Assembly (NCBI GenBank): GCA_044368575.1
Contig: JBIPPH010000003.1
Coordinates: forward strand, 8,999 to 72,998
Source of the DNA: Bacteroidia bacterium
GTDB taxonomy: Bacteria > Bacteroidota > Bacteroidia > NS11-12g > UBA955
Reading direction: 5' to 3'
DNA: 64,000 nucleotides
Each line of letters begins with the position of its first letter. Positions within the stretch are counted from its first letter, which is position 1. The translations under genes were made by a program, and so were the position numbers. This document shows positions 1 to 64,000 of this stretch, in pieces. Below the pieces are notes generated by a model. It saw nothing but the letters and a program-made list of their open reading frames with translations. It ran no database searches and was not told the origin of the DNA.

Positions 1-615
1 GTCAGATTGTATCATGCACATAAGCGCATCCGTCAAATGGAACTCATTCTGAGTTTTGATATTATTTTCAATAATGGTATCCAAACAAGACATCAGTACT
101 TCGGTTTCATTGATTTTATATATGCCAACTAAAGCTAAATTGGATTTTGGAATACTCGGTTTTTCAACCAATCGGCAAATGTGCTGGTCTTCATCTAATT
201 CAGCTACGCCAAATTGTCTTGGATCATCTACTTTTTTTACTCCCAACATGGAATGTTCAGATTGAACAATAGCTTTCCAATCCAATTCACATATCGTGTC
301 GCCAAATACTATCAAGATAGGCGAATTGCCAATGGCCTCCTTGGCCAACCAAATGGCATGTCCGGTACCTTTGCCGGTGGTTTGCATCACAAACTCTGCT
401 TGTATTTGAGGGTAGTTTTTTGAAATGTATTCTTCGATTTTGTCGCCCAAATAACCAATAATGAAAATGAATTCATTCACTCCGGCTTCTACCAATTGGT
501 CTACGATATGAGCCAATATAGGTTTACCTGCCACAGGGATGAGTGATTTGGGCTGAGTATGTGTGTGCGGTCTTAGGCGTGTGCCAATGCCTGCAACTGG
601 AATAACGGCTTTCAT
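1..615 (-). CDS. Sugar-phosphate nucleotidyltransferase (glucose-1-phosphate thymidylyltransferase-like), 3' end runs off the window
   Basis: Manual minus-strand translation from the ATG at 615: MKAVIPVAGIGTRLRPHTHTQPKSLIPVAGKP...IVFGDT...FGVAEL...LVEKP. Contains the GxGTRLxP signature. Not in the ORF track because it is truncated. Confidence 0.9.
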   Translation of the reverse strand, partial: MKAVIPVAGIGTRLRPHTHTQPKSLIPVAGKPILAHIVDQLVEAGVNEFIFIIGYLGDKIEEYISKNYPQIQAEFVMQTTGKGTGHAIWLAKEAIGNSPILIVFGDTICELDWKAIVQSEHSMLGVKKVDDPRQFGVAELDEDQHICRLVEKPSIPKSNLALVGIYKINETEVLMSCLDTIIENNIKTQNEFHLTDALMCMIQSD

Positions 616-699
616 AATTGTAATAAAGCTATTCAAAAGTACAACTATTGGGGAGAATAAAAAAGGGTAGGGTATTCGGCATATAAAGTCAAATTTTAC

Positions 700-707
700 T
701 ACCTTTG
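700..707 (+). promoter_or_regulatory. Bacteroidota -7 promoter element (TACCTTTG), 6 nt before the trpS ATG
   Basis: Exact match to TAnnTTTG. Confidence 0.7.
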
Positions 708-713
708 CCCTAG

Positions 714-1718
714 ATGGAAACAGTCGTTAGTGGTATTAGACCAACAGGTAAACTTCACTTAGGTAATTATTTTGGGGCAGTAAAGAATTTTATTCGCATG
801 CAGAATGAGTTTAACTGTTATTTTTTTATTGCAGATTATCATTCATTAACGACTCATCCTACACCAAATGATCTTCATAGTTCTGTTAAGCGTGTATTGG
901 CGGAGTATATCGCATTAGGATTAGATCCTGATAAATCTACTTTGTATTTGCAAAGTGATTTGCCTCAAACAGCAGAATTATACATGTTTTTTAACATGAA
1001 TGCCTATTTAGGCGAGTTGCAAAGATTGACTTCTTTTAAAGACAAGATTAGAGACCAACCAGATAATGTGAATGCCGGTATTTTAACTTATCCAGTATTG
1101 ATGGCGGCAGATATTTTATTGCATAAAGGCATAAAAGTGCCAGTAGGCAAAGACCAAGAACAACATCTTGAAATGGCTAGAACCTTCGGCAATCGTTTTA
1201 ATCATTTATACAAAACAGATTATTTCCCTGAACCACAAGCCTTTAATTACGATCAAAATCTAGTTAAAGTGCCAGGTTTAACCGGTCAAGGTAAAATGAG
1301 TAAAAGTGCAGGAGAATGGGACAGTATCTACATGGGCGATGATGCGGAAACAGTCAGTAAGAAAATCATGAAGGCTGTAACCGCTGTTGTTGAAGGTCCT
1401 TCTGAAATCGGCTCTGAAAAACCTCAGGCCATTCAGAACTTGTTTGATTTAATGCAATTGGTAACCGATTCCTCTACCATTCAGTTTTTTGAATCCGCTT
1501 ATTACGATGGTAGCATCCGTTTTGGCGATATGAAAAAGCAATTAGCTCAAGATATGAATGTGTTTTTAGAACCTTATCGCTCAAGAATTACTGAGGTTTT
1601 AAATGATGATGCCCTTTTAAGCAAAGTTGCCCAACAAGGTGCAGAGAAAGCTGCTGCCAGTGCCGATAAAACCATAGCAGAAGTCAGAGAAATAATCGGA
1701 TTTAAGAAGTTTTATTGA
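714..1718 (+). CDS. trpS: Tryptophan--tRNA ligase
   Basis: SGIRPTGKLHLGNY (HIGH-like), YPVLMAADIL, VPVGKDQEQH, KMSKS. Confidence 0.97.
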   Translation: METVVSGIRPTGKLHLGNYFGAVKNFIRMQNEFNCYFFIADYHSLTTHPTPNDLHSSVKRVLAEYIALGLDPDKSTLYLQSDLPQTAELYMFFNMNAYLGELQRLTSFKDKIRDQPDNVNAGILTYPVLMAADILLHKGIKVPVGKDQEQHLEMARTFGNRFNHLYKTDYFPEPQAFNYDQNLVKVPGLTGQGKMSKSAGEWDSIYMGDDAETVSKKIMKAVTAVVEGPSEIGSEKPQAIQNLFDLMQLVTDSSTIQFFESAYYDGSIRFGDMKKQLAQDMNVFLEPYRSRITEVLNDDALLSKVAQQGAEKAAASADKTIAEVREIIGFKKFY

Positions 1719-1725
1719 TCAATTG

Positions 1726-2205
1726 ATGGTTTGGCAATGGCTCAAATATTGTAAAAACCACCACAAAGGCTTTTTTGTATTCACCCTAATTATTGCAAGC
1801 CTGTACCTCAGCCAATTGCTGTTTAAGTTTGAAATTACGCCCTTGGGTTATTTTTCTTTGTATAGTCAGTACACCCCTAAATTGCCTTACTACGAACAGA
1901 TTTTACCTGTAGATGAAAAGGGTCAACCCATTAACATCTATGAAGCTCCGGGCACAGGTTTTATACTCAGAGAAATTTTACCCACTCGCTATTGGGTCAT
2001 TAATAACAGTCCTAACGGCCAACCAATGAGTGATAGAATGCAAAAGTTAGGTCTTCATTTTCACTCTGAAAAAGACTGTTTAAATGGTTTTTCCAAATGG
2101 TACCAAACATGGCTTAAAGCCAATGGGCATACATCTGTTAAAGACAGTCTGTTTTTATGCCGTTTCAATCAAGGGCAATTAATACAAAAACGATATGTTC
2201 AATAA
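1726..2205 (+). CDS. Hypothetical membrane-anchored protein, partner of the downstream HTTM-like protein
   Basis: N-terminal hydrophobic helix, then PLGYFSLYS; overlaps the next gene by 11 nt; ATG at 1726. Confidence 0.6.
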   Translation: MVWQWLKYCKNHHKGFFVFTLIIASLYLSQLLFKFEITPLGYFSLYSQYTPKLPYYEQILPVDEKGQPINIYEAPGTGFILREILPTRYWVINNSPNGQPMSDRMQKLGLHFHSEKDCLNGFSKWYQTWLKANGHTSVKDSLFLCRFNQGQLIQKRYVQ

Positions 2206-3025
2206 GTCTTGGGGGCAATCATATGGCTTTTGGAAACGCTTGGTATTATGTGTTGTCGGGCTTGAATTGGTGTATTTGTTTTATTCGGGCTTAAGCCTAC
2301 ACCAGTTGTTAAATTCGCCCTTTCATTACAAAGGTTTAGACCCTAGCTATTGGTTAATGGAAAGTATTGGCTTGCCCTCTATTTTTAAATCTTTTTATGG
2401 CATTATTGCATTTGAAATAGCCCTGTTTTTAAGTCTTTTGTTGGCCATAGTGCATGCTCAAAAAACCATTTGGACCATAGTGTTTGGGCTTTTGCTTTTG
2501 AGCTATCAATTGCTCTTTAACTATAAGTTAGGGTATCATACCCATCATTTATTTGGATTGCAATTTGCCTTGTTTCCTTTTTATTTCAAGCAAAATAAAG
2601 CCTTGCTAACTTTCAACTTTTCGAGGTTTATGGTCTGTATGACCTATTTCATGGCAGGTGTCTTTAAAGTATTGGGAGGGGCCTATCTGCACCCTGATAA
2701 TCTCGTCAATACTTTGCAAAGTCAGCACGCCGCATATTGGTATTTTTATCCCAACAGTTTGCGCATTCAAATGGTAGAATGGTGTATGCAGCATGTGGGG
2801 CTTAGTAATGCTGTTTTTGTTTTAGCTATTCTGCTGCAATTGGCTTTTGTTATTGGTTTTTTTACTAAGCGTTGTGATAAGTTGCTTGCAGTATTTTTAT
2901 TGGTATTCCACATAATGGATTGGTTACTCATGAATTTAGGGATATTTATGGGGATGAGTATAATGGCCTATTTGTTTGTGATGCCAAGGGGTTTAACAGA
3001 TTTTAGTTCGCCTAAAAAAACCTGA
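2195..3025 (+). CDS. Polytopic membrane protein, HTTM/SdpB-like
   Basis: About 7 hydrophobic segments; HTHH loop; YFMAGVFKV resembles the HTTM YxxaGxxK motif; FHIMDWLLMNL. Confidence 0.6.
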   Translation: MFNKSWGQSYGFWKRLVLCVVGLELVYLFYSGLSLHQLLNSPFHYKGLDPSYWLMESIGLPSIFKSFYGIIAFEIALFLSLLLAIVHAQKTIWTIVFGLLLLSYQLLFNYKLGYHTHHLFGLQFALFPFYFKQNKALLTFNFSRFMVCMTYFMAGVFKVLGGAYLHPDNLVNTLQSQHAAYWYFYPNSLRIQMVEWCMQHVGLSNAVFVLAILLQLAFVIGFFTKRCDKLLAVFLLVFHIMDWLLMNLGIFMGMSIMAYLFVMPRGLTDFSSPKKT

Positions 3026-3081
3026 TTATTTTTCAACATTTTGCCGTACATGTTGAATAAATTCAATATGTTTGCACTCAA

Positions 3082-3720
3082 ATGAGCAAGCAGAAAAATA
3101 AAGTCATGCACATAGCCGTAGCAGGCAATATTGGTAGTGGTAAGACCACTTTGGCCAATATGTTAGCTAAGCATTATGGATGGGATGTTCAATTGGAAGA
3201 CAATGACGACAATCCTTACATCAGTGATTTTTATGAAGACATGCAAAGATGGAGTTTCAATTTGCAAGTCTATTTCCTAAATGTTCGCTACAAAAACATC
3301 AAAAAAATTCGCGAGAACAATAAACCTGTCATTCAAGACAGAACCATATATGAAGATGCCAATATTTTTGCGCCAAATCTTCATGCTATGGGTCTTATGA
3401 GTACCCGTGATTTTGAAAATTACACCTCATTGTTCAATTCCTTGAACGACATGATAAAGGCGCCAGATTTGTTAATTTATCTTAGAGGCACCATCCCAAC
3501 TTTGGTTAAACAAATTCAACAAAGAGGCAGAGATTATGAAGACAGCATTCGTTTAGATTACTTAAAGCGTTTGAACGAGCGCTATGAAGCTTGGATTTCA
3601 ACCTACAAATTAGGCAAATTGGTCATCTTAAATATTGATGAATTGGACTTTGAAAATGATACCAATGATGCCAATTTTGTGATCAATAAAATTGAAGCCG
3701 AATTAAACGGATTGTTTTAA
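3082..3720 (+). CDS. Deoxynucleoside kinase
   Basis: P-loop GNIGSGKTT, QDRTIYED, lid RGRDYE. Confidence 0.92.
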   Translation: MSKQKNKVMHIAVAGNIGSGKTTLANMLAKHYGWDVQLEDNDDNPYISDFYEDMQRWSFNLQVYFLNVRYKNIKKIRENNKPVIQDRTIYEDANIFAPNLHAMGLMSTRDFENYTSLFNSLNDMIKAPDLLIYLRGTIPTLVKQIQQRGRDYEDSIRLDYLKRLNERYEAWISTYKLGKLVILNIDELDFENDTNDANFVINKIEAELNGLF

Positions 3721-5102
3721 TCAGTTACCTTATATTTTATGACTTTGTGTCGCTTATCCAAATACGCACACAAAATTTGTTGAATATCTCTGTTATGGGG
3801 ATAGGCTTTAATGACACTTTGTAATTCATCTGGCTTGATGTCTAAGTCATGGTCAATGAATCCAAATCCCTTGTATTGACCATTGTGTATATGAACTACA
3901 GAAGATTCATGTTCTATTCTGCCTCGACCTAAAATGAAGCAACATTCCATATTAAAACTATTGGCCTTTATGGCTTTTATGGCTTTTTCATTGTACAACT
4001 CAGGGGCTTCTTCATCAATACATGCACCTTGACAAGTATGAATTTGTTTCCGGAAACAAGGTCCCGGGTATTGTTGTAAGCCGCATTTTGCTTCACATAG
4101 ACCATAAGTTTCCATCATTCTATGCAATACAGCCTTTGCGCTGGCCATAGAATCTGCGGTAAAAATGGGCTGGTCTTCTGCTGTTAACTTTCTTAATTGA
4201 AATACAATATATCCCTTGTTGTCATATTCACTGAATAAGCCATAAAAAGGTACCGCTCTGGCTTTCTTTTGAAGCACATTGTAAATGGGTTTTAGCCTTT
4301 TGATTTCATAGGACTCATGCAGTAAAGCGATTAATTCATCGCCCATTGCTTCATAACTAATATCTGCTATTTCAGTTTTCATCTGCAATGAGCGTTTACT
4401 TTCATTGCTTTTGATTCTGAAATGTTGTTCAATGCGTTTTTTAATATCTATAGATTTGCCAACGTAAATCACATGTCCATCTTGGTTGTGAAAGTAATAA
4501 ACACCAGTGAGCTCATTCGGTATTTGATGGAATGTCTCAGGTTTTAATAAGGGTGGAAATTTGGTTAATGTGGTTTCCGATTTCAACCATTCAGGATCTT
4601 TGTGAGTTTGCTTTTGATGGATCTTTTCAAATAAGATGGCAGTGGCCTTGGCATCTCCAAGGGCTCGGTGTCGATCTGTAATGGGAATGTCTAATGCCGC
4701 GCATAGGTTGCCTAAGCTATAGGAATAAAGGCCTTTAAAAGTAGATCTGGATAATTTTACGGTACACAGGGTTGGTCTCTGATAGAGGTACCCTAAAGAT
4801 TTGAATTCAGCTTTTACAAACCCGTAATCAAAACGCACATTGTGCGCCACAAAACAACAACCTTCTGTAAATTCTATAATGTCTTTTGCGATTTCATAAA
4901 ATTTGGGGGCTTGTTTTACCATGTCATTGCTTATGCCTGTTAATTTTTGAATATCATGCGGAATAAAGCATTCGGGATTAACTAATGAATGATAAGTGTC
5001 AATAGTGTTTTGTCCATCATGCTTAATGATAGCAATATCTGTGATACGATCTTTTTCCGTTCTACCACCTGTAGTTTCAATATCAACGATAACGTAAATC
5101 AA
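3717..5102 (-). CDS. DEDDh 3'-5' exonuclease (DnaQ-like) fused to a GIY-YIG/UvrC-like (Cho-type) nuclease
   Basis: DIETTG, AHNVRFD, HRALGDA exonuclease motifs; GVYYF...IYVGKS..IKKR GIY-YIG; CFRKQIHTCQGAC UvrC-like Cys cluster. Confidence 0.88.
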   Translation of the reverse strand: MIYVIVDIETTGGRTEKDRITDIAIIKHDGQNTIDTYHSLVNPECFIPHDIQKLTGISNDMVKQAPKFYEIAKDIIEFTEGCCFVAHNVRFDYGFVKAEFKSLGYLYQRPTLCTVKLSRSTFKGLYSYSLGNLCAALDIPITDRHRALGDAKATAILFEKIHQKQTHKDPEWLKSETTLTKFPPLLKPETFHQIPNELTGVYYFHNQDGHVIYVGKSIDIKKRIEQHFRIKSNESKRSLQMKTEIADISYEAMGDELIALLHESYEIKRLKPIYNVLQKKARAVPFYGLFSEYDNKGYIVFQLRKLTAEDQPIFTADSMASAKAVLHRMMETYGLCEAKCGLQQYPGPCFRKQIHTCQGACIDEEAPELYNEKAIKAIKANSFNMECCFILGRGRIEHESSVVHIHNGQYKGFGFIDHDLDIKPDELQSVIKAYPHNRDIQQILCAYLDKRHKVIKYKVTD

Positions 5103-5130
5103 GGTTGTAAAATTATTAAATTCCTGCCAT

Positions 5131-5160
5131 TAAACACTTAAATACACTTATAAATGTTTG
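5131..5160. repeat. Three phased 10-bp units (TAAACACTTA / AATACACTTA / TAAATGTTTG) in the divergent exonuclease-ssb spacer
   Basis: Direct reading: ACACTTA repeated at 10-nt period; outer AAACA and TGTTT are inverted. Confidence 0.5.
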
Positions 5161-5216
5161 ATGCTTGATAGCCCTTTTATGCCGCATTAATTTTGAATCA
5201 TCATTTATTTAAAACT

Positions 5217-5558
5217 ATGAATTCATTAAGAAATCGAGTGGCATTAATTGGCCACCTTGGGACTAACCCAGAAACCAAAAAATTCGACAACGGTAACACA
5301 GTAACTAACTTTTCGTTGGCTACCAATGATTACTACAAAAACGAGAAAGGAGAAAAAATTGAAGACACTCAATGGCACAACATTGTAGCCTATGGGAAAA
5401 TTGCTGACATTGCTTCAAAATTTCTTGAAAAAGGAAAGGAAGTTGTGTTGGAGGGCAGATTGGTGAATCGCCACTACAATGACAAAGATGGCATCAAACG
5501 ACATGTCACTGAAATTGTGCTCAATGAACTACACATGGTGGGGTCAAACAAGAAATAA
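5217..5558 (+). CDS. ssb: Single-stranded DNA-binding protein, short form without the acidic C-terminal tail
   Basis: NRVALIGHLG, FSLATN, TQWHNIV, LEKGKEVVLEGRL OB-fold motifs. ATG 5217 preferred because the track's TTG at 5193 lies inside the TAATTTTG promoter (5188-5195). Confidence 0.9.
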   Translation: MNSLRNRVALIGHLGTNPETKKFDNGNTVTNFSLATNDYYKNEKGEKIEDTQWHNIVAYGKIADIASKFLEKGKEVVLEGRLVNRHYNDKDGIKRHVTEIVLNELHMVGSNKK

Positions 5559-5575
5559 TCTCATTGAAGAAGATT

Positions 5576-5610
5576 AAAAGACCGTTGATAAAAAACGACG
5601 GTCTTTTTTT
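5576..5610 (+). terminator. Intrinsic terminator after ssb
   Basis: AAAAGACCGT...ACGGTCTTTT inverted repeat ending in a T7 run. Confidence 0.85.
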
Positions 5611-5660
5611 CAACAACCTAATTCAAGCAATTTAATTTGAGTAAATTTGTATGACTACAA

Positions 5661-7577
5661 ATGATATCAAGACAATCCATAGATGCCGTCATTAATGCTT
5701 CTGCCATTGATGAAGTTGTTGGAGATTATATTGCTTTAAAAAAACGGGGAGCTAATTTGTTGGGGCGTTGTCCTTTTCATGACGAGAAAACACCTTCTTT
5801 TACGGTGTCTCCAAGTAAAGGTATTTACAAATGTTTTGGTTGTGGTAAGGCAGGAAATTCTGTTAGTTTTTTAATGGAACATGATTCATTGTCTTTTGCG
5901 GATGCAATTCGTAAACTGGCCTCAAAATACAATATTGTGCTTGAAGAAGACAATGCGGTTAATTCTGAAGCTTATAACGAACAACAGCGCAAGCGTGAAG
6001 CTTTGTTGATTGCACTTGAATTTGCGAAAAAGTATTTTGTTGAGCAATTGTATACTGAAGAAGGTAAGCGTGTGGGAGATTCCTATTTCAGAGAACGTGG
6101 TTTTACTAAACAGACGATTGATGACTTTGATTTAGGGTATTCGCCACAAGCATGGGACAGCTTAGTCAAAGCTGCGACATCGCAACAGTTTAATTTGGAT
6201 CATTTTGTCGAGGCCGGACTTATAAAACAAAGAGAGGATGGAGGATATTTTGATTTGTTTAGGCATAGAGTGATTTTTCCGATTCATGATTTGACAGGCA
6301 AAGTGATCGCTTTTGGCGGTAGGCAGCTGGTTAAAGATGAAAAGTCACCTAAGTATTTGAATTCGCCTGAGACTGAAGTGTATCATAAGAGTCATGTCTT
6401 ATATGGTATTTTTCAATCTAAGAAGACCATAAAACAAGTGAACAATTGTTACTTGGTTGAGGGATATACGGATGTTATTTCTTTGCATCAAGCAGAAGTG
6501 AAAAACGTTGTGGCCTCTTCTGGAACATCTTTGACAGAGGGACAAATTAGATTGGTTAAAAGGTTTACTGATAATGTGACTGTATTGTATGATGGTGATG
6601 CGGCTGGTATTAAGGCTTCTTTAAGAGGAATTGATTTGCTTTTAGAACAAGGCTTAAATGTCCGTTGTGTAAGCTTTCCAGATGGAGAGGATCCCGATTC
6701 TTACTGTCAGAAACTTGGGTCTGTTGATTTTAAATTATTTTTAGAACAAGAACAGAAGGACTTTATTTTATTCAAAGCGGATTTATTGATGCAAGGAATA
6801 GGGAATGATCCGATTAAAAAGACTGAAGTTTTAAAACAATTGTTACAAAGTATAGCTTTGATTCCTGATGCCTTGAAGCGCTCTGCTTACGCCAGAGAAT
6901 GCAGTAGAATCATGGACGCAGATGAAAAGTTGTTACTGGTTGAAATTGCTAAAATCAGAAAACAAAAGCATGTGGTAGACGATCAAGTCTTACCTACTGA
7001 TGTTGTTGAGATTTTGCAATTGCCAACTCAATTGCCTGATACCAGCGTATACCACGGTGGAGAAGAGCAAGAGAAAAACTTAATTCGTTTGCTGATTCAA
7101 TCAGGCCATAAACCATTTCAAGAAGGGATCACAGTATCTGATTTTATTTTCAAAGAATTGAATGAAGACGATGCCCTGCAAATTGAGCACCCACTCTATA
7201 ATAAAATTCTTCAAGCAGTCAAGGATCAATTGAATTCTGAACTGCAAATGGATGAACAATTCTTCGTTAATCACGAGGATGATAGTATCAGACAAATAGC
7301 AGCTGATTTATTAACTGATTTTTTTGAGTTAAGCCCTGCTTGGTCAGATAATGGCATTTTTATTAAGACTGAAAAAGAAAATTACATTAACGACTTACAA
7401 TCATTGTTTTTGTTTTTAAAGAAAAATAAAATCGAAAAGATGATTCAAAATAATTTAGATGAAATGGCCAAATCAGAATTGGAGCAAGAGCAAAAAGAAC
7501 AATTGCTGCATTACCATATTCAACTCATTGAAGTAAGAAATGCCATTTCGGAAATATTAGGCTCAACAATGAATTGA
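5661..7577 (+). CDS. dnaG: DNA primase
   Basis: CHC2 zinc finger CPFHDEKTPSF...CFGC, PKYLNSPET, TOPRIM motifs VEGYTDV, YDGDAAG, EDPD. Confidence 0.97.
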   Translation: MISRQSIDAVINASAIDEVVGDYIALKKRGANLLGRCPFHDEKTPSFTVSPSKGIYKCFGCGKAGNSVSFLMEHDSLSFADAIRKLASKYNIVLEEDNAVNSEAYNEQQRKREALLIALEFAKKYFVEQLYTEEGKRVGDSYFRERGFTKQTIDDFDLGYSPQAWDSLVKAATSQQFNLDHFVEAGLIKQREDGGYFDLFRHRVIFPIHDLTGKVIAFGGRQLVKDEKSPKYLNSPETEVYHKSHVLYGIFQSKKTIKQVNNCYLVEGYTDVISLHQAEVKNVVASSGTSLTEGQIRLVKRFTDNVTVLYDGDAAGIKASLRGIDLLLEQGLNVRCVSFPDGEDPDSYCQKLGSVDFKLFLEQEQKDFILFKADLLMQGIGNDPIKKTEVLKQLLQSIALIPDALKRSAYARECSRIMDADEKLLLVEIAKIRKQKHVVDDQVLPTDVVEILQLPTQLPDTSVYHGGEEQEKNLIRLLIQSGHKPFQEGITVSDFIFKELNEDDALQIEHPLYNKILQAVKDQLNSELQMDEQFFVNHEDDSIRQIAADLLTDFFELSPAWSDNGIFIKTEKENYINDLQSLFLFLKKNKIEKMIQNNLDEMAKSELEQEQKEQLLHYHIQLIEVRNAISEILGSTMN

Positions 7578-7578
7578 T

Positions 7579-7878
7579 ATGGATAAGCCAATCATTGATA
7601 TCGCGATCAAACATGCATCTGAAGTGATTCATGAATCACTATTGAGTCAAGATGAAACGAGCTTTATGCTCAAATTAGAAGCCTACATAGCTCATTTATT
7701 GCAGAACGATTTTAATGCCTTGGTCAATTTACTTTATAAAATTGATGTTTCTGAATCTGCCTCTAAAGCTTGTTTTGGCCAAGACAATAAGCTCATTGCT
7801 CAATGTTTGGCTCAGCTGATTTGGCAAAGACAATTACAAAAAGCACAAACCAGACATCAATTTAAGCAAGACCAATAG
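7579..7878 (+). CDS. Conserved hypothetical helical protein, coupled to dnaG
   Basis: Starts 1 nt after the dnaG stop; LLQNDFNALVNLLYKIDVSE and RQLQK resemble a small Bacteroidota family. Confidence 0.65.
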   Translation: MDKPIIDIAIKHASEVIHESLLSQDETSFMLKLEAYIAHLLQNDFNALVNLLYKIDVSESASKACFGQDNKLIAQCLAQLIWQRQLQKAQTRHQFKQDQ

Positions 7879-7922
7879 GCTTTGTTGTAATTACGATAGA
7901 TTGAGGCTAAGTTTGTAAACAC

Positions 7923-9503
7923 ATGTATAGAATAGTTTGCTTACTTATGATTGGCTTTTGTCAATCTTTATTAGCACAATGGGTATATTTTCCTGTTGAA
8001 TCTGAACAGGCTTATAAAGTTTATAAGTCACAATGGGCTGGGTTCTCAAATAGTCCATACGATGCTGCTCAAAATAGATTTGTTCGCCTTGGGCCTAAGC
8101 CAATTTATAATTCATTAGAAATTGAAGTGTTAGATAAAAAGCGTTCTAAGTACTTTTATCATCAGCCCGACCAGTTTTATTATTTAACGGATTCAAGCAA
8201 TGATTGGCAAATGGTTGTTAATCCTGTATTTCATTTTTCAGGGGGCAAGCAAGCCAATCAAACACTCTACAGAAATACCAGAGGGGCAGAAATATATGGC
8301 CAAATAGGCGGTGAAAAGGGGGTAGGTTTTTATTCATTATTTACAGAAAATCAAGAACGCTATCCTGATGCTTATTTGTTTGCCAAAGATTCTATGAATT
8401 ATGTGCCCAATGAATGGTTTTTTAAAAATTATCAAAAACAAGGGGCTGTAGATTTTTTTCAGGCCAGAGCATATGTAACATTTAGTACGGCTAAAAATTA
8501 TATTAAAATGCAATTTGGTCATGATAAGCACAAGATTGGGAATGGCTACCGCTCTTTGATATTAAGTGATTTTGCTCCTCAATATTTGTTTTTTAAAGTC
8601 AATACGGATGTGAAAAGATTTCATTATCAAAATCTATTTACTCAGTTCATTGATAGAGGTATAGTTCAAGGCAATGTCTTGTATCCAAAAAAATTTGGAG
8701 CATTTCATCGTTTGAGCTTTGACATCAGACGCAATTTGCAAATTGGAGTTAATGAGATGGTTTTATTTGATCGTTCAGATTCAAGCATGCGCAGTCAATT
8801 TGACTTAAATTATTTAAATCCAGTCATTTTTTACAGAGCTATTGAATCAAGCATGGGGAGTAAAGATAACAGTTTAATGGCCCTTGATGCCCAATGGACC
8901 ATTCGCAATCGCTATCAAGTATTTGGGCAATTGTTGATAGATGAATTTAAATTGGATTATATCAAAAATCAACCAAATTGGTGGGCAAACAAATACGCTT
9001 ATCAAATTGGGGCAAGAGCATTTAATTTAGCTAAAATTAAAGATTTAGATGTTTTATTAGAATACAATCGTGTAAGACCATATACTTATAGTCATGGTAT
9101 ACCGAGTCAAAGCTATAGTCACTTTAATCAACCTTTGGCACACCCACTAGGGTCTAATTTTGCTGAAACAGTGGCCCAATTAAAATACCAATTTAAACGA
9201 TGGGGCATACAATGGACTGCAACCTATGCCAAAATGGGTAGAGATAGTTTCCTCAATGGCCGCAATTATGGGGCGAATATTTTAAGATCCTATGACGATA
9301 AGCGTGTGAGTGATTTCTCATCCACTATGTATATGGGTAAATTAACCAAGCTTATGGTAAATGATGTGGTAATTAGTTATCAACCCACACAACATGTTTC
9401 CTTTGACTTTAGAGTCAATTCTAGGCAAAACAATGGCGTTCAAACGTTATGGTATACGTTTGGGTTAAGAATTAATACTGCTTTAAGACAGTTTAATTAT
9501 TAA
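7923..9503 (+). CDS. Outer-membrane beta-barrel protein, Wzi/capsule-assembly-like
   Basis: Signal peptide; GNGYRSLILSD, YLNPVIFY, GQLLIDEF, PLAHPLGSNF; aromatic C-terminus. Confidence 0.7.
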   Translation: MYRIVCLLMIGFCQSLLAQWVYFPVESEQAYKVYKSQWAGFSNSPYDAAQNRFVRLGPKPIYNSLEIEVLDKKRSKYFYHQPDQFYYLTDSSNDWQMVVNPVFHFSGGKQANQTLYRNTRGAEIYGQIGGEKGVGFYSLFTENQERYPDAYLFAKDSMNYVPNEWFFKNYQKQGAVDFFQARAYVTFSTAKNYIKMQFGHDKHKIGNGYRSLILSDFAPQYLFFKVNTDVKRFHYQNLFTQFIDRGIVQGNVLYPKKFGAFHRLSFDIRRNLQIGVNEMVLFDRSDSSMRSQFDLNYLNPVIFYRAIESSMGSKDNSLMALDAQWTIRNRYQVFGQLLIDEFKLDYIKNQPNWWANKYAYQIGARAFNLAKIKDLDVLLEYNRVRPYTYSHGIPSQSYSHFNQPLAHPLGSNFAETVAQLKYQFKRWGIQWTATYAKMGRDSFLNGRNYGANILRSYDDKRVSDFSSTMYMGKLTKLMVNDVVISYQPTQHVSFDFRVNSRQNNGVQTLWYTFGLRINTALRQFNY

Positions 9504-9511
9504 GAAAATTA

Positions 9512-10183
9512 TTAATTCTTCTTGCTTGGTCTAAAGCGTTGTAAAAATCCAAGAAGTGGCATGACTTTTCTGGTTTGAACCCAAACCTTGCCTTCGCCAG
9601 AGAATCTACAAACTAAACCTTCGCCGGAAAGGAATAAAGATTTATAACCACCTTGTCTTGATACTTTATAGCTTAAGCCTTCAGTAAAAGCGACAATGTG
9701 CCCAGTGTCAACTACAAAGGCATCTTTAACATCAATGGCCATTATACCACCATAACTGTTAAACCAAAGATCACCTTGGCCCGAAGCTTTAATCAAAAAG
9801 AAACTTTCTCCTGAGAAAAACCCTTTGGTAACACCTTGCCATTTAGTGTCTAAAACAATATTAGGATTAGACGCCACATAGGCGCTGTTTTGAAGGAAAA
9901 TGGTTTCGTTGTTCAAATGGATATGCTCTAAATCTCCAGGAGTTGAGGGGGCTATTGTAATTTCACCACTGCCGTTCTGAGCAGTAAATTCATTAATGAA
10001 CAAAGATTCACCTGTCAAGAATCGACCAAGACCACCTTTGAATTTGGTTTTCATTTGGATATTGGTATCCATGGTAGCCATTGCTGAGGCTTCAACTTTT
10101 AAGGTTTCGCCTTGAGGTATTTGAACAGTTAAAAAACTGTAATCTGGTTTATGTGATATGTCAAATTGAAATGGAGTATTCAT
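9512..10183 (-). CDS. AIM24 / TIGR00266 (DUF124) family protein, copy 3
   Basis: Three internal GE(S/G)(L/F) repeats, VVDTGHIVAF, GEGKVWVQTR. Confidence 0.9.
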   Translation of the reverse strand: MNTPFQFDISHKPDYSFLTVQIPQGETLKVEASAMATMDTNIQMKTKFKGGLGRFLTGESLFINEFTAQNGSGEITIAPSTPGDLEHIHLNNETIFLQNSAYVASNPNIVLDTKWQGVTKGFFSGESFFLIKASGQGDLWFNSYGGIMAIDVKDAFVVDTGHIVAFTEGLSYKVSRQGGYKSLFLSGEGLVCRFSGEGKVWVQTRKVMPLLGFLQRFRPSKKN

Positions 10184-10186
10184 AAA

Positions 10187-10864
10187 TTATCTTGGTTTTA
10201 ATTTTGGACCGATGGAAGTGCCGAAGTTTTTTTGGTTGTGAGATTGACACCAAACAGTGCCTTTGCCCTTAAAGCGGCAGACAAAACCCTCTCCACCTAA
10301 AAATGAAGACAACCAATTGCGGCCTACTTTTGAAATCGAAAAAGATAAGCTTGGCTCAAAGGCTACGATGTGACCTGTGTCTACAATGTAATCGCCATCA
10401 ACTTCAACAGGATAAATAGCACCATAACTATTGACCACTACTTTGCCTTGGCCATTTAGATTCAACCAAAACAAGCCTTCACCTGAGAATATTGATTTTA
10501 AACCCTGCCAATTGAAATCGATTTCTACACCTGGTTCAGAAGCTAAATAAGAACCTGATTGAACAATCAGTGAGGTATTGTTTAATTCATAGGTAAACAT
10601 ATCGCCATGTAAGCCTGGCGCTAAATACAATTCTCCACCATTGGGGCCAGCTGTATAATGATTGATGAAAAAACTTTCACCGCTGATCATACGTTTTAAA
10701 CCCTTCATAATGCCACCGCTGTTTTTCTTGTATGTTGTGGTTTGGATGTCCATATCATTGCTCATGGCAATCATAGCACCACCCTCTGCAGTAATGGCTT
10801 CGTTGGGAGCCATTTGAATCTTGGCAACTGAATTGCCTGGTCCTAATTGAATGTCTATTTGCAT
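10187..10864 (-). CDS. AIM24 / TIGR00266 (DUF124) family protein, copy 2
   Basis: AEGGAMIAM, SGESFF, SGEGLF, IVDTGHIVAF, GGEGFV. Confidence 0.9.
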   Translation of the reverse strand: MQIDIQLGPGNSVAKIQMAPNEAITAEGGAMIAMSNDMDIQTTTYKKNSGGIMKGLKRMISGESFFINHYTAGPNGGELYLAPGLHGDMFTYELNNTSLIVQSGSYLASEPGVEIDFNWQGLKSIFSGEGLFWLNLNGQGKVVVNSYGAIYPVEVDGDYIVDTGHIVAFEPSLSFSISKVGRNWLSSFLGGEGFVCRFKGKGTVWCQSHNQKNFGTSIGPKLKPR

Positions 10865-10873
10865 GATGTTATT

Positions 10874-11536
10874 TTATAAATTTCTGTTGATCCATTTTGC
10901 TAAACCTGAAAAACTTCTGGTCTGCAATATAACTTTTCCTTGCCCTGTGATGCGCATCACAAAACCTTCACCGCTAGTAATACTGCTGATGATATTGCCA
11001 CTCAATTGTGTTTTGATTTTAAACCCTTTGGGATAAGCCACTAAATGGTCTGTGTCTACGATTAATTCACCATTGATTTCTTTTTCAACCAGACCACCAT
11101 AAGCGCCAATCATAAATTTACCTTCGCCACTCATTGATAATCTGAATAAGCCTTCGCCGCCAATCCATGAATTAAAACCGGCCCATTCAAGGCCCATTTT
11201 TACCCCAGGTTCAGAACAAATAAAAGCACCAGATTGAAGATACATTTTTTCACCTGCTTTGATTTCTAGTAATTTGACATCACCGGGAAATGTTTGAGTG
11301 AGCGTTAGCCTCAATGTGGCTTGAGTGTTGTTAGTATAGGTATTGATAAATAGGGATTCACCGCCTAAAAATTTGCGGATTAGGCCTTTAAACAATCCGC
11401 CATTTAATTTGGGTTGCATGTCTAATTCAGCATGCATGCTGGTCATAGCATCAGATTCTGTAATAATGCTCTCGCCTGGGGCAAGGTCAATGTGAACAAA
11501 TCCGAAGGCTGGTGCGCCTTGAATGGTGTAATTCAT
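10874..11536 (-). CDS. AIM24 / TIGR00266 (DUF124) family protein, copy 1
   Basis: TESDAM, GGESLF, GGEGLF, IVDTDHLVAY, SGEGFV, VILQTR. Confidence 0.9.
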   Translation of the reverse strand: MNYTIQGAPAFGFVHIDLAPGESIITESDAMTSMHAELDMQPKLNGGLFKGLIRKFLGGESLFINTYTNNTQATLRLTLTQTFPGDVKLLEIKAGEKMYLQSGAFICSEPGVKMGLEWAGFNSWIGGEGLFRLSMSGEGKFMIGAYGGLVEKEINGELIVDTDHLVAYPKGFKIKTQLSGNIISSITSGEGFVMRITGQGKVILQTRSFSGLAKWINRNL

Positions 11537-11544
11537 ATATTATT

Positions 11545-12642
11545 TTATTGGTTTAATGCGTTTTTTAATTGGGCTTTAAAGTCTTTATAATCAATGGCCA
11601 AAGGCTTGGCATTTTTTTCTACCGGTAAGGCCTTAAGGTTGTCTATTCGTTCTTTGGTAGCAGGGTGGGTACTTAGGAAGGATGCATCACCAAGGTCTGG
11701 AGCTTCTTTGCTCATAGTGTAAAAGAAATCAATCATGCCTTGAGTAGGAATATTAGCTATTTGTAATAGTTTAAAACCATTGTCATCGGCTTCACGTTCG
11801 TAGTCTCTGCTGTATTTTAAAGAGCTAAGTGCTGCGCCAGCTGTTGCAATGTCTGCAGAAATGCCAGCGATATCACCAATTAAACCACGTAAAATAAAGA
11901 ACAAGCCAAAATTGCTAATGATGCCTCTTAGGTGATGACGCTTTGTGACATGCGAAATCTCATGGGCTAAAACACCCGCCACTTCTTCAGCTGATTGCGC
12001 TTTTTGCAATAAACCACTGTGAATGATAACTGCCCCGCCTGGTAAAGCAAAGGCATTCAAACTTTCGTCTTCAATAATTGTAAATGAGAATTTAAATTGT
12101 GTATCATTAACGGCTTTAACCAATGGTTCCGTGATGAGTTTGAGTTTTAGATTGATAAGGCTATCTGAAATGATGTGTTTGTCAACTAATGCAGCCTTGC
12201 GCATCTCTTCTGAAATTTTTTGTTCTTGACTCGGTGGAATGGAATTGGCAATTTTTTCAACCATTTTGTCCTTCATTAGCCATAGGCCTATCATTAAGGC
12301 GATTACTATGCCTGTGATAACCATGGCTGAAGTCCATAGACTTGTTTTTCTGCGCATTAAGTTCTGAAGAATAGGCTTAAGTTCAGGATGAGCAGAAAAT
12401 GCTGGATCTTGAAGAATGGCCTTTTGATCAGTGTAAAGGGTAATCCCGCTTGAACTTGTGTGGTTGAAAAACAAATAGCGATTGGCTGCACCGCCAATTT
12501 GAATGTCTATACCTTGAATGGGCATTGAATGTATAATGCCACCATCATTGATAAACAATAGTTGGTCATCTTGGATTTGAAGTTGTCCGCTACAACGACC
12601 GTTTTTGAAGCTTTCTGAAAGGGCTATTCCGTTGTATTGCAT
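11545..12642 (-). CDS. M48 family zinc metallopeptidase with an N-terminal soluble domain and one TM helix
   Basis: NAFALPGG, AGVLAHEISH (HExxH), YSRDYEREAD, FLSTHP; hydrophobic helix at about aa 102-123. Confidence 0.9.
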   Translation of the reverse strand: MQYNGIALSESFKNGRCSGQLQIQDDQLLFINDGGIIHSMPIQGIDIQIGGAANRYLFFNHTSSSGITLYTDQKAILQDPAFSAHPELKPILQNLMRRKTSLWTSAMVITGIVIALMIGLWLMKDKMVEKIANSIPPSQEQKISEEMRKAALVDKHIISDSLINLKLKLITEPLVKAVNDTQFKFSFTIIEDESLNAFALPGGAVIIHSGLLQKAQSAEEVAGVLAHEISHVTKRHHLRGIISNFGLFFILRGLIGDIAGISADIATAGAALSSLKYSRDYEREADDNGFKLLQIANIPTQGMIDFFYTMSKEAPDLGDASFLSTHPATKERIDNLKALPVEKNAKPLAIDYKDFKAQLKNALNQ

Positions 12643-12645
12643 ACT

Positions 12646-15258
12646 TTAAAACAAAGTTTTTTGACCGTCTAGTTCTTCAGCTATCACTTGAGTTTCAGAG
12701 TTGGATGCTTCAACTATTGGCTCAGTTTCTACTTTCCAAGTGCCCACTTTTGGACTGATTAATTTGGCGGATTTGAAAGTGTCGTAAGTGATTTTGTTAC
12801 CTATGGCTTTCCAACCTTTTACCTCAATAAAGTCAGCTATTTTGATGATTTCAGTTTTCTTTTCTCCTTTAGCGGTGGTCACTTTTATCTCTACCTCAGG
12901 GTTTTCATCGGTGCTTGCAATGATTAATTTGCTGCTAGGTCTTTCATTGATGAACAAAAATTTCTTGCCCACTGTAGTGGTTTCAATTAAAAAGCGTTTT
13001 GCGTAATAATTTCTAGATGATACATCGTAATGAATGCAATTGATTGGTTGCTTTTCATGGAATTTTTGAATCAAATAGATGTCATTGTTTTCATAACGAT
13101 TGGTTAGTTCGTTGTCTGTTAACTCATAACTACCATCATTAAAGATGACCAAGATTTTATCTTCAGAAGTGAAGTTGCCTAATAATTGACCTCTGTTGTC
13201 TACATTCAATCTGCCAATATCTGAATCGTACCAAATATCTCTGCCTTTAAATGTAGATTTACCTTTTTCTTTTAGTTCAATCTTTCTGATAGGGTGCTTG
13301 GTTAAAGTATTGCCCTTTGAAGAACGGCCTTTAATTTCTAGGTGCCTGAAATCGTATTCAAAATATTTGATTTTGGCGCTGGCCATATTGCTTAAATGAA
13401 TGCCGATTTTTTCAGCTTCACTATTGTTATTGGCAGAGAAATACAACAGTTTACTGCCTGGGGTTTCCATGGTTACAGTATATACCTTATCTCTGATAAC
13501 CCCTAAAACATTGAAACGCTTAACATAACTTACACCTGATTTGCCATCATAGTAGGACACATTGTATACTTTTCTCTCGTCATTTTTACGGTAGACATCT
13601 ACATACAATAAGTCTTTGCCCATGAACTGTTTTTCAGATACTTTACTCACCAAGTAACTACCATCTTTTCTGAAGGCAATCACATCATCAATATCAGAAC
13701 AATCGCAGATATAAGTATCCTTTTTAAGTCCATACCCAACAAAGCCTTCTTCGTAATTTACATATAGTTTTTCGTTGGCAACAGCCACCACATTCGTTTC
13801 GATTTTATCAAACAATCTGATTTCAGTTTTACGCTCTTTGCCCTTGCCGTATTTTTTGATGAGGTTTTTGAAGTAATCAACAGCAAATTCAGTTAAGTTA
13901 TCTAAATGGTGTTGAACTTGTTTGATTTGATCCTCTAATCCTTTGATGTATTCATCAGCTTTAAAGGCATCGTATTTAGAAATACGTTTGATTTTAATCT
14001 CCGGTAGTTTGGCGATATCGTCTTTAGTGATTTCTCTTCTCAATAACTTTTTGAAAGGTTTGATTTTCTTGTCAATCATTTCAAGAATCTCATCCCAAGT
14101 TTCACATTCCTCAATATGACGGTATATCTTATTTTCGATGAAGATTTTCTCCAATGAACTAAAATGCCATTTGTTTTCTAAATGGTTCATTTCATTCTCT
14201 AGTTCAATCTTGAGCAAGTTGAGGGTATGATCAGTAGAGGTTTTAAGGATATCATTGACACCTAAAAACAGCGGCTTATCATCTACAATTACGCAGGCGT
14301 TAGGAGAGATGCTTACCTCACAATCAGTAAAGGCATACAAAGCATCAATGGTCATATCTGTGCTCACGCCTGGGGCTAATTGCACTTCAATTTCCACGTC
14401 TTTAGCGGTATTGTCAATTACCTTTTTGATTTTGATTTTGCCGTTGTCATTGGCTTTAAGAATGCTCTCGATAATGCTTTCTGTAGTAGTGCCAAATGGA
14501 ATTTCTTTGATCAGTACCTTCTTGCCATCTGAAGACTCAATTTTAGCTCTACATCTTATTTTACCGCCTCTTCGACCTTCGTTGTAATTGCTAAAGTCGG
14601 CCATGCCACCCGTTAAAAAGTCAGGTAAGATATTGCTCTTTTTGCCTTTTAAAATATCAATGCTGGCTTCACATAACTCAATAAAGTTGTGAGGCATGAT
14701 TTTAGTCGCTAAACCGACAGCAATCCCTTCAACACCTTGCGCTAAAATCAAAGGGAATTTAACCGGCAAGGCAATGGGTTCACGTTTTCTGCCATCATAA
14801 CTAACTTGCCAATCAGTTGTTTCATCATTGAAACTTACTTCCAACGCAAATTTAGATAAACGGGCTTCAATATACCTCGATGCAGCAGCACTGTCACCAG
14901 TTCTAACATCGCCCCAGTTACCTTGGGTTTCAATCAATAAATCTTTTTGACCCAAATTGACAATGGCTTCACCGATCGCAGCGTCACCATGTGGGTGGTA
15001 TTGCATCGCTGAACCAATAATATTGGCCACCTTGTTGAATCGACCGTCGTCCATTTCTTTCATTACATGGAGTATGCGTCGTTGTACTGGTTTTAATCCA
15101 TCGTATAAATTTGGAACAGCGCGTTCCAAAATGACATAACTGGCATATTCTAAAAACCAGTTTTCGTAGAGTCCAGACACTGGTAATACGCCAGCTCCGT
15201 CTCTATGGCCATGGTGAATAATCCCGTCAATATGTTCTTCTTCTTCGTTGTGCTCCAT
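12646..15258 (-). CDS. parC: DNA topoisomerase IV subunit A (Bacteroidota type)
   Basis: DGLKPVQRR, HPHGD, catalytic AASRYIEARL, GIAVGLAT; no GyrA box seen; directly downstream of parE. Confidence 0.9.
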   Translation of the reverse strand: MEHNEEEEHIDGIIHHGHRDGAGVLPVSGLYENWFLEYASYVILERAVPNLYDGLKPVQRRILHVMKEMDDGRFNKVANIIGSAMQYHPHGDAAIGEAIVNLGQKDLLIETQGNWGDVRTGDSAAASRYIEARLSKFALEVSFNDETTDWQVSYDGRKREPIALPVKFPLILAQGVEGIAVGLATKIMPHNFIELCEASIDILKGKKSNILPDFLTGGMADFSNYNEGRRGGKIRCRAKIESSDGKKVLIKEIPFGTTTESIIESILKANDNGKIKIKKVIDNTAKDVEIEVQLAPGVSTDMTIDALYAFTDCEVSISPNACVIVDDKPLFLGVNDILKTSTDHTLNLLKIELENEMNHLENKWHFSSLEKIFIENKIYRHIEECETWDEILEMIDKKIKPFKKLLRREITKDDIAKLPEIKIKRISKYDAFKADEYIKGLEDQIKQVQHHLDNLTEFAVDYFKNLIKKYGKGKERKTEIRLFDKIETNVVAVANEKLYVNYEEGFVGYGLKKDTYICDCSDIDDVIAFRKDGSYLVSKVSEKQFMGKDLLYVDVYRKNDERKVYNVSYYDGKSGVSYVKRFNVLGVIRDKVYTVTMETPGSKLLYFSANNNSEAEKIGIHLSNMASAKIKYFEYDFRHLEIKGRSSKGNTLTKHPIRKIELKEKGKSTFKGRDIWYDSDIGRLNVDNRGQLLGNFTSEDKILVIFNDGSYELTDNELTNRYENNDIYLIQKFHEKQPINCIHYDVSSRNYYAKRFLIETTTVGKKFLFINERPSSKLIIASTDENPEVEIKVTTAKGEKKTEIIKIADFIEVKGWKAIGNKITYDTFKSAKLISPKVGTWKVETEPIVEASNSETQVIAEELDGQKTLF

Positions 15259-15261
15259 AAA

Positions 15262-17145
15262 TTATGCTTCTTCTGATTCTAATTCTACCACTACAGCCTC
15301 AGTGGTAATGTCCTTTTCAATGTATAAGTTATCAATGATAAACTCTTGGCGTTCTGGGGTGTTTTTTCCCATGTAGTACTTCAAGAGCTTTTCAATACTG
15401 GTTTCTTTGGTTAAGATAATTGGCTCTAAGCGCATATCTTCACCAATAAAGCGCTCAAATTCATTTGGTGAAATTTCTCCCAATCCTTTGAATCGGGTAA
15501 TTTCAGGTTTGTGGCCTAAGTGCCTAATGGCTTTTTGTTTTTCCTCTTCGTTGTAACAGTAAATGGTTTCTTTCTTGTTTCTTACCCTGAACAATGGTGT
15601 TTGAAGGATGTATACGTGTCCATTTCTTACCAAGTCTGGGAAGAATTGTAAGAAGAAAGTCATGAGCAACATACGGATGTGCATACCGTCAACGTCAGCA
15701 TCGGTTGCGATTACAATTCTATTGAAACGAAGGTTATCAAGGCCTTCCTCAATATCTAAAGCATGTTGTAGAAGGTTGAATTCTTCGTTTTCATACACCA
15801 CTTTCTTTTTTAATCCATAGCAGTTCAAGGGTTTCCCTCTTAAGCTAAACACGGCCTGATGCTCAACATTTCTACTTTTGGTGATACTTCCGCTCGCACT
15901 ATCTCCCTCAGTAATGAAGATGGTGGTGTCAAATTTTTCGTCTTTGTTGTCGGTTAAGTGCAAACGACAATCGCGTAATTTTTTATTGTGCAGGTTGGCT
16001 TTCTTTGCCCTTTGCTGAGCAAGTTTCCTAACACCTGCCATGTCTTTTCTTTCTCTTTCGTTTTGAAGGATTTTCTTTAAAAGCGCTTCTGCAGTTTGAG
16101 GGTTTTTGTGCAGAAAGTTATCCATCAATTTCATTAGGTTCTCACTCACAAAAGAGCGCATCCCTTGGCCTCCTGGGGCCATTTCAGTACTACCTAATTT
16201 GGTTTTAGTTTGAGACTCAAACACCGGCTCTTGTACCCTTACTGCAATGGCTGCCGATATCGAAGTCCTAACATCAGAAGCATCAAAATCTTTTTTGTAA
16301 AACTCTCTGATTGTCTTTACTACTGCTTCTTTAAGGGCAGATAAGTGTGTTCCACCTTGCGTGGTGTATTGTCCGTTCACAAACGAATAGTATTCTTCAC
16401 CGTATTGGGTGCCGTGGGTGATGGCCACTTCAAAATCACTTTCTTTGAAGTGCATGATCGGATACAAAATGGTTTCAGTATCAACTTTGCGCTCTAACAA
16501 ATCTTTCAGGCCATTTTTAGACAAGAAGTTTCTGCCGTTGAATTGAAGGGTAAGACCAGAATTCAAAAAGGCATAGTTCCACATTTGCTCTTCAAGGAAC
16601 TCAGGAATGAATCTATAATTCTTGAAAATGCTATTATCTGGTTCGAAAATGATGAGCGTACCATCTCGACCATCGGTCTTTTCTTCCTTAAAATCCTTCT
16701 GTAGCTCACCTTTAGCAAACTCCGCTTTTTTGGTTTTGCCATCTCTAAAGGATTGGACACAAAAGTAGGAGGAAAGGGCGTTCACTGCTTTGGTACCCAC
16801 TCCATTCAAACCCACTGATTTTTGAAAAGCTCCAGAGTCGTATTTGCCACCAGTGTTGATTTTGCTCACACAATCAATCACTTTTCCCAATGGAATACCG
16901 CGGCCATAATCTCTTATTTCAACTTTATTATCACTGATGCTGATTTCTATTTTTTTACCATGGCCCATCATGTGCTCGTCAATACTGTTGTCGAGGATTT
17001 CTTTCACCAACACATAAATGCCATCGTCTGCTGATGAGCCATCGCCCAGCTTACCAATGTACATCCCTGGACGCATTCGAATATGCTCTTTCCAATCGAG
17101 GGATCTTATACTGTCTTCTGAGTAATTCACATTTTGATCTGCCAT
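15262..17145 (-). CDS. parE: DNA topoisomerase IV subunit B
   Basis: [59 protein letters not shown] 17145 preferred, downstream of a TAATTTCG element. Confidence 0.93.
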
Positions 17146-17417
17146 AATTTCAATAGAAAGCGAAATTAAGGCCATTTAGCTTGTGGTTATTTACAACCTC
17201 AAGGGACTTATGAACAAATTCTAGGGTAAAATGTTGATTAATCAAACTAAAACCTACTTGGTTTAAATAAATGTGTAAATATTTTTTAATTATTTGAAAA
17301 TCAAATTAATACCTATTTGTTTTTGCGATTTAATTCAGTAATTCTAAAAGTTAATTGAGCAAGTGCTTGTTTTTTGAAGTTTGAAATACTAAATTTGCAC
17401 TCCCAAAAAGAAAAATC

Positions 17418-17666
17418 ATGAAAGCTGATATACATCCATCTTCTTACCGTTTTGTCATTTTTAAAGACTTAAGTAGCGATTACTCATTTTTAACTCGCAG
17501 CTGTGTAGAAACTAAAGAAACAGCTACTTGGACAGACGGAAAAGAATACCCAATCTACAAATTGGAGATTTCTGACAAGAGCCATCCGTTCTTCACAGGT
17601 AAACAAACCTTGGTGGATACTGCTGGTAGAATTGACAAATTCCGTCAACGTTACACTAAGAAGTAA
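17418..17666 (+). CDS. rpmE2: 50S ribosomal protein L31, type B (lacks the Zn-ribbon cysteines)
   Basis: [25 protein letters not shown]. Confidence 0.95.
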
Positions 17667-17687
17667 TTGTCACCTTCAAATACATTT

Positions 17688-17713
17688 AAAGTCCCAATCG
17701 GGACTTTTTTTTT
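17688..17713 (+). terminator. Intrinsic terminator after rpmE2
   Basis: AAAGTCCC-AATC-GGGACTTT plus a long T run. Confidence 0.88.
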
Positions 17714-17745
17714 ATATGTGACTTTTTAACTTAATTTGATTTAAA

Positions 17746-18918
17746 ATGAATTGTATTTTATTTGATGATGTTCATACACAAGCCTTGTTGCCATTAACGT
17801 ACACAAGGCCTGCAGCTCACATAAGATGTGGTATTTTAACCATTGCCGAGAAATGGGAAAGGCACATGCAACAGTCTTTTTCATATTTCACAGCTGATTA
17901 CCTTTCAGAAAAATACCCACTAACGATTGGCTCAGATAACTTGTGTATTAATGGCAGATTATTGCCGAATCCAACATTAATTTCAGCCATAAAGGCTTTG
18001 CAGCTTAATCAGTCGTTGGAGGCCAATGGCATTACTTTGGCCTATCGATCAACATCGGCATCAGCAACAGAAGAAATGGAAGCCATTGTTTTTGATGCTG
18101 AATATCAAATCATCAATAGAGTACACGATATTTTTTCTATTAATCACAGCGCAATTGAGGCGGATTTTAATTTGCTAACAGCCAATAGAAAGTCTGCTGA
18201 AATTTCAAACAGCAATACCATTTTAGGTCAACACCCTATTTTTATTGAAGAAGGCGCTCAAGTCGAGGCCGCTGTATTGAATGCTAAAGAGGGTTGCATA
18301 TACATTGGTAAGGATGCCGAAATTATGGAAGGTGCCTTGATCAGAGGGCCTTTTGCTTTGTGTGAACACGCCACAGTTAAAATGGGGGCTAAAATTTATA
18401 CAGGCACCACCATTGGCCCGCATTGTAAAGTGGGGGGTGAGGTGAGTAATTCCGTCATGTTTGCCTATTCCAATAAAGGCCATGATGGCTTTTTGGGGAA
18501 TTCAGTGATTGGTGAATGGTGTAATTTGGGCGCAGATAGCAATAACAGTAATCTTAAAAACAATTACGAAATGGTTAAACTCTGGAATTATGCTAGCCAA
18601 AGATTTGAAAAAACTGGCTTGCAATTTTGTGGTTTAATTATGGGCGATCATAGCAAATGTGGTATCAATACCATGTTTAATACAGGCACTGTAGTCGGGG
18701 TTTCTGCTAATATTTTTGGCAGTGGTTTCCCAAGACAATTTGTGCCATCCTTTAGTTGGGGTGGTTCTCAGGGTTTTGAAACCTATTCACTCGACAAAGC
18801 TTGTCAAACGGCAGATTTAGTTATGCAGCGCAGGCATTTAAACTTAAGCGCAACAGACAAACAAATTTTAAACTATATTTTTAATCAAGACAAAACACAT
18901 AGAAACTGGGAATCATGA
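17746..18918 (+). CDS. Bacteroidota alternative GlmU-like sugar nucleotidyl/acetyltransferase (hexapeptide repeats)
   Basis: LLPLTYTRP..IRCGILTIAEKW, hexapeptide repeats, NKGHDGFLGNS, CNLGAD, GDHSKCGIN. Confidence 0.85.
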   Translation: MNCILFDDVHTQALLPLTYTRPAAHIRCGILTIAEKWERHMQQSFSYFTADYLSEKYPLTIGSDNLCINGRLLPNPTLISAIKALQLNQSLEANGITLAYRSTSASATEEMEAIVFDAEYQIINRVHDIFSINHSAIEADFNLLTANRKSAEISNSNTILGQHPIFIEEGAQVEAAVLNAKEGCIYIGKDAEIMEGALIRGPFALCEHATVKMGAKIYTGTTIGPHCKVGGEVSNSVMFAYSNKGHDGFLGNSVIGEWCNLGADSNNSNLKNNYEMVKLWNYASQRFEKTGLQFCGLIMGDHSKCGINTMFNTGTVVGVSANIFGSGFPRQFVPSFSWGGSQGFETYSLDKACQTADLVMQRRHLNLSATDKQILNYIFNQDKTHRNWES

Positions 18919-19676
18919 GTAAAAGACAACAGATTGCAGCTGGCAATTGGAAAATGCACAAAACCTTTGTAGAAGGTCAAGGATTGGCGCAAGAAATTCG
19001 CACCATGTCTGAATCAGAATTAACTAACGGCGCTAAATTGCTAATATTTCCGCCATTTATACATTTACAAGCATTGGTAAAGCAAATGGAAGGCTCTGCT
19101 ATTGGTGTAGGTGCTCAAAACATTAATGAGCATGAACAAGGGGCCTACACTGGCGAAATTTCAGCGGCCATGTTGAAGTCTATTGGCGTTCAATATACTT
19201 TGGTTGGTCACAGTGAAAGACGCCAGTATTATAATGAAACCAATGCCTCTTGTGCGGCTAAATTGACCGCTGCTATCAAACACCAAATCATTCCTGTGTA
19301 TTGTATAGGTGAGACCCTTAGCGAAAGAGAGGCCAATAAGCATTTTGACGTTGTTAGTGAACAACTAGCGGCCTTAAAAGTATTGTCGGCAGAAGAGATG
19401 TCTTCATGCATTGTGGCTTACGAACCAGTGTGGGCTATTGGCACTGGTGTTACGGCAAGTGCAGAACAAGCCAATGAAATGCATATTCATATTCGCAAAA
19501 CCATAGCGACTTTGTTTAACCATAGTATAGCAGACGCTGTTGCTATTTTATACGGTGGAAGTGTAAAGCCTGATAACGCACAAGCGCTGTTTTCAATGTC
19601 TGATATTGATGGCGGTTTAATAGGTGGTGCAGCCTTGTCTTCAAGAGACTTTATCAATATTGCTAAAGGCTTTTAA
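18915..19676 (+). CDS. tpiA: Triosephosphate isomerase
   Basis: AGNWKM, GHSERR, AYEPVWAIGTG, YGGSV, DGGLIGGA. Confidence 0.98.
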   Translation: MSKRQQIAAGNWKMHKTFVEGQGLAQEIRTMSESELTNGAKLLIFPPFIHLQALVKQMEGSAIGVGAQNINEHEQGAYTGEISAAMLKSIGVQYTLVGHSERRQYYNETNASCAAKLTAAIKHQIIPVYCIGETLSEREANKHFDVVSEQLAALKVLSAEEMSSCIVAYEPVWAIGTGVTASAEQANEMHIHIRKTIATLFNHSIADAVAILYGGSVKPDNAQALFSMSDIDGGLIGGAALSSRDFINIAKGF

Positions 19677-20279
19677 TTAAAGGCTCCAAACCAATAATTT
19701 GTTGTCGACGTAAAGGTGCTCAAGAAAGACTGTTTTTTGAGTGGTTTCAGTCTGAATTATGCCCTTCAATTGCGGTTGATTTTGAACGCTTAAATGGGTC
19801 TTAAAGTCAAGTGCCTTCTCGGCGTAAATTTTATATAATACTTCTTTAGCAGACCACACCAACAAAGCCATTTCTGGTTTACCTTCTGGGTCAATATCAC
19901 TTGGGCTTATGAATTTGCTGGCCAATTTTAGAATATTAGGTCTTGGAAATTCTATATCAATGCCAATGTTACTAGCTTCTGGATTAGTATCAATGTAGAC
20001 ACTTACCCAGTTTTTAGAGTGACTAATTGAGATCTTGCTTTGAATTTGATCTAATAGGGGCTGCCCTTTGGGAGAGTATGCGAGCAAATTGTCAATCTTT
20101 TTGTTCAACAAATGATTGATTAAAAAGCGCGTGCAAGCCTTGCATAATTGTTGTTCTTCGAGCAGTGTTTGATCGGGATGAATTGAAATTTTTTCTAAAA
20201 AAAAACTTAAAGGTTCGGAGATTTCCCAAACCGCTAGTTTCTTTGTAGCATCAATTTGTTTTTCAAGTCTAAGTGGCAT
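19677..20279 (-). CDS. 4'-phosphopantetheinyl transferase (Sfp/EntD-like)
   Basis: GQP, ISISHS, IGIDIE, WSAKEVLYK. Confidence 0.85.
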   Translation of the reverse strand: MPLRLEKQIDATKKLAVWEISEPLSFFLEKISIHPDQTLLEEQQLCKACTRFLINHLLNKKIDNLLAYSPKGQPLLDQIQSKISISHSKNWVSVYIDTNPEASNIGIDIEFPRPNILKLASKFISPSDIDPEGKPEMALLVWSAKEVLYKIYAEKALDFKTHLSVQNQPQLKGIIQTETTQKTVFLEHLYVDNKLLVWSL

Positions 20280-21147
20280 GCCAATTAATGTTGTAAAAAT
20301 ACGCGAGTTTATAGCACATACACAAGCAGTTTATACGCTGTGTTTATCAGGTAAGCCTTTGGGATTTTACAGTGCTGGCGCTGACGGACAAATACTTGAA
20401 TGGGAGGGAAGGTCCAATGAAGTCGTCAGGTTAGCTCAATGCAGTTCAGCTGTATATGCATTGGCTAAGTTTAATCAGTATTTATTAGCCGGTTGTAGTA
20501 AAGGGCAGTTGTACCTCTATGATAGTGCCCTTGTCAAATGTATTCAAATGGCCGCTGCTCCGATCTTTGATATTTTAGCCTTCAATGATCAATTGCTCAT
20601 TGTTCAAGGCAATGGCACTTGCACAGTTTTCAATTCAGCATTAGAACCGATAAAAACCATTGTCGTTTCAGATAAACCATTGCGTAAAATAGTGCTGCAT
20701 CAAAATCAACTATATTTTTGTGGAAGCAAAGGGCTTGTTTATCAATTTGATGAGAACTTAAATCCAATAGGCTCCTTGCCAATAAACGACACAACCTTAT
20801 TTACCATGGCATATGATTCAATCAATCAATTGGCATTTGTGGCAGGTAGATCTGGGCAACTCATGCGTTTCAATCAAGAGGGAGTGATTGAAATGGTCCA
20901 AGCCCATAGTGGCACTATTCATGATTTAGCATTGTCTGAAGACGCTCAATTATTGGCCAGCGCCAGTATGGATAAGAGTATTCGATTATGGCAGCCTAAT
21001 CCACTCAAATTGCTTAAAGTGGTAAATTACGATAAACAAAAAGCCCATCAGAATTCAGTGAATAAAATTTTGTGGTTTGAAAAAAACAATTTTATTTCGT
21101 GCAGCGATGACCACACAATTCAGTGGTTTCAAATACAAGAATCATGA
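20278..21147 (+). CDS. WD40-repeat beta-propeller protein
   Basis: AHTQAVY..SAGADG..W, AHSGTI..LASASMDKSIRLW, AHQNSVN..SCSDD..W. Confidence 0.85.
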   Translation: MPINVVKIREFIAHTQAVYTLCLSGKPLGFYSAGADGQILEWEGRSNEVVRLAQCSSAVYALAKFNQYLLAGCSKGQLYLYDSALVKCIQMAAAPIFDILAFNDQLLIVQGNGTCTVFNSALEPIKTIVVSDKPLRKIVLHQNQLYFCGSKGLVYQFDENLNPIGSLPINDTTLFTMAYDSINQLAFVAGRSGQLMRFNQEGVIEMVQAHSGTIHDLALSEDAQLLASASMDKSIRLWQPNPLKLLKVVNYDKQKAHQNSVNKILWFEKNNFISCSDDHTIQWFQIQES

Positions 21148-21680
21148 TTTTAACAGATTACCAAATACTCGATGAGATTGAAAAAGGATCCATTTTAATT
21201 GAACCATTTAGAGCAGATTGTTTAGGCACTAATAGCTATGATGTGCATTTAGGTCGTTACTTAGCCACCTACAAAGACAGAGTGCTTGACGCTAAAGCTC
21301 ACAATAAAATTGATCATTTTGAAATTCCACAAGAGGGCTTTGTTTTACAACCAGGCACTTTGTATTTGGGTGTAACAGAAGAATACACAGAAACCCATAA
21401 CCATGTACCTTTTTTAGAAGGCAAAAGCAGTACAGGTCGTTTAGGTATAGATATTCATGCAACGGCTGGTAAAGGCGATATTGGTTTTTGCAATACTTGG
21501 ACACTTGAAATCAGCGTGTCTCAGCCAGTAAGAGTTTATGCTGGTATGCCAATTGGGCAATTGATCTATTTTGTAGTGAATGGTGAGGTTAAAACCATGT
21601 ATAACAAAAAGAAAAATGCCAAATACAACACCCGCACCATACGTCCAGTTGAAAGTATGATGTGGAAGAACAAATTCTAA
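21144..21680 (+). CDS. dcd: dCTP deaminase
   Basis: MILTD, NSYDVHLG, EGKSSTGRLG, TAGKGD, TLEI, PIGQL; ATGA overlap with the WD40 stop. Confidence 0.93.
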   Translation: MILTDYQILDEIEKGSILIEPFRADCLGTNSYDVHLGRYLATYKDRVLDAKAHNKIDHFEIPQEGFVLQPGTLYLGVTEEYTETHNHVPFLEGKSSTGRLGIDIHATAGKGDIGFCNTWTLEISVSQPVRVYAGMPIGQLIYFVVNGEVKTMYNKKKNAKYNTRTIRPVESMMWKNKF

Positions 21681-22196
21681 TTAGAAGTTAAATTTTAATG
21701 TAGGCGTCTGTAAAAGATTGCTAACATGTAATTGCCTATCAATGATTTGTATGGTATAATACATCGAATCAGGTTGAATGCCAGGATAGGGCAGTGCTTT
21801 AATTTTAAGGGTAATATCGCCAAAAATAGCTTTGTTTTTTCCTGTTGGGGTAATGTTGCCAATGCGGTCATTAAAGTTAACCGAATCGTTGCTTAAAGGG
21901 ATGGCAATTTTCTGCGCAACACCATTGTCAACTCGGTAAACATTCACTAATAAATTGTAAAAATAAGGGCTGCCGTAATTGAATGGGGCTGCAGTATCTT
22001 CAGAAGATAAGCCAATGTCACCATCGCCATCGGTATAATGAAAACTGATTTCAACAGCTGAGTCTTTGCCGTTTAATTGGAACTGTTTGGGGCTTTCATT
22101 TAAGCTGATAACAGGTTCATTGGGGAAATTAAATTCAGTGGTCTGGCAAGCAGCCAATACTAAAAAACCAAATATTTTAATATATTTTTGAACCAT
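21681..22196 (-). CDS. Hypothetical lipoprotein
   Basis: Lipobox LAAC at aa 14-17; YTDGDGDIG and IIDRQLHVSN motifs recur in Bacteroidota surface lipoproteins. Confidence 0.7.
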   Translation of the reverse strand: MVQKYIKIFGFLVLAACQTTEFNFPNEPVISLNESPKQFQLNGKDSAVEISFHYTDGDGDIGLSSEDTAAPFNYGSPYFYNLLVNVYRVDNGVAQKIAIPLSNDSVNFNDRIGNITPTGKNKAIFGDITLKIKALPYPGIQPDSMYYTIQIIDRQLHVSNLLQTPTLKFNF

Positions 22197-23181
22197 GTCT
22201 GTGCGTGAATGGCAAAGTCAATTATTGCATCTGCATCCTGAGCAATTTGAAGCAGTCGCCTTAGAGGTTTTTGCTTATCAATATGAACATTGCTCAGTGT
22301 ATAGGCATTACCTCAATCACTTGTCATTCGATCGTTCAAAAGTACTTGATTTCAATCAAATCCCCTATTTGCCCATTGCTTTTTTTAAACAGCACCAAGT
22401 TTCAAGCGGCGCTTTTGAAGCTGAAACGGTTTTTGAAAGCAGTTCAACTACAGGTATAGGCGTTAGTAAACACTTCGTTAAAGACTTGTCATGGTATAAA
22501 CAGGTGTTTACCGCTGCTTTTGACTTTCATTTTGGCGCTTACCAACAATTCGCTCATTTGGGTTTATTGCCGAATTATTTGGAGCGATCCAACTCCTCTT
22601 TAATTGTTCAAGTCAATCACTTTGTTCAAAGTACACTCGCCTTAGGCTCACAGTTTTATTTGTATGATTGGGCAGCTTTATTGAAGCAAATCCAGGTCAA
22701 CAAGAGTCGTCAATTTCCTACTGTTTTATGGGGCGTGTCATTTGCCTTACTTGATTTAGCAGAATCTCACTCAGTTGATTTGTCGCATTGTATTATCATC
22801 GAAACAGGAGGCATGAAAGGCCGTCGTAAGGAAATCACCAGACAAGAATTGCATGGTGAATTGTGTAGCGCATTTAACACAAAAAGCATAGCAACTGAAT
22901 ATGGTATGACAGAACTCATGTCTCAAGCCTATTCAAAAGCCAATGGACAACTACTCTGTCCACCCTGGATGAGGATTCAGATCAGAGAAATGAATGATCC
23001 ATTTACAGTTTTAGGTCCAGAACAACATGGGGCCATTAATATTGTTGATTTAGCCAATTTCAATACTTGTGCTTTTATTGAAACATCTGACTTAGGTAAA
23101 AAACATGCCAATGGCTGTTTTGAAGTCTTAGGGAGAATGGATTATAGTGATACCCGTGGTTGTAGTTTAATGCTGTCATGA
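22195..23181 (+). CDS. LuxE/PaaK-like acyl-protein synthetase family protein
   Basis: IPYLPIAFFK, FESSSTTG, ETGGMKGR, EYGMTEL, FIETSDLG, GR..RGC. Confidence 0.85.
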   Translation: MSVREWQSQLLHLHPEQFEAVALEVFAYQYEHCSVYRHYLNHLSFDRSKVLDFNQIPYLPIAFFKQHQVSSGAFEAETVFESSSTTGIGVSKHFVKDLSWYKQVFTAAFDFHFGAYQQFAHLGLLPNYLERSNSSLIVQVNHFVQSTLALGSQFYLYDWAALLKQIQVNKSRQFPTVLWGVSFALLDLAESHSVDLSHCIIIETGGMKGRRKEITRQELHGELCSAFNTKSIATEYGMTELMSQAYSKANGQLLCPPWMRIQIREMNDPFTVLGPEQHGAINIVDLANFNTCAFIETSDLGKKHANGCFEVLGRMDYSDTRGCSLMLS

Positions 23182-24095
23182 TTAAGGCTTTAATAGGAGA
23201 ATTGAAAAATTACCTCAGGGCATTCTCTCTAACACAAGGTGTGTTGTTACTCGCTTTTGCCACTATCAGTGTCAGTTTAAATCATTACTATCACATAGAA
23301 AAGCAATTGCATCAACTTGATTTTTGGCCCAGTCTAGCTGGTTTCTTTCTGATGTATGCCATTCATGTTTATGTTGGTTTCTGCCTTGTCTTGCCAACTA
23401 TTCATTTAAGCGGGATAAAGGCCCAATGGCGCATGCATTTGCTTTGGCTTTTAGCCTGTTTGTTGTTTGCTTTTAGGGCTTGTTTTACCTATCACGGCGT
23501 GTGGATTGAAGCTGTTTTTGGGGCAGAGCAAGCGCTGTTAAAATTCAGGGTATTTAACAATGTGTTCAGGGCCTTGTATTGTATTGTGCCGGTCTTTGTA
23601 ATTTGGCTTGTTCATGAATCAGATCATCAACATTTTTACGGGTTAAAACCCTTGAAGTCGCAATATAAATTATATGCCTACCTGCTGTTAGCTATGTTGC
23701 CACTGATTGCATTAGCTGCTTGTAATCAATCGTTTTTAAGTTACTATCCAAGAGCCAACAAAGTACTTGAAGTGGGCGGTAATTGGCTTGATTTGTGTTT
23801 GTATGAATTGTTTTACGGGCTTGATTTTGTTTCTATAGAGTTGTTTTTTAGAGGTTTTATGGTCATTGCGTTTATTCGCTATGTTGGTATATATGCAGTG
23901 TTGCCCATGTCATTAATGTATATGTCTATTCATTACGGGAAACCTACAGGAGAAGCCATCAGTTCATTTTTTGGAGGCAGTCTTTTAGGGGTAATGAGCT
24001 TTTATAGTCAATCAATTTTGGGGGGTATTTTCGTGCATATTGGTATAGCCTGGGGTATGGAAATAGGTGCCAGTATTGCACATGCTTACAAATAA
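23178..24095 (+). CDS. CPBP (Abi/CAAX) intramembrane glutamic protease
   Basis: Multi-TM; ELFFRG, IHYGKP, GIFVH motifs; ATGA-coupled to the luxE-like gene. Confidence 0.85.
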   Translation: MIKALIGELKNYLRAFSLTQGVLLLAFATISVSLNHYYHIEKQLHQLDFWPSLAGFFLMYAIHVYVGFCLVLPTIHLSGIKAQWRMHLLWLLACLLFAFRACFTYHGVWIEAVFGAEQALLKFRVFNNVFRALYCIVPVFVIWLVHESDHQHFYGLKPLKSQYKLYAYLLLAMLPLIALAACNQSFLSYYPRANKVLEVGGNWLDLCLYELFYGLDFVSIELFFRGFMVIAFIRYVGIYAVLPMSLMYMSIHYGKPTGEAISSFFGGSLLGVMSFYSQSILGGIFVHIGIAWGMEIGASIAHAYK

Positions 24096-24139
24096 TACAG
24101 CACTGAAATAAATAAGAATAAACTAATTATCTTCGCGGT

Positions 24140-24838
24140 ATGAATAAAGTAGTAGCCAATGCAGAAGAAGCCATAAAAGACATTCAAGATGGCGCTGTGA
24201 TTATGTTAGGCGGCTTTGGATTATGTGGTATTCCTGAAAATTGTATTGCTGCCTTGGTTAAGAAAGGTAGTAAAGAGTTAACTTGTATAAGCAACAATGC
24301 TGGTGTTGATGATTTTGGCATTGGTCTGATGTTGCAAACCAAACAGGTTAAGAAAATGATTTCTTCCTACGTTGGTGAAAATGCAGAGTTTGAACGTCAA
24401 TTGTTATCTGGTGAACTTGAGGTTGAATTGATCCCTCAAGGTACTTTAGCTACTCGTTGTATGGCTGCGGGTTATGGTATGCCAGCGGTATACACGCCAG
24501 CAGGGGTTGGTACTGAAGTGTCTATTGGTAAAGAAACTAGAGTGTTTAACGGCAAAACCTATTTATTAGAACATGCTTTCGATGCAGATTTTGCTATTGT
24601 AAAAGCCTGGAAAGGCGATACACATGGCAATTTGATATTTAAAGATTCAGCTAGAAATTTTAATCCATTAATGGCCATGGCCGGAAAGATTACCATTGCA
24701 GAAGTGGAAGAATTGTTGCCAGCTGGCGCATTGAATCCCAATGACATTCACACACCAGGTATTTACGTTCATAGGATTTTTAAAGGTCAAGACTACGAAA
24801 AACGCATAGAGCAAAGAACCGTAAGACCAGCCAAGTAA
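24140..24838 (+). CDS. scoA: 3-oxoacid CoA-transferase subunit A
   Basis: [42 protein letters not shown]. Confidence 0.92.
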
Positions 24839-24843
24839 TTAAT

Positions 24844-25521
24844 TTGCTGCAAGACATTCAAATTCAAGGAACAGAAGATGGCAGTGCTACATTGTATTTG
24901 CCAGGCTTATTAGAAACCTATCATTCCAATAAAGGCGCAATAGGGGAGAGTTGGCATGTGTATATTCAAAATGGTCTTTTGCCAAAATTATCTGAGGCCT
25001 CTTCTTTAACTATTCTTGAAGTTGGATTCGGTACTGGATTAAATGTTCTGCTAAGCCTTGAAGCGACTTCCGAACTTCATTCGATTCGGATGATGTCATT
25101 AGAGCCTTATTTGTTAAGCTTGCCATTATTAGCATCCTATTACCAACATTTTGAACAGGTGCCAAAGCACTTAAGTTCTTTGCCCACCCTGTTGGCTAGT
25201 GAGCAAATGCAGACCATACAAGCAGGGTTCCAATTTCAATTAATACCATCGAAATTAGAAGACTTAAGTAAAACTCAAATGGCTTTTGATGGCCCAATTG
25301 ATTTGGTTTATTTTGATGCGTTTGCACCTTCTAAACAACCTGAAGTATGGCAAATAGAATGTTTTAAAAAACTCTATGAATTAATGGCCCATAAAGGCAG
25401 ATTGGTGACCTACTGTGCACAAGGACAATTTAAAAGACATTTAAAACAAATTGGGTTTGAGGTTTATAATCCACCAGGGGCATTCGGGAAACGTGAAATG
25501 ACGGTTGCCATAAAGCCTTAA
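24844..25521 (+). CDS. mnmD: tRNA mnm5s2U34 methyltransferase, stand-alone MnmD/MnmC2-like
   Basis: TEDGSATLY, ETYHS, ESWHVYI, EVGFGTGLN, YFDAFAP, KREM; TTG start. Confidence 0.8.
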   Translation: MLQDIQIQGTEDGSATLYLPGLLETYHSNKGAIGESWHVYIQNGLLPKLSEASSLTILEVGFGTGLNVLLSLEATSELHSIRMMSLEPYLLSLPLLASYYQHFEQVPKHLSSLPTLLASEQMQTIQAGFQFQLIPSKLEDLSKTQMAFDGPIDLVYFDAFAPSKQPEVWQIECFKKLYELMAHKGRLVTYCAQGQFKRHLKQIGFEVYNPPGAFGKREMTVAIKP

Positions 25522-25540
25522 TTCATGTAATATTGTAGCT

Positions 25541-26143
25541 ATGGAACTTCAACTGATAGATATCGGTAAACGTTATGCCAATCATTGGTTGTTCCGTCAT
25601 GTGCAAATGTCATTAACAACTGGCGATGTGCTCTCTGTTCAAGGTGGAAATGGTTTTGGGAAATCTACCCTCATGCAAATACTTTATGGCTTTATAGAGC
25701 CTAGCGAAGGACAAGTGGTAATTGATGGGAAAGCAGATTTTAAGGCCAATCAATTGTTTAGTTATACTGGTCCTTATATGGAGTTGCCTATGTCATGTTC
25801 CATCGAAGAAATTCATGAGTTGTATAGCAAAGCCAATAAAATTGCTTTATCACTAGAGGCCTTTTATGACTATACCCAACTTAAGTTCTCAAAACAAAGC
25901 CCAATACAGTTTATGTCTTCAGGGCAAATACAAAAACTAAAAACAGCACTTTGTTTTTGTAGTACTTCTCCAATTCTTTTGTTAGATGAGCCTCTGAGCA
26001 ATATTGATCAAGCAGGTGAATTATGGTACAAAAATTGTCTTAACAACCTTAACAATAAAATTGTCGTCATAGCAGGTAATTATGAACAAGAATTTTCTAG
26101 TGCCAAGCACCATTTGGATCTTAAACAGTATAAAACCTTCTAA
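25541..26143 (+). CDS. Stand-alone ABC ATPase
   Basis: Walker A GGNGFGKS, signature MSSGQ, Walker B LLLDEP. Confidence 0.85.
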   Translation: MELQLIDIGKRYANHWLFRHVQMSLTTGDVLSVQGGNGFGKSTLMQILYGFIEPSEGQVVIDGKADFKANQLFSYTGPYMELPMSCSIEEIHELYSKANKIALSLEAFYDYTQLKFSKQSPIQFMSSGQIQKLKTALCFCSTSPILLLDEPLSNIDQAGELWYKNCLNNLNNKIVVIAGNYEQEFSSAKHHLDLKQYKTF

Positions 26144-26954
26144 GATACTCTTTTGTCTTATAGGGCTACTATTCCTTCATTTGCATGTAATCGCTGCCAA
26201 GCCCAAAAGTAATCAGGCTAAACAGATACAGCAACACAATGCCTTGAAATTAAAGCAATCTGTTTATATGGGTTTAGATACATTATTTTGCTCAGGTAAG
26301 CCTGTCGCCATAGCACACCGTTTGGTCAATGTCAATAACCAAGAACGATATGAATTGTTGGCTTTTTCAGATAAGCATAGAGCCATGTTAATTGATTCAA
26401 GTCAAAATATCCCAAAACAAACCCTTTACAACTTTCAGTTTCCAAGTTTGGCAATGTCTTGTTCGGCATTAAAAAAACCAACTTGGTTCAATGTGGCATC
26501 TGCTGTATGTCAATACCAGTTAATGACTCCTTATGGAATAGATACCACAAGAGCAGAGTTGTTTTTAACCTTAAACGGAACATCGGCCAAGCAAATACCT
26601 TTAAAAGTTGATTCGGTTCAAGTGCCATATGAAAAACGTTACATTGTCAAACGCAATTTACAAGCACCCTTAACCTACTCGGAAGATCAGGTGGCTCAAG
26701 ATGGTCAATTGATTGCAAGATGGGAGGAAAACATCGTTCAAAGTCCACAGGGAGATCTATTACAACTAACTATTATTAATTCATTGGGCGCTGATATTGC
26801 AACTGCTTCTAGAGGGAAAATCTTGAATTCACAAGGTACATACACCTGGCATATTTTGACCCATAAAGATTTAAAATTTCATTCAACTGAATTGAAATCA
26901 GAAGGGGAGTTGGGTGAATTGCTTCAATTCTTAATTCAAAAGCAATATTTATAG
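26082..26954 (+). CDS. Hypothetical exported protein (start uncertain)
   Basis: 290-codon ORF with a signal-like hydrophobic stretch ILFCLIGLLFLHLHVIA; 62-nt overlap with the ABC gene. Confidence 0.55.
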   Translation: MNKNFLVPSTIWILNSIKPSKILFCLIGLLFLHLHVIAAKPKSNQAKQIQQHNALKLKQSVYMGLDTLFCSGKPVAIAHRLVNVNNQERYELLAFSDKHRAMLIDSSQNIPKQTLYNFQFPSLAMSCSALKKPTWFNVASAVCQYQLMTPYGIDTTRAELFLTLNGTSAKQIPLKVDSVQVPYEKRYIVKRNLQAPLTYSEDQVAQDGQLIARWEENIVQSPQGDLLQLTIINSLGADIATASRGKILNSQGTYTWHILTHKDLKFHSTELKSEGELGELLQFLIQKQYL

Positions 26955-26960
26955 CGCCAC

Positions 26961-26991
26961 AAAAAAAGCGCCTCGTTCCCTTAGCGCTTTT
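26961..26991. terminator. Probable bidirectional terminator between convergent genes
   Basis: AAAAGCGC...GCGCTTTT; T7 run on the minus strand. Confidence 0.65.
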
Positions 26992-27014
26992 ATAGTATTA
27001 ACAATTAACTGAGC

Positions 27015-27293
27015 TTAATCTTGAATAGGATTGTCTGAAGAGTTGTTGAATTCCCTTGGTTTGGCAACAGTAACAATCATTTTGCGACCGCTCAATTCAC
27101 TGCCGTTTAAGGCTTCGATAGCATTGTTCCCATCTGATTCATTAGCCATCTCTACAAATCCAAATCCTTTGCTGCGTTTTGTCTCAGGGTCTCTGACTAT
27201 TTTAGCGCCAATGACTTCGCCGTGGGCCAAAAATACTTCCTTTAATTCTTCAGTTCTTAATCGATAGTTTAGGTTTCCAATGTAAATTCTCAT
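27015..27293 (-). CDS. RRM (RNP-1) RNA-binding protein
   Basis: RNP2 IYIGNL, RNP1 KGFGFVEM. Confidence 0.93.
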   Translation of the reverse strand: MRIYIGNLNYRLRTEELKEVFLAHGEVIGAKIVRDPETKRSKGFGFVEMANESDGNNAIEALNGSELSGRKMIVTVAKPREFNNSSDNPIQD

Positions 27294-27365
27294 GTCTGTT
27301 TTGTCGTTTGAAACAAAACTTCAAGATTCTCTTTGGATTAAAAAATGCAAGTTAATTTCAGTGGT

Positions 27366-27407
27366 AAAAAAGAAGCGCAACTAATTGATATACAATTTGT
27401 TGCGCTT
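27366..27407 (-). terminator. Intrinsic terminator after the metalloprotease gene
   Basis: AAGCGCAAC/GTTGCGCTT outer stem and AATTG/CAATT inner stem, followed by CTTTTTT on the minus strand. Confidence 0.8.
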
Positions 27408-27432
27408 TGTTTTGTGGATAGTCTAAAAAACC

Positions 27433-29985
27433 TTACTTTGAGTCTAAAGCAGACTTTATCGACGAAAGTATAAAATTTCGATGCTCTTTGCTGTTTTTCG
27501 TCGACGAAGGTAAAGCTGCTGTCAATGATTTTTGAATTGACAATAATTGAGCATGTGCTTTAGATTTTGAAATGGCGTCATAAACACCTGATTGATACAT
27601 GAATACCAAAAATTCAACATACTCTGCTTGTAGGTTTTGTCGATAAGTATTTACATCAGAATTAAGGTCAGCATCAAAAATGGCTGAGGTTAAGTCTCTA
27701 AAGACATCTGATAATTCATATTGATTGCCATACAATTTACTATCAGTGATTCTTTGTAAAGTATTAGGATGTAAAATATGGGTTAATACGCTAGTTTGAA
27801 TATTCAAAACACGCTTGTGAAGTTTTGGATCTTCACCAGAGCTAAAGAAATCAAAACCTCTTCTTTGCATTTGTAAATAGTTGGCCAAATCTTTTGGAAC
27901 TTCCATGGCATTGGGGGCAAATACTTGCTCAGTCAATAGTTTCATAGCTGCTTTTTGAGTTGCTAACGGCACAGCAGTTAATGGTTGTTGATTGGTAGTT
28001 TGATTGCTAAAACTGCGGTCTACATAAACCCCGCCGATATACCTTGAAACCACTCCAGCTTGAACTCCCCATTCAGCACTTAGAACTAAATAATTGCTTC
28101 TCAACTCATGGTAACTTCTGTCTGAATGTCCATAGTTACTCATTAATTGGCTTTGTAATTGTTTGATTAACTCAATGCGTTCTTTGGCAAAACTCACTGC
28201 GTCATTACTCATGTCACCAATCATCACTCTTGGATCTATGCCTTTTCCAGGTGCGCGCATGTCGTCTGCATCATTGCCAAAACACAAGGCAGGATCAGTG
28301 CTTCTGTTTAGAATTTGTTTTCTGGTCTTAAGATCATCTGTCGAGTCCTTAGCTTCGTAGTACCCAAATTCAATCGCCCACATGTCATATGGTCCAGGTC
28401 TGTCAGTGTAGTATTGGCATTTTTGTCCTTTGCGGTTGCTGAAATTTACTGCAGGGTAATCCATCACACTGCCAGTTAATCCAATTGCTTTGGTTTTATT
28501 GATGTCGTATAAGTCGTTTACACTGTGCAATTGGGTAGCCTTCATGTTGTGGTTGAGTCCTAAGGTGTGTCCTACTTCATGTAATACTAAATAGTATAAG
28601 GCTTCTTTTAAAAACTGATCAACTTCTGCTTCGCTTGCTTGTTGAGCGGTTAATGCTTGAAGACCCAATAAATTTTGCATGTGTAGTTGATCACCAGCAG
28701 TACAAGCATATCCTAAATCTTGATGTTCTTTGGATGCTTCAATTAGCATATCAAGACCTGCCTGATCAAATACTTTTTGAGACTTTAAGCGGTTGGTTAT
28801 AAATACCCATTCAAACATGATGTCAGCACCTAAAATCTCTCCTGTTCTAGGATTGACGAAACTAGGGCCATAGCCACCAAATGGAGGCTCTGGGCTACTG
28901 GTCCATCTTAACACATTGTAACGAATATCTCCAGCATCCCAAGTGGCATCATCTGGTTGTTCTTTTATTTCTATAGCATTTGAGAATCCGGCCTTTTCAA
29001 AAGCAATGTTCCACTGTAAAATGGCCGCTTTAATCGTTGGTCTTAAATCTTTTGGAGTGGTGTTTTCTATCCACCATGTAATTGGTTTAACGGGGTCAGA
29101 TACCGCTGCGTTGGGGTCTTTTTTAGTCAAGTCCCATTTGTGAATCAAATCGCGATAGTTCAATGCATCTGTGGTGGTCATGTCGTTCACTTGTGTTAAG
29201 AAATAACCTACTCTTGGATCGTCTAAGCGCGGCTTAAAATTGTTTTTAGGCATCTCGATGAAACTGTGTTGCAAGAGAATTTCCATGTAACGACCATCCG
29301 TAATAGCATCGCTGCTACTGCCTCTTGATGATGGATCATCATATACGTATTTGACAACTACATCCGTGTTTTCAGGATAGTTTTTAACTTGATGGTATTT
29401 GGTTTTACTTCTGCTTAGTTGACCAAGATTAAACATGCCTGGGAAAAAACTACTTTGTTTGATTTGGTATAAAGCTTCAGACAAAAAGAGGTTGTCTGCC
29501 TCAATTAAATATTCCCCTTTAACTTCATCAGCAACAACTATTTTTTCACTAGCCATTACAGCGTTGGTGATGTTGGCATCTTTTGCTTTAGCGATTGCAT
29601 TTTGAGGATCAAAGTAGAAGTTTGAATTTTGAGTTGTGAATTCAATTTGATTGAAATACCTATTGATGGTAAAGACTTTATTGTCTCTGAAGGTGCCTTT
29701 ATTGTGGCCTGTGGTGGTGTTGCCGTTTTCAACATAACTAAAATAAATAAACTCTTTGCTGAATTGACTGCGTTTAACCAACATCATCACAGACCCGTTT
29801 GTGGTATCTCTGTATAATGTGAACAAGCCTTCGATTTTTTTACATTTTTTAACTTTGTCAGCAATGCTTGCAACAGGAATGGTTGGTTTTACAGGCTCTG
29901 CTGCCTTTTTCTTTTTCGCCTCTGCAAGATTAACCTGCATGCAAAGCAGCAAGCAAAGTGCGGTGATTGGTTTTTGAAAGTTCAT
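27433..29985 (-). CDS. Secreted metzincin zinc metalloprotease (DUF5117 / DUF4953 EcxA-like)
   Basis: Signal peptide, PRLDDPRVGYF, WNIAFEKAGF, NPRTGEILGAD, HEVGHTLGLNHN, Met-turn GSVMDY. Confidence 0.88.
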   Translation of the reverse strand: MNFQKPITALCLLLCMQVNLAEAKKKKAAEPVKPTIPVASIADKVKKCKKIEGLFTLYRDTTNGSVMMLVKRSQFSKEFIYFSYVENGNTTTGHNKGTFRDNKVFTINRYFNQIEFTTQNSNFYFDPQNAIAKAKDANITNAVMASEKIVVADEVKGEYLIEADNLFLSEALYQIKQSSFFPGMFNLGQLSRSKTKYHQVKNYPENTDVVVKYVYDDPSSRGSSSDAITDGRYMEILLQHSFIEMPKNNFKPRLDDPRVGYFLTQVNDMTTTDALNYRDLIHKWDLTKKDPNAAVSDPVKPITWWIENTTPKDLRPTIKAAILQWNIAFEKAGFSNAIEIKEQPDDATWDAGDIRYNVLRWTSSPEPPFGGYGPSFVNPRTGEILGADIMFEWVFITNRLKSQKVFDQAGLDMLIEASKEHQDLGYACTAGDQLHMQNLLGLQALTAQQASEAEVDQFLKEALYYLVLHEVGHTLGLNHNMKATQLHSVNDLYDINKTKAIGLTGSVMDYPAVNFSNRKGQKCQYYTDRPGPYDMWAIEFGYYEAKDSTDDLKTRKQILNRSTDPALCFGNDADDMRAPGKGIDPRVMIGDMSNDAVSFAKERIELIKQLQSQLMSNYGHSDRSYHELRSNYLVLSAEWGVQAGVVSRYIGGVYVDRSFSNQTTNQQPLTAVPLATQKAAMKLLTEQVFAPNAMEVPKDLANYLQMQRRGFDFFSSGEDPKLHKRVLNIQTSVLTHILHPNTLQRITDSKLYGNQYELSDVFRDLTSAIFDADLNSDVNTYRQNLQAEYVEFLVFMYQSGVYDAISKSKAHAQLLSIQKSLTAALPSSTKNSKEHRNFILSSIKSALDSK

Positions 29986-30066
29986 ATGCGATTCAAATAA
30001 AATAAAGGGCCAAATTAACCAATTTTATTCGAAAAGAAAATTCATGAAATCCTTTAATTTTGTTGT

Positions 30067-30555
30067 GTGAAACTTAAAACCAATTTAATCTTGTCTTTGT
30101 CATTAGCCATTATTGTGACAGTAGTTGTGATGGCCAAAAACCGCAAAGCCGAAACCTTCAAACTGCCTACTTTGTTGAATTTAGACAGCAGTAAAGCAGC
30201 TCAGAATCTAGGTAAAAATAAAATACTTATTGTGTCTTATTTTCAAACTTGGTGTGGCGATTGTGTTAAAGAGCAGCCTCAATTACAACAACTAAAGCAA
30301 CGTTATAATGATACCCTAGAAATCTTAATGGTATCTGATGAACCTTTATCCAAAATTGCGGCCTTTAAAGCCAGATTTCAATCAGGTTTGAATTTTTATC
30401 ATTCCACTCAAAAGTTAAAAGCAGATTTAGGCGTAAGCGCATATCCAACCACTTATTTGTTGGATAAAAAAGGAAAAATACTATTGAAAAAAGTGGAGGG
30501 CATTCAATGGTATACGCCCGAGGTGTTGACTTTGATTAATCAAGCCATTAAATAA
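30067..30555 (+). CDS. TlpA-family thioredoxin-like protein
   Basis: N-terminal anchor, TWCGDC, cis-Pro loop AYPTTYLLD; GTG start 4 nt after TAATTTTG. Confidence 0.85.
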   Translation: MKLKTNLILSLSLAIIVTVVVMAKNRKAETFKLPTLLNLDSSKAAQNLGKNKILIVSYFQTWCGDCVKEQPQLQQLKQRYNDTLEILMVSDEPLSKIAAFKARFQSGLNFYHSTQKLKADLGVSAYPTTYLLDKKGKILLKKVEGIQWYTPEVLTLINQAIK

Positions 30556-31468
30556 GGGATTGAAAGCCGTTAATAAACTCTGTGGCGTTCATTTTTTTCT
30601 TGCCTTCAACTTGTAATTCTAAAATTTCAAGACAATAGTCAGCACAGTGCACTAGTAATTGGTGTTTATTGGCCATCTCAAATTGACCGGGGTTAGAACT
30701 CGGGAGGCTGGTCAATTGGCTTTTGTGTATTTTAATGTTTTTGTCTTTGTGAAGGCAATAAGCGCCTGGATAAGGAGATAAACCCCTTATCAAATTATGG
30801 ACTTTAATGGCAGGTAGGGCCCAATGAATAAGACAGTTATCATTGTTGAGTTTGGGTGCATGAGGGAATTCTCCAGCTTTCTGTGGCTTAAATTCGTATT
30901 GATCTTGCTCAATGCAATCAATTGATTCGGCTACTATTGCTGCTCCAGCTTGCATCATTTTGTCGTGTAAGCTACCAGCGTTGTCTTCTAATAAAATGGG
31001 CATATTGACTTGGCGGATAATATTGCCTGTATCAATTTCATGTTGAAGGATAAAGGTAGTTAAGCCTGTTTCGGTTTCGCCGTTAATAATGGCCCAATTG
31101 ATTGGCGCAGCTCCTCTGTAGGCTGGCAATAAACTCGCATGCAAATTCATACTACCCAGTCTGGGCATGTTCCATACTTTTTCAGGTAACATTCTAAAAG
31201 CAATCACAATTTGCAAATCAGCATTGAATGATTTTAAGGCAGATAGGAAATCTTCTGATTTCAGTTTCTCAGGTTGCAAAACTGGGAGGTTGTATTTTTC
31301 TGCAATTTGTTTGACAGCAGATGTATGTGCTTTTAATCCTCTTCCGGCAGCTTTATCCGGCGCGGTAACAACGGCCACAATTGGCTTTTTTTGTAGGATA
31401 AGTGCTTCTAAAATGGTGGCGGCAAACAAGGGCGTGCCAAAAAATATGATGCGTTCAATTTGCTGCAT
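30548..31468 (-). CDS. fmt: Methionyl-tRNA formyltransferase
   Basis: FFGTPLFA, VVTAPDK, NLHASLLPAYRGAAPINW, IDTG, IRGLSPYPGA. Confidence 0.96.
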   Translation of the reverse strand: MQQIERIIFFGTPLFAATILEALILQKKPIVAVVTAPDKAAGRGLKAHTSAVKQIAEKYNLPVLQPEKLKSEDFLSALKSFNADLQIVIAFRMLPEKVWNMPRLGSMNLHASLLPAYRGAAPINWAIINGETETGLTTFILQHEIDTGNIIRQVNMPILLEDNAGSLHDKMMQAGAAIVAESIDCIEQDQYEFKPQKAGEFPHAPKLNNDNCLIHWALPAIKVHNLIRGLSPYPGAYCLHKDKNIKIHKSQLTSLPSSNPGQFEMANKHQLLVHCADYCLEILELQVEGKKKMNATEFINGFQSLI

Positions 31469-31565
31469 TGCTAATGCAAAATAAATCAATTAAGCGCGCA
31501 ATTCAATGCCACCTATGAATTGGGTTGTAAAAAACAAGCGCAATTCAATTATATTTGTTAAGCAT

Positions 31566-34500
31566 TTGAAAGCCATTAAAACCATAGGATTATTTCTTTT
31601 AGTGAATTGTTCTTTAACAATTGCTCAGGCTCAATTGCGATTTACTGAAAACAAAGGGCAATGGTCCAATCCTGCAGCTTTTAAAGCGGATCTCAAGGGT
31701 GCGACATTATTTGTTCAATCTAATCAATTAAGCTATTTGTTTTACGATGCTCAACAGTTAAATGCGTATCAACATGATGCGGCTAATTTAAAGTCAATAA
31801 AAGCGCATGCAATAAGTATTGAATTTTTGGGTGGCAATCCTAAGGCCATTTGCGAGGGGGTTAATGCTTTTTCAGATTACAGTAATTATTTTAAAGGGAA
31901 TGAGCCATCAAAATGGCGCCATCATGTAAAGAGTTTTCATGGGGTCTACATCAAAGAATTGTATCCGCACATTGACTATGAGCTTTTAGAATATCAAGGT
32001 CAGATTAAATATAATTTTATTTTACATCCTGGTGCTAACCCAAGCCTCATACAACTCAAATACAAAGGGGCCAATAAACTTCAATTAAACAATGGGCAAT
32101 TAGAGGTCTTCTATCGCTTTGGTCAATTGACTGAACAAGCCCCAGTAGTATATGAAACCAATAAAGACAACAAACAATACCTAGAGGTTGACTATGTGCT
32201 ATCTGATTCCATTTTGAGTTTTAAATGGCCAAATCAAGAGCTCATTAAGCACCAAACTATTTTAGATCCTGTTTTAGTATTTTCTAGCTACAGTGGTTCT
32301 GGAGCGGATAATTTTGGCTACACGGCAACATTTGATTCATTAGGAAATGCCTATGCAGGAGGTACTGTTTTTGATTTTGGTTTTCCATTAACATTGGGTG
32401 CTTTTCAAATGAGTTTTGCAGGTGGAGCAGTTGAATTAGGGAGTATCGGTTATGTTGATAGAGATTGTGGAATTTTGAAATTCAGTAAGGACGGAAAATC
32501 CTTGTTGTTTTCAACTTATATAGGTGGAATATTTAATAATGAGCAGCCACACAGCATGGTGGTGAATAATCAAGGGCAACTCATGATAATGGGCACGACG
32601 AAGTCTGCTGATTTTCCTATTGGAACGGCGCCAGCTTTTGATGATACCCACAACGGCTTATCTGATATTTTTGTGGTCAAATTGTCATCAGGAGGGGATC
32701 AATTATTGGCAGGTACATTTGTTGGCGGTAGCAGTTTTGACGGGCTTAATGGCGATAGACCAAGTAGTACAACAAGCCCATTATTGTACAACTATGCAGA
32801 TGATTTTAGAGGTGAAATTATAGTCGGACCCAATGATGCTGTGTATGTTGCTAGTACCACCAATTCCATTGATTTTCCTACAAGTGCAGCATTTGATAAT
32901 GCCTACAATGGTAAACAAGATGGCTGTGTTTTTGGACTAAGTTCAGATCTAAATAATCTTTTGTTTGCTTCTTACATAGGGTCAATTGGAGATGATGCAG
33001 CCTATGGCATTGATTTAGGTAGTCATGGGGATGTTTATGTTACCGGGGGGAGTAATAGCAGTAGTTTTTCTTATTCTGTTCCAGGTTTGAAACAAACTAA
33101 TAATGGTGGTAGAGCAGATGGTTACTTACTTCGAATTGACTTAAATAATTTAGCTTTATTGTCTTATACTTTTATTGGTACATCAGCCTATGATCAATGT
33201 TATTTTGTCAAAACCGATAAGTATGGTAAGCCATTTGTTTATGGTCAAACAGAGGGTATTATGACCTCTAGTGCATCTGTATATGCCAATAAAGATGCTA
33301 AAATGTTTATTAAAAAACTGGGGTTAAACCTAAATGTCATTGAACTTGAAACCACTTTTGGTGCTTTGAATAAAAGTAAACCAGATTTATCTCCAACGGC
33401 TTTTTTAGTTGATGAATGTGAACGGATTTTTATTTCAGGATGGGGTGCTATTAATTTCACTACTGGTTTTACTGGCGGAGGAACTAATAATATGCCTTTT
33501 TCAACCGATGCCTATCAAAAAACAACAGACGGCTATGACTTTTATTTAGGTGTTTTTAGTAAAAATCTGGAAAACCTTCAGTATGGAACCTATTTTGGTG
33601 GTAAAACCAGTGGAAGCAATACTGCTCACGAACATGTTGATGGCGGTACTTCACGCTTCGACAAACGAGGCATAATCTACCAATCGGTTTGTGCAGGTTG
33701 TGGCGGTAATAGTTTATTCCCAACAACTCCAGGTGTTTGGAGTCCTCAAAACAATTCATCTAACTGTAACAATGCGGTCTTTAAGTTTGATTTTGAAAAC
33801 TTAAATAGAAAGCCAAGCGTTAAAGATTCCTTATACACAGTGCTAGCAACGGATACTTTAAGTTATGATGTGATAGCCTCTGACCCAGATAAAAGTGATA
33901 GTCTTAGAATTGTTTTAGAAGGTGGGGTGTTTGACAACCCAAATTTTCCTTTGCCTTTGCCCAAAGTGACTAAAATAGATCGCTTGCCGGGGCAAAATGT
34001 CATTAAAGCACATATTGTTTGGAACCCCAATTGCGCTCATATTGGTTTAGATACAGTGTTTTTTAATGTCAAGGTCTATGATCAAGGCTGTCCTTCTCAA
34101 GACAGTAATACAGCTAAAATTAAAATGTTGGTCAAGGCCCCGCCATTGTCTTTAACCCCAGAAACCGCTTGTTTGTTGTTTTCTGATGATGGCTCTGTCA
34201 AATTATCTTGGAAAGCCTTTACAACCGATAAGTATTTTAAGTATGTGCTCTTGTGTAGAAAAAATCCCAGCGGAAGTGTTAAAATTCTAGATACAATATT
34301 TTCTAACGGGGCTTCTAGTTTTAAAGATAAACCGCCGTTTGATCCTAAAGTGTTAAATTACCAATACTACATGGTCGCCTATAATATTTGCGGTCAGGCC
34401 TATGATCCTGGCGACAGAATCAATACATTGGTGGAATTCAATACGCCAATTGATTCAACCTATTTGCATTATGCTACAGTGGTCAACAACAAGTCGGTGT

Positions 34501-35291
34501 CTATTCACTGGTTGAAAAGTCAAGAGCCTGATTTTGCATCTTATGATATTTACAGGGCTGATAACATTGCCGGTCAATCTGTAGGATACAGAAAAATCAA
34601 GACAATTTATCAATTGAATGATACAAGTTATGTAGACGATGCGGTTGAAGTTTCTGACAAAAGTTATTGTTATAGAATTGGGATTAATGATCAGTGCAGT
34701 CATGTCAGCAAACCAAGTAATGATGCCTGTAATATTGTTTTGACAGGCCAAACTGGAAAATTGTTTTTTGACCTTGATTGGACACCTTACAGAAATTGGA
34801 TAGGAGGGGTTAAACATTACGAACTCGAGAGAATGGTTGATACAGGCCAATTTAGGAGGCTTGCTAATACCCAAATGTTAAGAACCTATAATGACATAGA
34901 TTTAGATTTATGGTGGGGTGCCTACTATTATGTGGTGAAGGCTTTTGAAGGACTAAACGCCAATGGGGAAGGCAAAAACGCCATAAGTAGATCGAATGAA
35001 ATCAGATTGATTCAACCACCATTGGTTTTTGTTCCCAATGCATTTACGCCCAACGATGACTACAGCAACGATGTTTGGGGTGTTTCTCATGCTTTTGTTA
35101 AAACATTTGAAATGAGGGTATTCAACCGTTGGGGTGAAAAAGTGTGGGACAGCCATGATAAAGCCGTTCAATGGGATGGGCAAACCAGAGGCTTGTCCGC
35201 TATGAATGATGTTTTTGTTTGGGTGGTTACTTACAAGGGATGGGACAATAAATTTTACACCCAAAAAGGGACAGTGACAGTTATGCCTTAA
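31566..35291 (+). CDS. Large T9SS substrate: SBBP-type beta-propeller region, Ig/FN3-like repeats and a type-B CTD
   Basis: FTENKGQW, ILDPVLVFSSYSG, repeated GxTxSxDFP/STYIGG, HVDGGTSRFD; C-terminal FVPNAFTPN..ND, VFNRWGE, WDG, KGTVTV. TTG 31566 preferred because it follows TATATTTG (31550-31557). Confidence 0.88.
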   Translation: MKAIKTIGLFLLVNCSLTIAQAQLRFTENKGQWSNPAAFKADLKGATLFVQSNQLSYLFYDAQQLNAYQHDAANLKSIKAHAISIEFLGGNPKAICEGVNAFSDYSNYFKGNEPSKWRHHVKSFHGVYIKELYPHIDYELLEYQGQIKYNFILHPGANPSLIQLKYKGANKLQLNNGQLEVFYRFGQLTEQAPVVYETNKDNKQYLEVDYVLSDSILSFKWPNQELIKHQTILDPVLVFSSYSGSGADNFGYTATFDSLGNAYAGGTVFDFGFPLTLGAFQMSFAGGAVELGSIGYVDRDCGILKFSKDGKSLLFSTYIGGIFNNEQPHSMVVNNQGQLMIMGTTKSADFPIGTAPAFDDTHNGLSDIFVVKLSSGGDQLLAGTFVGGSSFDGLNGDRPSSTTSPLLYNYADDFRGEIIVGPNDAVYVASTTNSIDFPTSAAFDNAYNGKQDGCVFGLSSDLNNLLFASYIGSIGDDAAYGIDLGSHGDVYVTGGSNSSSFSYSVPGLKQTNNGGRADGYLLRIDLNNLALLSYTFIGTSAYDQCYFVKTDKYGKPFVYGQTEGIMTSSASVYANKDAKMFIKKLGLNLNVIELETTFGALNKSKPDLSPTAFLVDECERIFISGWGAINFTTGFTGGGTNNMPFSTDAYQKTTDGYDFYLGVFSKNLENLQYGTYFGGKTSGSNTAHEHVDGGTSRFDKRGIIYQSVCAGCGGNSLFPTTPGVWSPQNNSSNCNNAVFKFDFENLNRKPSVKDSLYTVLATDTLSYDVIASDPDKSDSLRIVLEGGVFDNPNFPLPLPKVTKIDRLPGQNVIKAHIVWNPNCAHIGLDTVFFNVKVYDQGCPSQDSNTAKIKMLVKAPPLSLTPETACLLFSDDGSVKLSWKAFTTDKYFKYVLLCRKNPSGSVKILDTIFSNGASSFKDKPPFDPKVLNYQYYMVAYNICGQAYDPGDRINTLVEFNTPIDSTYLHYATVVNNKSVSIHWLKSQEPDFASYDIYRADNIAGQSVGYRKIKTIYQLNDTSYVDDAVEVSDKSYCYRIGINDQCSHVSKPSNDACNIVLTGQTGKLFFDLDWTPYRNWIGGVKHYELERMVDTGQFRRLANTQMLRTYNDIDLDLWWGAYYYVVKAFEGLNANGEGKNAISRSNEIRLIQPPLVFVPNAFTPNDDYSNDVWGVSHAFVKTFEMRVFNRWGEKVWDSHDKAVQWDGQTRGLSAMNDVFVWVVTYKGWDNKFYTQKGTVTVMP

Positions 35292-35480
35292 TAGGCGATT
35301 AATTTTTAATTAAGCTTTTCATTAAAATTTTTTCAATTGATTTTTTAATTGTCTTTTTAGAGGCAATATCTGTCGTTTTTAAAAAAATACAATTTGACAA
35401 TCTATCGACATTCTTCTTAAACTTAGACCAGTTAATCTCACTTGTAAATTACTGAAAAACAAGTTGTTATAATTTTATAG

Positions 35481-35493
35481 TAGAATAATTCTA
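35481..35493. promoter_or_regulatory. Perfect palindrome TAGAAT-A-ATTCTA upstream of the act operon promoter
   Basis: Direct reading; about 50 nt upstream of TATATTTG (35543-35550); AT-rich n-1-n symmetry like Fur-family boxes. Confidence 0.45.
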
Positions 35494-35588
35494 AATTGAA
35501 ATAATTGTGTATAAATACTTTTTAAAGTGAGACATTCCTAGATATATTTGCGGACTAATTAGTATTGTCACATTTCAGTCAAAATCAC

Positions 35589-36923
35589 ATGGTTAAAAAC
35601 CTAAGCCAAAAGACCCTGAAAGTAAAATCAATTGTGTTCACAATTGTTTGTTTACTCAATCTATCCATTTTCTCTAGCAATGCCTTTGCTCAAGAACCTG
35701 CAAAACTGTCTGCTCAAGCAACAGAAGGTGAGAAATTATTTAAAGCCAATTGTACTTCATGTCACGCAATGGACATTAAGCAAACAGGTCCTGCTTTGAA
35801 TGGTGTTCACACCAGACGTTCTGAAGAGTGGTTGCTAAAATGGATTCGCAACAACGAAAAATTTAGAGCAAGCGGTGATAAAGACGCTATTGCCATCTTC
35901 AATGAGTACAACAAAGTGGCAATGAATTCATTTGAGAATCTTTCTGATGATCAAATCAAATCTATCATTTCTTACTTCAAAGAATGGACTCCGCCAGCTA
36001 AAGCGAAAGTTGAAACTGGATCAGGTGAAGGTAAAGTGAGTTTCTACAGCGAAACTACTTTCTATATCTTAATGTTCTTAATCGTATTGTTGTTTGTTGT
36101 TTGGTTGGTTTTAAGAAAAACCAAAAACACCCTTAAAGCCTCTGTTCAAGAGATGGAAGGTGAAACTGTTGACCATGCGGCAGAGCACAAACCAACTCCA
36201 GAATGGAAAAAACGCATCAACCCAACCATTTTAAAAATGGTAATTGGTACTGTTATATTATTGTGTTTAGCGGTTTACGGTTTTAACTTTGGTGTAACTG
36301 AAGTAGCTGTTCAACAAGGTTATGCGCCAACACAGCCAATCAAATATTCTCACAAATTACACGCTGGTGATCTTCAAATTGATTGCAAATACTGTCACTC
36401 AACTGCAGAAAAGTCAAAACAAGCTTCTGTTCCTAGTGTGAACACTTGTATGAACTGTCACCAAGTGGTTCAATTGAGAGACCGTTACGATGGTGAAATC
36501 TCTCCAGAAATTAAAAAGATCTATGCAGCAATGGATTACAATGCTGACGATAAAACATATGGTCCTAATCCTAAGCCTATTCGTTGGATCAGAATTCACA
36601 ACCTACCTGACCACGCATTCTTCAATCACAGTATGCACGTAAAAGGTGCTGGTGTAACTTGCCAAACTTGTCACGGTCCAATTCAAACTATGGAAGTGGT
36701 TGAGCAATACGCTACCTTGCAAATGGGATGGTGTATCAACTGTCACAGAGAAAGAAAGATTGATGTAGAAAACAACCCATACTACGAAAAATTACACGCT
36801 AAAATCAAAGCGGAAAAAGATAACAAAAACTCAAGTTATGCTAAGTACTTTACTAAAGATGGTAAGGTAGATATTTCTCCTGCAGAATACGGCGCTCTTG
36901 AATGTTCAAAATGTCACTATTAA
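35589..36923 (+). CDS. actA: Alternative complex III subunit ActA (monoheme domain + TM helices + pentaheme domain)
   Basis: Six CxxCH motifs: CTSCH, CKYCH, CMNCH, CQTCH, CINCH, CSKCH; QPIKYSHKLH, LPDHAFFNH, MGWC. Confidence 0.93.
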   Translation: MVKNLSQKTLKVKSIVFTIVCLLNLSIFSSNAFAQEPAKLSAQATEGEKLFKANCTSCHAMDIKQTGPALNGVHTRRSEEWLLKWIRNNEKFRASGDKDAIAIFNEYNKVAMNSFENLSDDQIKSIISYFKEWTPPAKAKVETGSGEGKVSFYSETTFYILMFLIVLLFVVWLVLRKTKNTLKASVQEMEGETVDHAAEHKPTPEWKKRINPTILKMVIGTVILLCLAVYGFNFGVTEVAVQQGYAPTQPIKYSHKLHAGDLQIDCKYCHSTAEKSKQASVPSVNTCMNCHQVVQLRDRYDGEISPEIKKIYAAMDYNADDKTYGPNPKPIRWIRIHNLPDHAFFNHSMHVKGAGVTCQTCHGPIQTMEVVEQYATLQMGWCINCHRERKIDVENNPYYEKLHAKIKAEKDNKNSSYAKYFTKDGKVDISPAEYGALECSKCHY

Positions 36924-36953
36924 TCTCAAATTTTAAAGGCTAATCATTATACA

Positions 36954-39900
36954 ATGGCAAAAAAACAATTATACTGGAAAGGCGAAGAAGAACTACTTAG
37001 AACAAAAGAATTCTTAGCGGCTCAAAAAAATGAGTTCAATGAAGCTTTACCGCTTGATGAAGTTTTCAGTGAAAATAATTTAGGGTTAAACTCTAACAGA
37101 AGAGACTTCTTGAAGTTCTTCGGGTTCAGTGTTGCAGCTGTGTCTTTAGCAGCATGTAATACCGCTCCAGTTAGAAACATCGTTCCTTATTTGGTTAAAC
37201 CAGAAGAAATTACCCCTGGTGTTGCCAATTATTATAACTCTACTTGTGGTGCTTGTTCTGCGGCTTGTGGTGTAACCATTAAGACCCGTGAAGGTAGACC
37301 AATCAAAGTGGATGGCAACAAAAATTCACCAATTTCTAAAGGCGGATCTTGTGCCACAGGTCAAGCTTCTATCTTAAGCTTATACGATACTGAGCGTTTA
37401 GATGGTCCTAAAAAAGTAAATGGAGCCGATTTAAGTTCAGTTGAATGGGCTGCCATCGATGCTGATATCACTAAATCATTAACAGACATTACAGCTGCTG
37501 GTGGTAAAATTGCGATTGTATCTGGTACTATTCATAGTCCTTCTACTTTAGCTGTTATTAATGGTTTCACTGGTAAATACGCTAACACTAAGCATGTACA
37601 ATACGATGCAGTAAGTTACAGTGGTATTTTAGAAGCTAACAAGAAGTCTTTTGGAGATAATTATCGAGTTATTCCAAATTACAATTTTGATAAAGCCAAT
37701 GTAGTAGTGAGTTTCGGTGCAGATTTCTTAGGCACTTGGATTTCTCCAGTAGAATATACTAAAGCATGGTCAAGCAGAAGAAAGGTAGATGGCATTGACC
37801 AATCTGCTAAAGTGTTAAAAACAATTGTTTTTGAAAGCAATTTGTCTTTAACAGGTTCTAATGCTGATTACAGATTCCCAATGAAAGCGTCTCAAGAAGC
37901 TGTTTATTTGACGTCATTGTACAACCAATTGGCTCAAATGGCTGGGCAGCCTCAAATTTCAACCAGCATGACTGGTGAATTAGCAGGTGGTGCTATTAAG
38001 CAAGCAGCTGAATTGCTTTGGAAAGAGAAAGGCAGCTCATTGGTGGTATCAGGTTCTAACGATGCGCAACTACAAACTGTAGTGAATGGCATTAACTTGT
38101 TATTGGCCAACTACAGCTCTACCATTGATTTAACCAACCATTCTAATCAATACAAAGGCAGCGATGCTGATATGATGCAATTTGCAAATGATTTGCAAGC
38201 AGGTACATACCAAGCAGTAATATTCTTAAACACTAACCCTGTTTACGATTCTCCTTTGTCTGATAAAATTAAAGCAGGTTTAAAGCAAGTAAAATTGAGC
38301 ATTTCAACTGCAGGTATTGCAGATGAAACTGCAGTATTGTGTCAATACATTACACCAGATAACCATTATTTGGAATCTTGGAATGATGCCAATCCTAAAG
38401 TTGGTGTTTATCAATTAACACAACCAACCATTTCTGAAGTATTCAAGACCAGACAAGCTCAAACTTCATTGTTGACTTGGGCAGGTTTAGCCGCTAAGCC
38501 AGAAAACGATCCGTTTGCGAAGAAAGGTATCTACAGTCAAAAATTATCTGCATCAGTTTATTACTTATACATCAAAAATGTGTGGGCTAATATGGGTGTT
38601 GCTTCAGATGAAGCCTTCAATAAAGCTTTACACGATGGCGTTCACACAGTAGGTACAGCCGCTGTAACAGTTCCATCATTCAATGTAGCCTTGAACAGCA
38701 TCGTTGCTGATTTAGAAAAAACAGTAGGCAAGAAAGACCAGATTGATTTGGTATTGTATCAAAATGTAGCCGTTAAAGATGGTAGCATGAGCAATAACCC
38801 ATGGTTACAAGAAATGCCTGATCCAATCAGTAAAGTAACTTGGGATAACTACGTGTCTTTGCCAAAAGCATTAGCTGAAAGTCAAGACATTAAAAACGGC
38901 GATATGGTGAACATCAGCTTTGGTAATGTAAGCTTAAAAGGCATGCCAATCTTTGTTCAACCAGGTCAAAGCAATGGAACAGTTGGTATAGCTGTAGGTT
39001 ATGGTAGAAAAGGTAAAGTAGGTGAGAAAGGTATGTTTGAACCTATTGGTAAAAACGCTTATCCTTTTGTAAGCATGCAAAATGGTACCTTCAACTATGT
39101 TCAAAACGGTGTTAAAATAGAAAAAATTTCAGGTTCATATGAATTGGCTCAAACCCAAACTCACCACTCTATTGAGGGAAGAGATTTGGTTAAAGAAACC
39201 ACTTTAGACGAATTGAAGAAAAACCCTAAAGCAGGCAACGATAAAACTGCCCCACATTTATATACGCTTTGGGAAACAAAAGATTACAAAAAAGATGGTG
39301 CCCCTAACCACCATTGGGCAATGGCCATTGACTTGAACTCATGTACAGGTTGTGGTTCTTGCGTTGTTAGCTGTAGCATTGAAAACAACGTTCCAGTTGT
39401 TGGTAGAGCGGAAGTAAGACGCCGCAGAGAAATGCACTGGATGCGTATTGATAGATACTTCACTTTTGAAAACGTAAACAACACGGACTACACTAAAGAG
39501 TTATTCTTATCAAGAGATTTCGAAGGCAAAAATGTTACTAAAGAAACAGGCTTAGCCGCTTTAGATAAATTAGAAAAAGCTAAGAAAGGTGCTGAATACT
39601 TACATTGGGAAAATGTTAAAGTGGTTCACCAACCAATGATGTGTCAACATTGTGGTCAGGCACCATGTGAAACAGTTTGTCCGGTATTGGCAACTACTCA
39701 CAGTTCTGAAGGTTTAAACCAAATGACTTACAACCGTTGTATTGGTACTAAATACTGTGCCAACAACTGTCCATACAAAGTAAGACGTTTCAACTGGTTC
39801 AGATACAACGATAACGATCGTTTTGACTTCCATTTTAACAACGACTTAGGTAAGATGGTTATCAATCCTGATGTTACCGTTAGAACACGTGGTGTTATGG

Positions 39901-40172
39901 AAAAATGTAGCATGTGTGTGCAAAGCATTCAAGCTGGTAAAGTAAAAGCTAAACGCGAAAAACGTGCGCTTAATGATGGCGAAATCAAAACCGCTTGTCA
40001 ACGTTCTTGCCCAGCCAACGCCATTGTATTTGGTGATGTAAATGATCCTAACAGTGAAGTTCACAAATTATTTAAGAACGAGCGTTCATACAGAGTGCTT
40101 GAAGAATTAAATACTATGACAGCTGTTAAATACCTAGTTAAAGTTAGAGACACTGAAACCGTAAAAGCATAA
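36954..40172 (+). CDS. actB: Alternative complex III subunit ActB (TAT lipoprotein; molybdopterin-oxidoreductase fold plus FeS domain)
   Basis: RRDFLK TAT motif, SLAAC lipobox, REGRPIK, PWLQEMPDP; FeS motifs CTGCGSCVVSC, CQHCGQAPCETVCP, CIGTKYCANNCP, CSMC..CQRSCP. Confidence 0.95.
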   Translation: MAKKQLYWKGEEELLRTKEFLAAQKNEFNEALPLDEVFSENNLGLNSNRRDFLKFFGFSVAAVSLAACNTAPVRNIVPYLVKPEEITPGVANYYNSTCGACSAACGVTIKTREGRPIKVDGNKNSPISKGGSCATGQASILSLYDTERLDGPKKVNGADLSSVEWAAIDADITKSLTDITAAGGKIAIVSGTIHSPSTLAVINGFTGKYANTKHVQYDAVSYSGILEANKKSFGDNYRVIPNYNFDKANVVVSFGADFLGTWISPVEYTKAWSSRRKVDGIDQSAKVLKTIVFESNLSLTGSNADYRFPMKASQEAVYLTSLYNQLAQMAGQPQISTSMTGELAGGAIKQAAELLWKEKGSSLVVSGSNDAQLQTVVNGINLLLANYSSTIDLTNHSNQYKGSDADMMQFANDLQAGTYQAVIFLNTNPVYDSPLSDKIKAGLKQVKLSISTAGIADETAVLCQYITPDNHYLESWNDANPKVGVYQLTQPTISEVFKTRQAQTSLLTWAGLAAKPENDPFAKKGIYSQKLSASVYYLYIKNVWANMGVASDEAFNKALHDGVHTVGTAAVTVPSFNVALNSIVADLEKTVGKKDQIDLVLYQNVAVKDGSMSNNPWLQEMPDPISKVTWDNYVSLPKALAESQDIKNGDMVNISFGNVSLKGMPIFVQPGQSNGTVGIAVGYGRKGKVGEKGMFEPIGKNAYPFVSMQNGTFNYVQNGVKIEKISGSYELAQTQTHHSIEGRDLVKETTLDELKKNPKAGNDKTAPHLYTLWETKDYKKDGAPNHHWAMAIDLNSCTGCGSCVVSCSIENNVPVVGRAEVRRRREMHWMRIDRYFTFENVNNTDYTKELFLSRDFEGKNVTKETGLAALDKLEKAKKGAEYLHWENVKVVHQPMMCQHCGQAPCETVCPVLATTHSSEGLNQMTYNRCIGTKYCANNCPYKVRRFNWFRYNDNDRFDFHFNNDLGKMVINPDVTVRTRGVMEKCSMCVQSIQAGKVKAKREKRALNDGEIKTACQRSCPANAIVFGDVNDPNSEVHKLFKNERSYRVLEELNTMTAVKYLVKVRDTETVKA

Positions 40173-40195
40173 CCCCAACCATTATAATTTAAACA

Positions 40196-41548
40196 ATGAT
40201 TCACGATTCAATTATAAGACCACAGCTGGTAACAGGCGACAAAAAATTACATGATGTAACTACTGAAATTTGTCGTCCAATTGAAAACAAACCTTCAAGT
40301 TCTTGGATAGTTGGTTTCATCTTATCAGTCATCTTTTTAGGCATATTACTGATCTCATTAGGTGTCACCCTATGGTTTGGTATAGGTACATGGGGTTTGA
40401 ACAAAACCGTTCAATGGGGTTGGGACATCACCAACTTCGTATTTTGGGTGGGTATTGGTCACGCTGGTACTTTGATTTCTGCCATTTTGTTGTTATTCAG
40501 ACAAAAATGGAGAATGTCTATTAACCGTTCTGCAGAAGCGATGACCATATTCGCTGTAATGTGTGCGGCTATTTTCCCATTATTCCACATGGGTCGTATT
40601 TGGGTAGGGGGCTACTGGGTATTCCCATTGCCAAACGCTTTTGGTTCATTGTGGGTTAACTTCCACTCACCATTACTTTGGGACGTATTTGCGATTTCAA
40701 CGTATTTCTCTGTATCATTGGTGTTCTGGTATTTAGGTTTGATTCCTGATATTGCAACAGTTCGTGACAGAGCGAAGTCTGCTGGCAGAAAATTCTGGTA
40801 TAATTTCTTCTCTATGGGTTGGACAGGTTCAGTAAGAACTTGGAACCGTTATGAAGTTGTTTCATTGATTCTTGCAGGTATTTCAACCCCGTTGGTATTG
40901 TCTGTACACACAATTGTATCTATGGACTTTGCCACTTCAGTTGTTCCTGGTTGGCACACCACCATTTTCCCTCCATATTTCGTAGCAGGTGCGATTTTCT
41001 CTGGTTTCGGTATGGTTTTGACCCTATTGGTAATCGCTAGAAAAGTAATGAACTACCAAGATTATATCACCATTGGTCACTTAGAAGCTATGTGTAAAGT
41101 GGTTATGTTAACAGGTACAATGGTTGGTTTAGCTTATATCACTGAGTTCTTCGTTGCGGCATACTCTGGTGTAGAATACGAGCAATACGCATTCATCAAT
41201 AGAGCAACTGGTCCATACTGGTGGGCTTATTGGAGTATGATGACTTGTAACTTAATTGCGCCACAAGTATTCTGGTTCAAATGGGCTCGTACAACGCCTT
41301 GGTTCATCTTTATGTTATCAATCGTGGTGAACGTAGGTATGTGGTTCGAACGTTTCGTAATCATTGTAACTTCACTTCACAGAGAATATTTGCCTTCAGG
41401 TTGGTTAATGTACTCACCAACTATGACTGAGATTGGCTTATTTTTAGGGTCATTCGGATTGTTCTTCACTTGTTTCTTCTTGTTTAGCAAGTTCTTACCA
41501 GTGATCAACATTGCAGAGGTTAAGAGTATTTTGAAAAACAGAGAGTAA
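40196..41548 (+). CDS. actC: Alternative complex III subunit ActC (NrfD/PsrC quinol-binding subunit)
   Basis: [54 protein letters not shown]. Confidence 0.95.
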
Positions 41549-41569
41549 TCACCATTCAATATCAATTTC

Positions 41570-42157
41570 ATGATAGACAACAAATTATTTTTGGATAAAA
41601 ACAAAACCGTAATGTTCGGAATCTTTGAAGATTCAGATCAATTCTTAGACACGGTTGCTAATGTTCACCACAAAGGTGCTCAAATTATAGATTGCTACAC
41701 ACCATTCCCAATTCACGGTATTGAAAAGGCTATGGGTTTAAAGCGTTCATTATTGCCAGTTGGTGCATTCATATGCGGTTGCTTAGGCTTTATTACTGCA
41801 GCTACATTGCAAACCTATACTATGGCGATAGATTGGCCAATGATCATTGGTAACAAACCTGTTGTTGGGGTGTCTTATGTACCAGTTTTATTTGAAATGT
41901 CAGTATTGTTTACAGCATTTGGTATTGCGATTTTGTTCTTTATCAGAAACAAAATGTTGCATGGTAAAATGCCAAGTGAGCGTGTAGATTTCAGACAAAC
42001 AGACGATAGAATGGTCGTAGCGATTGCAACAGATAACCAATTGGTAGACAAAAACGAATTGAGTAATATGTTGTATCAAGGTGGTGCAGTTGAAGTTAAA
42101 GAAAGAACCAACCACGGTTACGAAGATTTTACTGAAGTAGCCATTCCTAAAAAATAA
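41570..42157 (+). CDS. actD: Alternative complex III subunit ActD (DUF3341)
   Basis: YTPFPIHG, DWPMIIGNKP, PVLFE, TDDR; operon position. Confidence 0.9.
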   Translation: MIDNKLFLDKNKTVMFGIFEDSDQFLDTVANVHHKGAQIIDCYTPFPIHGIEKAMGLKRSLLPVGAFICGCLGFITAATLQTYTMAIDWPMIIGNKPVVGVSYVPVLFEMSVLFTAFGIAILFFIRNKMLHGKMPSERVDFRQTDDRMVVAIATDNQLVDKNELSNMLYQGGAVEVKERTNHGYEDFTEVAIPKK

Positions 42158-42176
42158 TCACTAGCCTAAGAACAAA

Positions 42177-42848
42177 ATGAAACAAACTACAAATATCATC
42201 ATCAGTGTTTTAGCAGTTGTGTCACTGTCTTCATGCTGGTGGAAAGCCGGAAAAGATAACCCTGGTATTGAGTATGCTCCAGATATGTACTACTCAAAAG
42301 GGTATGAACCAATGACTCAGTATTCAGATTCAAATAAATACCGTTACAATCCTTATTTCATGACCATGAGAGAACCTGTTAAAGGTACTATCGCTGAAGG
42401 TCAGTTGGACTATCAATACCCATTTGACAACACTGAAGAAGGGTATGAAGCAGCAGGAGCCAACTGGAAATTAAAAATGGATTTATCTGAAGCTGATCAA
42501 AAAGAAGGTGAAAGATTATTCGGTATTTATTGTGCAGTTTGCCATGGTACTCAAGGTCTTAATGATGGCCCTGTACCTGCCAAGCAAGTTACACTTAAAC
42601 CAACCCATATTTATCAAGACGATTACATGAAAGCTTTGCCTATTGGTAAAATCTACCACGTTCTTACCTATGGTAGAAACAACCGTATGGGTAGTTATGC
42701 TTATGCATTGTCTCCTAAAGAAAGATGGAGCGTTGCTTCATACGTAAAACGCTTAACTATGATGGACAGTTTAGGCAATGTGCAAGCCATCAAAGCTTTG
42801 AGTTCAGAGGCTTCAGCTATAACCGTTCAAGACACCACTAAAAACTAA
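42177..42848 (+). CDS. actE: Alternative complex III subunit ActE (monoheme cytochrome c lipoprotein)
   Basis: Lipobox LSSC, PDMY, CAVCH, MGSYA, ERW. Confidence 0.92.
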   Translation: MKQTTNIIISVLAVVSLSSCWWKAGKDNPGIEYAPDMYYSKGYEPMTQYSDSNKYRYNPYFMTMREPVKGTIAEGQLDYQYPFDNTEEGYEAAGANWKLKMDLSEADQKEGERLFGIYCAVCHGTQGLNDGPVPAKQVTLKPTHIYQDDYMKALPIGKIYHVLTYGRNNRMGSYAYALSPKERWSVASYVKRLTMMDSLGNVQAIKALSSEASAITVQDTTKN

Positions 42849-42887
42849 AAAACAGCAGTTTCGTATTAACCTTTAAAATCAACTACA

Positions 42888-44279
42888 ATGAGTCACGGAC
42901 ACGAAATCCATATTCAACAAGAGCAATACAGTTTCAATGGTAAAGCTAAAACTTTAAGCATTGCTTTATTGGCAATCGGTATATTGTTAACCATTGTTGG
43001 CATTTTTACTTTGCCAAGAACTGATGCCCACCATGATGAGCATGCAAAAGCCACCACTACTGAGGCAGCTGCTCACCATGCAACTGAAGCCCATGCCTAC
43101 CCAGGTCAAAACATTAACGGTGTAGACGTAGGACACAGCAATGAGCAAGTTTATCCTATTGTTGCTGAACACAGCAAACCATGGACTACAAGAATTTATT
43201 CAACTTTGTTAGTCAATAGTTATTTCCTATTGTTAATCTCAGCTTGTGCTTTGTTTTTCTTTGCTTTGCAATACATTGCCAATGCTGGTTGGGCTACAGT
43301 ATTATTACGTGTGCCGCAAGCCATGAGTACTATTCTGCCTGTTGGCGCAGTATTGGTGTTGATCGTATTCTTATTAGATGGTCAGAACATATACCACTGG
43401 TTGCACTACGAGCATTTACATTTAACTAAAACTGATGCTGGTTTTGATAAAATCCTTGACAACAAATCATGGTTCTTAAACTCAAAAATGGCCATTGGAT
43501 TTATAGTTGGTATTCCATTGGTATGGTATTTATTTGGTGTTAAATTGAGAAGCTTATCTTATAAAGAAGATACTGAAGGTGGCTTAACTTTCTTCAAACA
43601 ATCAATCACTTATGGTGCGGCCTTTACTTTTGTATTTGCTTTCACTTTGTCTATTTTAAGTTGGGTTGTTTGTATGAGTGTTGATGCACACTGGTATTCT
43701 ACTATCTTCTCAATCTATAACTTCGCTACTGCATGGGTAAGTACATTCGCAATCATTATTTTGTTCGTGTTGTACCTAAGACGCAATGGTTACCTTAAAT
43801 TGGTTACTGATGAGCATATTCATGACTTAGGTAAATTCATGTTCGCTTTCTCTATTTTCTGGACTTACCTATGGTTGGCTCAGTTCTTATTGATTTGGTA
43901 TGCAAACATTCCTGAAGAAACAGTATACTACTATAAGCGTTGGGAGATGCCATTCAAGTTCCATTGGTTCCTTAACCTTGTATTGAACTTCTTAATTCCA
44001 TTCTTGGTATTAATGACCAGAAACAATAAACGTAATCCTAAGATTTTAACTTTTGTTGCTCTATGTATTTTAGTAGGTCACTGGAATGATATCTATTTAA
44101 TGATCATGCCAGGTGCTATTGACAAACAAGCTGGCATTGGATTGTTAGAGATAGGTATGACATTAGCATTTGCTGGTCTATTCATTTATTGGACTTTAAC
44201 CGCTTTAAGCAAAAAAGGCTTAGTAGCTATCAAACATCCATATTTAGAAGAAAGTGCTCACCACGATGTGGGTGTGTAA
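42888..44279 (+). CDS. actF: Alternative complex III subunit ActF
   Basis: Multi-TM; MSVDAHWYST, HIHDLGK, FWTYL, QFLLIWYANIPEE. Confidence 0.93.
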   Translation: MSHGHEIHIQQEQYSFNGKAKTLSIALLAIGILLTIVGIFTLPRTDAHHDEHAKATTTEAAAHHATEAHAYPGQNINGVDVGHSNEQVYPIVAEHSKPWTTRIYSTLLVNSYFLLLISACALFFFALQYIANAGWATVLLRVPQAMSTILPVGAVLVLIVFLLDGQNIYHWLHYEHLHLTKTDAGFDKILDNKSWFLNSKMAIGFIVGIPLVWYLFGVKLRSLSYKEDTEGGLTFFKQSITYGAAFTFVFAFTLSILSWVVCMSVDAHWYSTIFSIYNFATAWVSTFAIIILFVLYLRRNGYLKLVTDEHIHDLGKFMFAFSIFWTYLWLAQFLLIWYANIPEETVYYYKRWEMPFKFHWFLNLVLNFLIPFLVLMTRNNKRNPKILTFVALCILVGHWNDIYLMIMPGAIDKQAGIGLLEIGMTLAFAGLFIYWTLTALSKKGLVAIKHPYLEESAHHDVGV

Positions 44280-44304
44280 TACCTTCTAAGCAACTTGTCT
44301 TATT

Positions 44305-44335
44305 TGAAAAGCAAACCTCCGGGTTTGCTTTTTCA
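44305..44335 (+). terminator. Intrinsic terminator closing the act operon
   Basis: AAAAGCAAACC-TCCG-GGTTTGCTTTT. Confidence 0.9.
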
Positions 44336-44346
44336 TTTTATACCAT

Positions 44347-44354
44347 TAACTTTG
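44347..44354 (+). promoter_or_regulatory. -7 promoter element TAACTTTG, 5 nt before the GTG of the czc leader ORF
   Basis: Exact TAnnTTTG just after the act terminator. Confidence 0.7.
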
Positions 44355-44359
44355 TCTAA

Positions 44360-44734
44360 GTGAAACGCTTGTATGCCATAGGGTTCTTGTTTATTATTTC
44401 AATGAATTTATTGGAAGCACATCAACTTGTTAAGTTGCCGGCGTTTGTTCACCATTATCAAGAACATAAGTTGTCTAATCAATCCCTAACCATTTGGGAG
44501 TTTTTAGATTTGCACTACACCAATCATAGTGAAGATATACCAGATGCTGATCACGGAAAGTTGCCTTTCAAATCAGATCAGTGCCATCACATTAATATGG
44601 CCATGGAATTGGTCACCAACAATGAATCAGAAACCACTTTTAGCTATGTTAGTGTCGAAATTGGCCTATTGGTGAATCATTATTGTTACCAGGATGGTAA
44701 AGCCATTTGGCAGCCGCCTCAGTTGATCGCCTAG
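44360..44734 (+). CDS. His-rich exported leader protein ending IWQPPQLIA (CzcI/CruR-like position)
   Basis: Signal-like N-terminus; HHYQEH, LHY, DADH.KLPFK, CHH; C-terminal QPP; first gene of the efflux operon. Confidence 0.75.
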   Translation: MKRLYAIGFLFIISMNLLEAHQLVKLPAFVHHYQEHKLSNQSLTIWEFLDLHYTNHSEDIPDADHGKLPFKSDQCHHINMAMELVTNNESETTFSYVSVEIGLLVNHYCYQDGKAIWQPPQLIA

Positions 44735-44788
44735 TTATAGCGCGAACATTTCCTTTTTTTTAATTTTACTCATAAAATTTCATTCATA

Positions 44789-47700
44789 ATGAATTTAAAC
44801 ACCATTATAGGGTTTTCTATAAAGAACAAATTGATTATAGGCTTATTTACCATTGGCCTAATCATATACGGTAGTTTTGAATTGTTCAAACTGCCAATAG
44901 ATGCAGTGCCAGATATTACTAATAATCAGGTGCAAGTGATTACAATTGCACCGTCTTTGGGTGCTACTGACATTGAACGATTGGTTACATTTCCAATAGA
45001 GCAAGCCAATAACAATATCCCCGGACTGCACGAAATAAGAAGTTTTTCAAGGTTTGGCTTGTCATTGGTGACTATAGTCTTCGAAGACGATGTGGATGTG
45101 TATTGGGCACGTCAACAAGTGTCTGAAAGGATACAAAATGTTAAAGACCAAATACCACAAGGGGTTTGCGTGCCTGAATTAGGCCCTGTTACAACAGGAT
45201 TGGGCGAAATATACCAATATGTTTTAAGACCTAAACCTGGCTTTGAGCATCAATACAGTAGTATGGAATTAAGAACCATACAAGATTGGATTGTTAGAAG
45301 ACAATTATTAGGAGTAAAGGGGGTAGCAGATGTGAGTAGTTTTGGCGGTCATTTAAAGCAATATGAAATTGCCTTAAACCCAGACAAGCTACAATCATTA
45401 GGCTTAACGATAGACCAAGTTTTTAAAGCCATAGAGGCCAATAATGAAAATACAGGCGGTGGCTATATTGAGAGAGGTCCAAATGTGTTTTACATCCGCA
45501 CCGAAGGTTTAGTACATTCAGAACAAGACCTTATGAACGTACCTGTTAAATTGCTTGACAACGGTGTGCCGCTATTGATCAGAGACATTGCCCAAGTTAG
45601 AATAGGTACTGCAATTCGTTATGGGGCTTTGCATTTGGATACGCTCGGGGAAGTGTCTGGTGCTGTGGTGATGATGCTGAAAGGCGCTAATAGTAGCGAG
45701 GTAATCAAAGCTGTAAAAGACCGTGTGGCGGAGATTCAAAAGACTTTGCCTGAAGGCATTGTGATAGAACCATTTCTGGATCGTACCAAGATGGTCAATA
45801 ATGCCATTGGAACGGTTGAAACCAATTTATTGGAAGGTGCCCTCATAGTGATTTTTGTCTTAGTTGTCTTTTTGGGCAATTTAAGAGCAGGCTTATTAGT
45901 GGCATCTGTTATTCCTTTGTCGATGTTGTTTGCCATTATCATGATGAATCTATTTCATGTGAGTGGAAATTTAATGAGTTTAGGTGCGCTTGATTTTGGT
46001 TTGATAGTCGACGGGGCTGTTATTATTGTTGAGGCTGTAATGCACGCCTTGGCGATTCGCACTATGGGTCAAATGACGGCAGTTTCAAACACAGAGATGG
46101 ACGATACAGTTAAATCTTCAGCAGGTAAGATGATGAACAGTGCGGTCTTCGGACAAATCATTATTTTAATCGTGTATCTACCTATATTTTCATTGCAGGG
46201 CATTGAAGGAAAAATGTTTAAACCAATGGCTCAAACAGTTGCCTTTGCATTGTTAGGGGCGTTTATATTGTCTTTAACCTATGTGCCTATGATGAGTGCA
46301 TGGTTATTGAGTAGAAAAGCACACAAGCCCAATTGGTCTGATTGGTTTATGCAAAAAGTGGAGGCTTGGTATCAAAAAGCTTTTGAATGGATTGTATTGA
46401 AAGTTAAATGGTTGTTTATAGGCTTAGGGTTATTGGTCATAGCTGCTGTAGTTGTCCTTACGCAATTAGGCGGTGAATTTATACCTAGTTTAGAGGAAGG
46501 CGATTTTGCACTTGAAACCAGAGTTTTGCCAGGAAGTAATTTAAATGTGAGTTTAAAAGCTTCGGAGCAAGCTTCCAAGATTTTACTCACTCAATTTCCT
46601 GAAGTGGAGAAAGTAGTGGCTAAAATCGGTAGCGGTGAAGTGCCAACTGATCCAATGCCAATTGATGCTCAAGATTTAATGATCATCATGAAAGATAAGC
46701 ACACTTGGAAAACAGCGCATTCATTTAATGAGATGGCAGAGAAAATGGGAGAGGCCTTGAAAGCGGTTCCTGGGGTTACCTTTGGTTTTCAATACCCTGT
46801 TCAAATGCGTTTTAATGAGTTAATGACTGGCGCCAGACAAGACGTTGTTTGTAAACTGTTTGGAGAAGATCTTGATACTTTGGCTTACTATGCAGCAAAG
46901 ATGGGGCATTTGGCCTCAAAGGTTGAAGGTGCTCAAGATATTTATGTTGAACCTGTTACTGGGGTAAGTCAAATAGTAGTGGATTACAAGCGCGATTTAA
47001 TAGCGCGTTATGGCTTACAAGTGGCAGCTATCAATAGCGTTGTTAATACCGCTTTTGCAGGAGGCTTAGCGGGTAAAGTATATGAGGGTGAAAAGCGTTT
47101 TGATTTGGTGTTAAGGTTACAAAATGATCACAGAAAAACACTCAATGATGTTCAGAATTTATTGATTCCAATCGGTCAAAATAACTTTGTGCCTTTGTCA
47201 CATCTGGCAGATGTTTCGATTAAAGTCGGGCCTAATCAAATTCAAAGAGAAGATGCTAAACGACGCATTGTAGTTGGTTTTAATGTGAGAGGTCGCGATG
47301 TACAGTCTATAGTGGATGAGTTAAAAACTAAGATTGAAAAACAAATTAAATTACCACCTGGATATTCAGTGCGCTATGGCGGAACGTTTGAAAATTTGAA
47401 CGCTGCTAAAAAGCGTTTAGGCATCGCTGTGCCACTAGCCCTTGCATTGATTTTTCTCATGCTGTATTTCGCTTTTCAATCTATTAAGCACGCCAGTTTA
47501 ATTTATTCAGCTATTCCATTGTCAGCATTGGGGGGCATCTTTGCACTTTACATCAGAGATATGCCTTTTAGTATCAGTGCGGGCGTAGGTTTTATAGCTT
47601 TATTTGGCGTAGCGGTCTTAAACGGGATCGTTTTAATTTCAGAGTTTAAACGTCAAAAAGAGACCCATACAGGTGCATTAACTGAAATGGTTATGAATGC

Positions 47701-49132
47701 TACTAAACTTAGACTCAGACCAGTATTAATGACGGCATTTGTTGCTTCATTGGGCTTTTTGCCAATGGCATTAAGCAATGGCGCTGGCGCTGAGGTCCAA
47801 AGGCCTTTGGCTACAGTCGTCATTGGAGGTTTGTTAATCGCCACATTTTTAACCTTATTTGTCTTGCCTATTTTGTTTATTATGTCAGAACAATCATTTA
47901 AAATGAAGGGCTTGTCCTTAAAAGCCATCATTACTATCGCCTTTATTGGTGTTGGGGTCAATGGCTTTAGCCAAACAACAATTGGGTTTAAACAAGCGCT
48001 CGATTCAGCCTTGAATAACAACTTGCAGATTAAGCAAGCTCATCAAGTGTTAGCCTATCAAAAGGCCTTAAATAAATCTGCTGTCAATATTCCTAAAACA
48101 GCTTTGACTTTTGAGCGAGGGCAACTCAATTCATATTACACTGATAAACGATTTGGATTGAACCAAACCTTGAGTTTACCAATGGTGTATTCACAGCAAT
48201 ACAAAGTGTTAAGTGTTCAAACCTTGGCCCAATCTGCCAATCTGCAATTGACTCAATCTGAGGTGAAGCAAAGGGTGCTGCAGGCCTATTTTAACTGGTT
48301 AAATCAAGCGCAACAGTTACTAGCCTTGAGGTCAGTAGATACTATGTTTAAAGCCATGTTGAAGCAGTCTAGTCAGTTGTATAGTTTAGGGGAAATAGAC
48401 ATTGCTCAAAACGCATCCATTCAATTGAAAGGTCAATCTATTATGGCGCAATTACATGTTTTAGAAAGCGCCCAAGCGCTAACGCTTTCTGAATTCAATT
48501 GGTTGTTGAATACACACGCCAATTATACGCCAGATTTGAGCTCAGGAAGAATGCCATTACCAAATATTGATAGCTCATTGTTGTTAAAACATCCGCAATT
48601 GCAAATCCTCAAGCAATATGTTCAATTAAGTCAACAACAGAGTAAATTAGAATCGTATAAATTATTGCCGGAAATTCAATTGGGATATTCCAATATGACC
48701 ATGAATGGCTTTGGTGCTGACAATCGATTTTATACCAATAGTGCTAGGTTTCAATCTTTTCAGTTTGGCGTCACTGTGCCTTTGTTTTACAATGCCCAAA
48801 AAGCCATGTTCAATGCGTCTAAGATTGACAGAACGGTTCAAGAACAAGCGTTGAAAATTCAAACACAAGCTCTGCAATTGGATTGGCAACAATGCCTATC
48901 AGCCTTGGAGCATCATATTCAATACCTCAATTATTTTGATGGTGCTGGATTGACGCAATTAAACCAATTAAAAACAACTGCCAACTTGCAATTACAATCA
49001 GGCGATATCTCTTATTCAGATTGGGTTGGACTTATGGGGCAATACTTTGAACTTCAAAAACAATATTTTGAAGTTGTTAATCAATACAATCAAAACATCA
49101 TCCATCTCAACTATTTGATGGGCCAATTTTAA
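44789..49132 (+). CDS. czcA: CzcA/CusA heavy-metal RND transporter fused to a C-terminal TolC-like outer-membrane efflux domain
   Basis: IDAVPDITN, TM4 ALDFGLIVDGAVIIVE, EGKMFKPMA, RLRPVLMTA; about 400-aa Gln-rich helical extension with beta-strand pairs after aa ~1040. Confidence 0.92.
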   Translation: MNLNTIIGFSIKNKLIIGLFTIGLIIYGSFELFKLPIDAVPDITNNQVQVITIAPSLGATDIERLVTFPIEQANNNIPGLHEIRSFSRFGLSLVTIVFEDDVDVYWARQQVSERIQNVKDQIPQGVCVPELGPVTTGLGEIYQYVLRPKPGFEHQYSSMELRTIQDWIVRRQLLGVKGVADVSSFGGHLKQYEIALNPDKLQSLGLTIDQVFKAIEANNENTGGGYIERGPNVFYIRTEGLVHSEQDLMNVPVKLLDNGVPLLIRDIAQVRIGTAIRYGALHLDTLGEVSGAVVMMLKGANSSEVIKAVKDRVAEIQKTLPEGIVIEPFLDRTKMVNNAIGTVETNLLEGALIVIFVLVVFLGNLRAGLLVASVIPLSMLFAIIMMNLFHVSGNLMSLGALDFGLIVDGAVIIVEAVMHALAIRTMGQMTAVSNTEMDDTVKSSAGKMMNSAVFGQIIILIVYLPIFSLQGIEGKMFKPMAQTVAFALLGAFILSLTYVPMMSAWLLSRKAHKPNWSDWFMQKVEAWYQKAFEWIVLKVKWLFIGLGLLVIAAVVVLTQLGGEFIPSLEEGDFALETRVLPGSNLNVSLKASEQASKILLTQFPEVEKVVAKIGSGEVPTDPMPIDAQDLMIIMKDKHTWKTAHSFNEMAEKMGEALKAVPGVTFGFQYPVQMRFNELMTGARQDVVCKLFGEDLDTLAYYAAKMGHLASKVEGAQDIYVEPVTGVSQIVVDYKRDLIARYGLQVAAINSVVNTAFAGGLAGKVYEGEKRFDLVLRLQNDHRKTLNDVQNLLIPIGQNNFVPLSHLADVSIKVGPNQIQREDAKRRIVVGFNVRGRDVQSIVDELKTKIEKQIKLPPGYSVRYGGTFENLNAAKKRLGIAVPLALALIFLMLYFAFQSIKHASLIYSAIPLSALGGIFALYIRDMPFSISAGVGFIALFGVAVLNGIVLISEFKRQKETHTGALTEMVMNATKLRLRPVLMTAFVASLGFLPMALSNGAGAEVQRPLATVVIGGLLIATFLTLFVLPILFIMSEQSFKMKGLSLKAIITIAFIGVGVNGFSQTTIGFKQALDSALNNNLQIKQAHQVLAYQKALNKSAVNIPKTALTFERGQLNSYYTDKRFGLNQTLSLPMVYSQQYKVLSVQTLAQSANLQLTQSEVKQRVLQAYFNWLNQAQQLLALRSVDTMFKAMLKQSSQLYSLGEIDIAQNASIQLKGQSIMAQLHVLESAQALTLSEFNWLLNTHANYTPDLSSGRMPLPNIDSSLLLKHPQLQILKQYVQLSQQQSKLESYKLLPEIQLGYSNMTMNGFGADNRFYTNSARFQSFQFGVTVPLFYNAQKAMFNASKIDRTVQEQALKIQTQALQLDWQQCLSALEHHIQYLNYFDGAGLTQLNQLKTTANLQLQSGDISYSDWVGLMGQYFELQKQYFEVVNQYNQNIIHLNYLMGQF

Positions 49133-49143
49133 ACCAATTTTTT

Positions 49144-50274
49144 ATGAACAAAATCATTCAATATTTTTTATATACGACTTGCATTACAACATTGTTTGCT
49201 TGCCAATCTGCGGCCAAAGAAGAACAGCAAGTTGAATCTAAAACGAATCAAATACAATTAACGGATGCTCAATTTAAGACTGTTGGCATATTAACGGATA
49301 CCATGCAAATCCAAACTTTGCAAGGCGATGTTAAAGTCAATGGTGTAATCGATGTGCCACCCCAAAATATGGTCTCTGTAGGCATCCCTCTTGGAGGCTT
49401 TCTTAAAAGCACTCATTTACTACCTGGTATGAAAGTGAAGAAAGGAGAAGTCATTGCCATATTGGAAGATCAACAGTACATTCAGTTGCAACAAGATTAC
49501 TTAACAGCTTTAGCTGAATTTTCATTCATTGATAAGGAATACAAAAGACAACAAGAGCTCAATCAGTCTAAGGCTATAAGTGATAAGTCATACGAGCAAA
49601 TTAAAGCGACTTATCAAAAACAAAAAATTGCCATTAAAGCCTTGTCTGAGAAATTGAGACTAATAGGTATTCAACCTGAAAATCTTAATGAAAATACTAT
49701 TTCTAAGAGCATTAATTTACAGTCGCCTATTAGTGGATTTGTGAGTAAGGTAAATGTGAATGTAGGTCGATACATAACAGGTTCAGATGTGCTTTTTGAA
49801 TTGGTGAATCCAGATGATATTCATTTGAATTTAACCGTTTATGAAAAAGACATTGCTAGTTTGAAAATTGGTAGTAAGGTAAAAGCCTTCACCAATACCA
49901 ATCCTAATAAAGTCTATCAATGTGATGTGATATTGATAGGTCAAGATGTGTCTAAAGAAGGTTATGTGCAGATACATTGCCATTTTGATACCTATAGCAG
50001 TGAATTGATTCCTGGTATGTATATGAATGCGGATATCACTACAGACGGAATTCATGCTAGAGTTTTGCCAGAACCAGCTGTTGTTAGCTATGAAGGTAAA
50101 GACTATGTGTTTTTAGATCAAGGCAATAAACAATATAAATTATTAGAAGTAAAGGTCTTAAAACGTTCAGCCACTTGGGTTCAAATAGATTATGAAGCAT
50201 CAGCAAACCAAGCCTTTGTTGTAAAAGGGGCATATGATTTACTCATGATGGCTAAAAATTCAGAAGAAGAGTAA
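49144..50274 (+). CDS. czcB: RND periplasmic adaptor, lipoprotein (CzcB-like)
   Basis: Lipobox LFAC, GMKVKKGE, coiled-coil hairpin, SPISG, LIPGMY. Confidence 0.9.
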   Translation: MNKIIQYFLYTTCITTLFACQSAAKEEQQVESKTNQIQLTDAQFKTVGILTDTMQIQTLQGDVKVNGVIDVPPQNMVSVGIPLGGFLKSTHLLPGMKVKKGEVIAILEDQQYIQLQQDYLTALAEFSFIDKEYKRQQELNQSKAISDKSYEQIKATYQKQKIAIKALSEKLRLIGIQPENLNENTISKSINLQSPISGFVSKVNVNVGRYITGSDVLFELVNPDDIHLNLTVYEKDIASLKIGSKVKAFTNTNPNKVYQCDVILIGQDVSKEGYVQIHCHFDTYSSELIPGMYMNADITTDGIHARVLPEPAVVSYEGKDYVFLDQGNKQYKLLEVKVLKRSATWVQIDYEASANQAFVVKGAYDLLMMAKNSEEE

Positions 50275-50277
50275 TAG

Positions 50278-51267
50278 ATGAAGTCTGAGCAATCAAAAAT
50301 CATAGGGCTACAGAAATGGGTATTCGTTGTTTCTGTTTTGCTTTTGCTGTTTAAGTTAACCGCCTGGGTATATACAGGCTCGGTTGCCATATTAACAGAT
50401 GCTTTGGAGAGCATTGTCAATGTTGTAGCTGGTATTATGGGTTTGTACAGCTTGAATTTATCTAATAAGCCAAAGGATACAGAACACCCTTATGGGCATG
50501 GTAAGGTAGAATTTATAACCTCTGCTATTGAAGGTGTATTAATTATGGTGGCAGCCCTATTTATTGTGTTTGAAGCCACTCAACATTTACTGCATCCACA
50601 AGCCATCCGATCTATTGATTTTGGTATTCTTGTGTTGTTGTTAACCAGCGCAGTAAATTATGCATTAGGTTGGTATTGCGGTAAGGTTGGTAAACAATCC
50701 CAGTCCGTTGTTTTAATGGGTAGCGGGGCACATTTAAAAAGTGATACATACTCAACCCTTGGAATAGTCATTGGGGTGGTTTTAGTAAAGTTGACCAACG
50801 CCCTATGGCTCGATGCAAGTGTGGCAATTTTGTTTTCTTTAATCATTCTGCGAACAGGGTATAAAATCATTAGACAATCTGTTTCGGGTATTATGGATGA
50901 AACCGATATGTTGGTGGTGGATCAAATCGTAAATGTTTTGAATGAACACCGTTCTAAACAATGGATAGATGTTCACAATGTACGCGTTATCAATTATGCT
51001 GGTTTTTATCATATTGATTGCCACTTAACGGTTCCATATTATATCAATGTCAATGAGGCGCATCAACAAATGGATGCTTTTACAGCTTTGTTGCACAAGC
51101 ACTTTAATGGACAAGTAGAGTTCTTTGTTCATATAGATGGTTGTGTGCCGCAACAATGTAAATTGTGTCAAATACAAGCTTGTAGCCATAGGCAAACTGA
51201 TTTTGATACACTTCAAGATTGGACCCGTCAGAATTTGTTAGACAATGCAAAGCATGGCTTGCAATAG
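50278..51267 (+). CDS. Cation diffusion facilitator (CDF) transporter with a Cys-rich tail
   Basis: SVAILTDALES, HPYGHGKVE, HLKSD, DVHNVR, IDCH, HIDGC. Confidence 0.92.
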   Translation: MKSEQSKIIGLQKWVFVVSVLLLLFKLTAWVYTGSVAILTDALESIVNVVAGIMGLYSLNLSNKPKDTEHPYGHGKVEFITSAIEGVLIMVAALFIVFEATQHLLHPQAIRSIDFGILVLLLTSAVNYALGWYCGKVGKQSQSVVLMGSGAHLKSDTYSTLGIVIGVVLVKLTNALWLDASVAILFSLIILRTGYKIIRQSVSGIMDETDMLVVDQIVNVLNEHRSKQWIDVHNVRVINYAGFYHIDCHLTVPYYINVNEAHQQMDAFTALLHKHFNGQVEFFVHIDGCVPQQCKLCQIQACSHRQTDFDTLQDWTRQNLLDNAKHGLQ

Positions 51268-51272
51268 TTCAC

Positions 51273-52472
51273 TTATCGTTTGAGTAAGTGTTTTTCTAAA
51301 CGGTAAATCATTATGGTAGCGATGGTCATGGTGCAAATGACCACCATGCCCAATTGTTCATAATGCAATAATTTGCCTGTACTTGTTTTTACGACTATAA
51401 GACCGGCAATGGCTGCGGCAATACCTCCAGACAATTGTTGAATGGAGGAATTAATGCTCATGAAAGCCCCTCTATCTTGTGGTTTAGGGACCATAGAAAT
51501 AAGACTAGAGGAGGCAATGATTCTGGCGCTTATGCCAATAAACATTAGACCATTAAATACCATTACTATCGGCAGGGGAGTATGGCCAAGTCTGGTGTAA
51601 AACACAATGACTAACATGCTCAATAGGCTACCACCTAAAAAGATTTTGAATCGATCAATTTTATCTGATTGTTTACCGACTAAAGGCCCCGTTAAAATGG
51701 TAACTATTCCAGTAGCACCAAACAAATAAGGCAGGTCTTTTAAAGCTACACCTAAATTATTGGTACTAAAGGCAGAGGCAAAAGGCATCATCATATAGCC
51801 ACCAGTTGACAATAATATAGTGGCCAAAAATCCTTTTAAATAATTAGGGTTAATGAGTGTGTCTTTTAAATGTCTGAAGGCGTTTTTGGGTTCAGTTAGC
51901 TGTAAATGGGCGTTAACAGGTTTCATGAATACAAAAATGACTATGCCTAATAGCAAGCCAAGAATAACTATTAAATAAAAGACCGCATGCCAATTGTATA
52001 GCTCAGCTAATTTTAAGCCAATAGGGATGCCTAATACTTGGCTGGCAGAAAAAGCCATTTGAATGTAGGCAATTACCCTACCTCTATTTTCAATTTTAAA
52101 ACTATCAGTGCCAATAGCAAAGGAAATGGAACTGATAACACCCCCAAATACGCCTGTAACAATTCTGGCAATCAATAGGGAAGTGTAAGTGTCTGCCATA
52201 GCACACATAAGCGTACCTAACAAAAACCCAACATAAAAAAATAACAGGTACTTTTTGCGGTCGTATTTATCTGCATACCCAGCAGAGAGTATGCCTGATA
52301 AGCCTGCACTAAATGCATAGGCTGAAACCACCCACCCAAATTCTTGAGCATTGATTTTTAACTCTTTTAGTAGCACCGCTCCTAATGGAGATAATACCAT
52401 AAAGTCAAGCACTACAGTAAATTGAAGTAGGGCTAAAACAACAATTAAAAACTTTTGATATTTAGTAAACAA
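51273..52472 (-). CDS. MFS transporter (DHA1-like)
   Basis: About 12 TM helices; motif-A-like GYADKYDRKK and SDKIDR, ARIVTGVFGG; TTG start. Confidence 0.9.
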   Translation of the reverse strand: MFTKYQKFLIVVLALLQFTVVLDFMVLSPLGAVLLKELKINAQEFGWVVSAYAFSAGLSGILSAGYADKYDRKKYLLFFYVGFLLGTLMCAMADTYTSLLIARIVTGVFGGVISSISFAIGTDSFKIENRGRVIAYIQMAFSASQVLGIPIGLKLAELYNWHAVFYLIVILGLLLGIVIFVFMKPVNAHLQLTEPKNAFRHLKDTLINPNYLKGFLATILLSTGGYMMMPFASAFSTNNLGVALKDLPYLFGATGIVTILTGPLVGKQSDKIDRFKIFLGGSLLSMLVIVFYTRLGHTPLPIVMVFNGLMFIGISARIIASSSLISMVPKPQDRGAFMSINSSIQQLSGGIAAAIAGLIVVKTSTGKLLHYEQLGMVVICTMTIATIMIYRLEKHLLKR

Positions 52473-52584
52473 AATCGGTCGGTGAAATTACATCAAGCAT
52501 CTTGCATAAGCAATTTCATTTTGAGATAATGTTTAAAAGCATGATTGATATATGCTAACTCCTTATAAGTTTTAGCGCAATAAA

Positions 52585-54168
52585 TTATTTCTTAATTCTT
52601 GTAGCTGATTGATGGTCAGATATAGCAATGTGCTCATTTAAGCCAATTAATTCAACCGTACCTCCATTAAGTTGATATTCCTTTTTATAAGTATGCAGAT
52701 TTTCCATTGTACTGTGGTCAATTAACTTTGTTTTACTTAAATCAATAGTGACGTCAAATCCACTTGGAATGGCATCAAGTTTACGCTTAATGCCCATAAA
52801 GTTCGTAAACACAGCCGCTTGGTCAATTTCAATTAAATATTTATTGCCATCAAATGATACTACAGTGGGGGCCTTGAAAATAACAGATAATGGTTTGCCA
52901 TTAATGATATTGATTATGATTTCACATATCATGCCCATAACTATTCCAACTAATAGATCAATCCAAAAAGTAAAACAAATAGTTGTGATAAAAACGGCTA
53001 ATTGTTCTTTGCCTATTTTAAAAGTATTAACGAATTCTCTTGGGTGGGCCAGTTTTATACCAACAGATATTAACATGGCTGCAAGTGCAGAATTAGGTAT
53101 CATTTCAATGTACTTAATGGCAATTAGTACAAAAATTAATATGAACATGCCATGAAAGAAGTTAGCCCATCTTGTTTTTGCTCCATTAGAAATATTTGCA
53201 GAACTTCTAGCGACTTCTGAAATCATAGGAAGTCCACCAAAGATGGCAGCGATAGTGTTTCCTATACCCACAGCAATTAAATCTTGATTGCTATTAGATT
53301 TTCTATTGTATGGATCTTTCATATCTATTGCTTTAATTGTCAACAATGATTCTATTGATCCTATTACTGCAAACATGATTACATATTTTATAAAAATGCC
53401 TGCTTGTTCAATACCAGAAAAATCTATGTTGATTTTTATGCTTTCAAATATATTCCCAATATTTACTAATGCATATTTGGGCTCAGTGGATTGAAAATTT
53501 AAAATTAATTCTGCAGGAATTGCAAAAAGCAGCACCATTAATGGTGCCGGTATTTTTTTGAGTTTGGGGTGTTTGATTTTACTCCAACTGAGCATAATCC
53601 ATAAACTTACAACGCCTACAAGAGTTGATTTTGTATCAATAAGCGCTAGGAATTTTGGGATATTCAATAATAATTCCAATGGCTCCTTGGCTTTTGTGAG
53701 CTCAGGGTTGATGTCCATAAACACTGGAATTTGTTTGATGATAATGATAAGGCCAATTGCAGCGAGCATGCCATGCACAGCTGAAAGGGGAAAGAAGTCT
53801 GTGAGTTTGCCTAATTTAAAATATCCAAAAAGTATTTGTAAAAAACCGGCAATAAACAATGCCCCAAGGGTTAAATGCCAACCTAATTCGCCACCGCCAA
53901 AAGCATTCACTGCACCTGCAACAATCACAATTAAGCCAGCCGCAGGTCCTTTGATGGTTAATGGAGAGCCCGCAAAAAAACTGACAATTATACCGCCAAT
54001 TGCTGCTGTTAATAAGCCCATAATGGGAGGGAATTCAGATGCTTTGGCAATGCCTAAACTCAGCGGTAATGCTAATAAAAAAATACTAAAGCCTGAAAGC
54101 GCATCACTTAGGAAATGGTCTTTTAATCCAGTAATGCCATCTTTAGGTAAAGGAAGTTTATTTTTCAT
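52585..54168 (-). CDS. SulP/SLC26 anion (probably bicarbonate) transporter with a short STAS domain
   Basis: ALPLSLGIAKAS, GPAAGL, ESLL, GGLPMISEVARS, IDHS. Confidence 0.92.
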   Translation of the reverse strand: MKNKLPLPKDGITGLKDHFLSDALSGFSIFLLALPLSLGIAKASEFPPIMGLLTAAIGGIIVSFFAGSPLTIKGPAAGLIVIVAGAVNAFGGGELGWHLTLGALFIAGFLQILFGYFKLGKLTDFFPLSAVHGMLAAIGLIIIIKQIPVFMDINPELTKAKEPLELLLNIPKFLALIDTKSTLVGVVSLWIMLSWSKIKHPKLKKIPAPLMVLLFAIPAELILNFQSTEPKYALVNIGNIFESIKINIDFSGIEQAGIFIKYVIMFAVIGSIESLLTIKAIDMKDPYNRKSNSNQDLIAVGIGNTIAAIFGGLPMISEVARSSANISNGAKTRWANFFHGMFILIFVLIAIKYIEMIPNSALAAMLISVGIKLAHPREFVNTFKIGKEQLAVFITTICFTFWIDLLVGIVMGMICEIIINIINGKPLSVIFKAPTVVSFDGNKYLIEIDQAAVFTNFMGIKRKLDAIPSGFDVTIDLSKTKLIDHSTMENLHTYKKEYQLNGGTVELIGLNEHIAISDHQSATRIKK

Positions 54169-54874
54169 TTTTAAAGAGCTTAAAATTGTTTAAGATACTT
54201 AATCTGATTGTTGGGTTGTTTTCAAAAATGGTGTTACTGTAATTCCAAATGTTTTGATGGATATAGTTTAATTGAATTTGAAAATTAGGCTTATAAAACC
54301 ATGCCAATCCAGCTATGATTCTATTTTGATTCATTACAGATTTACCACTGTAACTGCCGAGATTAAAAAAAGCTTCATCTCCAAATTGTATGAATAGTTT
54401 TTTAGGGCTTATTGGGTAACTAAAGAGTACCATGTAGCGCAATCTATTGCGATAGGTTTTATCTTGTCCAATAAACCGATTTTCATTTCTTATTCGATTA
54501 GATACACTCCATTTTTTGTAGAAGCATTGAGTGCTTATCTGGGCCCAAATGTGATCTTCCTCTAAGGGTGTTTTAAACATGGCAGGGTTGCCATAAGAGA
54601 AAGTTTTATAATGGGAGTAACCAATACTTGAAGAGATGAATTTATTAAAGGTATAATCAATGGATGGTCTTATAAACCATTGTTGATGCTGTTTGCCCCA
54701 ATCAGTGTGTCTATCAGAGGTCTCAAATGTAAATAACCATTGTGGCTTAAATTGAAGCTTCCCAATGTAGTGTATCCAAAGATTATTATTTACAGTTTTT
54801 GTGCTTGCCTCAATATTAAAACAATAACACATAACTATCAGTTGAATGGCAATTGTTCGTGTTAATTTATACAT
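54158..54874 (-). CDS. DUF2490-like outer-membrane beta-barrel protein
   Basis: Signal peptide; EEDHIWAQ, RIRNENRF, RNRLRY, DEAFFN, QNRI; overlaps the sulP start. Confidence 0.8.
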   Translation of the reverse strand: MYKLTRTIAIQLIVMCYCFNIEASTKTVNNNLWIHYIGKLQFKPQWLFTFETSDRHTDWGKQHQQWFIRPSIDYTFNKFISSSIGYSHYKTFSYGNPAMFKTPLEEDHIWAQISTQCFYKKWSVSNRIRNENRFIGQDKTYRNRLRYMVLFSYPISPKKLFIQFGDEAFFNLGSYSGKSVMNQNRIIAGLAWFYKPNFQIQLNYIHQNIWNYSNTIFENNPTIRLSILNNFKLFKNEK

Positions 54875-55009
54875 ACGGCTTTTGAAAGGCCGGTAACCGC
54901 AAAACTATTGAATCGAATTCAGTTCAAGAGTAGCACAATTCATCAAGGCCTCTCATAAATAGAGGTTTGAAAAACATAAAGATCAAATAAGGTTGAGGGG
55001 ATTTGACTG

Positions 55010-55017
55010 CAAATATA
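55010..55017 (-). promoter_or_regulatory. -7 promoter element TATATTTG for the DUF2490-sulP operon
   Basis: Exact TAnnTTTG on the minus strand, 135 nt above the ATG at 54874. Confidence 0.65.
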
Positions 55018-55046
55018 AAACTTGCTCAAATAATTAACAAAAAAAT

Positions 55047-56255
55047 TTAACTATTTAAGTTTTCGTATACAATCGCCATGCCTTGACCAACTCCAATACA
55101 CATAGTGGCAATGCCATATTGTGTGTTTTGGCGTTTGTTCATTTCATGTATAAGGGTAGTGCTGATGCGAGCGCCACTACAACCCAATGGGTGACCAATA
55201 GCGATAGCGCCACCATTCACATTGACTATATTAGGGTCTAAGCCCAATTCTTGAATACAAGCAATGCTCTGTGAGGCAAAGGCTTCATTTAATTCTACCA
55301 AGCCAATTTGATTCAAGTTTAAACCTGAACGCTTTAATACTTTGCGACAGGCTTCAACAGGCCCAATGCCCATAACGGCCGGTTCTACTCCCGAGGCGGC
55401 ACTGGCAACTATTCTGGCGATTGGTTGTAATTGATGGGTTTTAACAAATGCTTCAGACGCTAATATTAAGGCACTTGCACCATCATTAACACTGCTTGAA
55501 TTACCTGCAGTTACACTGCCACCTTTTTTGAAAGCAGGTTTCAGGCCGGCTAAGGTTTCTATGGTACTTAATCGGGGTTGTTCATCAGTGTCAAAAAGAA
55601 TAGCGTCACCTTTTTTTTGAGGGATTTCAAAAGCTACAATTTCATCTTTAAAACGGTTTACAGCATGGGCTTTTTGCCATTTAGATTGAGAGTCAAAGGC
55701 AAATTGATCTTGAGCTTCTCTGCTGATTTGCCATCTTTCAGCAACATTTTCAGCGGTTTCTCCCATTGTGTAAGGGTGGTATAAGGCCGATAAACTTGGG
55801 TTGGTGAAACGCCAGCCTATCGTTGTGTCAAAAATTTCTGGAGCTCTGCCAAAGGCAGTTTCAGACTTAGCCATCACAAAGGGGGCTCTGGTCATGCTTT
55901 CAACACCTCCACATATAAATAAATCTCCATTGCCAGCCATGATTTCCATATAGCCATTGGCTATGGCTTGAAGTCCGCTAGCACAAAGTCTGTTAACAGT
56001 ATAGCCGGAAACACTGGTTGGTAGACCCGCTAACAATGAGGCCATTCTCGCGACGTTTCTATTGTCTTCTCCAGCTTGGTTGGCGGCCCCGAAAATCACT
56101 TCTTCAGTTTCATTGAATGGGATATTGGGATTTCGTGCTACTAAAGCTTTTAAAACATGGGCGGCTAAGTCGTCAGGACGAACTTGAGCAAAACTGCCGG
56201 CATACTTACCAACTGCCGTTCTAACGGCATCAATCACATATACTGCTTGACTCAT
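55047..56255 (-). CDS. Acetyl-CoA C-acyltransferase (thiolase, PcaF/PaaJ-like)
   Basis: NQAGEDNRN, NRLCASG, GGVESM, NEAFA, GHPLG, MCIGVGQG. Confidence 0.95.
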   Translation of the reverse strand: MSQAVYVIDAVRTAVGKYAGSFAQVRPDDLAAHVLKALVARNPNIPFNETEEVIFGAANQAGEDNRNVARMASLLAGLPTSVSGYTVNRLCASGLQAIANGYMEIMAGNGDLFICGGVESMTRAPFVMAKSETAFGRAPEIFDTTIGWRFTNPSLSALYHPYTMGETAENVAERWQISREAQDQFAFDSQSKWQKAHAVNRFKDEIVAFEIPQKKGDAILFDTDEQPRLSTIETLAGLKPAFKKGGSVTAGNSSSVNDGASALILASEAFVKTHQLQPIARIVASAASGVEPAVMGIGPVEACRKVLKRSGLNLNQIGLVELNEAFASQSIACIQELGLDPNIVNVNGGAIAIGHPLGCSGARISTTLIHEMNKRQNTQYGIATMCIGVGQGMAIVYENLNS

Positions 56256-56312
56256 AATTACTTCAACAAAACTAATGCTTATCCATTAATATTTTAAATT
56301 ATATTTGCCATT

Positions 56313-56498
56313 ATGCGTCTGATAAAAGGGATGGTTGTTTTAGGGGTTGCTTGCTTAATTTCAAGCTCCGGAGCTTGTAAAGCAAAGTCTTGTGATGCGG
56401 CTAATAATATTTATGAATCCGATCAAAGATCAAAGCGCAAGGTGAAGCAAATTGGATTGTTTTCAAAACGTGAAATGCGCAGAAAACGCTGGCATTAA
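56313..56498 (+). CDS. Small basic putative lipoprotein (61 aa)
   Basis: Own TATATTTG element 5 nt upstream; signal-like N-terminus ending SGAC; fills the thiolase-smpB gap; shares its TTAA stop with smpB. Confidence 0.6.
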   Translation: MRLIKGMVVLGVACLISSSGACKAKSCDAANNIYESDQRSKRKVKQIGLFSKREMRRKRWH

Positions 56499-56944
56499 AG
56501 ACCTATTTTAGACAATTCTCTTTGAATGTCTTTGGTTTTAAGGTCGTTGCGCTTATCGTATGATTTCTTGCCTTTGCCAATGCCAATTTTTAATTTGATT
56601 AAGCCCCTTTCACTCTCGAATAATTGAATAGGGAAAATGGCAGTGCCTTTCTCCTTCACTTTACTGTGAATCTTTCTCAATTCACGTTTTGTGACCAATA
56701 ATTTTCTTGAACGCAAAGGTTCATGTTGGTTGAAACTCGCTTGCTTAAAAGGGCCAATGTGCATGTTTTTGATCCACAATTCTTCAGCTTCAATGAGGCA
56801 ATAAGCATCGTTAATATTCACATTGTGCTCGCGAATGCTTTTGACTTCAGTGCCTTTTAATTGAAGGCCTGCAGTCACTTCGAAGTCCACATGGTATTCA
56901 AAATGCGCTTTTTTGTTTTTGATGATTAAGGCTTTTGAACTCAT
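56495..56944 (-). CDS. smpB: SsrA-binding protein
   Basis: NKKAHFEY, AGLQLKGTEVKSIR, RKLL, GKGKKSYDKR. Confidence 0.97.
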   Translation of the reverse strand: MSSKALIIKNKKAHFEYHVDFEVTAGLQLKGTEVKSIREHNVNINDAYCLIEAEELWIKNMHIGPFKQASFNQHEPLRSRKLLVTKRELRKIHSKVKEKGTAIFPIQLFESERGLIKLKIGIGKGKKSYDKRNDLKTKDIQRELSKIGL

Positions 56945-57339
56945 GAATGGGCTATTTGCTGAAACAAGTTTTCTAATTTGTCTTTCTTTATGATTTTTTG
57001 TCCGGTGCTGCAGTTGGCGATTACTCTATTGTCAACTGTGGCAATGACTTTGCAGTGTATGCTGTTTTTTTCAAGCAGGGTGATGGTAGCGGTAAAGGTA
57101 ACAATTTGACCAATCAATGCTGGTGATTGGTGTTCAATGTTTAAAAAAGTGCCAATGCCTTCTTCGTCTGTATCTTTCATGTCCAATACAAATAATCGGC
57201 TGCTCCATTCTGCGTCTCGACCAAGTGCAAAGGTGCCATATACATTATGGACTGTTCCGCTTTCAAATTGAGCAATGTCTTGAACATCGACTGTTTTTTG
57301 AAAGGTTTTTTGATCACCAACTTTGTACAAGGCTTTCAT
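56941..57339 (-). CDS. Hot-dog thioesterase, FlK (fluoroacetyl-CoA thioesterase)-like
   Basis: VYGTFAL..DAE, GIGT..IEHQSPA..G; Thr/Glu/His spaced as in FlK; ATGA overlap with smpB. Confidence 0.75.
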   Translation of the reverse strand: MKALYKVGDQKTFQKTVDVQDIAQFESGTVHNVYGTFALGRDAEWSSRLFVLDMKDTDEEGIGTFLNIEHQSPALIGQIVTFTATITLLEKNSIHCKVIATVDNRVIANCSTGQKIIKKDKLENLFQQIAHS

Positions 57340-57421
57340 GTTCTGCAAATTTCCATTTATTTCAATTCATTTCAAAATGCCTTTTCTGTTGAATTGTTTT
57401 GCCTATTTTCGTAGGGAGTTT

Positions 57422-60235
57422 ATGTCGCAGAAAAAATTGTTTTTATTAGACGGAATGGCCCTTGTTTACAGAGCTTTTTTCGCCTTCAGTCAGAATCCTA
57501 GAATCTCTTCTAAGGGCTTGAATACTTCAGCCATGTTTGGCTTTGTTAACACCTTGTTGGATGTAATTCGCAATCAGAACCCCACCCATTTGGCTTGCGT
57601 GTTTGATACCGCTGAACCAACAGAACGCCATATCGTTTATGAACAATACAAAGCGCATCGAGAAGAAATGCCTGAAGACTTAAGCAAGAGCTTGCCTTAT
57701 ATTTTTCAAATTTTAGAGGCATTTAATATTCCTGTAATCACATTGCCAGGTTACGAAGCTGACGATATTATTGGCACCATTGCGCTCAGAGATGGCGCTG
57801 CAGATTGCCAGGTGTACATGATGACACCTGATAAAGATTTTGGGCAGTTGGTGAATGAGCACGTGTTTATTTTTAAGCCTGCAAGAATGGGCAATGCCTA
57901 TGAAATAATGGGGGTCAACGAGGTGAAAGCCAAGTGGGAGATTGACCACATCCATCAGGTGATTGATATTTTGGCTATTTGGGGAGACGCTTCTGACAAC
58001 ATTCCTGGCATACCAGGTATGGGAGAAAAAACAGCAAAGAAATTAATAAAGCAATACGGCAGCCTCGAAAATATTTTAGAACACACCCACGAGTTTAAAG
58101 GCAAGCAACAAGAGAATTTGATTCAATTCCGAGAACAAGGTTTGTTGTCTAAACAACTGGCGACCATTAACGTAAGCGTGCCTATAGATCATGTCTTAGA
58201 GGATTATGAAGTCAAAGCGGTTGATCGCGAGGCTATTAAGGTATTGTTTGAAGAATTAGAATTCAGACAATTAACCAAGCGTGTATTAGGAGAGGAATTG
58301 TCAGAGTCAACCCCTAAGACTGTAGCGGCTCAAGCACCATCAAATCAAGTTGATTTGTTCAATCAGCCAGCAGCTGCAGCAGAACCTTCAGGAAAAGGTG
58401 ATGAAGCCCCTGAACTCGTTGAGGAAAATCATATTCAATATCAAACTATTCAAGAGGTGCCACATCAGTATGAATTGGTGAATAGCCCCGAACAAAAGGC
58501 CCAATTGAAAGAGCTGTTATTACTTAGCAAGGTGTTTTGTTTTGATACAGAAACTACCGGTTTAGATGTAATGACAGCAGAAGCCATTGGTTTGGCTTTT
58601 TCTATGGAAAAAGGGAAAGCTTTTTATGTGCCAGTGACCAATGCTGAAGACGTTTTGTTTTTCAAGCCAGTGTTTGAATCCACCGCCATTAAAGTGGCTC
58701 AAAACCTCAAATACGATTTACAGATTTTAGAGCAATATGGTGTAAAAGTTCAAGCACCGTTTTATGATACCATGTTGGCCCATTATTTAATTGAGCCAGA
58801 CAAACGTCATAATATGGATGAATTGTCAAGAACCTATTTGCAATACAATCCCGTTTCAATTGAAACATTGATTGGTAAAAAAGGCAAGGGGCAAATGTCA
58901 ATGTCTGATGTTGATATAGAAGCCCTTAAAGAATATGCTGCAGAAGATGCAGACATCACCTTGCAATTAAAAACGGTATTAGACCCCTATTTGGCAGTTC
59001 AAAATGCGGGTAAAGTGTTCAATGAGATTGAGTTGCCTTTAGTGCCAGTATTGGCATCTATGGAAAGAGCTGGTATTCGAATTGATGCAGCTTTCTTGCA
59101 AGATTACAGCGTTGAATTGGGTAAACAAATTCAAGCCATAGAACAGAAGATTTATGAACAAGCGGGCGAACAATTCAACATTGCGTCGCCTTTGCAATTA
59201 GGAAAGATATTGTTTGATAAATTGAAGTTGGATGAAAAAGCCAAGAAAACCAAAACGGGTCAATACCAAACTGGAGAAGATGTATTGTTGAAGTTGTCGC
59301 ATAAGAGTGCCATTGTTCAAGACATATTGGATTTTAGAGGGTTGCAGAAATTAAAATCTACTTATGTAGATGCTTTGCCATTATTGGTGAATGAAGCTAC
59401 TGGCAGAGTGCATACAACCTTTAATCAGGCCGTAGCAGCTACAGGGCGATTGAGCAGTACCAATCCGAACTTACAGAACATTCCGGTTAGGACAGAGCGC
59501 GGCAGAGAAGTGCGCAAAGCCTTTATTCCAGCCAATGATGACTTTTTAATTTTATCTGCAGATTATTCTCAGATTGAATTGAGAATTATTGCAAGCATTA
59601 GTGGCGATCCAGGTATGATTGAAGCTTTTAATCAGAATTTAGATATTCATGCAGCCACTGCAGCCAAGGTGTTTGGTGTGCCTTTAGAAGAAGTTAGCAA
59701 AGAACAGCGTTACAAGGCTAAAAGCGTGAATTTTGGTTTGATTTATGGACAGGGTGCCTTTGGATTGGCTGAAAATATTGGCATTTCAAGAACAGAAGCC
59801 AAAGAAATTATAGATAATTATTTCAAACAATTTCCAGGTATCAGAACCTATATGGATGAAGTCATTGAGAAGGCTAGAACATTTGGCTATGTTGAAACGC
59901 CAATGGGCAGAAGACGCTATTTGAGAGACATCAATTCAAACAATGCCACTGTAAGAAGTTTTGCAGAACGCAACGCGATTAACGCGCCTATTCAAGGAGC
60001 TGCTGCAGATATGATTAAGATGGCAATGATTAATATTCATAAACGCCTGCAAGCAAAAGCCTATCGCTCAAAAATGTTATTGCAAGTACATGACGAATTG
60101 TTGTTTGATGTGCATAAAGAGGAGTTAGAAGAAATCACCGCCATGGTGAAAGATGAAATGCAAAAAGCAATGCCTTTAAATGTGCCCGTAATTGCGGAAG
60201 CCGGAACCGGTAAAAACTGGTTAGAAGCCCATTAA
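57422..60235 (+). CDS. polA: DNA polymerase I
   Basis: LFLLDGMAL, GYEADD, GDASDNIPG, 3'-5' exo FDTETT, TGRLSS, ADYSQIELR, KSVNFGLIYG, QVHDEL; ATG 57422 follows TATTTTCG. Confidence 0.98.
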   Translation: MSQKKLFLLDGMALVYRAFFAFSQNPRISSKGLNTSAMFGFVNTLLDVIRNQNPTHLACVFDTAEPTERHIVYEQYKAHREEMPEDLSKSLPYIFQILEAFNIPVITLPGYEADDIIGTIALRDGAADCQVYMMTPDKDFGQLVNEHVFIFKPARMGNAYEIMGVNEVKAKWEIDHIHQVIDILAIWGDASDNIPGIPGMGEKTAKKLIKQYGSLENILEHTHEFKGKQQENLIQFREQGLLSKQLATINVSVPIDHVLEDYEVKAVDREAIKVLFEELEFRQLTKRVLGEELSESTPKTVAAQAPSNQVDLFNQPAAAAEPSGKGDEAPELVEENHIQYQTIQEVPHQYELVNSPEQKAQLKELLLLSKVFCFDTETTGLDVMTAEAIGLAFSMEKGKAFYVPVTNAEDVLFFKPVFESTAIKVAQNLKYDLQILEQYGVKVQAPFYDTMLAHYLIEPDKRHNMDELSRTYLQYNPVSIETLIGKKGKGQMSMSDVDIEALKEYAAEDADITLQLKTVLDPYLAVQNAGKVFNEIELPLVPVLASMERAGIRIDAAFLQDYSVELGKQIQAIEQKIYEQAGEQFNIASPLQLGKILFDKLKLDEKAKKTKTGQYQTGEDVLLKLSHKSAIVQDILDFRGLQKLKSTYVDALPLLVNEATGRVHTTFNQAVAATGRLSSTNPNLQNIPVRTERGREVRKAFIPANDDFLILSADYSQIELRIIASISGDPGMIEAFNQNLDIHAATAAKVFGVPLEEVSKEQRYKAKSVNFGLIYGQGAFGLAENIGISRTEAKEIIDNYFKQFPGIRTYMDEVIEKARTFGYVETPMGRRRYLRDINSNNATVRSFAERNAINAPIQGAAADMIKMAMINIHKRLQAKAYRSKMLLQVHDELLFDVHKEELEEITAMVKDEMQKAMPLNVPVIAEAGTGKNWLEAH

Positions 60236-61722
60236 TTCAGCCACTTGATTTTGGACTGCAAAAGCTGATTAAAGGTTTCTGAGATCTTAAGTTTGTATAT
60301 GCTGAATACCATGATTGGTCCAACTATACCTGTTTTTAATAGACTGTCTAGGTAAGGATTGTTAACCCAATTGCCTAGCATAGGCACACAAAAGAATAAA
60401 CTTAAGAGCAATAGTATTTTGATTTGATCTGTGTGAAAAGGGCTGATATTTAACTTAACATGTACCACAATAACATTGCATAGGTTTACGGATAACATCA
60501 CCAATATTGTGCTGATAGCTGCGCCAATTATGCCGTAATGGCTAATGAAGTAATAGTTGTATGCAAATGATGAAATCAACGCCACTACGATACTGATCAC
60601 TGATAAGCCATAGAATTTTGAATTGACTAAAATGGGGCTATTGCCACTAACAACAGCATCAATCAATTTACTGATGCCAATAAAAAATACCACCCATTTG
60701 CCTTGCACGTAAAAGTCTCCTCTTGGCATAATGGCATATAGGTTATCAATGTTTAACCAAATTAAGAAGAACAACATGCCCGAAATTAATAATTGATTGT
60801 TGCCATTCTTTTTGTTTAAATCCCTTACAGCAGCGTAATTTTCCTCTTTCATGTGGCCCGAAATAATGGGCGTTGCTATTTGCAAAATGGTGCGCTTAGG
60901 CACTTCTATAAACGTGGCTAAATAAAATCCAATACTGTAAATGGCTACTTGTGATAAATCCTGTTTTAAAGCAGATATCATGAAGAAATCCATTTTGGTG
61001 TATAGCAAAGAAGAAATGCCTGAGAAAAACAGCAAGGCGGTAAAGCTCAAAGCTTCTTTTTGAATGTTGGGATTGGCTTTAAGAAACTTGAAATCTGGTT
61101 TTAAATGAATAGGGGTTAGTTGTCTTAAAAACCAAATATTACTGGCCAAAGCTATGCTGTAGGCAACGACCATCAGCGCCACACATTGACTGAACGATAC
61201 CCATGAGAAATAATACATTGCTCCGCAAACAATTAATAAGCCTCTTAGTAAGACTTCTCTATTGAAATTAGGAACAGCTATTCTGGCATGGTTGGCACAA
61301 GTTACTTCACTTACAACTTGGTAAAGTATGATAAAAACCAATGCCAATAAATAAGGGAATAAATCTTTATAGGCTAGCGCATTGGCGTTTAAAAACAAGA
61401 AGATAGGTTTGCCGGCTAGTAATAAAACTAAGGTTAAAATACTGTAGCCAATTAAAGGAAAGACCAAAGCCCAAAAAAAGAAACCATGGTGTTTGTGGTC
61501 TTGGGTTTTAAAATAAGGGAAGAAGCGATTGATGCTGTAGTGGGTACCCATTAAACCAAGGGCAGATAAAACAGTCCCTAATTCAATGAACAATCTGATG
61601 GCGCCAAGTTTTTCTGGTTCGAAAAATTTAGGAAATAAAATGAAGAGGCTTAAAAAGCCCAAGCCCATGCCTATATAGTTGCTTATGGATGCTTTAAATC
61701 CTTGTCTGGCAATTACTCCCAC
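60232..61722 (-). CDS. Wzx/MATE-like polysaccharide flippase
   Basis: About 12-14 TM helices, VAIYSIGF, YGIIGAAIST. GTG 61722 (MGVIARQG) preferred because it lies 5 nt after TATTTTTG (61735-61728). Confidence 0.85.
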   Translation of the reverse strand: MGVIARQGFKASISNYIGMGLGFLSLFILFPKFFEPEKLGAIRLFIELGTVLSALGLMGTHYSINRFFPYFKTQDHKHHGFFFWALVFPLIGYSILTLVLLLAGKPIFLFLNANALAYKDLFPYLLALVFIILYQVVSEVTCANHARIAVPNFNREVLLRGLLIVCGAMYYFSWVSFSQCVALMVVAYSIALASNIWFLRQLTPIHLKPDFKFLKANPNIQKEALSFTALLFFSGISSLLYTKMDFFMISALKQDLSQVAIYSIGFYLATFIEVPKRTILQIATPIISGHMKEENYAAVRDLNKKNGNNQLLISGMLFFLIWLNIDNLYAIMPRGDFYVQGKWVVFFIGISKLIDAVVSGNSPILVNSKFYGLSVISIVVALISSFAYNYYFISHYGIIGAAISTILVMLSVNLCNVIVVHVKLNISPFHTDQIKILLLLSLFFCVPMLGNWVNNPYLDSLLKTGIVGPIMVFSIYKLKISETFNQLLQSKIKWLN

Positions 61723-61816
61723 TGACACAAAAATAAGTCCTTCAAGCTCAAGTTTAAATTTTGATATCGACAGGCGTTCGAATTAAAGGACTAGCATTGT
61801 ATATTTGTACACTTAG

Positions 61817-62983
61817 ATGCGCGTCGGAATAGTTGAAATCTGTGTTAAAGAGCACTATATGGTGGTCAATGCTGTTTTGAAAACATACAGCAGTCAAGCC
61901 TCCAATGAAGTCTATGTTTTTACTTTAGCAGAGGCGGTTGATCTCATTCAAGGCGGTCAAGATTTGGGCTCCAATGTTCATTTTGTGATAATGGATGCCA
62001 CTAAGCCTGTTGCTGATTTTTTAAATCAAGTGGAAGCCTACAATTTAGATAGAGTTCATCTGACCACAGTGACTAAGTATTTTAAAGCTTTTTATCATTT
62101 TAAGCCTAAAACAGCTCAATTATTTTTCCATTTTCACAACATTGATTTATGGTTTGAATCCGCCATCAGCATTCAGGCAAAACGCTTGTGGAAAGCTTAT
62201 TTTATTGATAAAATCAAGTTTGAATGGGCTACTCAAATAAAATACAGTGTTAAAGATATCTTCAGAGATATTTACCGAAAGAAATTCATTAAACGTTTGG
62301 CCAAAGACAAGGCGAAATGGATAGTCTTAAGCGAGGCTCAAAAAAAAGTGTTGAGCCAATACATTGATGTTTCAAATGCCATAGTCTTTCCGACTTTGAT
62401 TTTTGAGCCCAATTTGCATCAAGACTTATCGGTTAAAGGCGCTAAATTGCGCATATGCATTCCGGGTTCAGTTACACAAGTTCGAAGAGAGTATGAACAA
62501 TTGTTCAATATGATTGAACTCAATTTTGATTGGGTTAAAACACATTTTTCTTTTGATTTACTGGGCTTTGTGCCACCAAATGAAACCCATTTGTTAGAGC
62601 GAATCAAGGCCCTTGAAAGCAATGGCTTAGCAATTGATTATTACACCAGCTTTTTGGAAGTTAAGCAATTCGATTTAAATCTATACGCTGCGGACATTCT
62701 CTTAAGTAATTTACTCTTGGATCAAAATGAAGCCATTCAAACCAAGGAGACTGCTACTGTTTTTCATATGGTTAGAGGGGGAAAACCTGGTATTTTTCCT
62801 CAAGCCTTTCAGTTAGACTCAGACTTAGAAGCTAGTGTAATTAAGTTTAAAGATTATCAAGATTTATTAAGGGTCTTTCATGTTCTGATTGATGAGCCGG
62901 AGCAGTTGATTGCATTAAAGCAAAAAGCGGAAAGCTTATCAAAGTCTTATACGCCAGAATACTTATACAAACGCTTGTCCTAA
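61817..62983 (+). CDS. Putative GT-B-fold glycosyltransferase-like protein
   Basis: MRVGIVEI start, IVLSE, ICIPGSV..RREY, ADILL; flanked by a flippase and a sugar methyltransferase. Confidence 0.55.
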   Translation: MRVGIVEICVKEHYMVVNAVLKTYSSQASNEVYVFTLAEAVDLIQGGQDLGSNVHFVIMDATKPVADFLNQVEAYNLDRVHLTTVTKYFKAFYHFKPKTAQLFFHFHNIDLWFESAISIQAKRLWKAYFIDKIKFEWATQIKYSVKDIFRDIYRKKFIKRLAKDKAKWIVLSEAQKKVLSQYIDVSNAIVFPTLIFEPNLHQDLSVKGAKLRICIPGSVTQVRREYEQLFNMIELNFDWVKTHFSFDLLGFVPPNETHLLERIKALESNGLAIDYYTSFLEVKQFDLNLYAADILLSNLLLDQNEAIQTKETATVFHMVRGGKPGIFPQAFQLDSDLEASVIKFKDYQDLLRVFHVLIDEPEQLIALKQKAESLSKSYTPEYLYKRLS

Positions 62984-63034
62984 AAGCGGTTTAAACTCTT
63001 GGTTTTTTTATTATATTTGCCTTTTTAACGGAGC

Positions 63035-64000
63035 ATGTATAAAAAGATTAATCATTGTAGAATGTGCGGTAACACTAATTTGGTGTCGCTTTTGCACTTA
63101 GGTGAACAAACTTTAACAGGGGTATTTCCTAAGTCAAAATCAACCACTATTACCAGTGGGCCTTTAGAATTGGTAAAGTGTTTTAGCCATACAGGGGAAC
63201 AAGTTTGTGGTTTGGTTCAATTAAATCACTCCTATGATAGCAATGAGATGTATGGCGATAATTATGGATATCGTTCAGGTTTGAACCAATCTATGGTTCG
63301 TCATTTACAAAGCGTAGTTAAAGAAATTTTAGCAACGGTTGAATTAGCTTCTGGAGACATCATCATAGACATCGGGGGGAATGATTCTACCTTGTTGCAA
63401 ACTTATCCTAAAGACTTAGGTTTGAATTTAATGGTAATAGATCCTACGTCCAATAAATTCAAAAAATACTATCCTGAGCACATCAATAACACGGCTGATT
63501 TTTTCTCGGCTTCAACCTATAACCGTTTGTTTGATAGAAAAGCAAAAGTGATTACTTCAATTGCGATGTTCTATGATTTAGAAGAGCCATTGAAATTTGT
63601 TCAAGATATTTATGATGTATTAGACGATAATGGTATATGGGTATTTGAACAGTCGTATTTGCCGGCTATGGTCAATACCACCTCATATGACACCATTTGC
63701 CACGAGCACCTTGAATACTATGGTATGCAACAAATTTTGTGGTTGTTTGAAAAGGTAGGCTTTAAAATGGTGGATGTGGAGTTTAACGCCATTAACGGTG
63801 GAAGTTTTAGAATCACAGCCGCTAAGAAAGCTGCCAATATTGTTTGCAAAACAGAGAAAATTAACGAGGCCCTAGCCACTGAAATGGAGGCTGGTTATGC
63901 TCAATTAGACGTTTATAATCAGTTTGCTCAAGCGGTAGTTAAACACAGAGATGAACTAAAAGCCTTTATCAAAGATTTGCAAAACAATGGCAAAAAGATA
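63035..64000 (+). CDS. NDP-sugar C-methyltransferase (class I SAM, Zn-finger N-terminus), runs off the window
   Basis: Manual translation: MYKKINHCRMCG..LGEQTLTG..PLELVKC..CGLVQL..YGYRSGLN..IDIGGND..SIAMFYDL..EQSY..YDTICHEHLEYY..NGGS. Confidence 0.9.
   Translation, partial: MYKKINHCRMCGNTNLVSLLHLGEQTLTGVFPKSKSTTITSGPLELVKCFSHTGEQVCGLVQLNHSYDSNEMYGDNYGYRSGLNQSMVRHLQSVVKEILATVELASGDIIIDIGGNDSTLLQTYPKDLGLNLMVIDPTSNKFKKYYPEHINNTADFFSASTYNRLFDRKAKVITSIAMFYDLEEPLKFVQDIYDVLDDNGIWVFEQSYLPAMVNTTSYDTICHEHLEYYGMQQILWLFEKVGFKMVDVEFNAINGGSFRITAAKKAANIVCKTEKINEALATEMEAGYAQLDVYNQFAQAVVKHRDELKAFIKDLQNNGKKI

Follow-up and report, generated by a model that had tools for sequence, protein, structure and literature searches.

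An M48 protease with a predicted PH-like domain and three anciently orthologous AIM24 paralogues are encoded by a conserved gene cassette found in several phyla

A gene for an M48 zinc metalloprotease and three tandem AIM24 genes form a rare, conserved cassette in which the three AIM24 copies are anciently orthologous by position. We describe it here in a Bacteroidia bacterium (contig JBIPPH010000003.1), where it occupies positions 9512-12642 of the window, by which we mean the whole 64,000-nucleotide stretch of DNA that was analysed. Our preferred reading, a tentative one at a little under even confidence, is that the products of the four genes work as one membrane-associated machine in which an AIM24 ring would dock on a PH-like domain of the protease. 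Among the papers searched, none treats AIM24 together with M48. The features are as follows, with parC and parE given for context only.

11545-12642, minus strand: M48 zinc metalloprotease, 365 aa, comprising a predicted PH-like N-domain, one predicted TM helix and an M48 catalytic domain
12349-12642, minus strand: N-terminal domain of the protease, residues 1-98, predicted to be PH-like and cytoplasmic
12274-12330, minus strand: predicted TM helix of the protease, residues 105-123 (Kyte-Doolittle)
11629-12147, minus strand: M48 catalytic domain (Pfam), residues 166-338, with HEISH at 227-231 (window 11950-11964), E282 and H326
10874-11536, minus strand: AIM24 paralogue 1 (position-1 clade), 220 aa; PF01987 E 2.3e-58, TIGR00266 202 bits
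10187-10864, minus strand: AIM24 paralogue 2 (position-2 clade), 225 aa; PF01987 E 2.5e-68, TIGR00266 206.6 bits
9512-10183, minus strand: AIM24 paralogue 3 (position-3 clade), 223 aa; PF01987 E 3.3e-67, TIGR00266 229.6 bits
12646-15258, minus strand: parC (NCBIfam NF009397, 1327.6 bits)
15262-17175, minus strand: parE, co-directional with parC

All four open reading frames lie where the initial annotation had placed its tandem M48 and AIM24 genes, with gaps of 8, 9 and 3 nt running from the protease through copies 1, 2 and 3. A point absent from that annotation is the tight spacing to the preceding genes: 3 nt separate the parC stop from the start of the protease gene, and another 3 nt separate parE from parC. 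Of 15 loci from the genus, just two, those of the closest relatives L031 and L034, have the protease next to parC, and the parE-parC adjacency is a local feature outside the conserved cassette. Metatranscriptome contigs from two runs cover 9375-11894, taking in copies 3, 2 and 1 and reaching into the protease gene, and 11762-14361, running from the protease into parC; as contigs from libraries that may contain DNA, these fall short of proving one transcript, and their depth and ends are unusable. Scans for promoter-like sites (24 against 26.8 expected, using a sigma-70 consensus that may not suit this organism) and for terminator-like sites (11 against 6.6 expected) were uninformative.

The arrangement is conserved well beyond this contig. 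Among 25 genomes of the genus, 15 have three or four AIM24 matches and ten have one. A full-length protease orthologue (47-100% identity) is present in 14 of the 15 multi-AIM24 genomes, the AIM24 run in the fifteenth ending at a contig end, and in none of the ten single-AIM24 genomes. The order protease, copy 1, copy 2, copy 3 was found in 15/15 genus loci fetched. Beyond the genus, 16 of 80 genome loci scanned carry a protease with this type of N-domain, and ten of the 16 have three AIM24 genes downstream: these come from Bacteroidia, Mucilaginibacter, Flavobacterium, Cellvibrio (two), a gammaproteobacterium, Alteromonadaceae (two), Pseudobdellovibrionaceae and Rhodopirellula. The cassette taxa are Sphingobacteriaceae, Flavobacterium, Cellvibrio, Alteromonadaceae, Bdellovibrionota and Planctomycetota. 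Three further N-domain protease loci, two from Nitrospirota and one from Methyloglobulus, have a single AIM24 gene upstream, an arrangement repeated in another Nitrospira locus (L200). The last three lack an adjacent AIM24 gene, and one of these genomes, from Leptospiraceae, gave zero AIM24 matches genome-wide. None of the 64 scanned M48 loci without an N-domain match contained an AIM24 match. At one locus (L046) the scan gave an M48 tblastn match without an open reading frame, and copy 1 was not called there.

Starting from AIM24 gives the same linkage: copy 1 retrieved 80 metagenome loci, of which 59 have more than 1.2 kb of upstream and 50 more than 1.5 kb of downstream sequence. The protease lies directly upstream of copy 1 in 49/59, and copy 2 followed by copy 3 lies downstream in 50/50; the other 10/59 all have a GC content of 55-65% and carry the AIM24 trio with no protease upstream. 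The initial annotation had proposed a neighbourhood analysis for a conserved cassette of one M48 and three AIM24 genes, and had named a non-conserved M48 linkage as grounds for abandoning the idea. The genus loci, the loci from several phyla and the metagenome loci all bear the cassette out. The linkage between M48 and AIM24 is strong, not obligatory, and each half occurs alone in some lineages. That the genes might be neighbours by chance, or as a merely local matter with no shared function, is an explanation for which the parE-parC adjacency, shared here with only the two closest relatives, provides a ready example; for the cassette it is contradicted both by cross-phylum conservation seen from either side of the linkage and by the positional AIM24 clades described below, and we consider it so improbable as to be negligible.

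The cassette is also rare. A word-indexed homologue search with protease residues 1-130 found only three close relatives and was replaced by a profile search of all representatives; the N-domain profile found the domain in 0/400 other genomes drawn from the phylum, a figure that indicates rarity, not absence, because some first-look candidates were left unscored. One protein (P0033, 4869 aa), composed of Calx-beta, PKD and fn3 repeats, gave 16 matches to the N-domain profile and was rejected, its beta-sandwich resemblance being judged spurious. No fifth gene is conserved in the flanks of 12 loci with the cassette, which consist mostly of housekeeping or metabolic genes. No ter genes are among the neighbours in the window, and a TerB-DnaJ gene was found in one of the 12 flanks (L045). 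The AIM24 genes of about 265 aa that occur as singletons have no protease partner beside them, as far as neighbours can be judged by eye from their first residues. Read in this way, one such neighbour resembles an endonuclease III gene and another a gene for a large hydrolase.

A patchy distribution of this kind, with no match in the phylum draw of 400 further genomes, carriers in several phyla and presence varying within one genus, is what might be expected of an accessory defence or abortive-infection module, whose membrane-active effector would be the AIM24 assembly, controlled by the protease, and a HigB/HigA-like toxin-antitoxin pair does lie beside one locus. We nevertheless regard such a role as very unlikely: each of the four proteins matched 0 families of PADLOC-DB 2.0.0 at E values up to 0.01, the neighbours are mostly of housekeeping or metabolic rather than defence type, and the AIM24 proteins have no membrane segment.

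All three AIM24 proteins belong firmly to their family, scoring 197.7, 230.2 and 226.6 bits (copies 1-3) against a cut-off of 25.7 for PF01987 AIM24 and exceeding the TIGR00266 cut-off of 96.6 bits from NCBIfam. They were originally described as intact, clearly diverged and nearly equal in length, and this holds (220-225 aa; pairwise identities of 37, 32 and 42%). The three GE(S/G)(L/F) repeats ascribed to each copy proved correct for copies 2 and 3, which each have three GE[SG]x motifs, and not for copy 1, which has four; the motif VDT(G/D)H(I/L)VA does occur once per copy, as VDTDHLVA or VDTGHIVA. The GE[SG]x motifs are spaced by about 65 residues. By sequence, copy 2 matches two bacterial AIM24 structures, 1PG6 (E 7.1e-21) and 1YOX (E 6.9e-20). 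None of the copies has a hydrophobic segment (Kyte-Doolittle maximum 1.14) or a hydrophobic N-terminus, in agreement with the earlier statement that they lack signal peptides.

The phylogeny of these proteins indicates that they are old. A tree of 59 rows resolves three position-specific clades with SH-aLRT supports of 95, 97 and 95 for positions 1, 2 and 3, extending across four phyla, and the position-1 clade (support 95) holds all 16 position-1 rows. A branch of 2.43 (support 100) separates the cassette AIM24s from other AIM24s. A tree distinguishing three ancient orthologous clades from recent duplication, in which the paralogues would group by genome, was the second check suggested by the initial annotation, and it came out clearly on the side of the ancient clades: an AU test rejected an AIM24 clade restricted to the window copies (p-AU 1.6e-44). 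Each position also has its own conserved C-terminal tail, and the AIM24s are the most conserved parts of the cassette, with cross-phylum identities of 54-62% where the catalytic domain has 43%.

The protease is a member of the M48 family, matching PF01435 Peptidase_M48 over residues 166-338 (E 1.3e-30; 107 bits against a cut-off of 20.3). The intact HEISH...E site claimed for it is present, and none of H227, E228, H231, E282 and H326 varies among 41 family members. It falls outside the named M48 groups for which profiles were compared. For the BepA equivalog NF052400 it scores 125.5 bits against 570, with only positions 40-254 of the 483 in the profile matching, and it ends at residue 365 with no TPR match and an N-terminus that is not hydrophobic; LoiP (NF052399) gives 69.1 bits against 365, and no NCBIfam HtpX model exceeds 38.9 bits, where the cut-offs are 245-422. 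What is retained from BepA is the 'histidine switch' residue: H326 aligns with BepA His-246, described in the relevant part of the BepA study as an auto-inhibitory fourth zinc ligand (10.1101/2020.07.07.192476). Conservation of this residue would imply that protease activity is regulated.

Upstream of the catalytic domain, the protease has a single strong hydrophobic segment (residues 105-123; best 19-residue Kyte-Doolittle window 2.31), and lysines and arginines summed over 23 orthologues number 91 before it and 45 after it. The N-domain is thus predicted to be cytoplasmic and the catalytic domain periplasmic, which supports the topology first proposed: a soluble N-terminal domain of about 100 aa, one TM helix and a catalytic site across the membrane. 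In a full-length model (pLDDT 85) the TM segment sits inside one long helix, residues 89-134.

The N-domain itself had no Pfam match at E values up to 1, nor were there matches in the 41 family members at E values up to 0.01. DUF7092 (PF23368), which some M48 peptidases carry at the N-terminus and which 12-52% of the members of the nearest Atlas clusters contain, is a lead only, and the Pfam copy used may omit PF23368. An AlphaFold model of the domain (pLDDT 94) has seven strands and a C-terminal helix, the make-up of the capped beta-sandwich that defines PH-like folds. Foldseek gave MTMR6 PH-GRAM as its best match (E 5.8e-4), ahead of further PH, PTB and FERM domains, and in VIA-align 50/50 among the matches listed belong to the PH-like superfold, with Z scores of 6.1-7.4 that the tool's own note treats as middling. 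Since the Foldseek and VIA-align matches are all PH, PTB, FERM-F3 or EVH1 domains, we predict a PH-like fold, which by itself indicates no function. Conserved residues of the domain include G15, R16, G50, G51, R55 and H61; two of them (R16 and R55) are basic, and the ligand of the domain could be lipid, not protein.

This leads to an alternative that we think unlikely but deserving of real weight, namely that the genes are functionally linked without forming a physical complex, as parts of a co-regulated stress response (for example of the membrane or envelope), with the PH-like domain binding inner-membrane lipid and not the AIM24s. The conserved basic residues in a PH-like fold would suit that role, and the N-domain is among the least conserved parts of the cassette, with 27% identity across phyla set against the much higher figure for the AIM24s. 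The halves are found without each other in some lineages, and AIM24 genes also occur in tellurite-resistance (ter) clusters, for which the pertinent passages of PMC5822837 mention no M48 protease. Against it stand a fixed gene order with very short gaps across phyla, flanks that share nothing, and the retention of all three paralogues together in every metagenome locus with sufficient downstream sequence.

Our preferred reading is the membrane-associated machine. In this model the protease would be a single-pass inner-membrane protein, with a PH-like domain of about 98 residues facing the cytoplasm and a BepA/LoiP-like M48 zinc-protease domain facing the periplasm, the latter probably latent until the histidine switch (H326) opens. 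The AIM24 proteins would be soluble and cytoplasmic, each with three TRAP-like repeats. We infer that they act as non-redundant subunits, most likely of a 1:1:1 heterotrimeric ring at the cytoplasmic face, and that this ring may bind, stabilise or regulate the protease via the PH-like domain; the module would probably serve the quality control of envelope or membrane proteins in diderms. The trimer idea draws by analogy on homology modelling of plant proteins rather than on a determined oligomer. Against docking we count the low conservation of the N-domain, which is the proposed docking site, and against the mechanism as a whole the occurrence of the halves alone and the rarity of the cassette.

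A rather improbable alternative casts the same parts as a trans-membrane signalling device, in which the AIM24 ring would detect a ligand in the cytoplasm, much as TRAP does tryptophan, and gate the periplasmic protease via the PH-like domain and TM helix, or in which information on the protease's state would pass inward to the ring. The TRAP-like repeat architecture described for AIM24 (PMC6677890, in its account of the fold), the modelled single helix that would connect both domains and the conserved histidine-switch residue are consistent with it, but AIM24 has no known ligand site, and neither a transcription factor nor any other output partner recurs in the flanks of the cassette. A bolder proposal, which we rate as quite improbable, is an inside-out proteolytic switch: an AIM24 1:1:1 heterotrimer with nine TRAP-like repeats would bind a cytoplasmic metabolite or membrane-state signal and open the periplasmic histidine switch through the PH-like domain and TM helix. 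Were this true, the state of the cytoplasm would control envelope proteolysis, and a bacterial partnership of this kind would be ancestral to the roles that AIM24 proteins have in eukaryotes beside Hrd1 ERAD and MICOS.

The cassette resembles several known systems in part. Organisation or restraint of a membrane protease by oligomeric ring or cage partners encoded beside it is familiar from HflK/C with FtsH and from SPFH (stomatin) proteins with NfeD; these have unrelated folds and membrane-anchored partners, and serve as an analogy only. E. coli BepA (YfgC; PDB 6SAR, 6AIT), a periplasmic protease of outer-membrane protein quality control, has in common with the cassette protease an M48 domain with HExxH and Glu (aligned over protease residues 139-337, E 6.5e-18), the His-246 position and, by prediction, a periplasmic catalytic domain. 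Unlike BepA, the cassette protease lacks a TPR domain and a signal peptide, and has a predicted cytoplasmic PH-like domain and TM anchor. The best match among solved structures is a Geobacter sulfurreducens M48 peptidase (PDB 3C37; E 6.2e-31, residues 136-356), a minimal M48 domain whose 253-residue chain aligns with the catalytic part only and whose entry name gives no function.

For the AIM24 proteins the closest functional precedent is in Arabidopsis. As set out in the passages on these proteins in Lin et al., 2019 (PMC6677890), each AIM24 chain is built of three TRAP-like beta-sandwich repeats, and PAWH1 and PAWH2 attach to EBS7, a membrane protein, at its soluble N-terminal domain and keep the Hrd1 ERAD complex stable; homology modelling cast them as a flat-faced homotrimeric ring. 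The two plant proteins differ from the cassette proteins in being eukaryotic, in having a ubiquitin ligase complex rather than a protease as partner, in carrying a predicted C-terminal TM helix and in being two closely related paralogues, as opposed to three ancient copies. Yeast Aim24, as cited there, is a protein of the mitochondrial inner membrane that is linked to MICOS and respiratory supercomplexes and stabilises membrane complexes; the likeness lies in the AIM24 domain and a tight association with an energy-transducing inner membrane, whereas Aim24 is a single gene for which that account describes no protease partner. Among bacteria, 1PG6 (SpyM3_0169) and 1YOX (PA3696) belong to the AIM24 family by sequence and were single-gene structural-genomics targets with function unassigned, and no function was known for any bacterial AIM24 in the summary given by Lin et al., 2019 (PMC6677890).

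The cassette offers a testable handle on the role of bacterial AIM24, since a conserved putative operon brings together three AIM24 paralogues, probably non-redundant, and a membrane protease whose PH-like domain is predicted to be cytoplasmic. It occurs in cultured bacteria, such as Mucilaginibacter aquatilis and Flavobacterium species, and so direct study is possible. There is a parallel in eukaryotes, where AIM24s act beside membrane quality-control or membrane-organising complexes. The protease, for its part, would join the BepA, LoiP and HtpX envelope set as a regulated, inner-membrane-anchored relative.

The three AIM24 genes lie immediately downstream of an M48 protease gene, in a run of six co-directional minus-strand genes that are packed from parE to the last AIM24 gene with gaps of 3, 3, 8, 9 and 3 nt. 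The genes are as follows, with AIM24 copies numbered in order of transcription:

15262-17175, minus strand: parE, open reading frame
12646-15258, minus strand: parC, open reading frame
11545-12642, minus strand: M48 peptidase, 365 aa; PF01435 at residues 166-338, E 1.3e-30 (Pfam)
10874-11536, minus strand: AIM24 copy 1, 220 aa; PF01987, TIGR00266
10187-10864, minus strand: AIM24 copy 2, 225 aa; PF01987, TIGR00266
9512-10183, minus strand: AIM24 copy 3, 223 aa; PF01987, TIGR00266

All three small proteins match PF01987 (E 2.3e-58 to 2.5e-68, Pfam) and pass the TIGR00266 cut-off (NCBIfam), and public annotation labels the cassette genes 'TIGR00266 family protein'. Pairwise identity among the three is only 32-42%; they are the sole AIM24 genes of the genome (2.19 Mb in 105 contigs). 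The sequence motifs named in the initial annotation are present in the cassette proteins, and the AIM24 proteins indeed have no signal-like N-terminus, nor any hydrophobic segment. Metatranscriptome contigs from two riverine runs cover the cassette, one (9375-11894) spanning copies 3, 2 and 1 with 350 nt of the protease gene and another (11762-14361) running from the protease gene into parC. They give a weak hint that the cassette genes are co-transcribed; a contig is no proof of one continuous transcript, and DNA may be present in RNA libraries. Convergent with copy 3, at a spacing of 8 nt, is a gene (7923-9503, plus strand) whose 526-aa product has an N-terminus that is hydrophobic and signal-like and falls in no Pfam or NCBIfam family. 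Its homologues occur near the cassette at genus loci L024, L026, L028, L031, L034 and L037 and at L039, and none was seen beside cassettes of other phyla.

We searched 25 genomes of the genus for AIM24 and 33 for the protease orthologue, and compared the two over the 25 common to both. Three or four AIM24 matches were found in 15 of the 25 genomes and one in the other 10. A full-length protease orthologue (47-100% identity) is present in 18/33; it accompanies the AIM24 genes in 14 of the 15 multi-copy genomes, the AIM24 run of the fifteenth ending at a contig end, and is found in none of the 10 single-copy genomes. The order protease, copy 1, copy 2, copy 3 holds at all 15 fetched genus loci, where every copy is closest to the window copy of the same position (67-99%). 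Adjacency to parE-parC is common only to the two closest relatives among these loci; parE-parC is local context, outside the conserved unit. In one genus genome (52% complete) an in-frame TGA splits the protease orthologue (G012:C34:5506-6590), and the three AIM24 genes there look intact. The AIM24 protein of single-copy genomes belongs to another form, about 265 aa long (260-281 aa in genus and order relatives, loci L004-L023). This singleton has a conserved Gly-rich C-terminal tail, occurs in many relatives and is missing from the window's genome; inspection by eye of the first residues of its neighbours suggests a gene resembling endonuclease III and a large one resembling a hydrolase, with no protease.

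Beyond the genus, a scan with the protease alignment, one genome per species, kept 80 loci, 16 of which encode a protease with the same N-domain (residues 1-98). Three AIM24 genes follow in the same positional order at 10 of these 16: a Bacteroidia MAG, Mucilaginibacter aquatilis, Flavobacterium davisii, and two Cellvibrio, one gammaproteobacterial, two Alteromonadaceae (one incompletely called), one Pseudobdellovibrionaceae and one Rhodopirellula MAG. Three others (two Nitrospirota, one Methyloglobulus) have instead just one AIM24 gene, immediately upstream of the protease, and the remaining three (Leptospiraceae, Verrucomicrobiales and a Planctomycetota MAG) have no AIM24 gene beside the protease; one more Nitrospira locus reads AIM24, then N-domain. 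The remaining 64 loci, which mostly carry longer, BepA-like genes, gave no AIM24 match, and 12 cassette loci compared in their flanks have no further gene in common. Approached from AIM24, a search of metagenomes with the copy-1 alignment retained 80 loci. Upstream sequence exceeds 1.2 kb in 59 of these, and in 49 of the 59 the protease gene is directly upstream of copy 1; downstream sequence exceeds 1.5 kb in 50, and copy 2 and then copy 3 follow in 50/50. GC is 55-65% in each of the ten loci that lack the protease, and their copy 3 is extended. Linkage to M48, as initially proposed, is conserved but not obligatory (15/15, 10/16 and 49/59 loci).

The N-domain profile matched 574 clusters (50% identity) at E <=1e-3 among 1.84 billion representatives, 266 of them at E <=1e-10. 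Among the best 150 matches, 112 are 340-480 aa long, and HExxH is present in 112/112. The cassette is nevertheless rare: a draw of 400 other genomes from the phylum of the window gave no N-domain match. One library protein (P0033, 4869 aa) matched in 16 stretches; Pfam finds Calx-beta, PKD and fn3 repeats in it, and the match probably reflects generic beta-sandwich resemblance. In gammaproteobacteria, copy 3 (326-349 aa) has about 110 extra N-terminal residues lacking a confident Pfam match (L043:5869-6864, L044:8528-9508, L045:4338-5330, L046:8690-9739); at L044 a parE/gyrB-like gene also lies upstream, 3.6 kb away. The Methyloglobulus AIM24-protease pair (L069) sits between parE-like and parC-like genes, and its 272-aa AIM24 protein (L069:4799-5617) has a hydrophobic C-terminal end that looks like a membrane anchor and recalls the C-terminal helix predicted for plant PAWH proteins (PMC6677890).

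Of 100 AIM24 sequences gathered, 59 went into a tree, near-duplicate genus loci being left out. Three clades form by position (SH-aLRT 95, 97 and 95), each containing Bacteroidota, Pseudomonadota, Bdellovibrionota and Planctomycetota. A long branch (2.43, support 100) parts them from the singleton form and the Methyloglobulus gene, and the position-2 clade has the single Nitrospirota AIM24 as its sister (support 82). A tree constrained to unite the three copies of the window is worse by 525 log-likelihood units (p-AU 1.6e-44); the copies group by position, not by genome. A conserved C-terminal tail is specific to each position. Across phyla the AIM24 proteins are most conserved (54-62% identity), followed by the catalytic domain (43%) and the N-domain (27%). 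The four-gene cassette is a self-contained unit, and its three AIM24 lineages are ancient, non-interchangeable and always retained together.

The protease scored 125.5 against a cut-off of 570 bits as BepA, and far under the respective cut-offs as LoiP or HtpX (NCBIfam). Its N-domain has no Pfam match; a protein atlas places it in clusters labelled in part DUF7092, which is a lead only. A model of the 98 residues (pLDDT 94) has seven strands and a C-terminal helix. Foldseek against the PDB returned PH-type domains (MTMR6 PH-GRAM, E 5.8e-4, then Lam6, GRK2, FAPP1 and PTB), and in an independent all-against-representatives structure alignment all 50 entries listed belong to the PH-like superfold (PH, PTB, FERM-F3, EVH1), with Z of 6.1-7.4, 'middling' on the tool's own scale. 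A PH-like fold is predicted on these models. The PH-like and M48 domains are linked by one long helix (residues 89-134) in a model of the whole protein (pLDDT 85), and residues 105-123 are the sole strongly hydrophobic stretch. In 23 orthologues taken together, Lys and Arg within 15 residues number 91 before this stretch vs 45 after it; the positive-inside rule would place the N-domain in the cytoplasm and the catalytic domain in the periplasm. Every named carrier comes from a diderm phylum, in keeping with a periplasmic task. H227, E228, H231, E282 and H326 are invariant in 41/41 family members, and H326 aligns to E. coli BepA His-246, described as a fourth zinc ligand that holds BepA latent (Daimon et al., 10.1101/2020.07.07.192476). 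The catalytic domain is probably switchable.

The gene families are known, and analogues exist for the logic of a protease plus partner. The combination of M48 with three AIM24 proteins is undescribed in the literature searched, which yielded no paper naming AIM24 and M48 together and none on DUF7092. Related work concerns AIM24 subfamilies in plants (PMC10203443), ter clusters that include an AIM24 gene (PMC5822837) and archaeal dark matter (PMC6393860). The nearest precedent is in plants, where two AIM24 proteins, PAWH1 and PAWH2, bind EBS7, a membrane protein, through its soluble N-terminal domain; they keep the Hrd1 degradation complex stable and are modelled as a trimeric ring with a flat face (PMC6677890). 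Docking on the protease N-domain, as initially proposed, has against it the poor conservation of that domain (27% across phyla) and the occurrence of each half alone in some lineages. We suggest that the three AIM24 proteins would assemble 1:1:1 and that this assembly would act on the sole cytoplasmic part of the protease, forming with it a machine that would serve quality control of envelope or membrane proteins.

Follow-up and report, generated by a model that had tools for sequence, protein, structure and literature searches.

How is a heavy-metal efflux operon controlled when no regulator gene accompanies it? This question is raised by one locus in the window, a 64,000-nucleotide stretch of DNA from a Bacteroidia bacterium, in which genes for a CzcA-type pump, a CzcB-like adaptor and a cation diffusion facilitator (CDF) are preceded by a small ORF whose product has a hydrophobic N-terminus, a His-rich head and the sequence IWQPP close to its end (Table 1). 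A sequence-only reading had proposed that this ORF is an exported, metal-binding leader with an xPP motif that gates the czc genes, acting through a hairpin and T8 run at its stop codon. The comparative architecture, the promoter box, the genomic context and stems found in related loci strongly favor the leader itself, and the hairpin/T8 switch was the part of the proposal that did not hold up. We assign a probability of roughly 0.55 to the reading that the ORF encodes a peptide that is exported co-translationally, senses metal and acts in cis on the czcA(-tolC)/czcB/CDF operon, similar to CutF and CruR.

Table 1. Features of the leader-czc locus (positions in the window)
Feature	Position	Strand	Remarks
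Canonical intrinsic terminator	44306..44333	+	Of the upstream alternative-complex-III cluster; 5' boundary of the unit
-7 promoter box TAACTTTG, Bacteroidota type	44347..44354	+	5 nt upstream of GTG
Leader ORF, 124 aa	44360..44734	+	GTG start, TAG stop; ORF call, family relatives
Predicted N-terminal export signal or signal anchor	44360..44413	+	Residues 1-18; KR, then hydrophobic helix
His/Asp-rich head, presumed periplasmic metal-binding part	44414..44572	+	Residues 19-71; C-terminal end LPFK
Variable spacer	44573..44704	+	Residues 72-115; length kept, sequence not
IWQPP (I116 W117 Q118 P119 P120), candidate ribosome-arrest site	44705..44719	+	Residues 116-120; family conservation
Codons QLIA after the IWQPP tail, with TAG stop	44720..44734	+	TAG at 44732-44734
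Weak hairpin over last codons and stop codon	44727..44745	+	MFE -7.0 to -7.9 kcal/mol
T8 run	44754..44761	+	8 nt 3' of hairpin stem
AU-rich inverted repeat ATTCATT-CAT-AATGAAT, 7 bp	44778..44794	+	czcA ATG within 3' arm
CzcA-type heavy-metal RND pump with fused TolC-like outer-membrane domain, 1447 aa	44789..49132	+
CzcB-like RND periplasmic adaptor	49144..50274	+	HlyD_D23 3.5e-26; TIGR01730 126.3 bits (cut-off 94.9)
Cation diffusion facilitator transporter	50278..51267	+	Cation_efflux 3.6e-46, ZT_dimer; TIGR01297 196.3 bits

Layout and transcription of the locus

The leader-czc operon comes after alternative-complex-III genes and is followed by MFS, SulP, DUF2490 and thiolase genes, and no regulator gene occurs among these neighbors in the window. 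Its 5' boundary is a terminator with an MFE of -16.2 kcal/mol, the sole terminator-like site called by a consensus scan across 44000-45200. The large pump protein matched ACR_tran (4.1e-275) and OEP (2.7e-23) in Pfam, as well as the CusA/CzcA model TIGR00914 with 1135.8 bits (cut-off 701).

Analysis of the region upstream of the ORF revealed a match to TAnnTTTG, which we take to be the Bacteroidetes -7 promoter box, where the sequence-only reading had placed a promoter 5 nt before the GTG. Because the box is this close to the start codon, transcription would start at or beside the GTG, and the sequence thus implies an mRNA that is leaderless or nearly so. A sigma-70 promoter scan was disregarded, since its consensus is inapplicable to Bacteroidota promoters. 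No TAnnTTTG box is present in the 54-nt spacer (44735-44788) between the leader ORF and czcA, so the earlier statement that czcA has neither such a box before it nor a regulator gene nearby stands, with the addition that a TAnnTTTG-type box, TAGATTTG, lies within the leader ORF at 44505 and could serve as a separate czcA promoter.

Assembled contigs from two of the four RNA libraries span the leader ORF, the spacer and czcA, which indicates co-transcription. Contigs from three runs end at 44222-44294, and none bridges 44294-44386. As the RNA data are assembled contigs, from which starts, ends, strand and level are unreadable, no evidential weight attaches to the lack of coverage at 44318-44385 or to the contigs that end at 44709 and 44733.

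A Bacteroidota family with a constant tail

Comparison of the leader ORF with other sequences revealed 2005 related clusters at E<=0.001, a large unnamed Bacteroidota family. In a sample of 401 genomes from the phylum it occurs in 72, and within the same genus in 29 of 32 genomes; a metagenome scan returned only two near-identical loci. The window protein itself matched no Pfam family at E<=0.01 and no NCBIfam model. Because of these 2005 relatives, together with the recurrent IWQPP, stop distance and promoter-box spacing, the ORF is, by sequence comparison, a real gene, beyond chance.

The surroundings of the gene are also conserved. The aligned first codon of the relatives is ATG, GTG or TTG, and 37 of 47 family loci have TAnnTTTG 3-6 nt ahead of that codon. 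In contrast, the box appears in the leader-to-pump spacer in only 3 of the 47, leaving 44 without a czcA box of their own. Of 58 testable loci, 55 have an ACR_tran gene downstream (48 directly, 7 past one small ORF), with intergenic spacers reaching 368 nt. The 47 upstream neighbors included three histidine kinases and one HxlR regulator, the others being unrelated or without a family match, and no conserved regulator was found among them.

The most constant part of the protein is its end. The pattern (I/V/F)(W/F/L)(Q/N)PP occurs 2-10 residues from the C-terminus in 154 of 156 proteins, the two exceptions being truncated sequences of 83 and 99 aa, and 146 of the 154 have 2-4 residues after PP (four, QLIA, in the window). 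Across 100 sequences, neither P119 nor P120 varies. Nevertheless, all four Pro codons occur at both PP positions and synonymous codons are free across the motif, so it is the peptide rather than the RNA that is under conservation. Taken together, the sequence data suggest that ribosomes would arrest at IWQPP.

Preceding the tail is a spacer with a mean pairwise identity of 0.13, well below the head (0.45) and the tail motif (0.72). Even so, an LPFK-to-PP distance of 51-54 residues (mode 52-53) is seen in 125 of 146 proteins, suggesting that the spacer is ruler-like, fixed in length and free in sequence. AlphaFold2 (AF2) was confident for residues 1-55 only, and the tail half had a pLDDT of 44-61.

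For the N-terminal part, AF2 predicted a helix at residues 2-18 (pLDDT 81-92) and two head helices at residues 26-39 and 45-54 (pLDDT 89-95). The hydrophobic character of the N-terminus is kept family-wide at a pairwise identity of 0.38. The head has invariant columns at H32, H36, H52, Y53, L68 and P69 among 100 sequences, in which no Cys column, and no CXXC or CxxxC metal motif, is conserved. The 124-aa ORF described by the sequence-only reading is present with its KR and hydrophobic N-terminus and with HHYQEH, LHYTNH, DADH, CHH and IWQPP, but of the His/Asp/Cys-rich middle that it emphasized, three His residues proved invariant and CHH is unconserved in the family. Its expectations for homologues were borne out, since the terminal (I/V)(W/F)xPP motif, the distance between the head, taken from LPFK, and PP and the position ahead of metal transporters all recur.

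The same tail is found on a second type of head. Members of a Cys-rich sister family, all 19 of which matched the Pfam model DUF6660 (PF20365), carry IWQPP 2-6 residues from the C-terminus, and the C-terminal halves of the two families are homologous (hhalign 98.3%, E = 1.2e-14, 70 columns), with LPFK of the leader family aligned to SPFC of DUF6660. Both families share the IWQPP tail, the position before ACR_tran and a stop-region stem, whereas the DUF6660 head consists of CxPFCxCxCC plus an N-terminal PCxD and that of the leader family of His-bearing helices. The distance from the Cys motif to PP is 43-47 residues in DUF6660, exactly 45 in 13 of 20. Genes downstream of DUF6660 encode ACR_tran proteins in 15 of 20 cases, TonB-dependent receptors in three, an OEP protein in one and an HMA protein in one. 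The window protein has neither the Cys motif nor a DUF6660 Pfam match, a search of the window's genome (97% complete) yielded no DUF6660 gene, and PF20365 was not one of the 25 listed families, out of a total of 41, that 100 leader-family members matched. No mention of DUF6660 or PF20365 was found in the literature searched.

The proposed mechanism and its alternatives

We propose that the hydrophobic N-terminus would guide the nascent chain to the Sec translocon. With a ribosome at P119-P120, the spacer of about 50 residues would occupy the exit tunnel and the translocon, and the His-rich head (H32, H36, H52, D62, D64, H65) would then be periplasmic. Binding of Zn, Co or Cd to the head would alter the dwell time of the ribosome at IWQPP, and this dwell time would set expression of the downstream pump. 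We infer the export, the metal binding, the stall and the direction of regulation. The features that argue for a leader of this kind are the invariant PP, the ruler spacer, the start-codon box, the boxless czcA, the tail shared with a Cys head and the stems between stop region and pump start.

These stems were examined by searching for exact complementary runs of at least 8 nt between [PP+6..stop+18] and [ATG-35..+12]. Such runs were found in 17 of 52 cognate pairs compared to 6.4% of non-cognate pairs, and in only 5 of 52 and 0 of 52 when the segment upstream of PP or the coding region, respectively, was used as a control; runs of at least 10 nt were found in 5 of 52 cognate pairs and 0.57% of non-cognate pairs. 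About two thirds of the 52 loci thus lack a run of at least 8 nt. Counted from the second Pro codon, the 5' arms begin at +4 to +14 nt and the stop codon is found at +9 to +18. In one locus with an 11-residue tail (L025), the stop codon is at +36 but the arm at +11, so that the arm follows PP and not the stop. The Cys-type (DUF6660) set showed such runs in 9 of 19 cognate pairs compared to 19% of non-cognate pairs. Of all loci, that of the window has the weakest stop/start complementarity (-2.0 kcal/mol; last of 27 and last of 52). A test based on duplex energy was rejected. None of 20000 permutations was as good against permuted partners, yet the test was unspecific, the same 5' segments pairing equally with czcA coding positions +40 to +87 (mean -9.94 vs -9.44; Wilcoxon p = 0.79). 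Because this coding-sequence control failed, it was replaced by the exact-run test, the only one of the two to distinguish cognate pairs from controls.

The stop codon is also where two alternatives would act. According to the switch suggested by the sequence-only reading, which we now consider quite improbable, a ribosome paused at QPP covers the 5' arm of the 44727-44745 hairpin and blocks a hairpin plus T8 terminator, so that metal toggles read-through into czcA. The hairpin and the T8 run are present as described, including the modest stability and the 8-nt gap, and the 5' arm begins 10 nt past the first base of the P120 codon, within the ribosome footprint. A T-rich stretch lies 3' of the stem, an RNA contig ends at 44733, although contig ends carry no weight, and three near-identical relatives (L058, L060 and L061) keep the whole stem and have changes in the loop only. 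However, the stem is far weaker than the adjoining true terminator, eight non-T bases separate it from T8, and the consensus scan did not call it; the fold of 44690-44800 is unremarkable (z = -1.52), 17 of 200 shuffles folding equally well. No compensatory change was found in the stem among the relatives compared, and in the 65%-identical L052 the stem has shrunk to 4 bp and the T run to T5. T8 is also interrupted in the close variants L058 and L061 (TTTTTTATTTAAA), and RNA-library contigs show insertions after 44758 and 44763, near T8. Moreover, contigs from two of the four RNA libraries pass through the hairpin and T8, and about a third of family loci pair the stop region with the pump start instead. 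An intrinsic-terminator attenuator at 44727-44761 is therefore not supported, as neither a G+C-rich stem directly before a U tract nor covariation was found. Plain translational coupling, in which the ORF is translated constitutively, ribosomes at its stop codon open structure or reinitiate at czcA, and PP is kept for some other reason, equally predicts a stem that overlaps the stop codon, and does so without arrest. In most loci with a stem, stem and stop codon overlap, so any terminating ribosome would melt it. In the window, the 54-nt spacer is short, AU-rich and free of strong structure, its inverted repeat at 44778-44794 folding at only -1.8 kcal/mol (L052 retains both arms and differs by an A-to-G change in the loop). 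Shine-Dalgarno-led initiation is not known in Bacteroidota, a feature that could favor coupling. Nevertheless, we give coupling a low probability, since it leaves unexplained the invariant PP and the three residues before it, the fixed distances to the head and the stop, the same tail on two sensor heads and the arm in L025, and since intergenic distances that reach 368 nt, or an additional ORF in between in seven loci, disfavor simple reinitiation.

A different possibility, unlikely in our judgment but deserving of more weight, is that the product is a stable membrane-anchored or periplasmic accessory of the pump, either a CzcI-like regulator or a His metallochaperone, with IWQPP(K/R/Q) as a docking peptide on a flexible linker. 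Residues 1-55 are predicted with confidence, at pLDDT 89-95 in the two head helices, and contain three invariant His; such a confident predicted fold is what would be expected of a stable protein and would count against an arrest leader. The gene nearly always adjoins an RND pump, and the nearest named cluster in a language-model search was CzcI (PF28244; 0.93, 114 shared features), by the tool's own description a lead only; PF28244 came up in none of the hmmscan outputs, a result that counts only if the Pfam copy used includes this model. In passages of PMC9973294, CzcI of Cupriavidus metallidurans, a small protein, is placed directly upstream of czcCBA and discussed as a metal-sensing regulator; the same passages, however, describe it without a C-terminal proline motif. 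Further points speak against an accessory protein. A docking linker needs no constant length, yet the spacer keeps its length and not its sequence, and stop distance, start-codon box and start-region complementarity are properties of an mRNA and not of a mature protein. In addition, the tail is not specific to a pump partner, because DUF6660 proteins with the same tail also precede TonB-dependent receptors in three of 20 loci and an HMA gene in one.

Returning to the exported metal-sensing leader, a broader proposal can be made, although we put its chances at slightly below even. IWQPP(K/R/Q) may be an unrecognized Bacteroidota arrest module that stands behind interchangeable heads, His-rich for Zn/Co/Cd and Cys-rich (DUF6660) for Cu/Ag, on leaderless mRNAs with mostly GTG or TTG start codons. 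This module would be the main phylum-wide means of periplasmic metal sensing, switching on HME-RND pumps and TonB-dependent receptors without transcription factors or Shine-Dalgarno sequences by unmasking AU-rich initiation regions. If metal-sensing leaders of this kind are confirmed, translocon-coupled metal sensing by a nascent chain would extend from Proteobacterial copper (CutF, CruR) to His-based control of Zn/Co/Cd efflux, WQPP would be a new arrest sequence in a phylum that initiates without Shine-Dalgarno pairing, and the control of regulator-less czc-type pumps in many Bacteroidota would be explained. The roughly 2000 sequence clusters of the family, as well as Pfam DUF6660, would also gain a function, and the various sensor heads that nature has placed on a single arrest module would become a tool for studying extramembrane signaling to the peptidyl-transferase center.

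Relation to known arrest peptides and metal-sensing leaders

Comparison with published systems suggested that the leader is probably of a new His/QPP arrest type. Like RAPP-type peptides and SecM, it is a short ORF with a predicted export signal and would control the next gene in cis, and its PP, like the PP or GP that ends their arrest motif, is only a few codons away from the stop, but those peptides monitor Sec/YidC and precede secA, secDF or yidC, whereas this ORF precedes czcA. The RAPP-type arrest peptides (ApdA, ApdP and the RQH family) share the motif (R/Q/H)(A/G/D)(P/G/S)(P/G), and most RAPP-like sequences are reported not to stall, according to passages of 10.1101/2023.09.02.556018; the Bacteroidota arrest clusters described there have NSP-stop or NAP-stop ends, or RAPP-like motifs. 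Both WQPP and QPPQ lie outside the RQH arrest motif, and no mention of WQPP was found in the literature searched on arrest peptides and Bacteroidetes.

Closer parallels are offered by CruR, the product of bp2923 in Bordetella pertussis (DUF2946, PF11162). Passages of PMC9426467 describe CruR as having an export signal, a conserved spacing of 45 residues between CXXC and RAPP, and RAPP 3 residues from its end, and as being encoded by the first gene of a metal-homeostasis operon. Its target in the published passages is a TonB-dependent importer, controlled by Rho-dependent termination, with copper relieving the arrest and a 162-nt spacer to the next gene. The CruR spacing reported there equals the 45 residues (43-47) of DUF6660, while the leader family has 52-53 from LPFK. 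CXXC and RAPP are both absent from the window protein, which has no PF11162 match; only 1 of 100 family members matched this model (E = 0.035), a PF11162 search of the window's genome gave no match, and the matches in the phylum sample were weak and at other loci than those of the leader family. What the window protein does share with the PF11162 type is a proline motif near the stop, although as (I/V)(W/F)QPP and not RAPP or PPP, together with a fixed spacing and a position as first gene of a metal operon.

A mode of action like the one proposed here has been described for CutF, the first gene product of Rhodobacter capsulatus cutFOG, a small exported, DUF2946-like protein with a periplasmic metal motif and a C-terminal proline motif (passages of PMC9973294), for which a paused ribosome is described to melt a stem-loop that hides the downstream initiation region (passages of PMC9973294 and 10.1101/2025.02.05.636593). 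CutF-like clusters that include Bacteroidota members are given in File S1 and Figs S5-S7 of PMC9973294, and the leader family may already figure in list D of that paper. A CutF-like stop/start stem was found in 17 of 52 leader-family loci, the window's own locus not being one of them. Unlike CutF, the leader family has a His-based head with no conserved Cys, ends in IWQPP instead of PPP and precedes a CzcA-type RND pump instead of a multicopper oxidase. Its mRNA is apparently leaderless, and its stems lie over the AU-rich positions -32 to -1, there being no Shine-Dalgarno sequence to shield.

A family of small ORFs at the head of pump operons

Sequence comparison indicates that the leader ORF, the His-rich reading frame upstream of czcA, is a genuine gene and belongs to a large family without a name. 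No Pfam or NCBIfam model matched it, and no Pfam family matched more than two of 100 relatives. A set of 1.84 billion representative proteins, searched with a profile, contained 2005 matches at E<=0.001, of which 852 reached E<=1e-10; nearly all of the best 150 were 120-135 aa in length. Of 401 genomes sampled across the phylum, 72 encode this His-type family (45 of 180 genera); within the window's genus 29 of 32 genomes do so, and the window's genome carries a single copy.

The elements described in the sequence-only reading were all recovered at the locus: a promoter 5 nt before the GTG, an ORF with a signal-like N-terminus (KR followed by a hydrophobic stretch), the His/Asp/Cys-rich motifs HHYQEH, LHYTNH, DADH and CHH, IWQPP four residues before the stop, and the hairpin and T8 run. 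That reading's statements that the locus has no regulator and czcA no separate box were likewise borne out: no regulator gene is present among the neighbours on either side, and the 54-nt spacer before czcA has no TAnnTTTG. The pump gene is followed by genes for an RND adaptor and then a CDF transporter; alternative complex III genes lie upstream, and past the czc operon come genes for MFS, SulP, DUF2490 and thiolase proteins. The pump is a single-ORF fusion of an RND pump and a TolC-like outer-membrane factor (ACR_tran, residues 6-1032; OEP, residues 1265-1445). Neither Pfam nor NCBIfam gave a significant match for the 463-aa ORF that closes the alternative complex III cluster (42888-44279); several same-genus loci likewise have an ORF of 465-473 aa without a Pfam match next to the leader on its upstream side.

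Features of the leader and pump region in the window
Feature	Coordinates	Strand	Remarks
Upstream terminator, boundary of the unit	44306-44333	+	Strong, -16.2 kcal/mol
Promoter box TAACTTTG	44347-44354	+	TAnnTTTG type, read in sequence
Leader ORF, GTG start at 44360	44360-44734	+	Encodes 124 residues
IWQPP motif, residues 116-120	44705-44719	+	Followed by QLIA and TAG
Stop-spanning hairpin	44727-44745		-7.0 to -7.9 kcal/mol
T8 run	44754-44761		8 other bases after the hairpin
CzcA-type RND pump fused to TolC-like domain, 1447 aa	44789-49132		ACR_tran 4.1e-275; OEP 2.7e-23; TIGR00914 1135.8 bits

Placement ahead of a metal transporter, a point that the sequence-only reading had proposed to check, recurred across the family, with an ACR_tran gene downstream on the same strand in 55 of 58 testable loci. 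In the phylum sample it was the next ORF in 27 of 30 loci, 36-368 nt downstream; in the three exceptions the ORF was thioredoxin-like once and a 172-aa membrane ORF twice. In the relatives' sample it was found in all 28 testable loci (L032 was excluded because a contig end cuts the locus), directly in 21 and past one small ORF in seven. These intervening ORFs (L031, L034, L044, L049, L051, L056 and L057, all same-genus or related loci) are Pfam-less and 118-153 aa long, some lipoprotein-like with a CxxCH motif and others membrane proteins. In 47 loci surveyed over the 700 nt upstream, the largest ORF was a histidine kinase in three and an HxlR regulator in one, the rest being unrelated or family-less.

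TAnnTTTG is a promoter box, and its position suggests where transcription begins. After removal of seven loci more than 85% alike, 52 of 59 loci remained, in 47 of which the start codon could be placed. Of the 47, 37 have the box upstream of the start codon at a distance of 3-6 nt (11 at 4 nt, 24 at 5 nt), and only three have one in the spacer that precedes the pump gene. A box at the start codon combined with a box-less pump spacer indicates that the small ORF heads the transcription unit, essentially without a 5' UTR; the pump gene would thus usually lack a recognisable promoter of its own, and the window is of the same design. The family seems leaderless, and its start codons (TTG 19, GTG 17, ATG 11) are GTG or TTG in 36 of 47 loci; a leaderless mRNA with a non-AUG start would be unusual. 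A second TAnnTTTG in the window, TAGATTTG at 44505-44512, falls within the leader ORF where the conserved FLDLHY stretch is encoded, and could be due to chance or serve czcA as an internal promoter. Assembled contigs from two of four metatranscriptome libraries bridge the leader ORF, the spacer and czcA (44558-44940 and 44540-44860), which agrees with co-transcription; such contigs carry no information on transcript ends or level, and may include DNA carry-over.

A conserved head and a portable IWQPP tail

Alignment of 100 members revealed eight invariant columns (H32, H36, H52, Y53, L68, P69, P119 and P120) and at least 90% conservation of E19, K25, P27, F48, F70, K71, I116, W117 and Q118. 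The sequence-only reading had proposed checking whether a terminal (I/V)(W/F)xPP and its distance from the His cluster are conserved; the ending and its spacing from the head both proved to be. In a set of 156 proteins (155 from the database plus the window's own), (I/V/F)(W/F/L)(Q/N)PP was present in 154, as IWQPP in 133, and the two proteins lacking it were fragments of 83 and 99 aa. In the 154, PP was followed by two residues in 27, three in 105, four in 14 and 5-10 in eight, the first being K in 98, R in 35, Q in 19 and E in two. Looser tails in the wider genome sample (VWEPP, LFRPP, IFHPP, ILKPP) kept PP. Since all four Pro codons occurred at both PP positions and Q was encoded by CAG or CAA, it is the peptide that is conserved and not an RNA motif. 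The spacer from LPFK to PP measured 51-54 residues in 125 of 146 proteins (mode 52-53), and mean pairwise identity was 0.13 in this spacer compared with 0.45 in the head and 0.72 in the tail motif. AlphaFold2 with the family alignment predicted residues 1-55 confidently (helices 2-18, 26-39 and 45-54; pLDDT 81-95); pLDDT was 44-61 over the last 50 residues, IWQPP falling within the very-low-confidence region.

The same tail occurs on a different head. Twenty of the weaker matches, which covered only the C-terminal half of the profile, were ORFs of 105-116 aa with a hydrophobic N-terminus, PCxD and CxPFCxCxCC motifs and the ending (F/Y)GSIWQPP(Q/K)I, as in the window's family. All 19 aligned members matched Pfam DUF6660. 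By hhalign, the C-terminal halves of the two families are homologous (98.3%, E = 1.2e-14, 70 columns), LPFK standing opposite SPFC. In 13 of the 20 ORFs, 45 residues separate the Cys motif from PP (range 43-47). The gene after the DUF6660 ORF encoded ACR_tran in 15 of 20 loci, a TonB-dependent receptor in three, and OEP and HMA in one each. A tail common to two sensor heads, ahead of importers and exporters, argues for a portable module over contact with one partner, and IWQPP appears to behave as such. One DUF6660 locus carries two such ORFs in tandem before a single pump gene. Separate loci in other classes of the phylum encode weakly DUF2946-like ORFs of about 110-140 aa with His/Cys-rich middles and a C-terminal RAPP or RGPP 2-6 residues before the stop; several sit ahead of ORFs with lipoprotein-like or receptor-like N-termini.

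From a proposed ribosome pause to czcA expression

We favour, at a probability of about 0.55, the reading that the leader ORF is a cis-acting, exported, metal-sensing arrest leader. By general estimate, the fixed spacer, some 50 residues long, would roughly suffice to cross the ribosomal tunnel and Sec channel, so that the His-rich head would have just emerged in the periplasm as the ribosome decodes PP. Metal on the head could then alter how the nascent chain is pulled or folded and hence how long the ribosome dwells at IWQPP. The window's genome encodes EF-P.

How a pause might reach the pump gene was considered at the mRNA level. MFE folds at many loci paired the bases right after the PP codons with those right before the pump ATG, and the duplex energy was lower for cognate than for permuted pairs (-11.45 vs -7.38 kcal/mol at 27 loci; -9.44 vs -6.86 at 52), the cognate mean being matched by none of 20000 permutations. 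This result is not specific, since in a control the 5' segments paired equally with czcA coding sequence +40 to +87 (-9.94; p = 0.79). The longest exact complementary run, a composition-robust alternative, reached at least 8 nt in 17 of 52 cognate and 6.4% of non-cognate pairs; when a segment of equal length upstream of PP was taken instead, the count was 5 of 52, and with the coding region it was 0 of 52. At least 10 nt was reached by 5 of 52 cognate and 0.57% of non-cognate pairs. Counted from the first base of the second Pro codon, the 5' arms started at +4 to +14 nt, which falls within a ribosome footprint or at its edge, and the 3' arms lay between -32 and -1 of the pump ATG. At one locus with an 11-residue tail (L025), the arm started +11 from PP, 25 nt ahead of the stop codon. 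DUF6660 loci had runs of at least 8 nt in 9 of 19, compared with 19% of non-cognate pairs, a background that is high because several loci are related. Ordinary translational coupling would need the same pairing, so the pairing alone is no proof of arrest.

At the window's own locus this complementarity ranked last, both among 27 and among 52 loci (-2.0 kcal/mol). The sequence-only reading had proposed that a ribosome paused at QPP would cover the 5' arm of the stop-spanning hairpin and could so toggle termination or czcA initiation. The stem is weak, it lies 8 nt from the T run, and no covariation supports it: the near-identical loci L058, L060 and L061 keep the hairpin and differ only in its loop, and L052 (65% protein identity, 50-nt spacer) retains only AACG/CGTT and a T5 run. 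The T8 run is itself broken, to TTTTTTATTTAAA, in close variants, and RNA-library contigs carry insertions in it. Comparison gives strong support to the arrest-leader idea and none to the hairpin/T8 attenuator. A perfect 7-bp AU-rich inverted repeat, ATTCATT/AATGAAT (44778-44794; -1.8 kcal/mol), has the czcA start codon within its 3' arm, and L052 keeps both arms with a changed loop. Candidate routes from a pause at 44714-44719 to czcA are the weak hairpin and T run, termination-reinitiation across the 54-nt AU-rich spacer, or a CruR-like Rho-type effect.

Relation to known leader peptides

The closest systems to the His-type family are the copper-sensing DUF2946 leader peptides CutF and CruR. 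In CutF, copper lengthens the pause and cutO is on (10.1101/2025.02.05.636593); in CruR, copper relieves arrest and bfrG is off (PMC9426467). On sequence, a metal effect at the window's locus could be of either sign. Within the literature searched, we found no mention of WQPP, DUF6660 or the His-type family. The catalogue of Ozturk et al. comprises 5334 'CutF-like' proteins, 19% from Bacteroidota, with ACR_tran among the frequent neighbours; its authors restrict histidine-only motifs to clusters 14 and 17, which adjoin HupE/UreJ genes (PMC9973294). The catalogue probably includes the Cys-type DUF6660 family, and its list D may include the His-type family.

Like CutF and CruR, the His-type family has a probable export signal, a presumed metal head, conserved spacing, xxPP 2-4 residues before the stop and the first place in a metal operon. 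Unlike them, it lacks a PF11162 match, conserved Cys, and RAPP or PPP. It also falls outside the motif (R/Q/H)(A/G/D)(P/G/S)(P/G) given for Sec-monitoring arrest peptides (10.1101/2023.09.02.556018), and DUF6660 is its remote relative by hhalign. By analogy, the chances slightly favour a family that works like CutF and CruR through leader arrest, although by Pfam definition it is not a member. As judged by comparison, its distinguishing features are the His-based head, the WQPP motif, the leaderless, Shine-Dalgarno-free setting and a tail module common to DUF6660.
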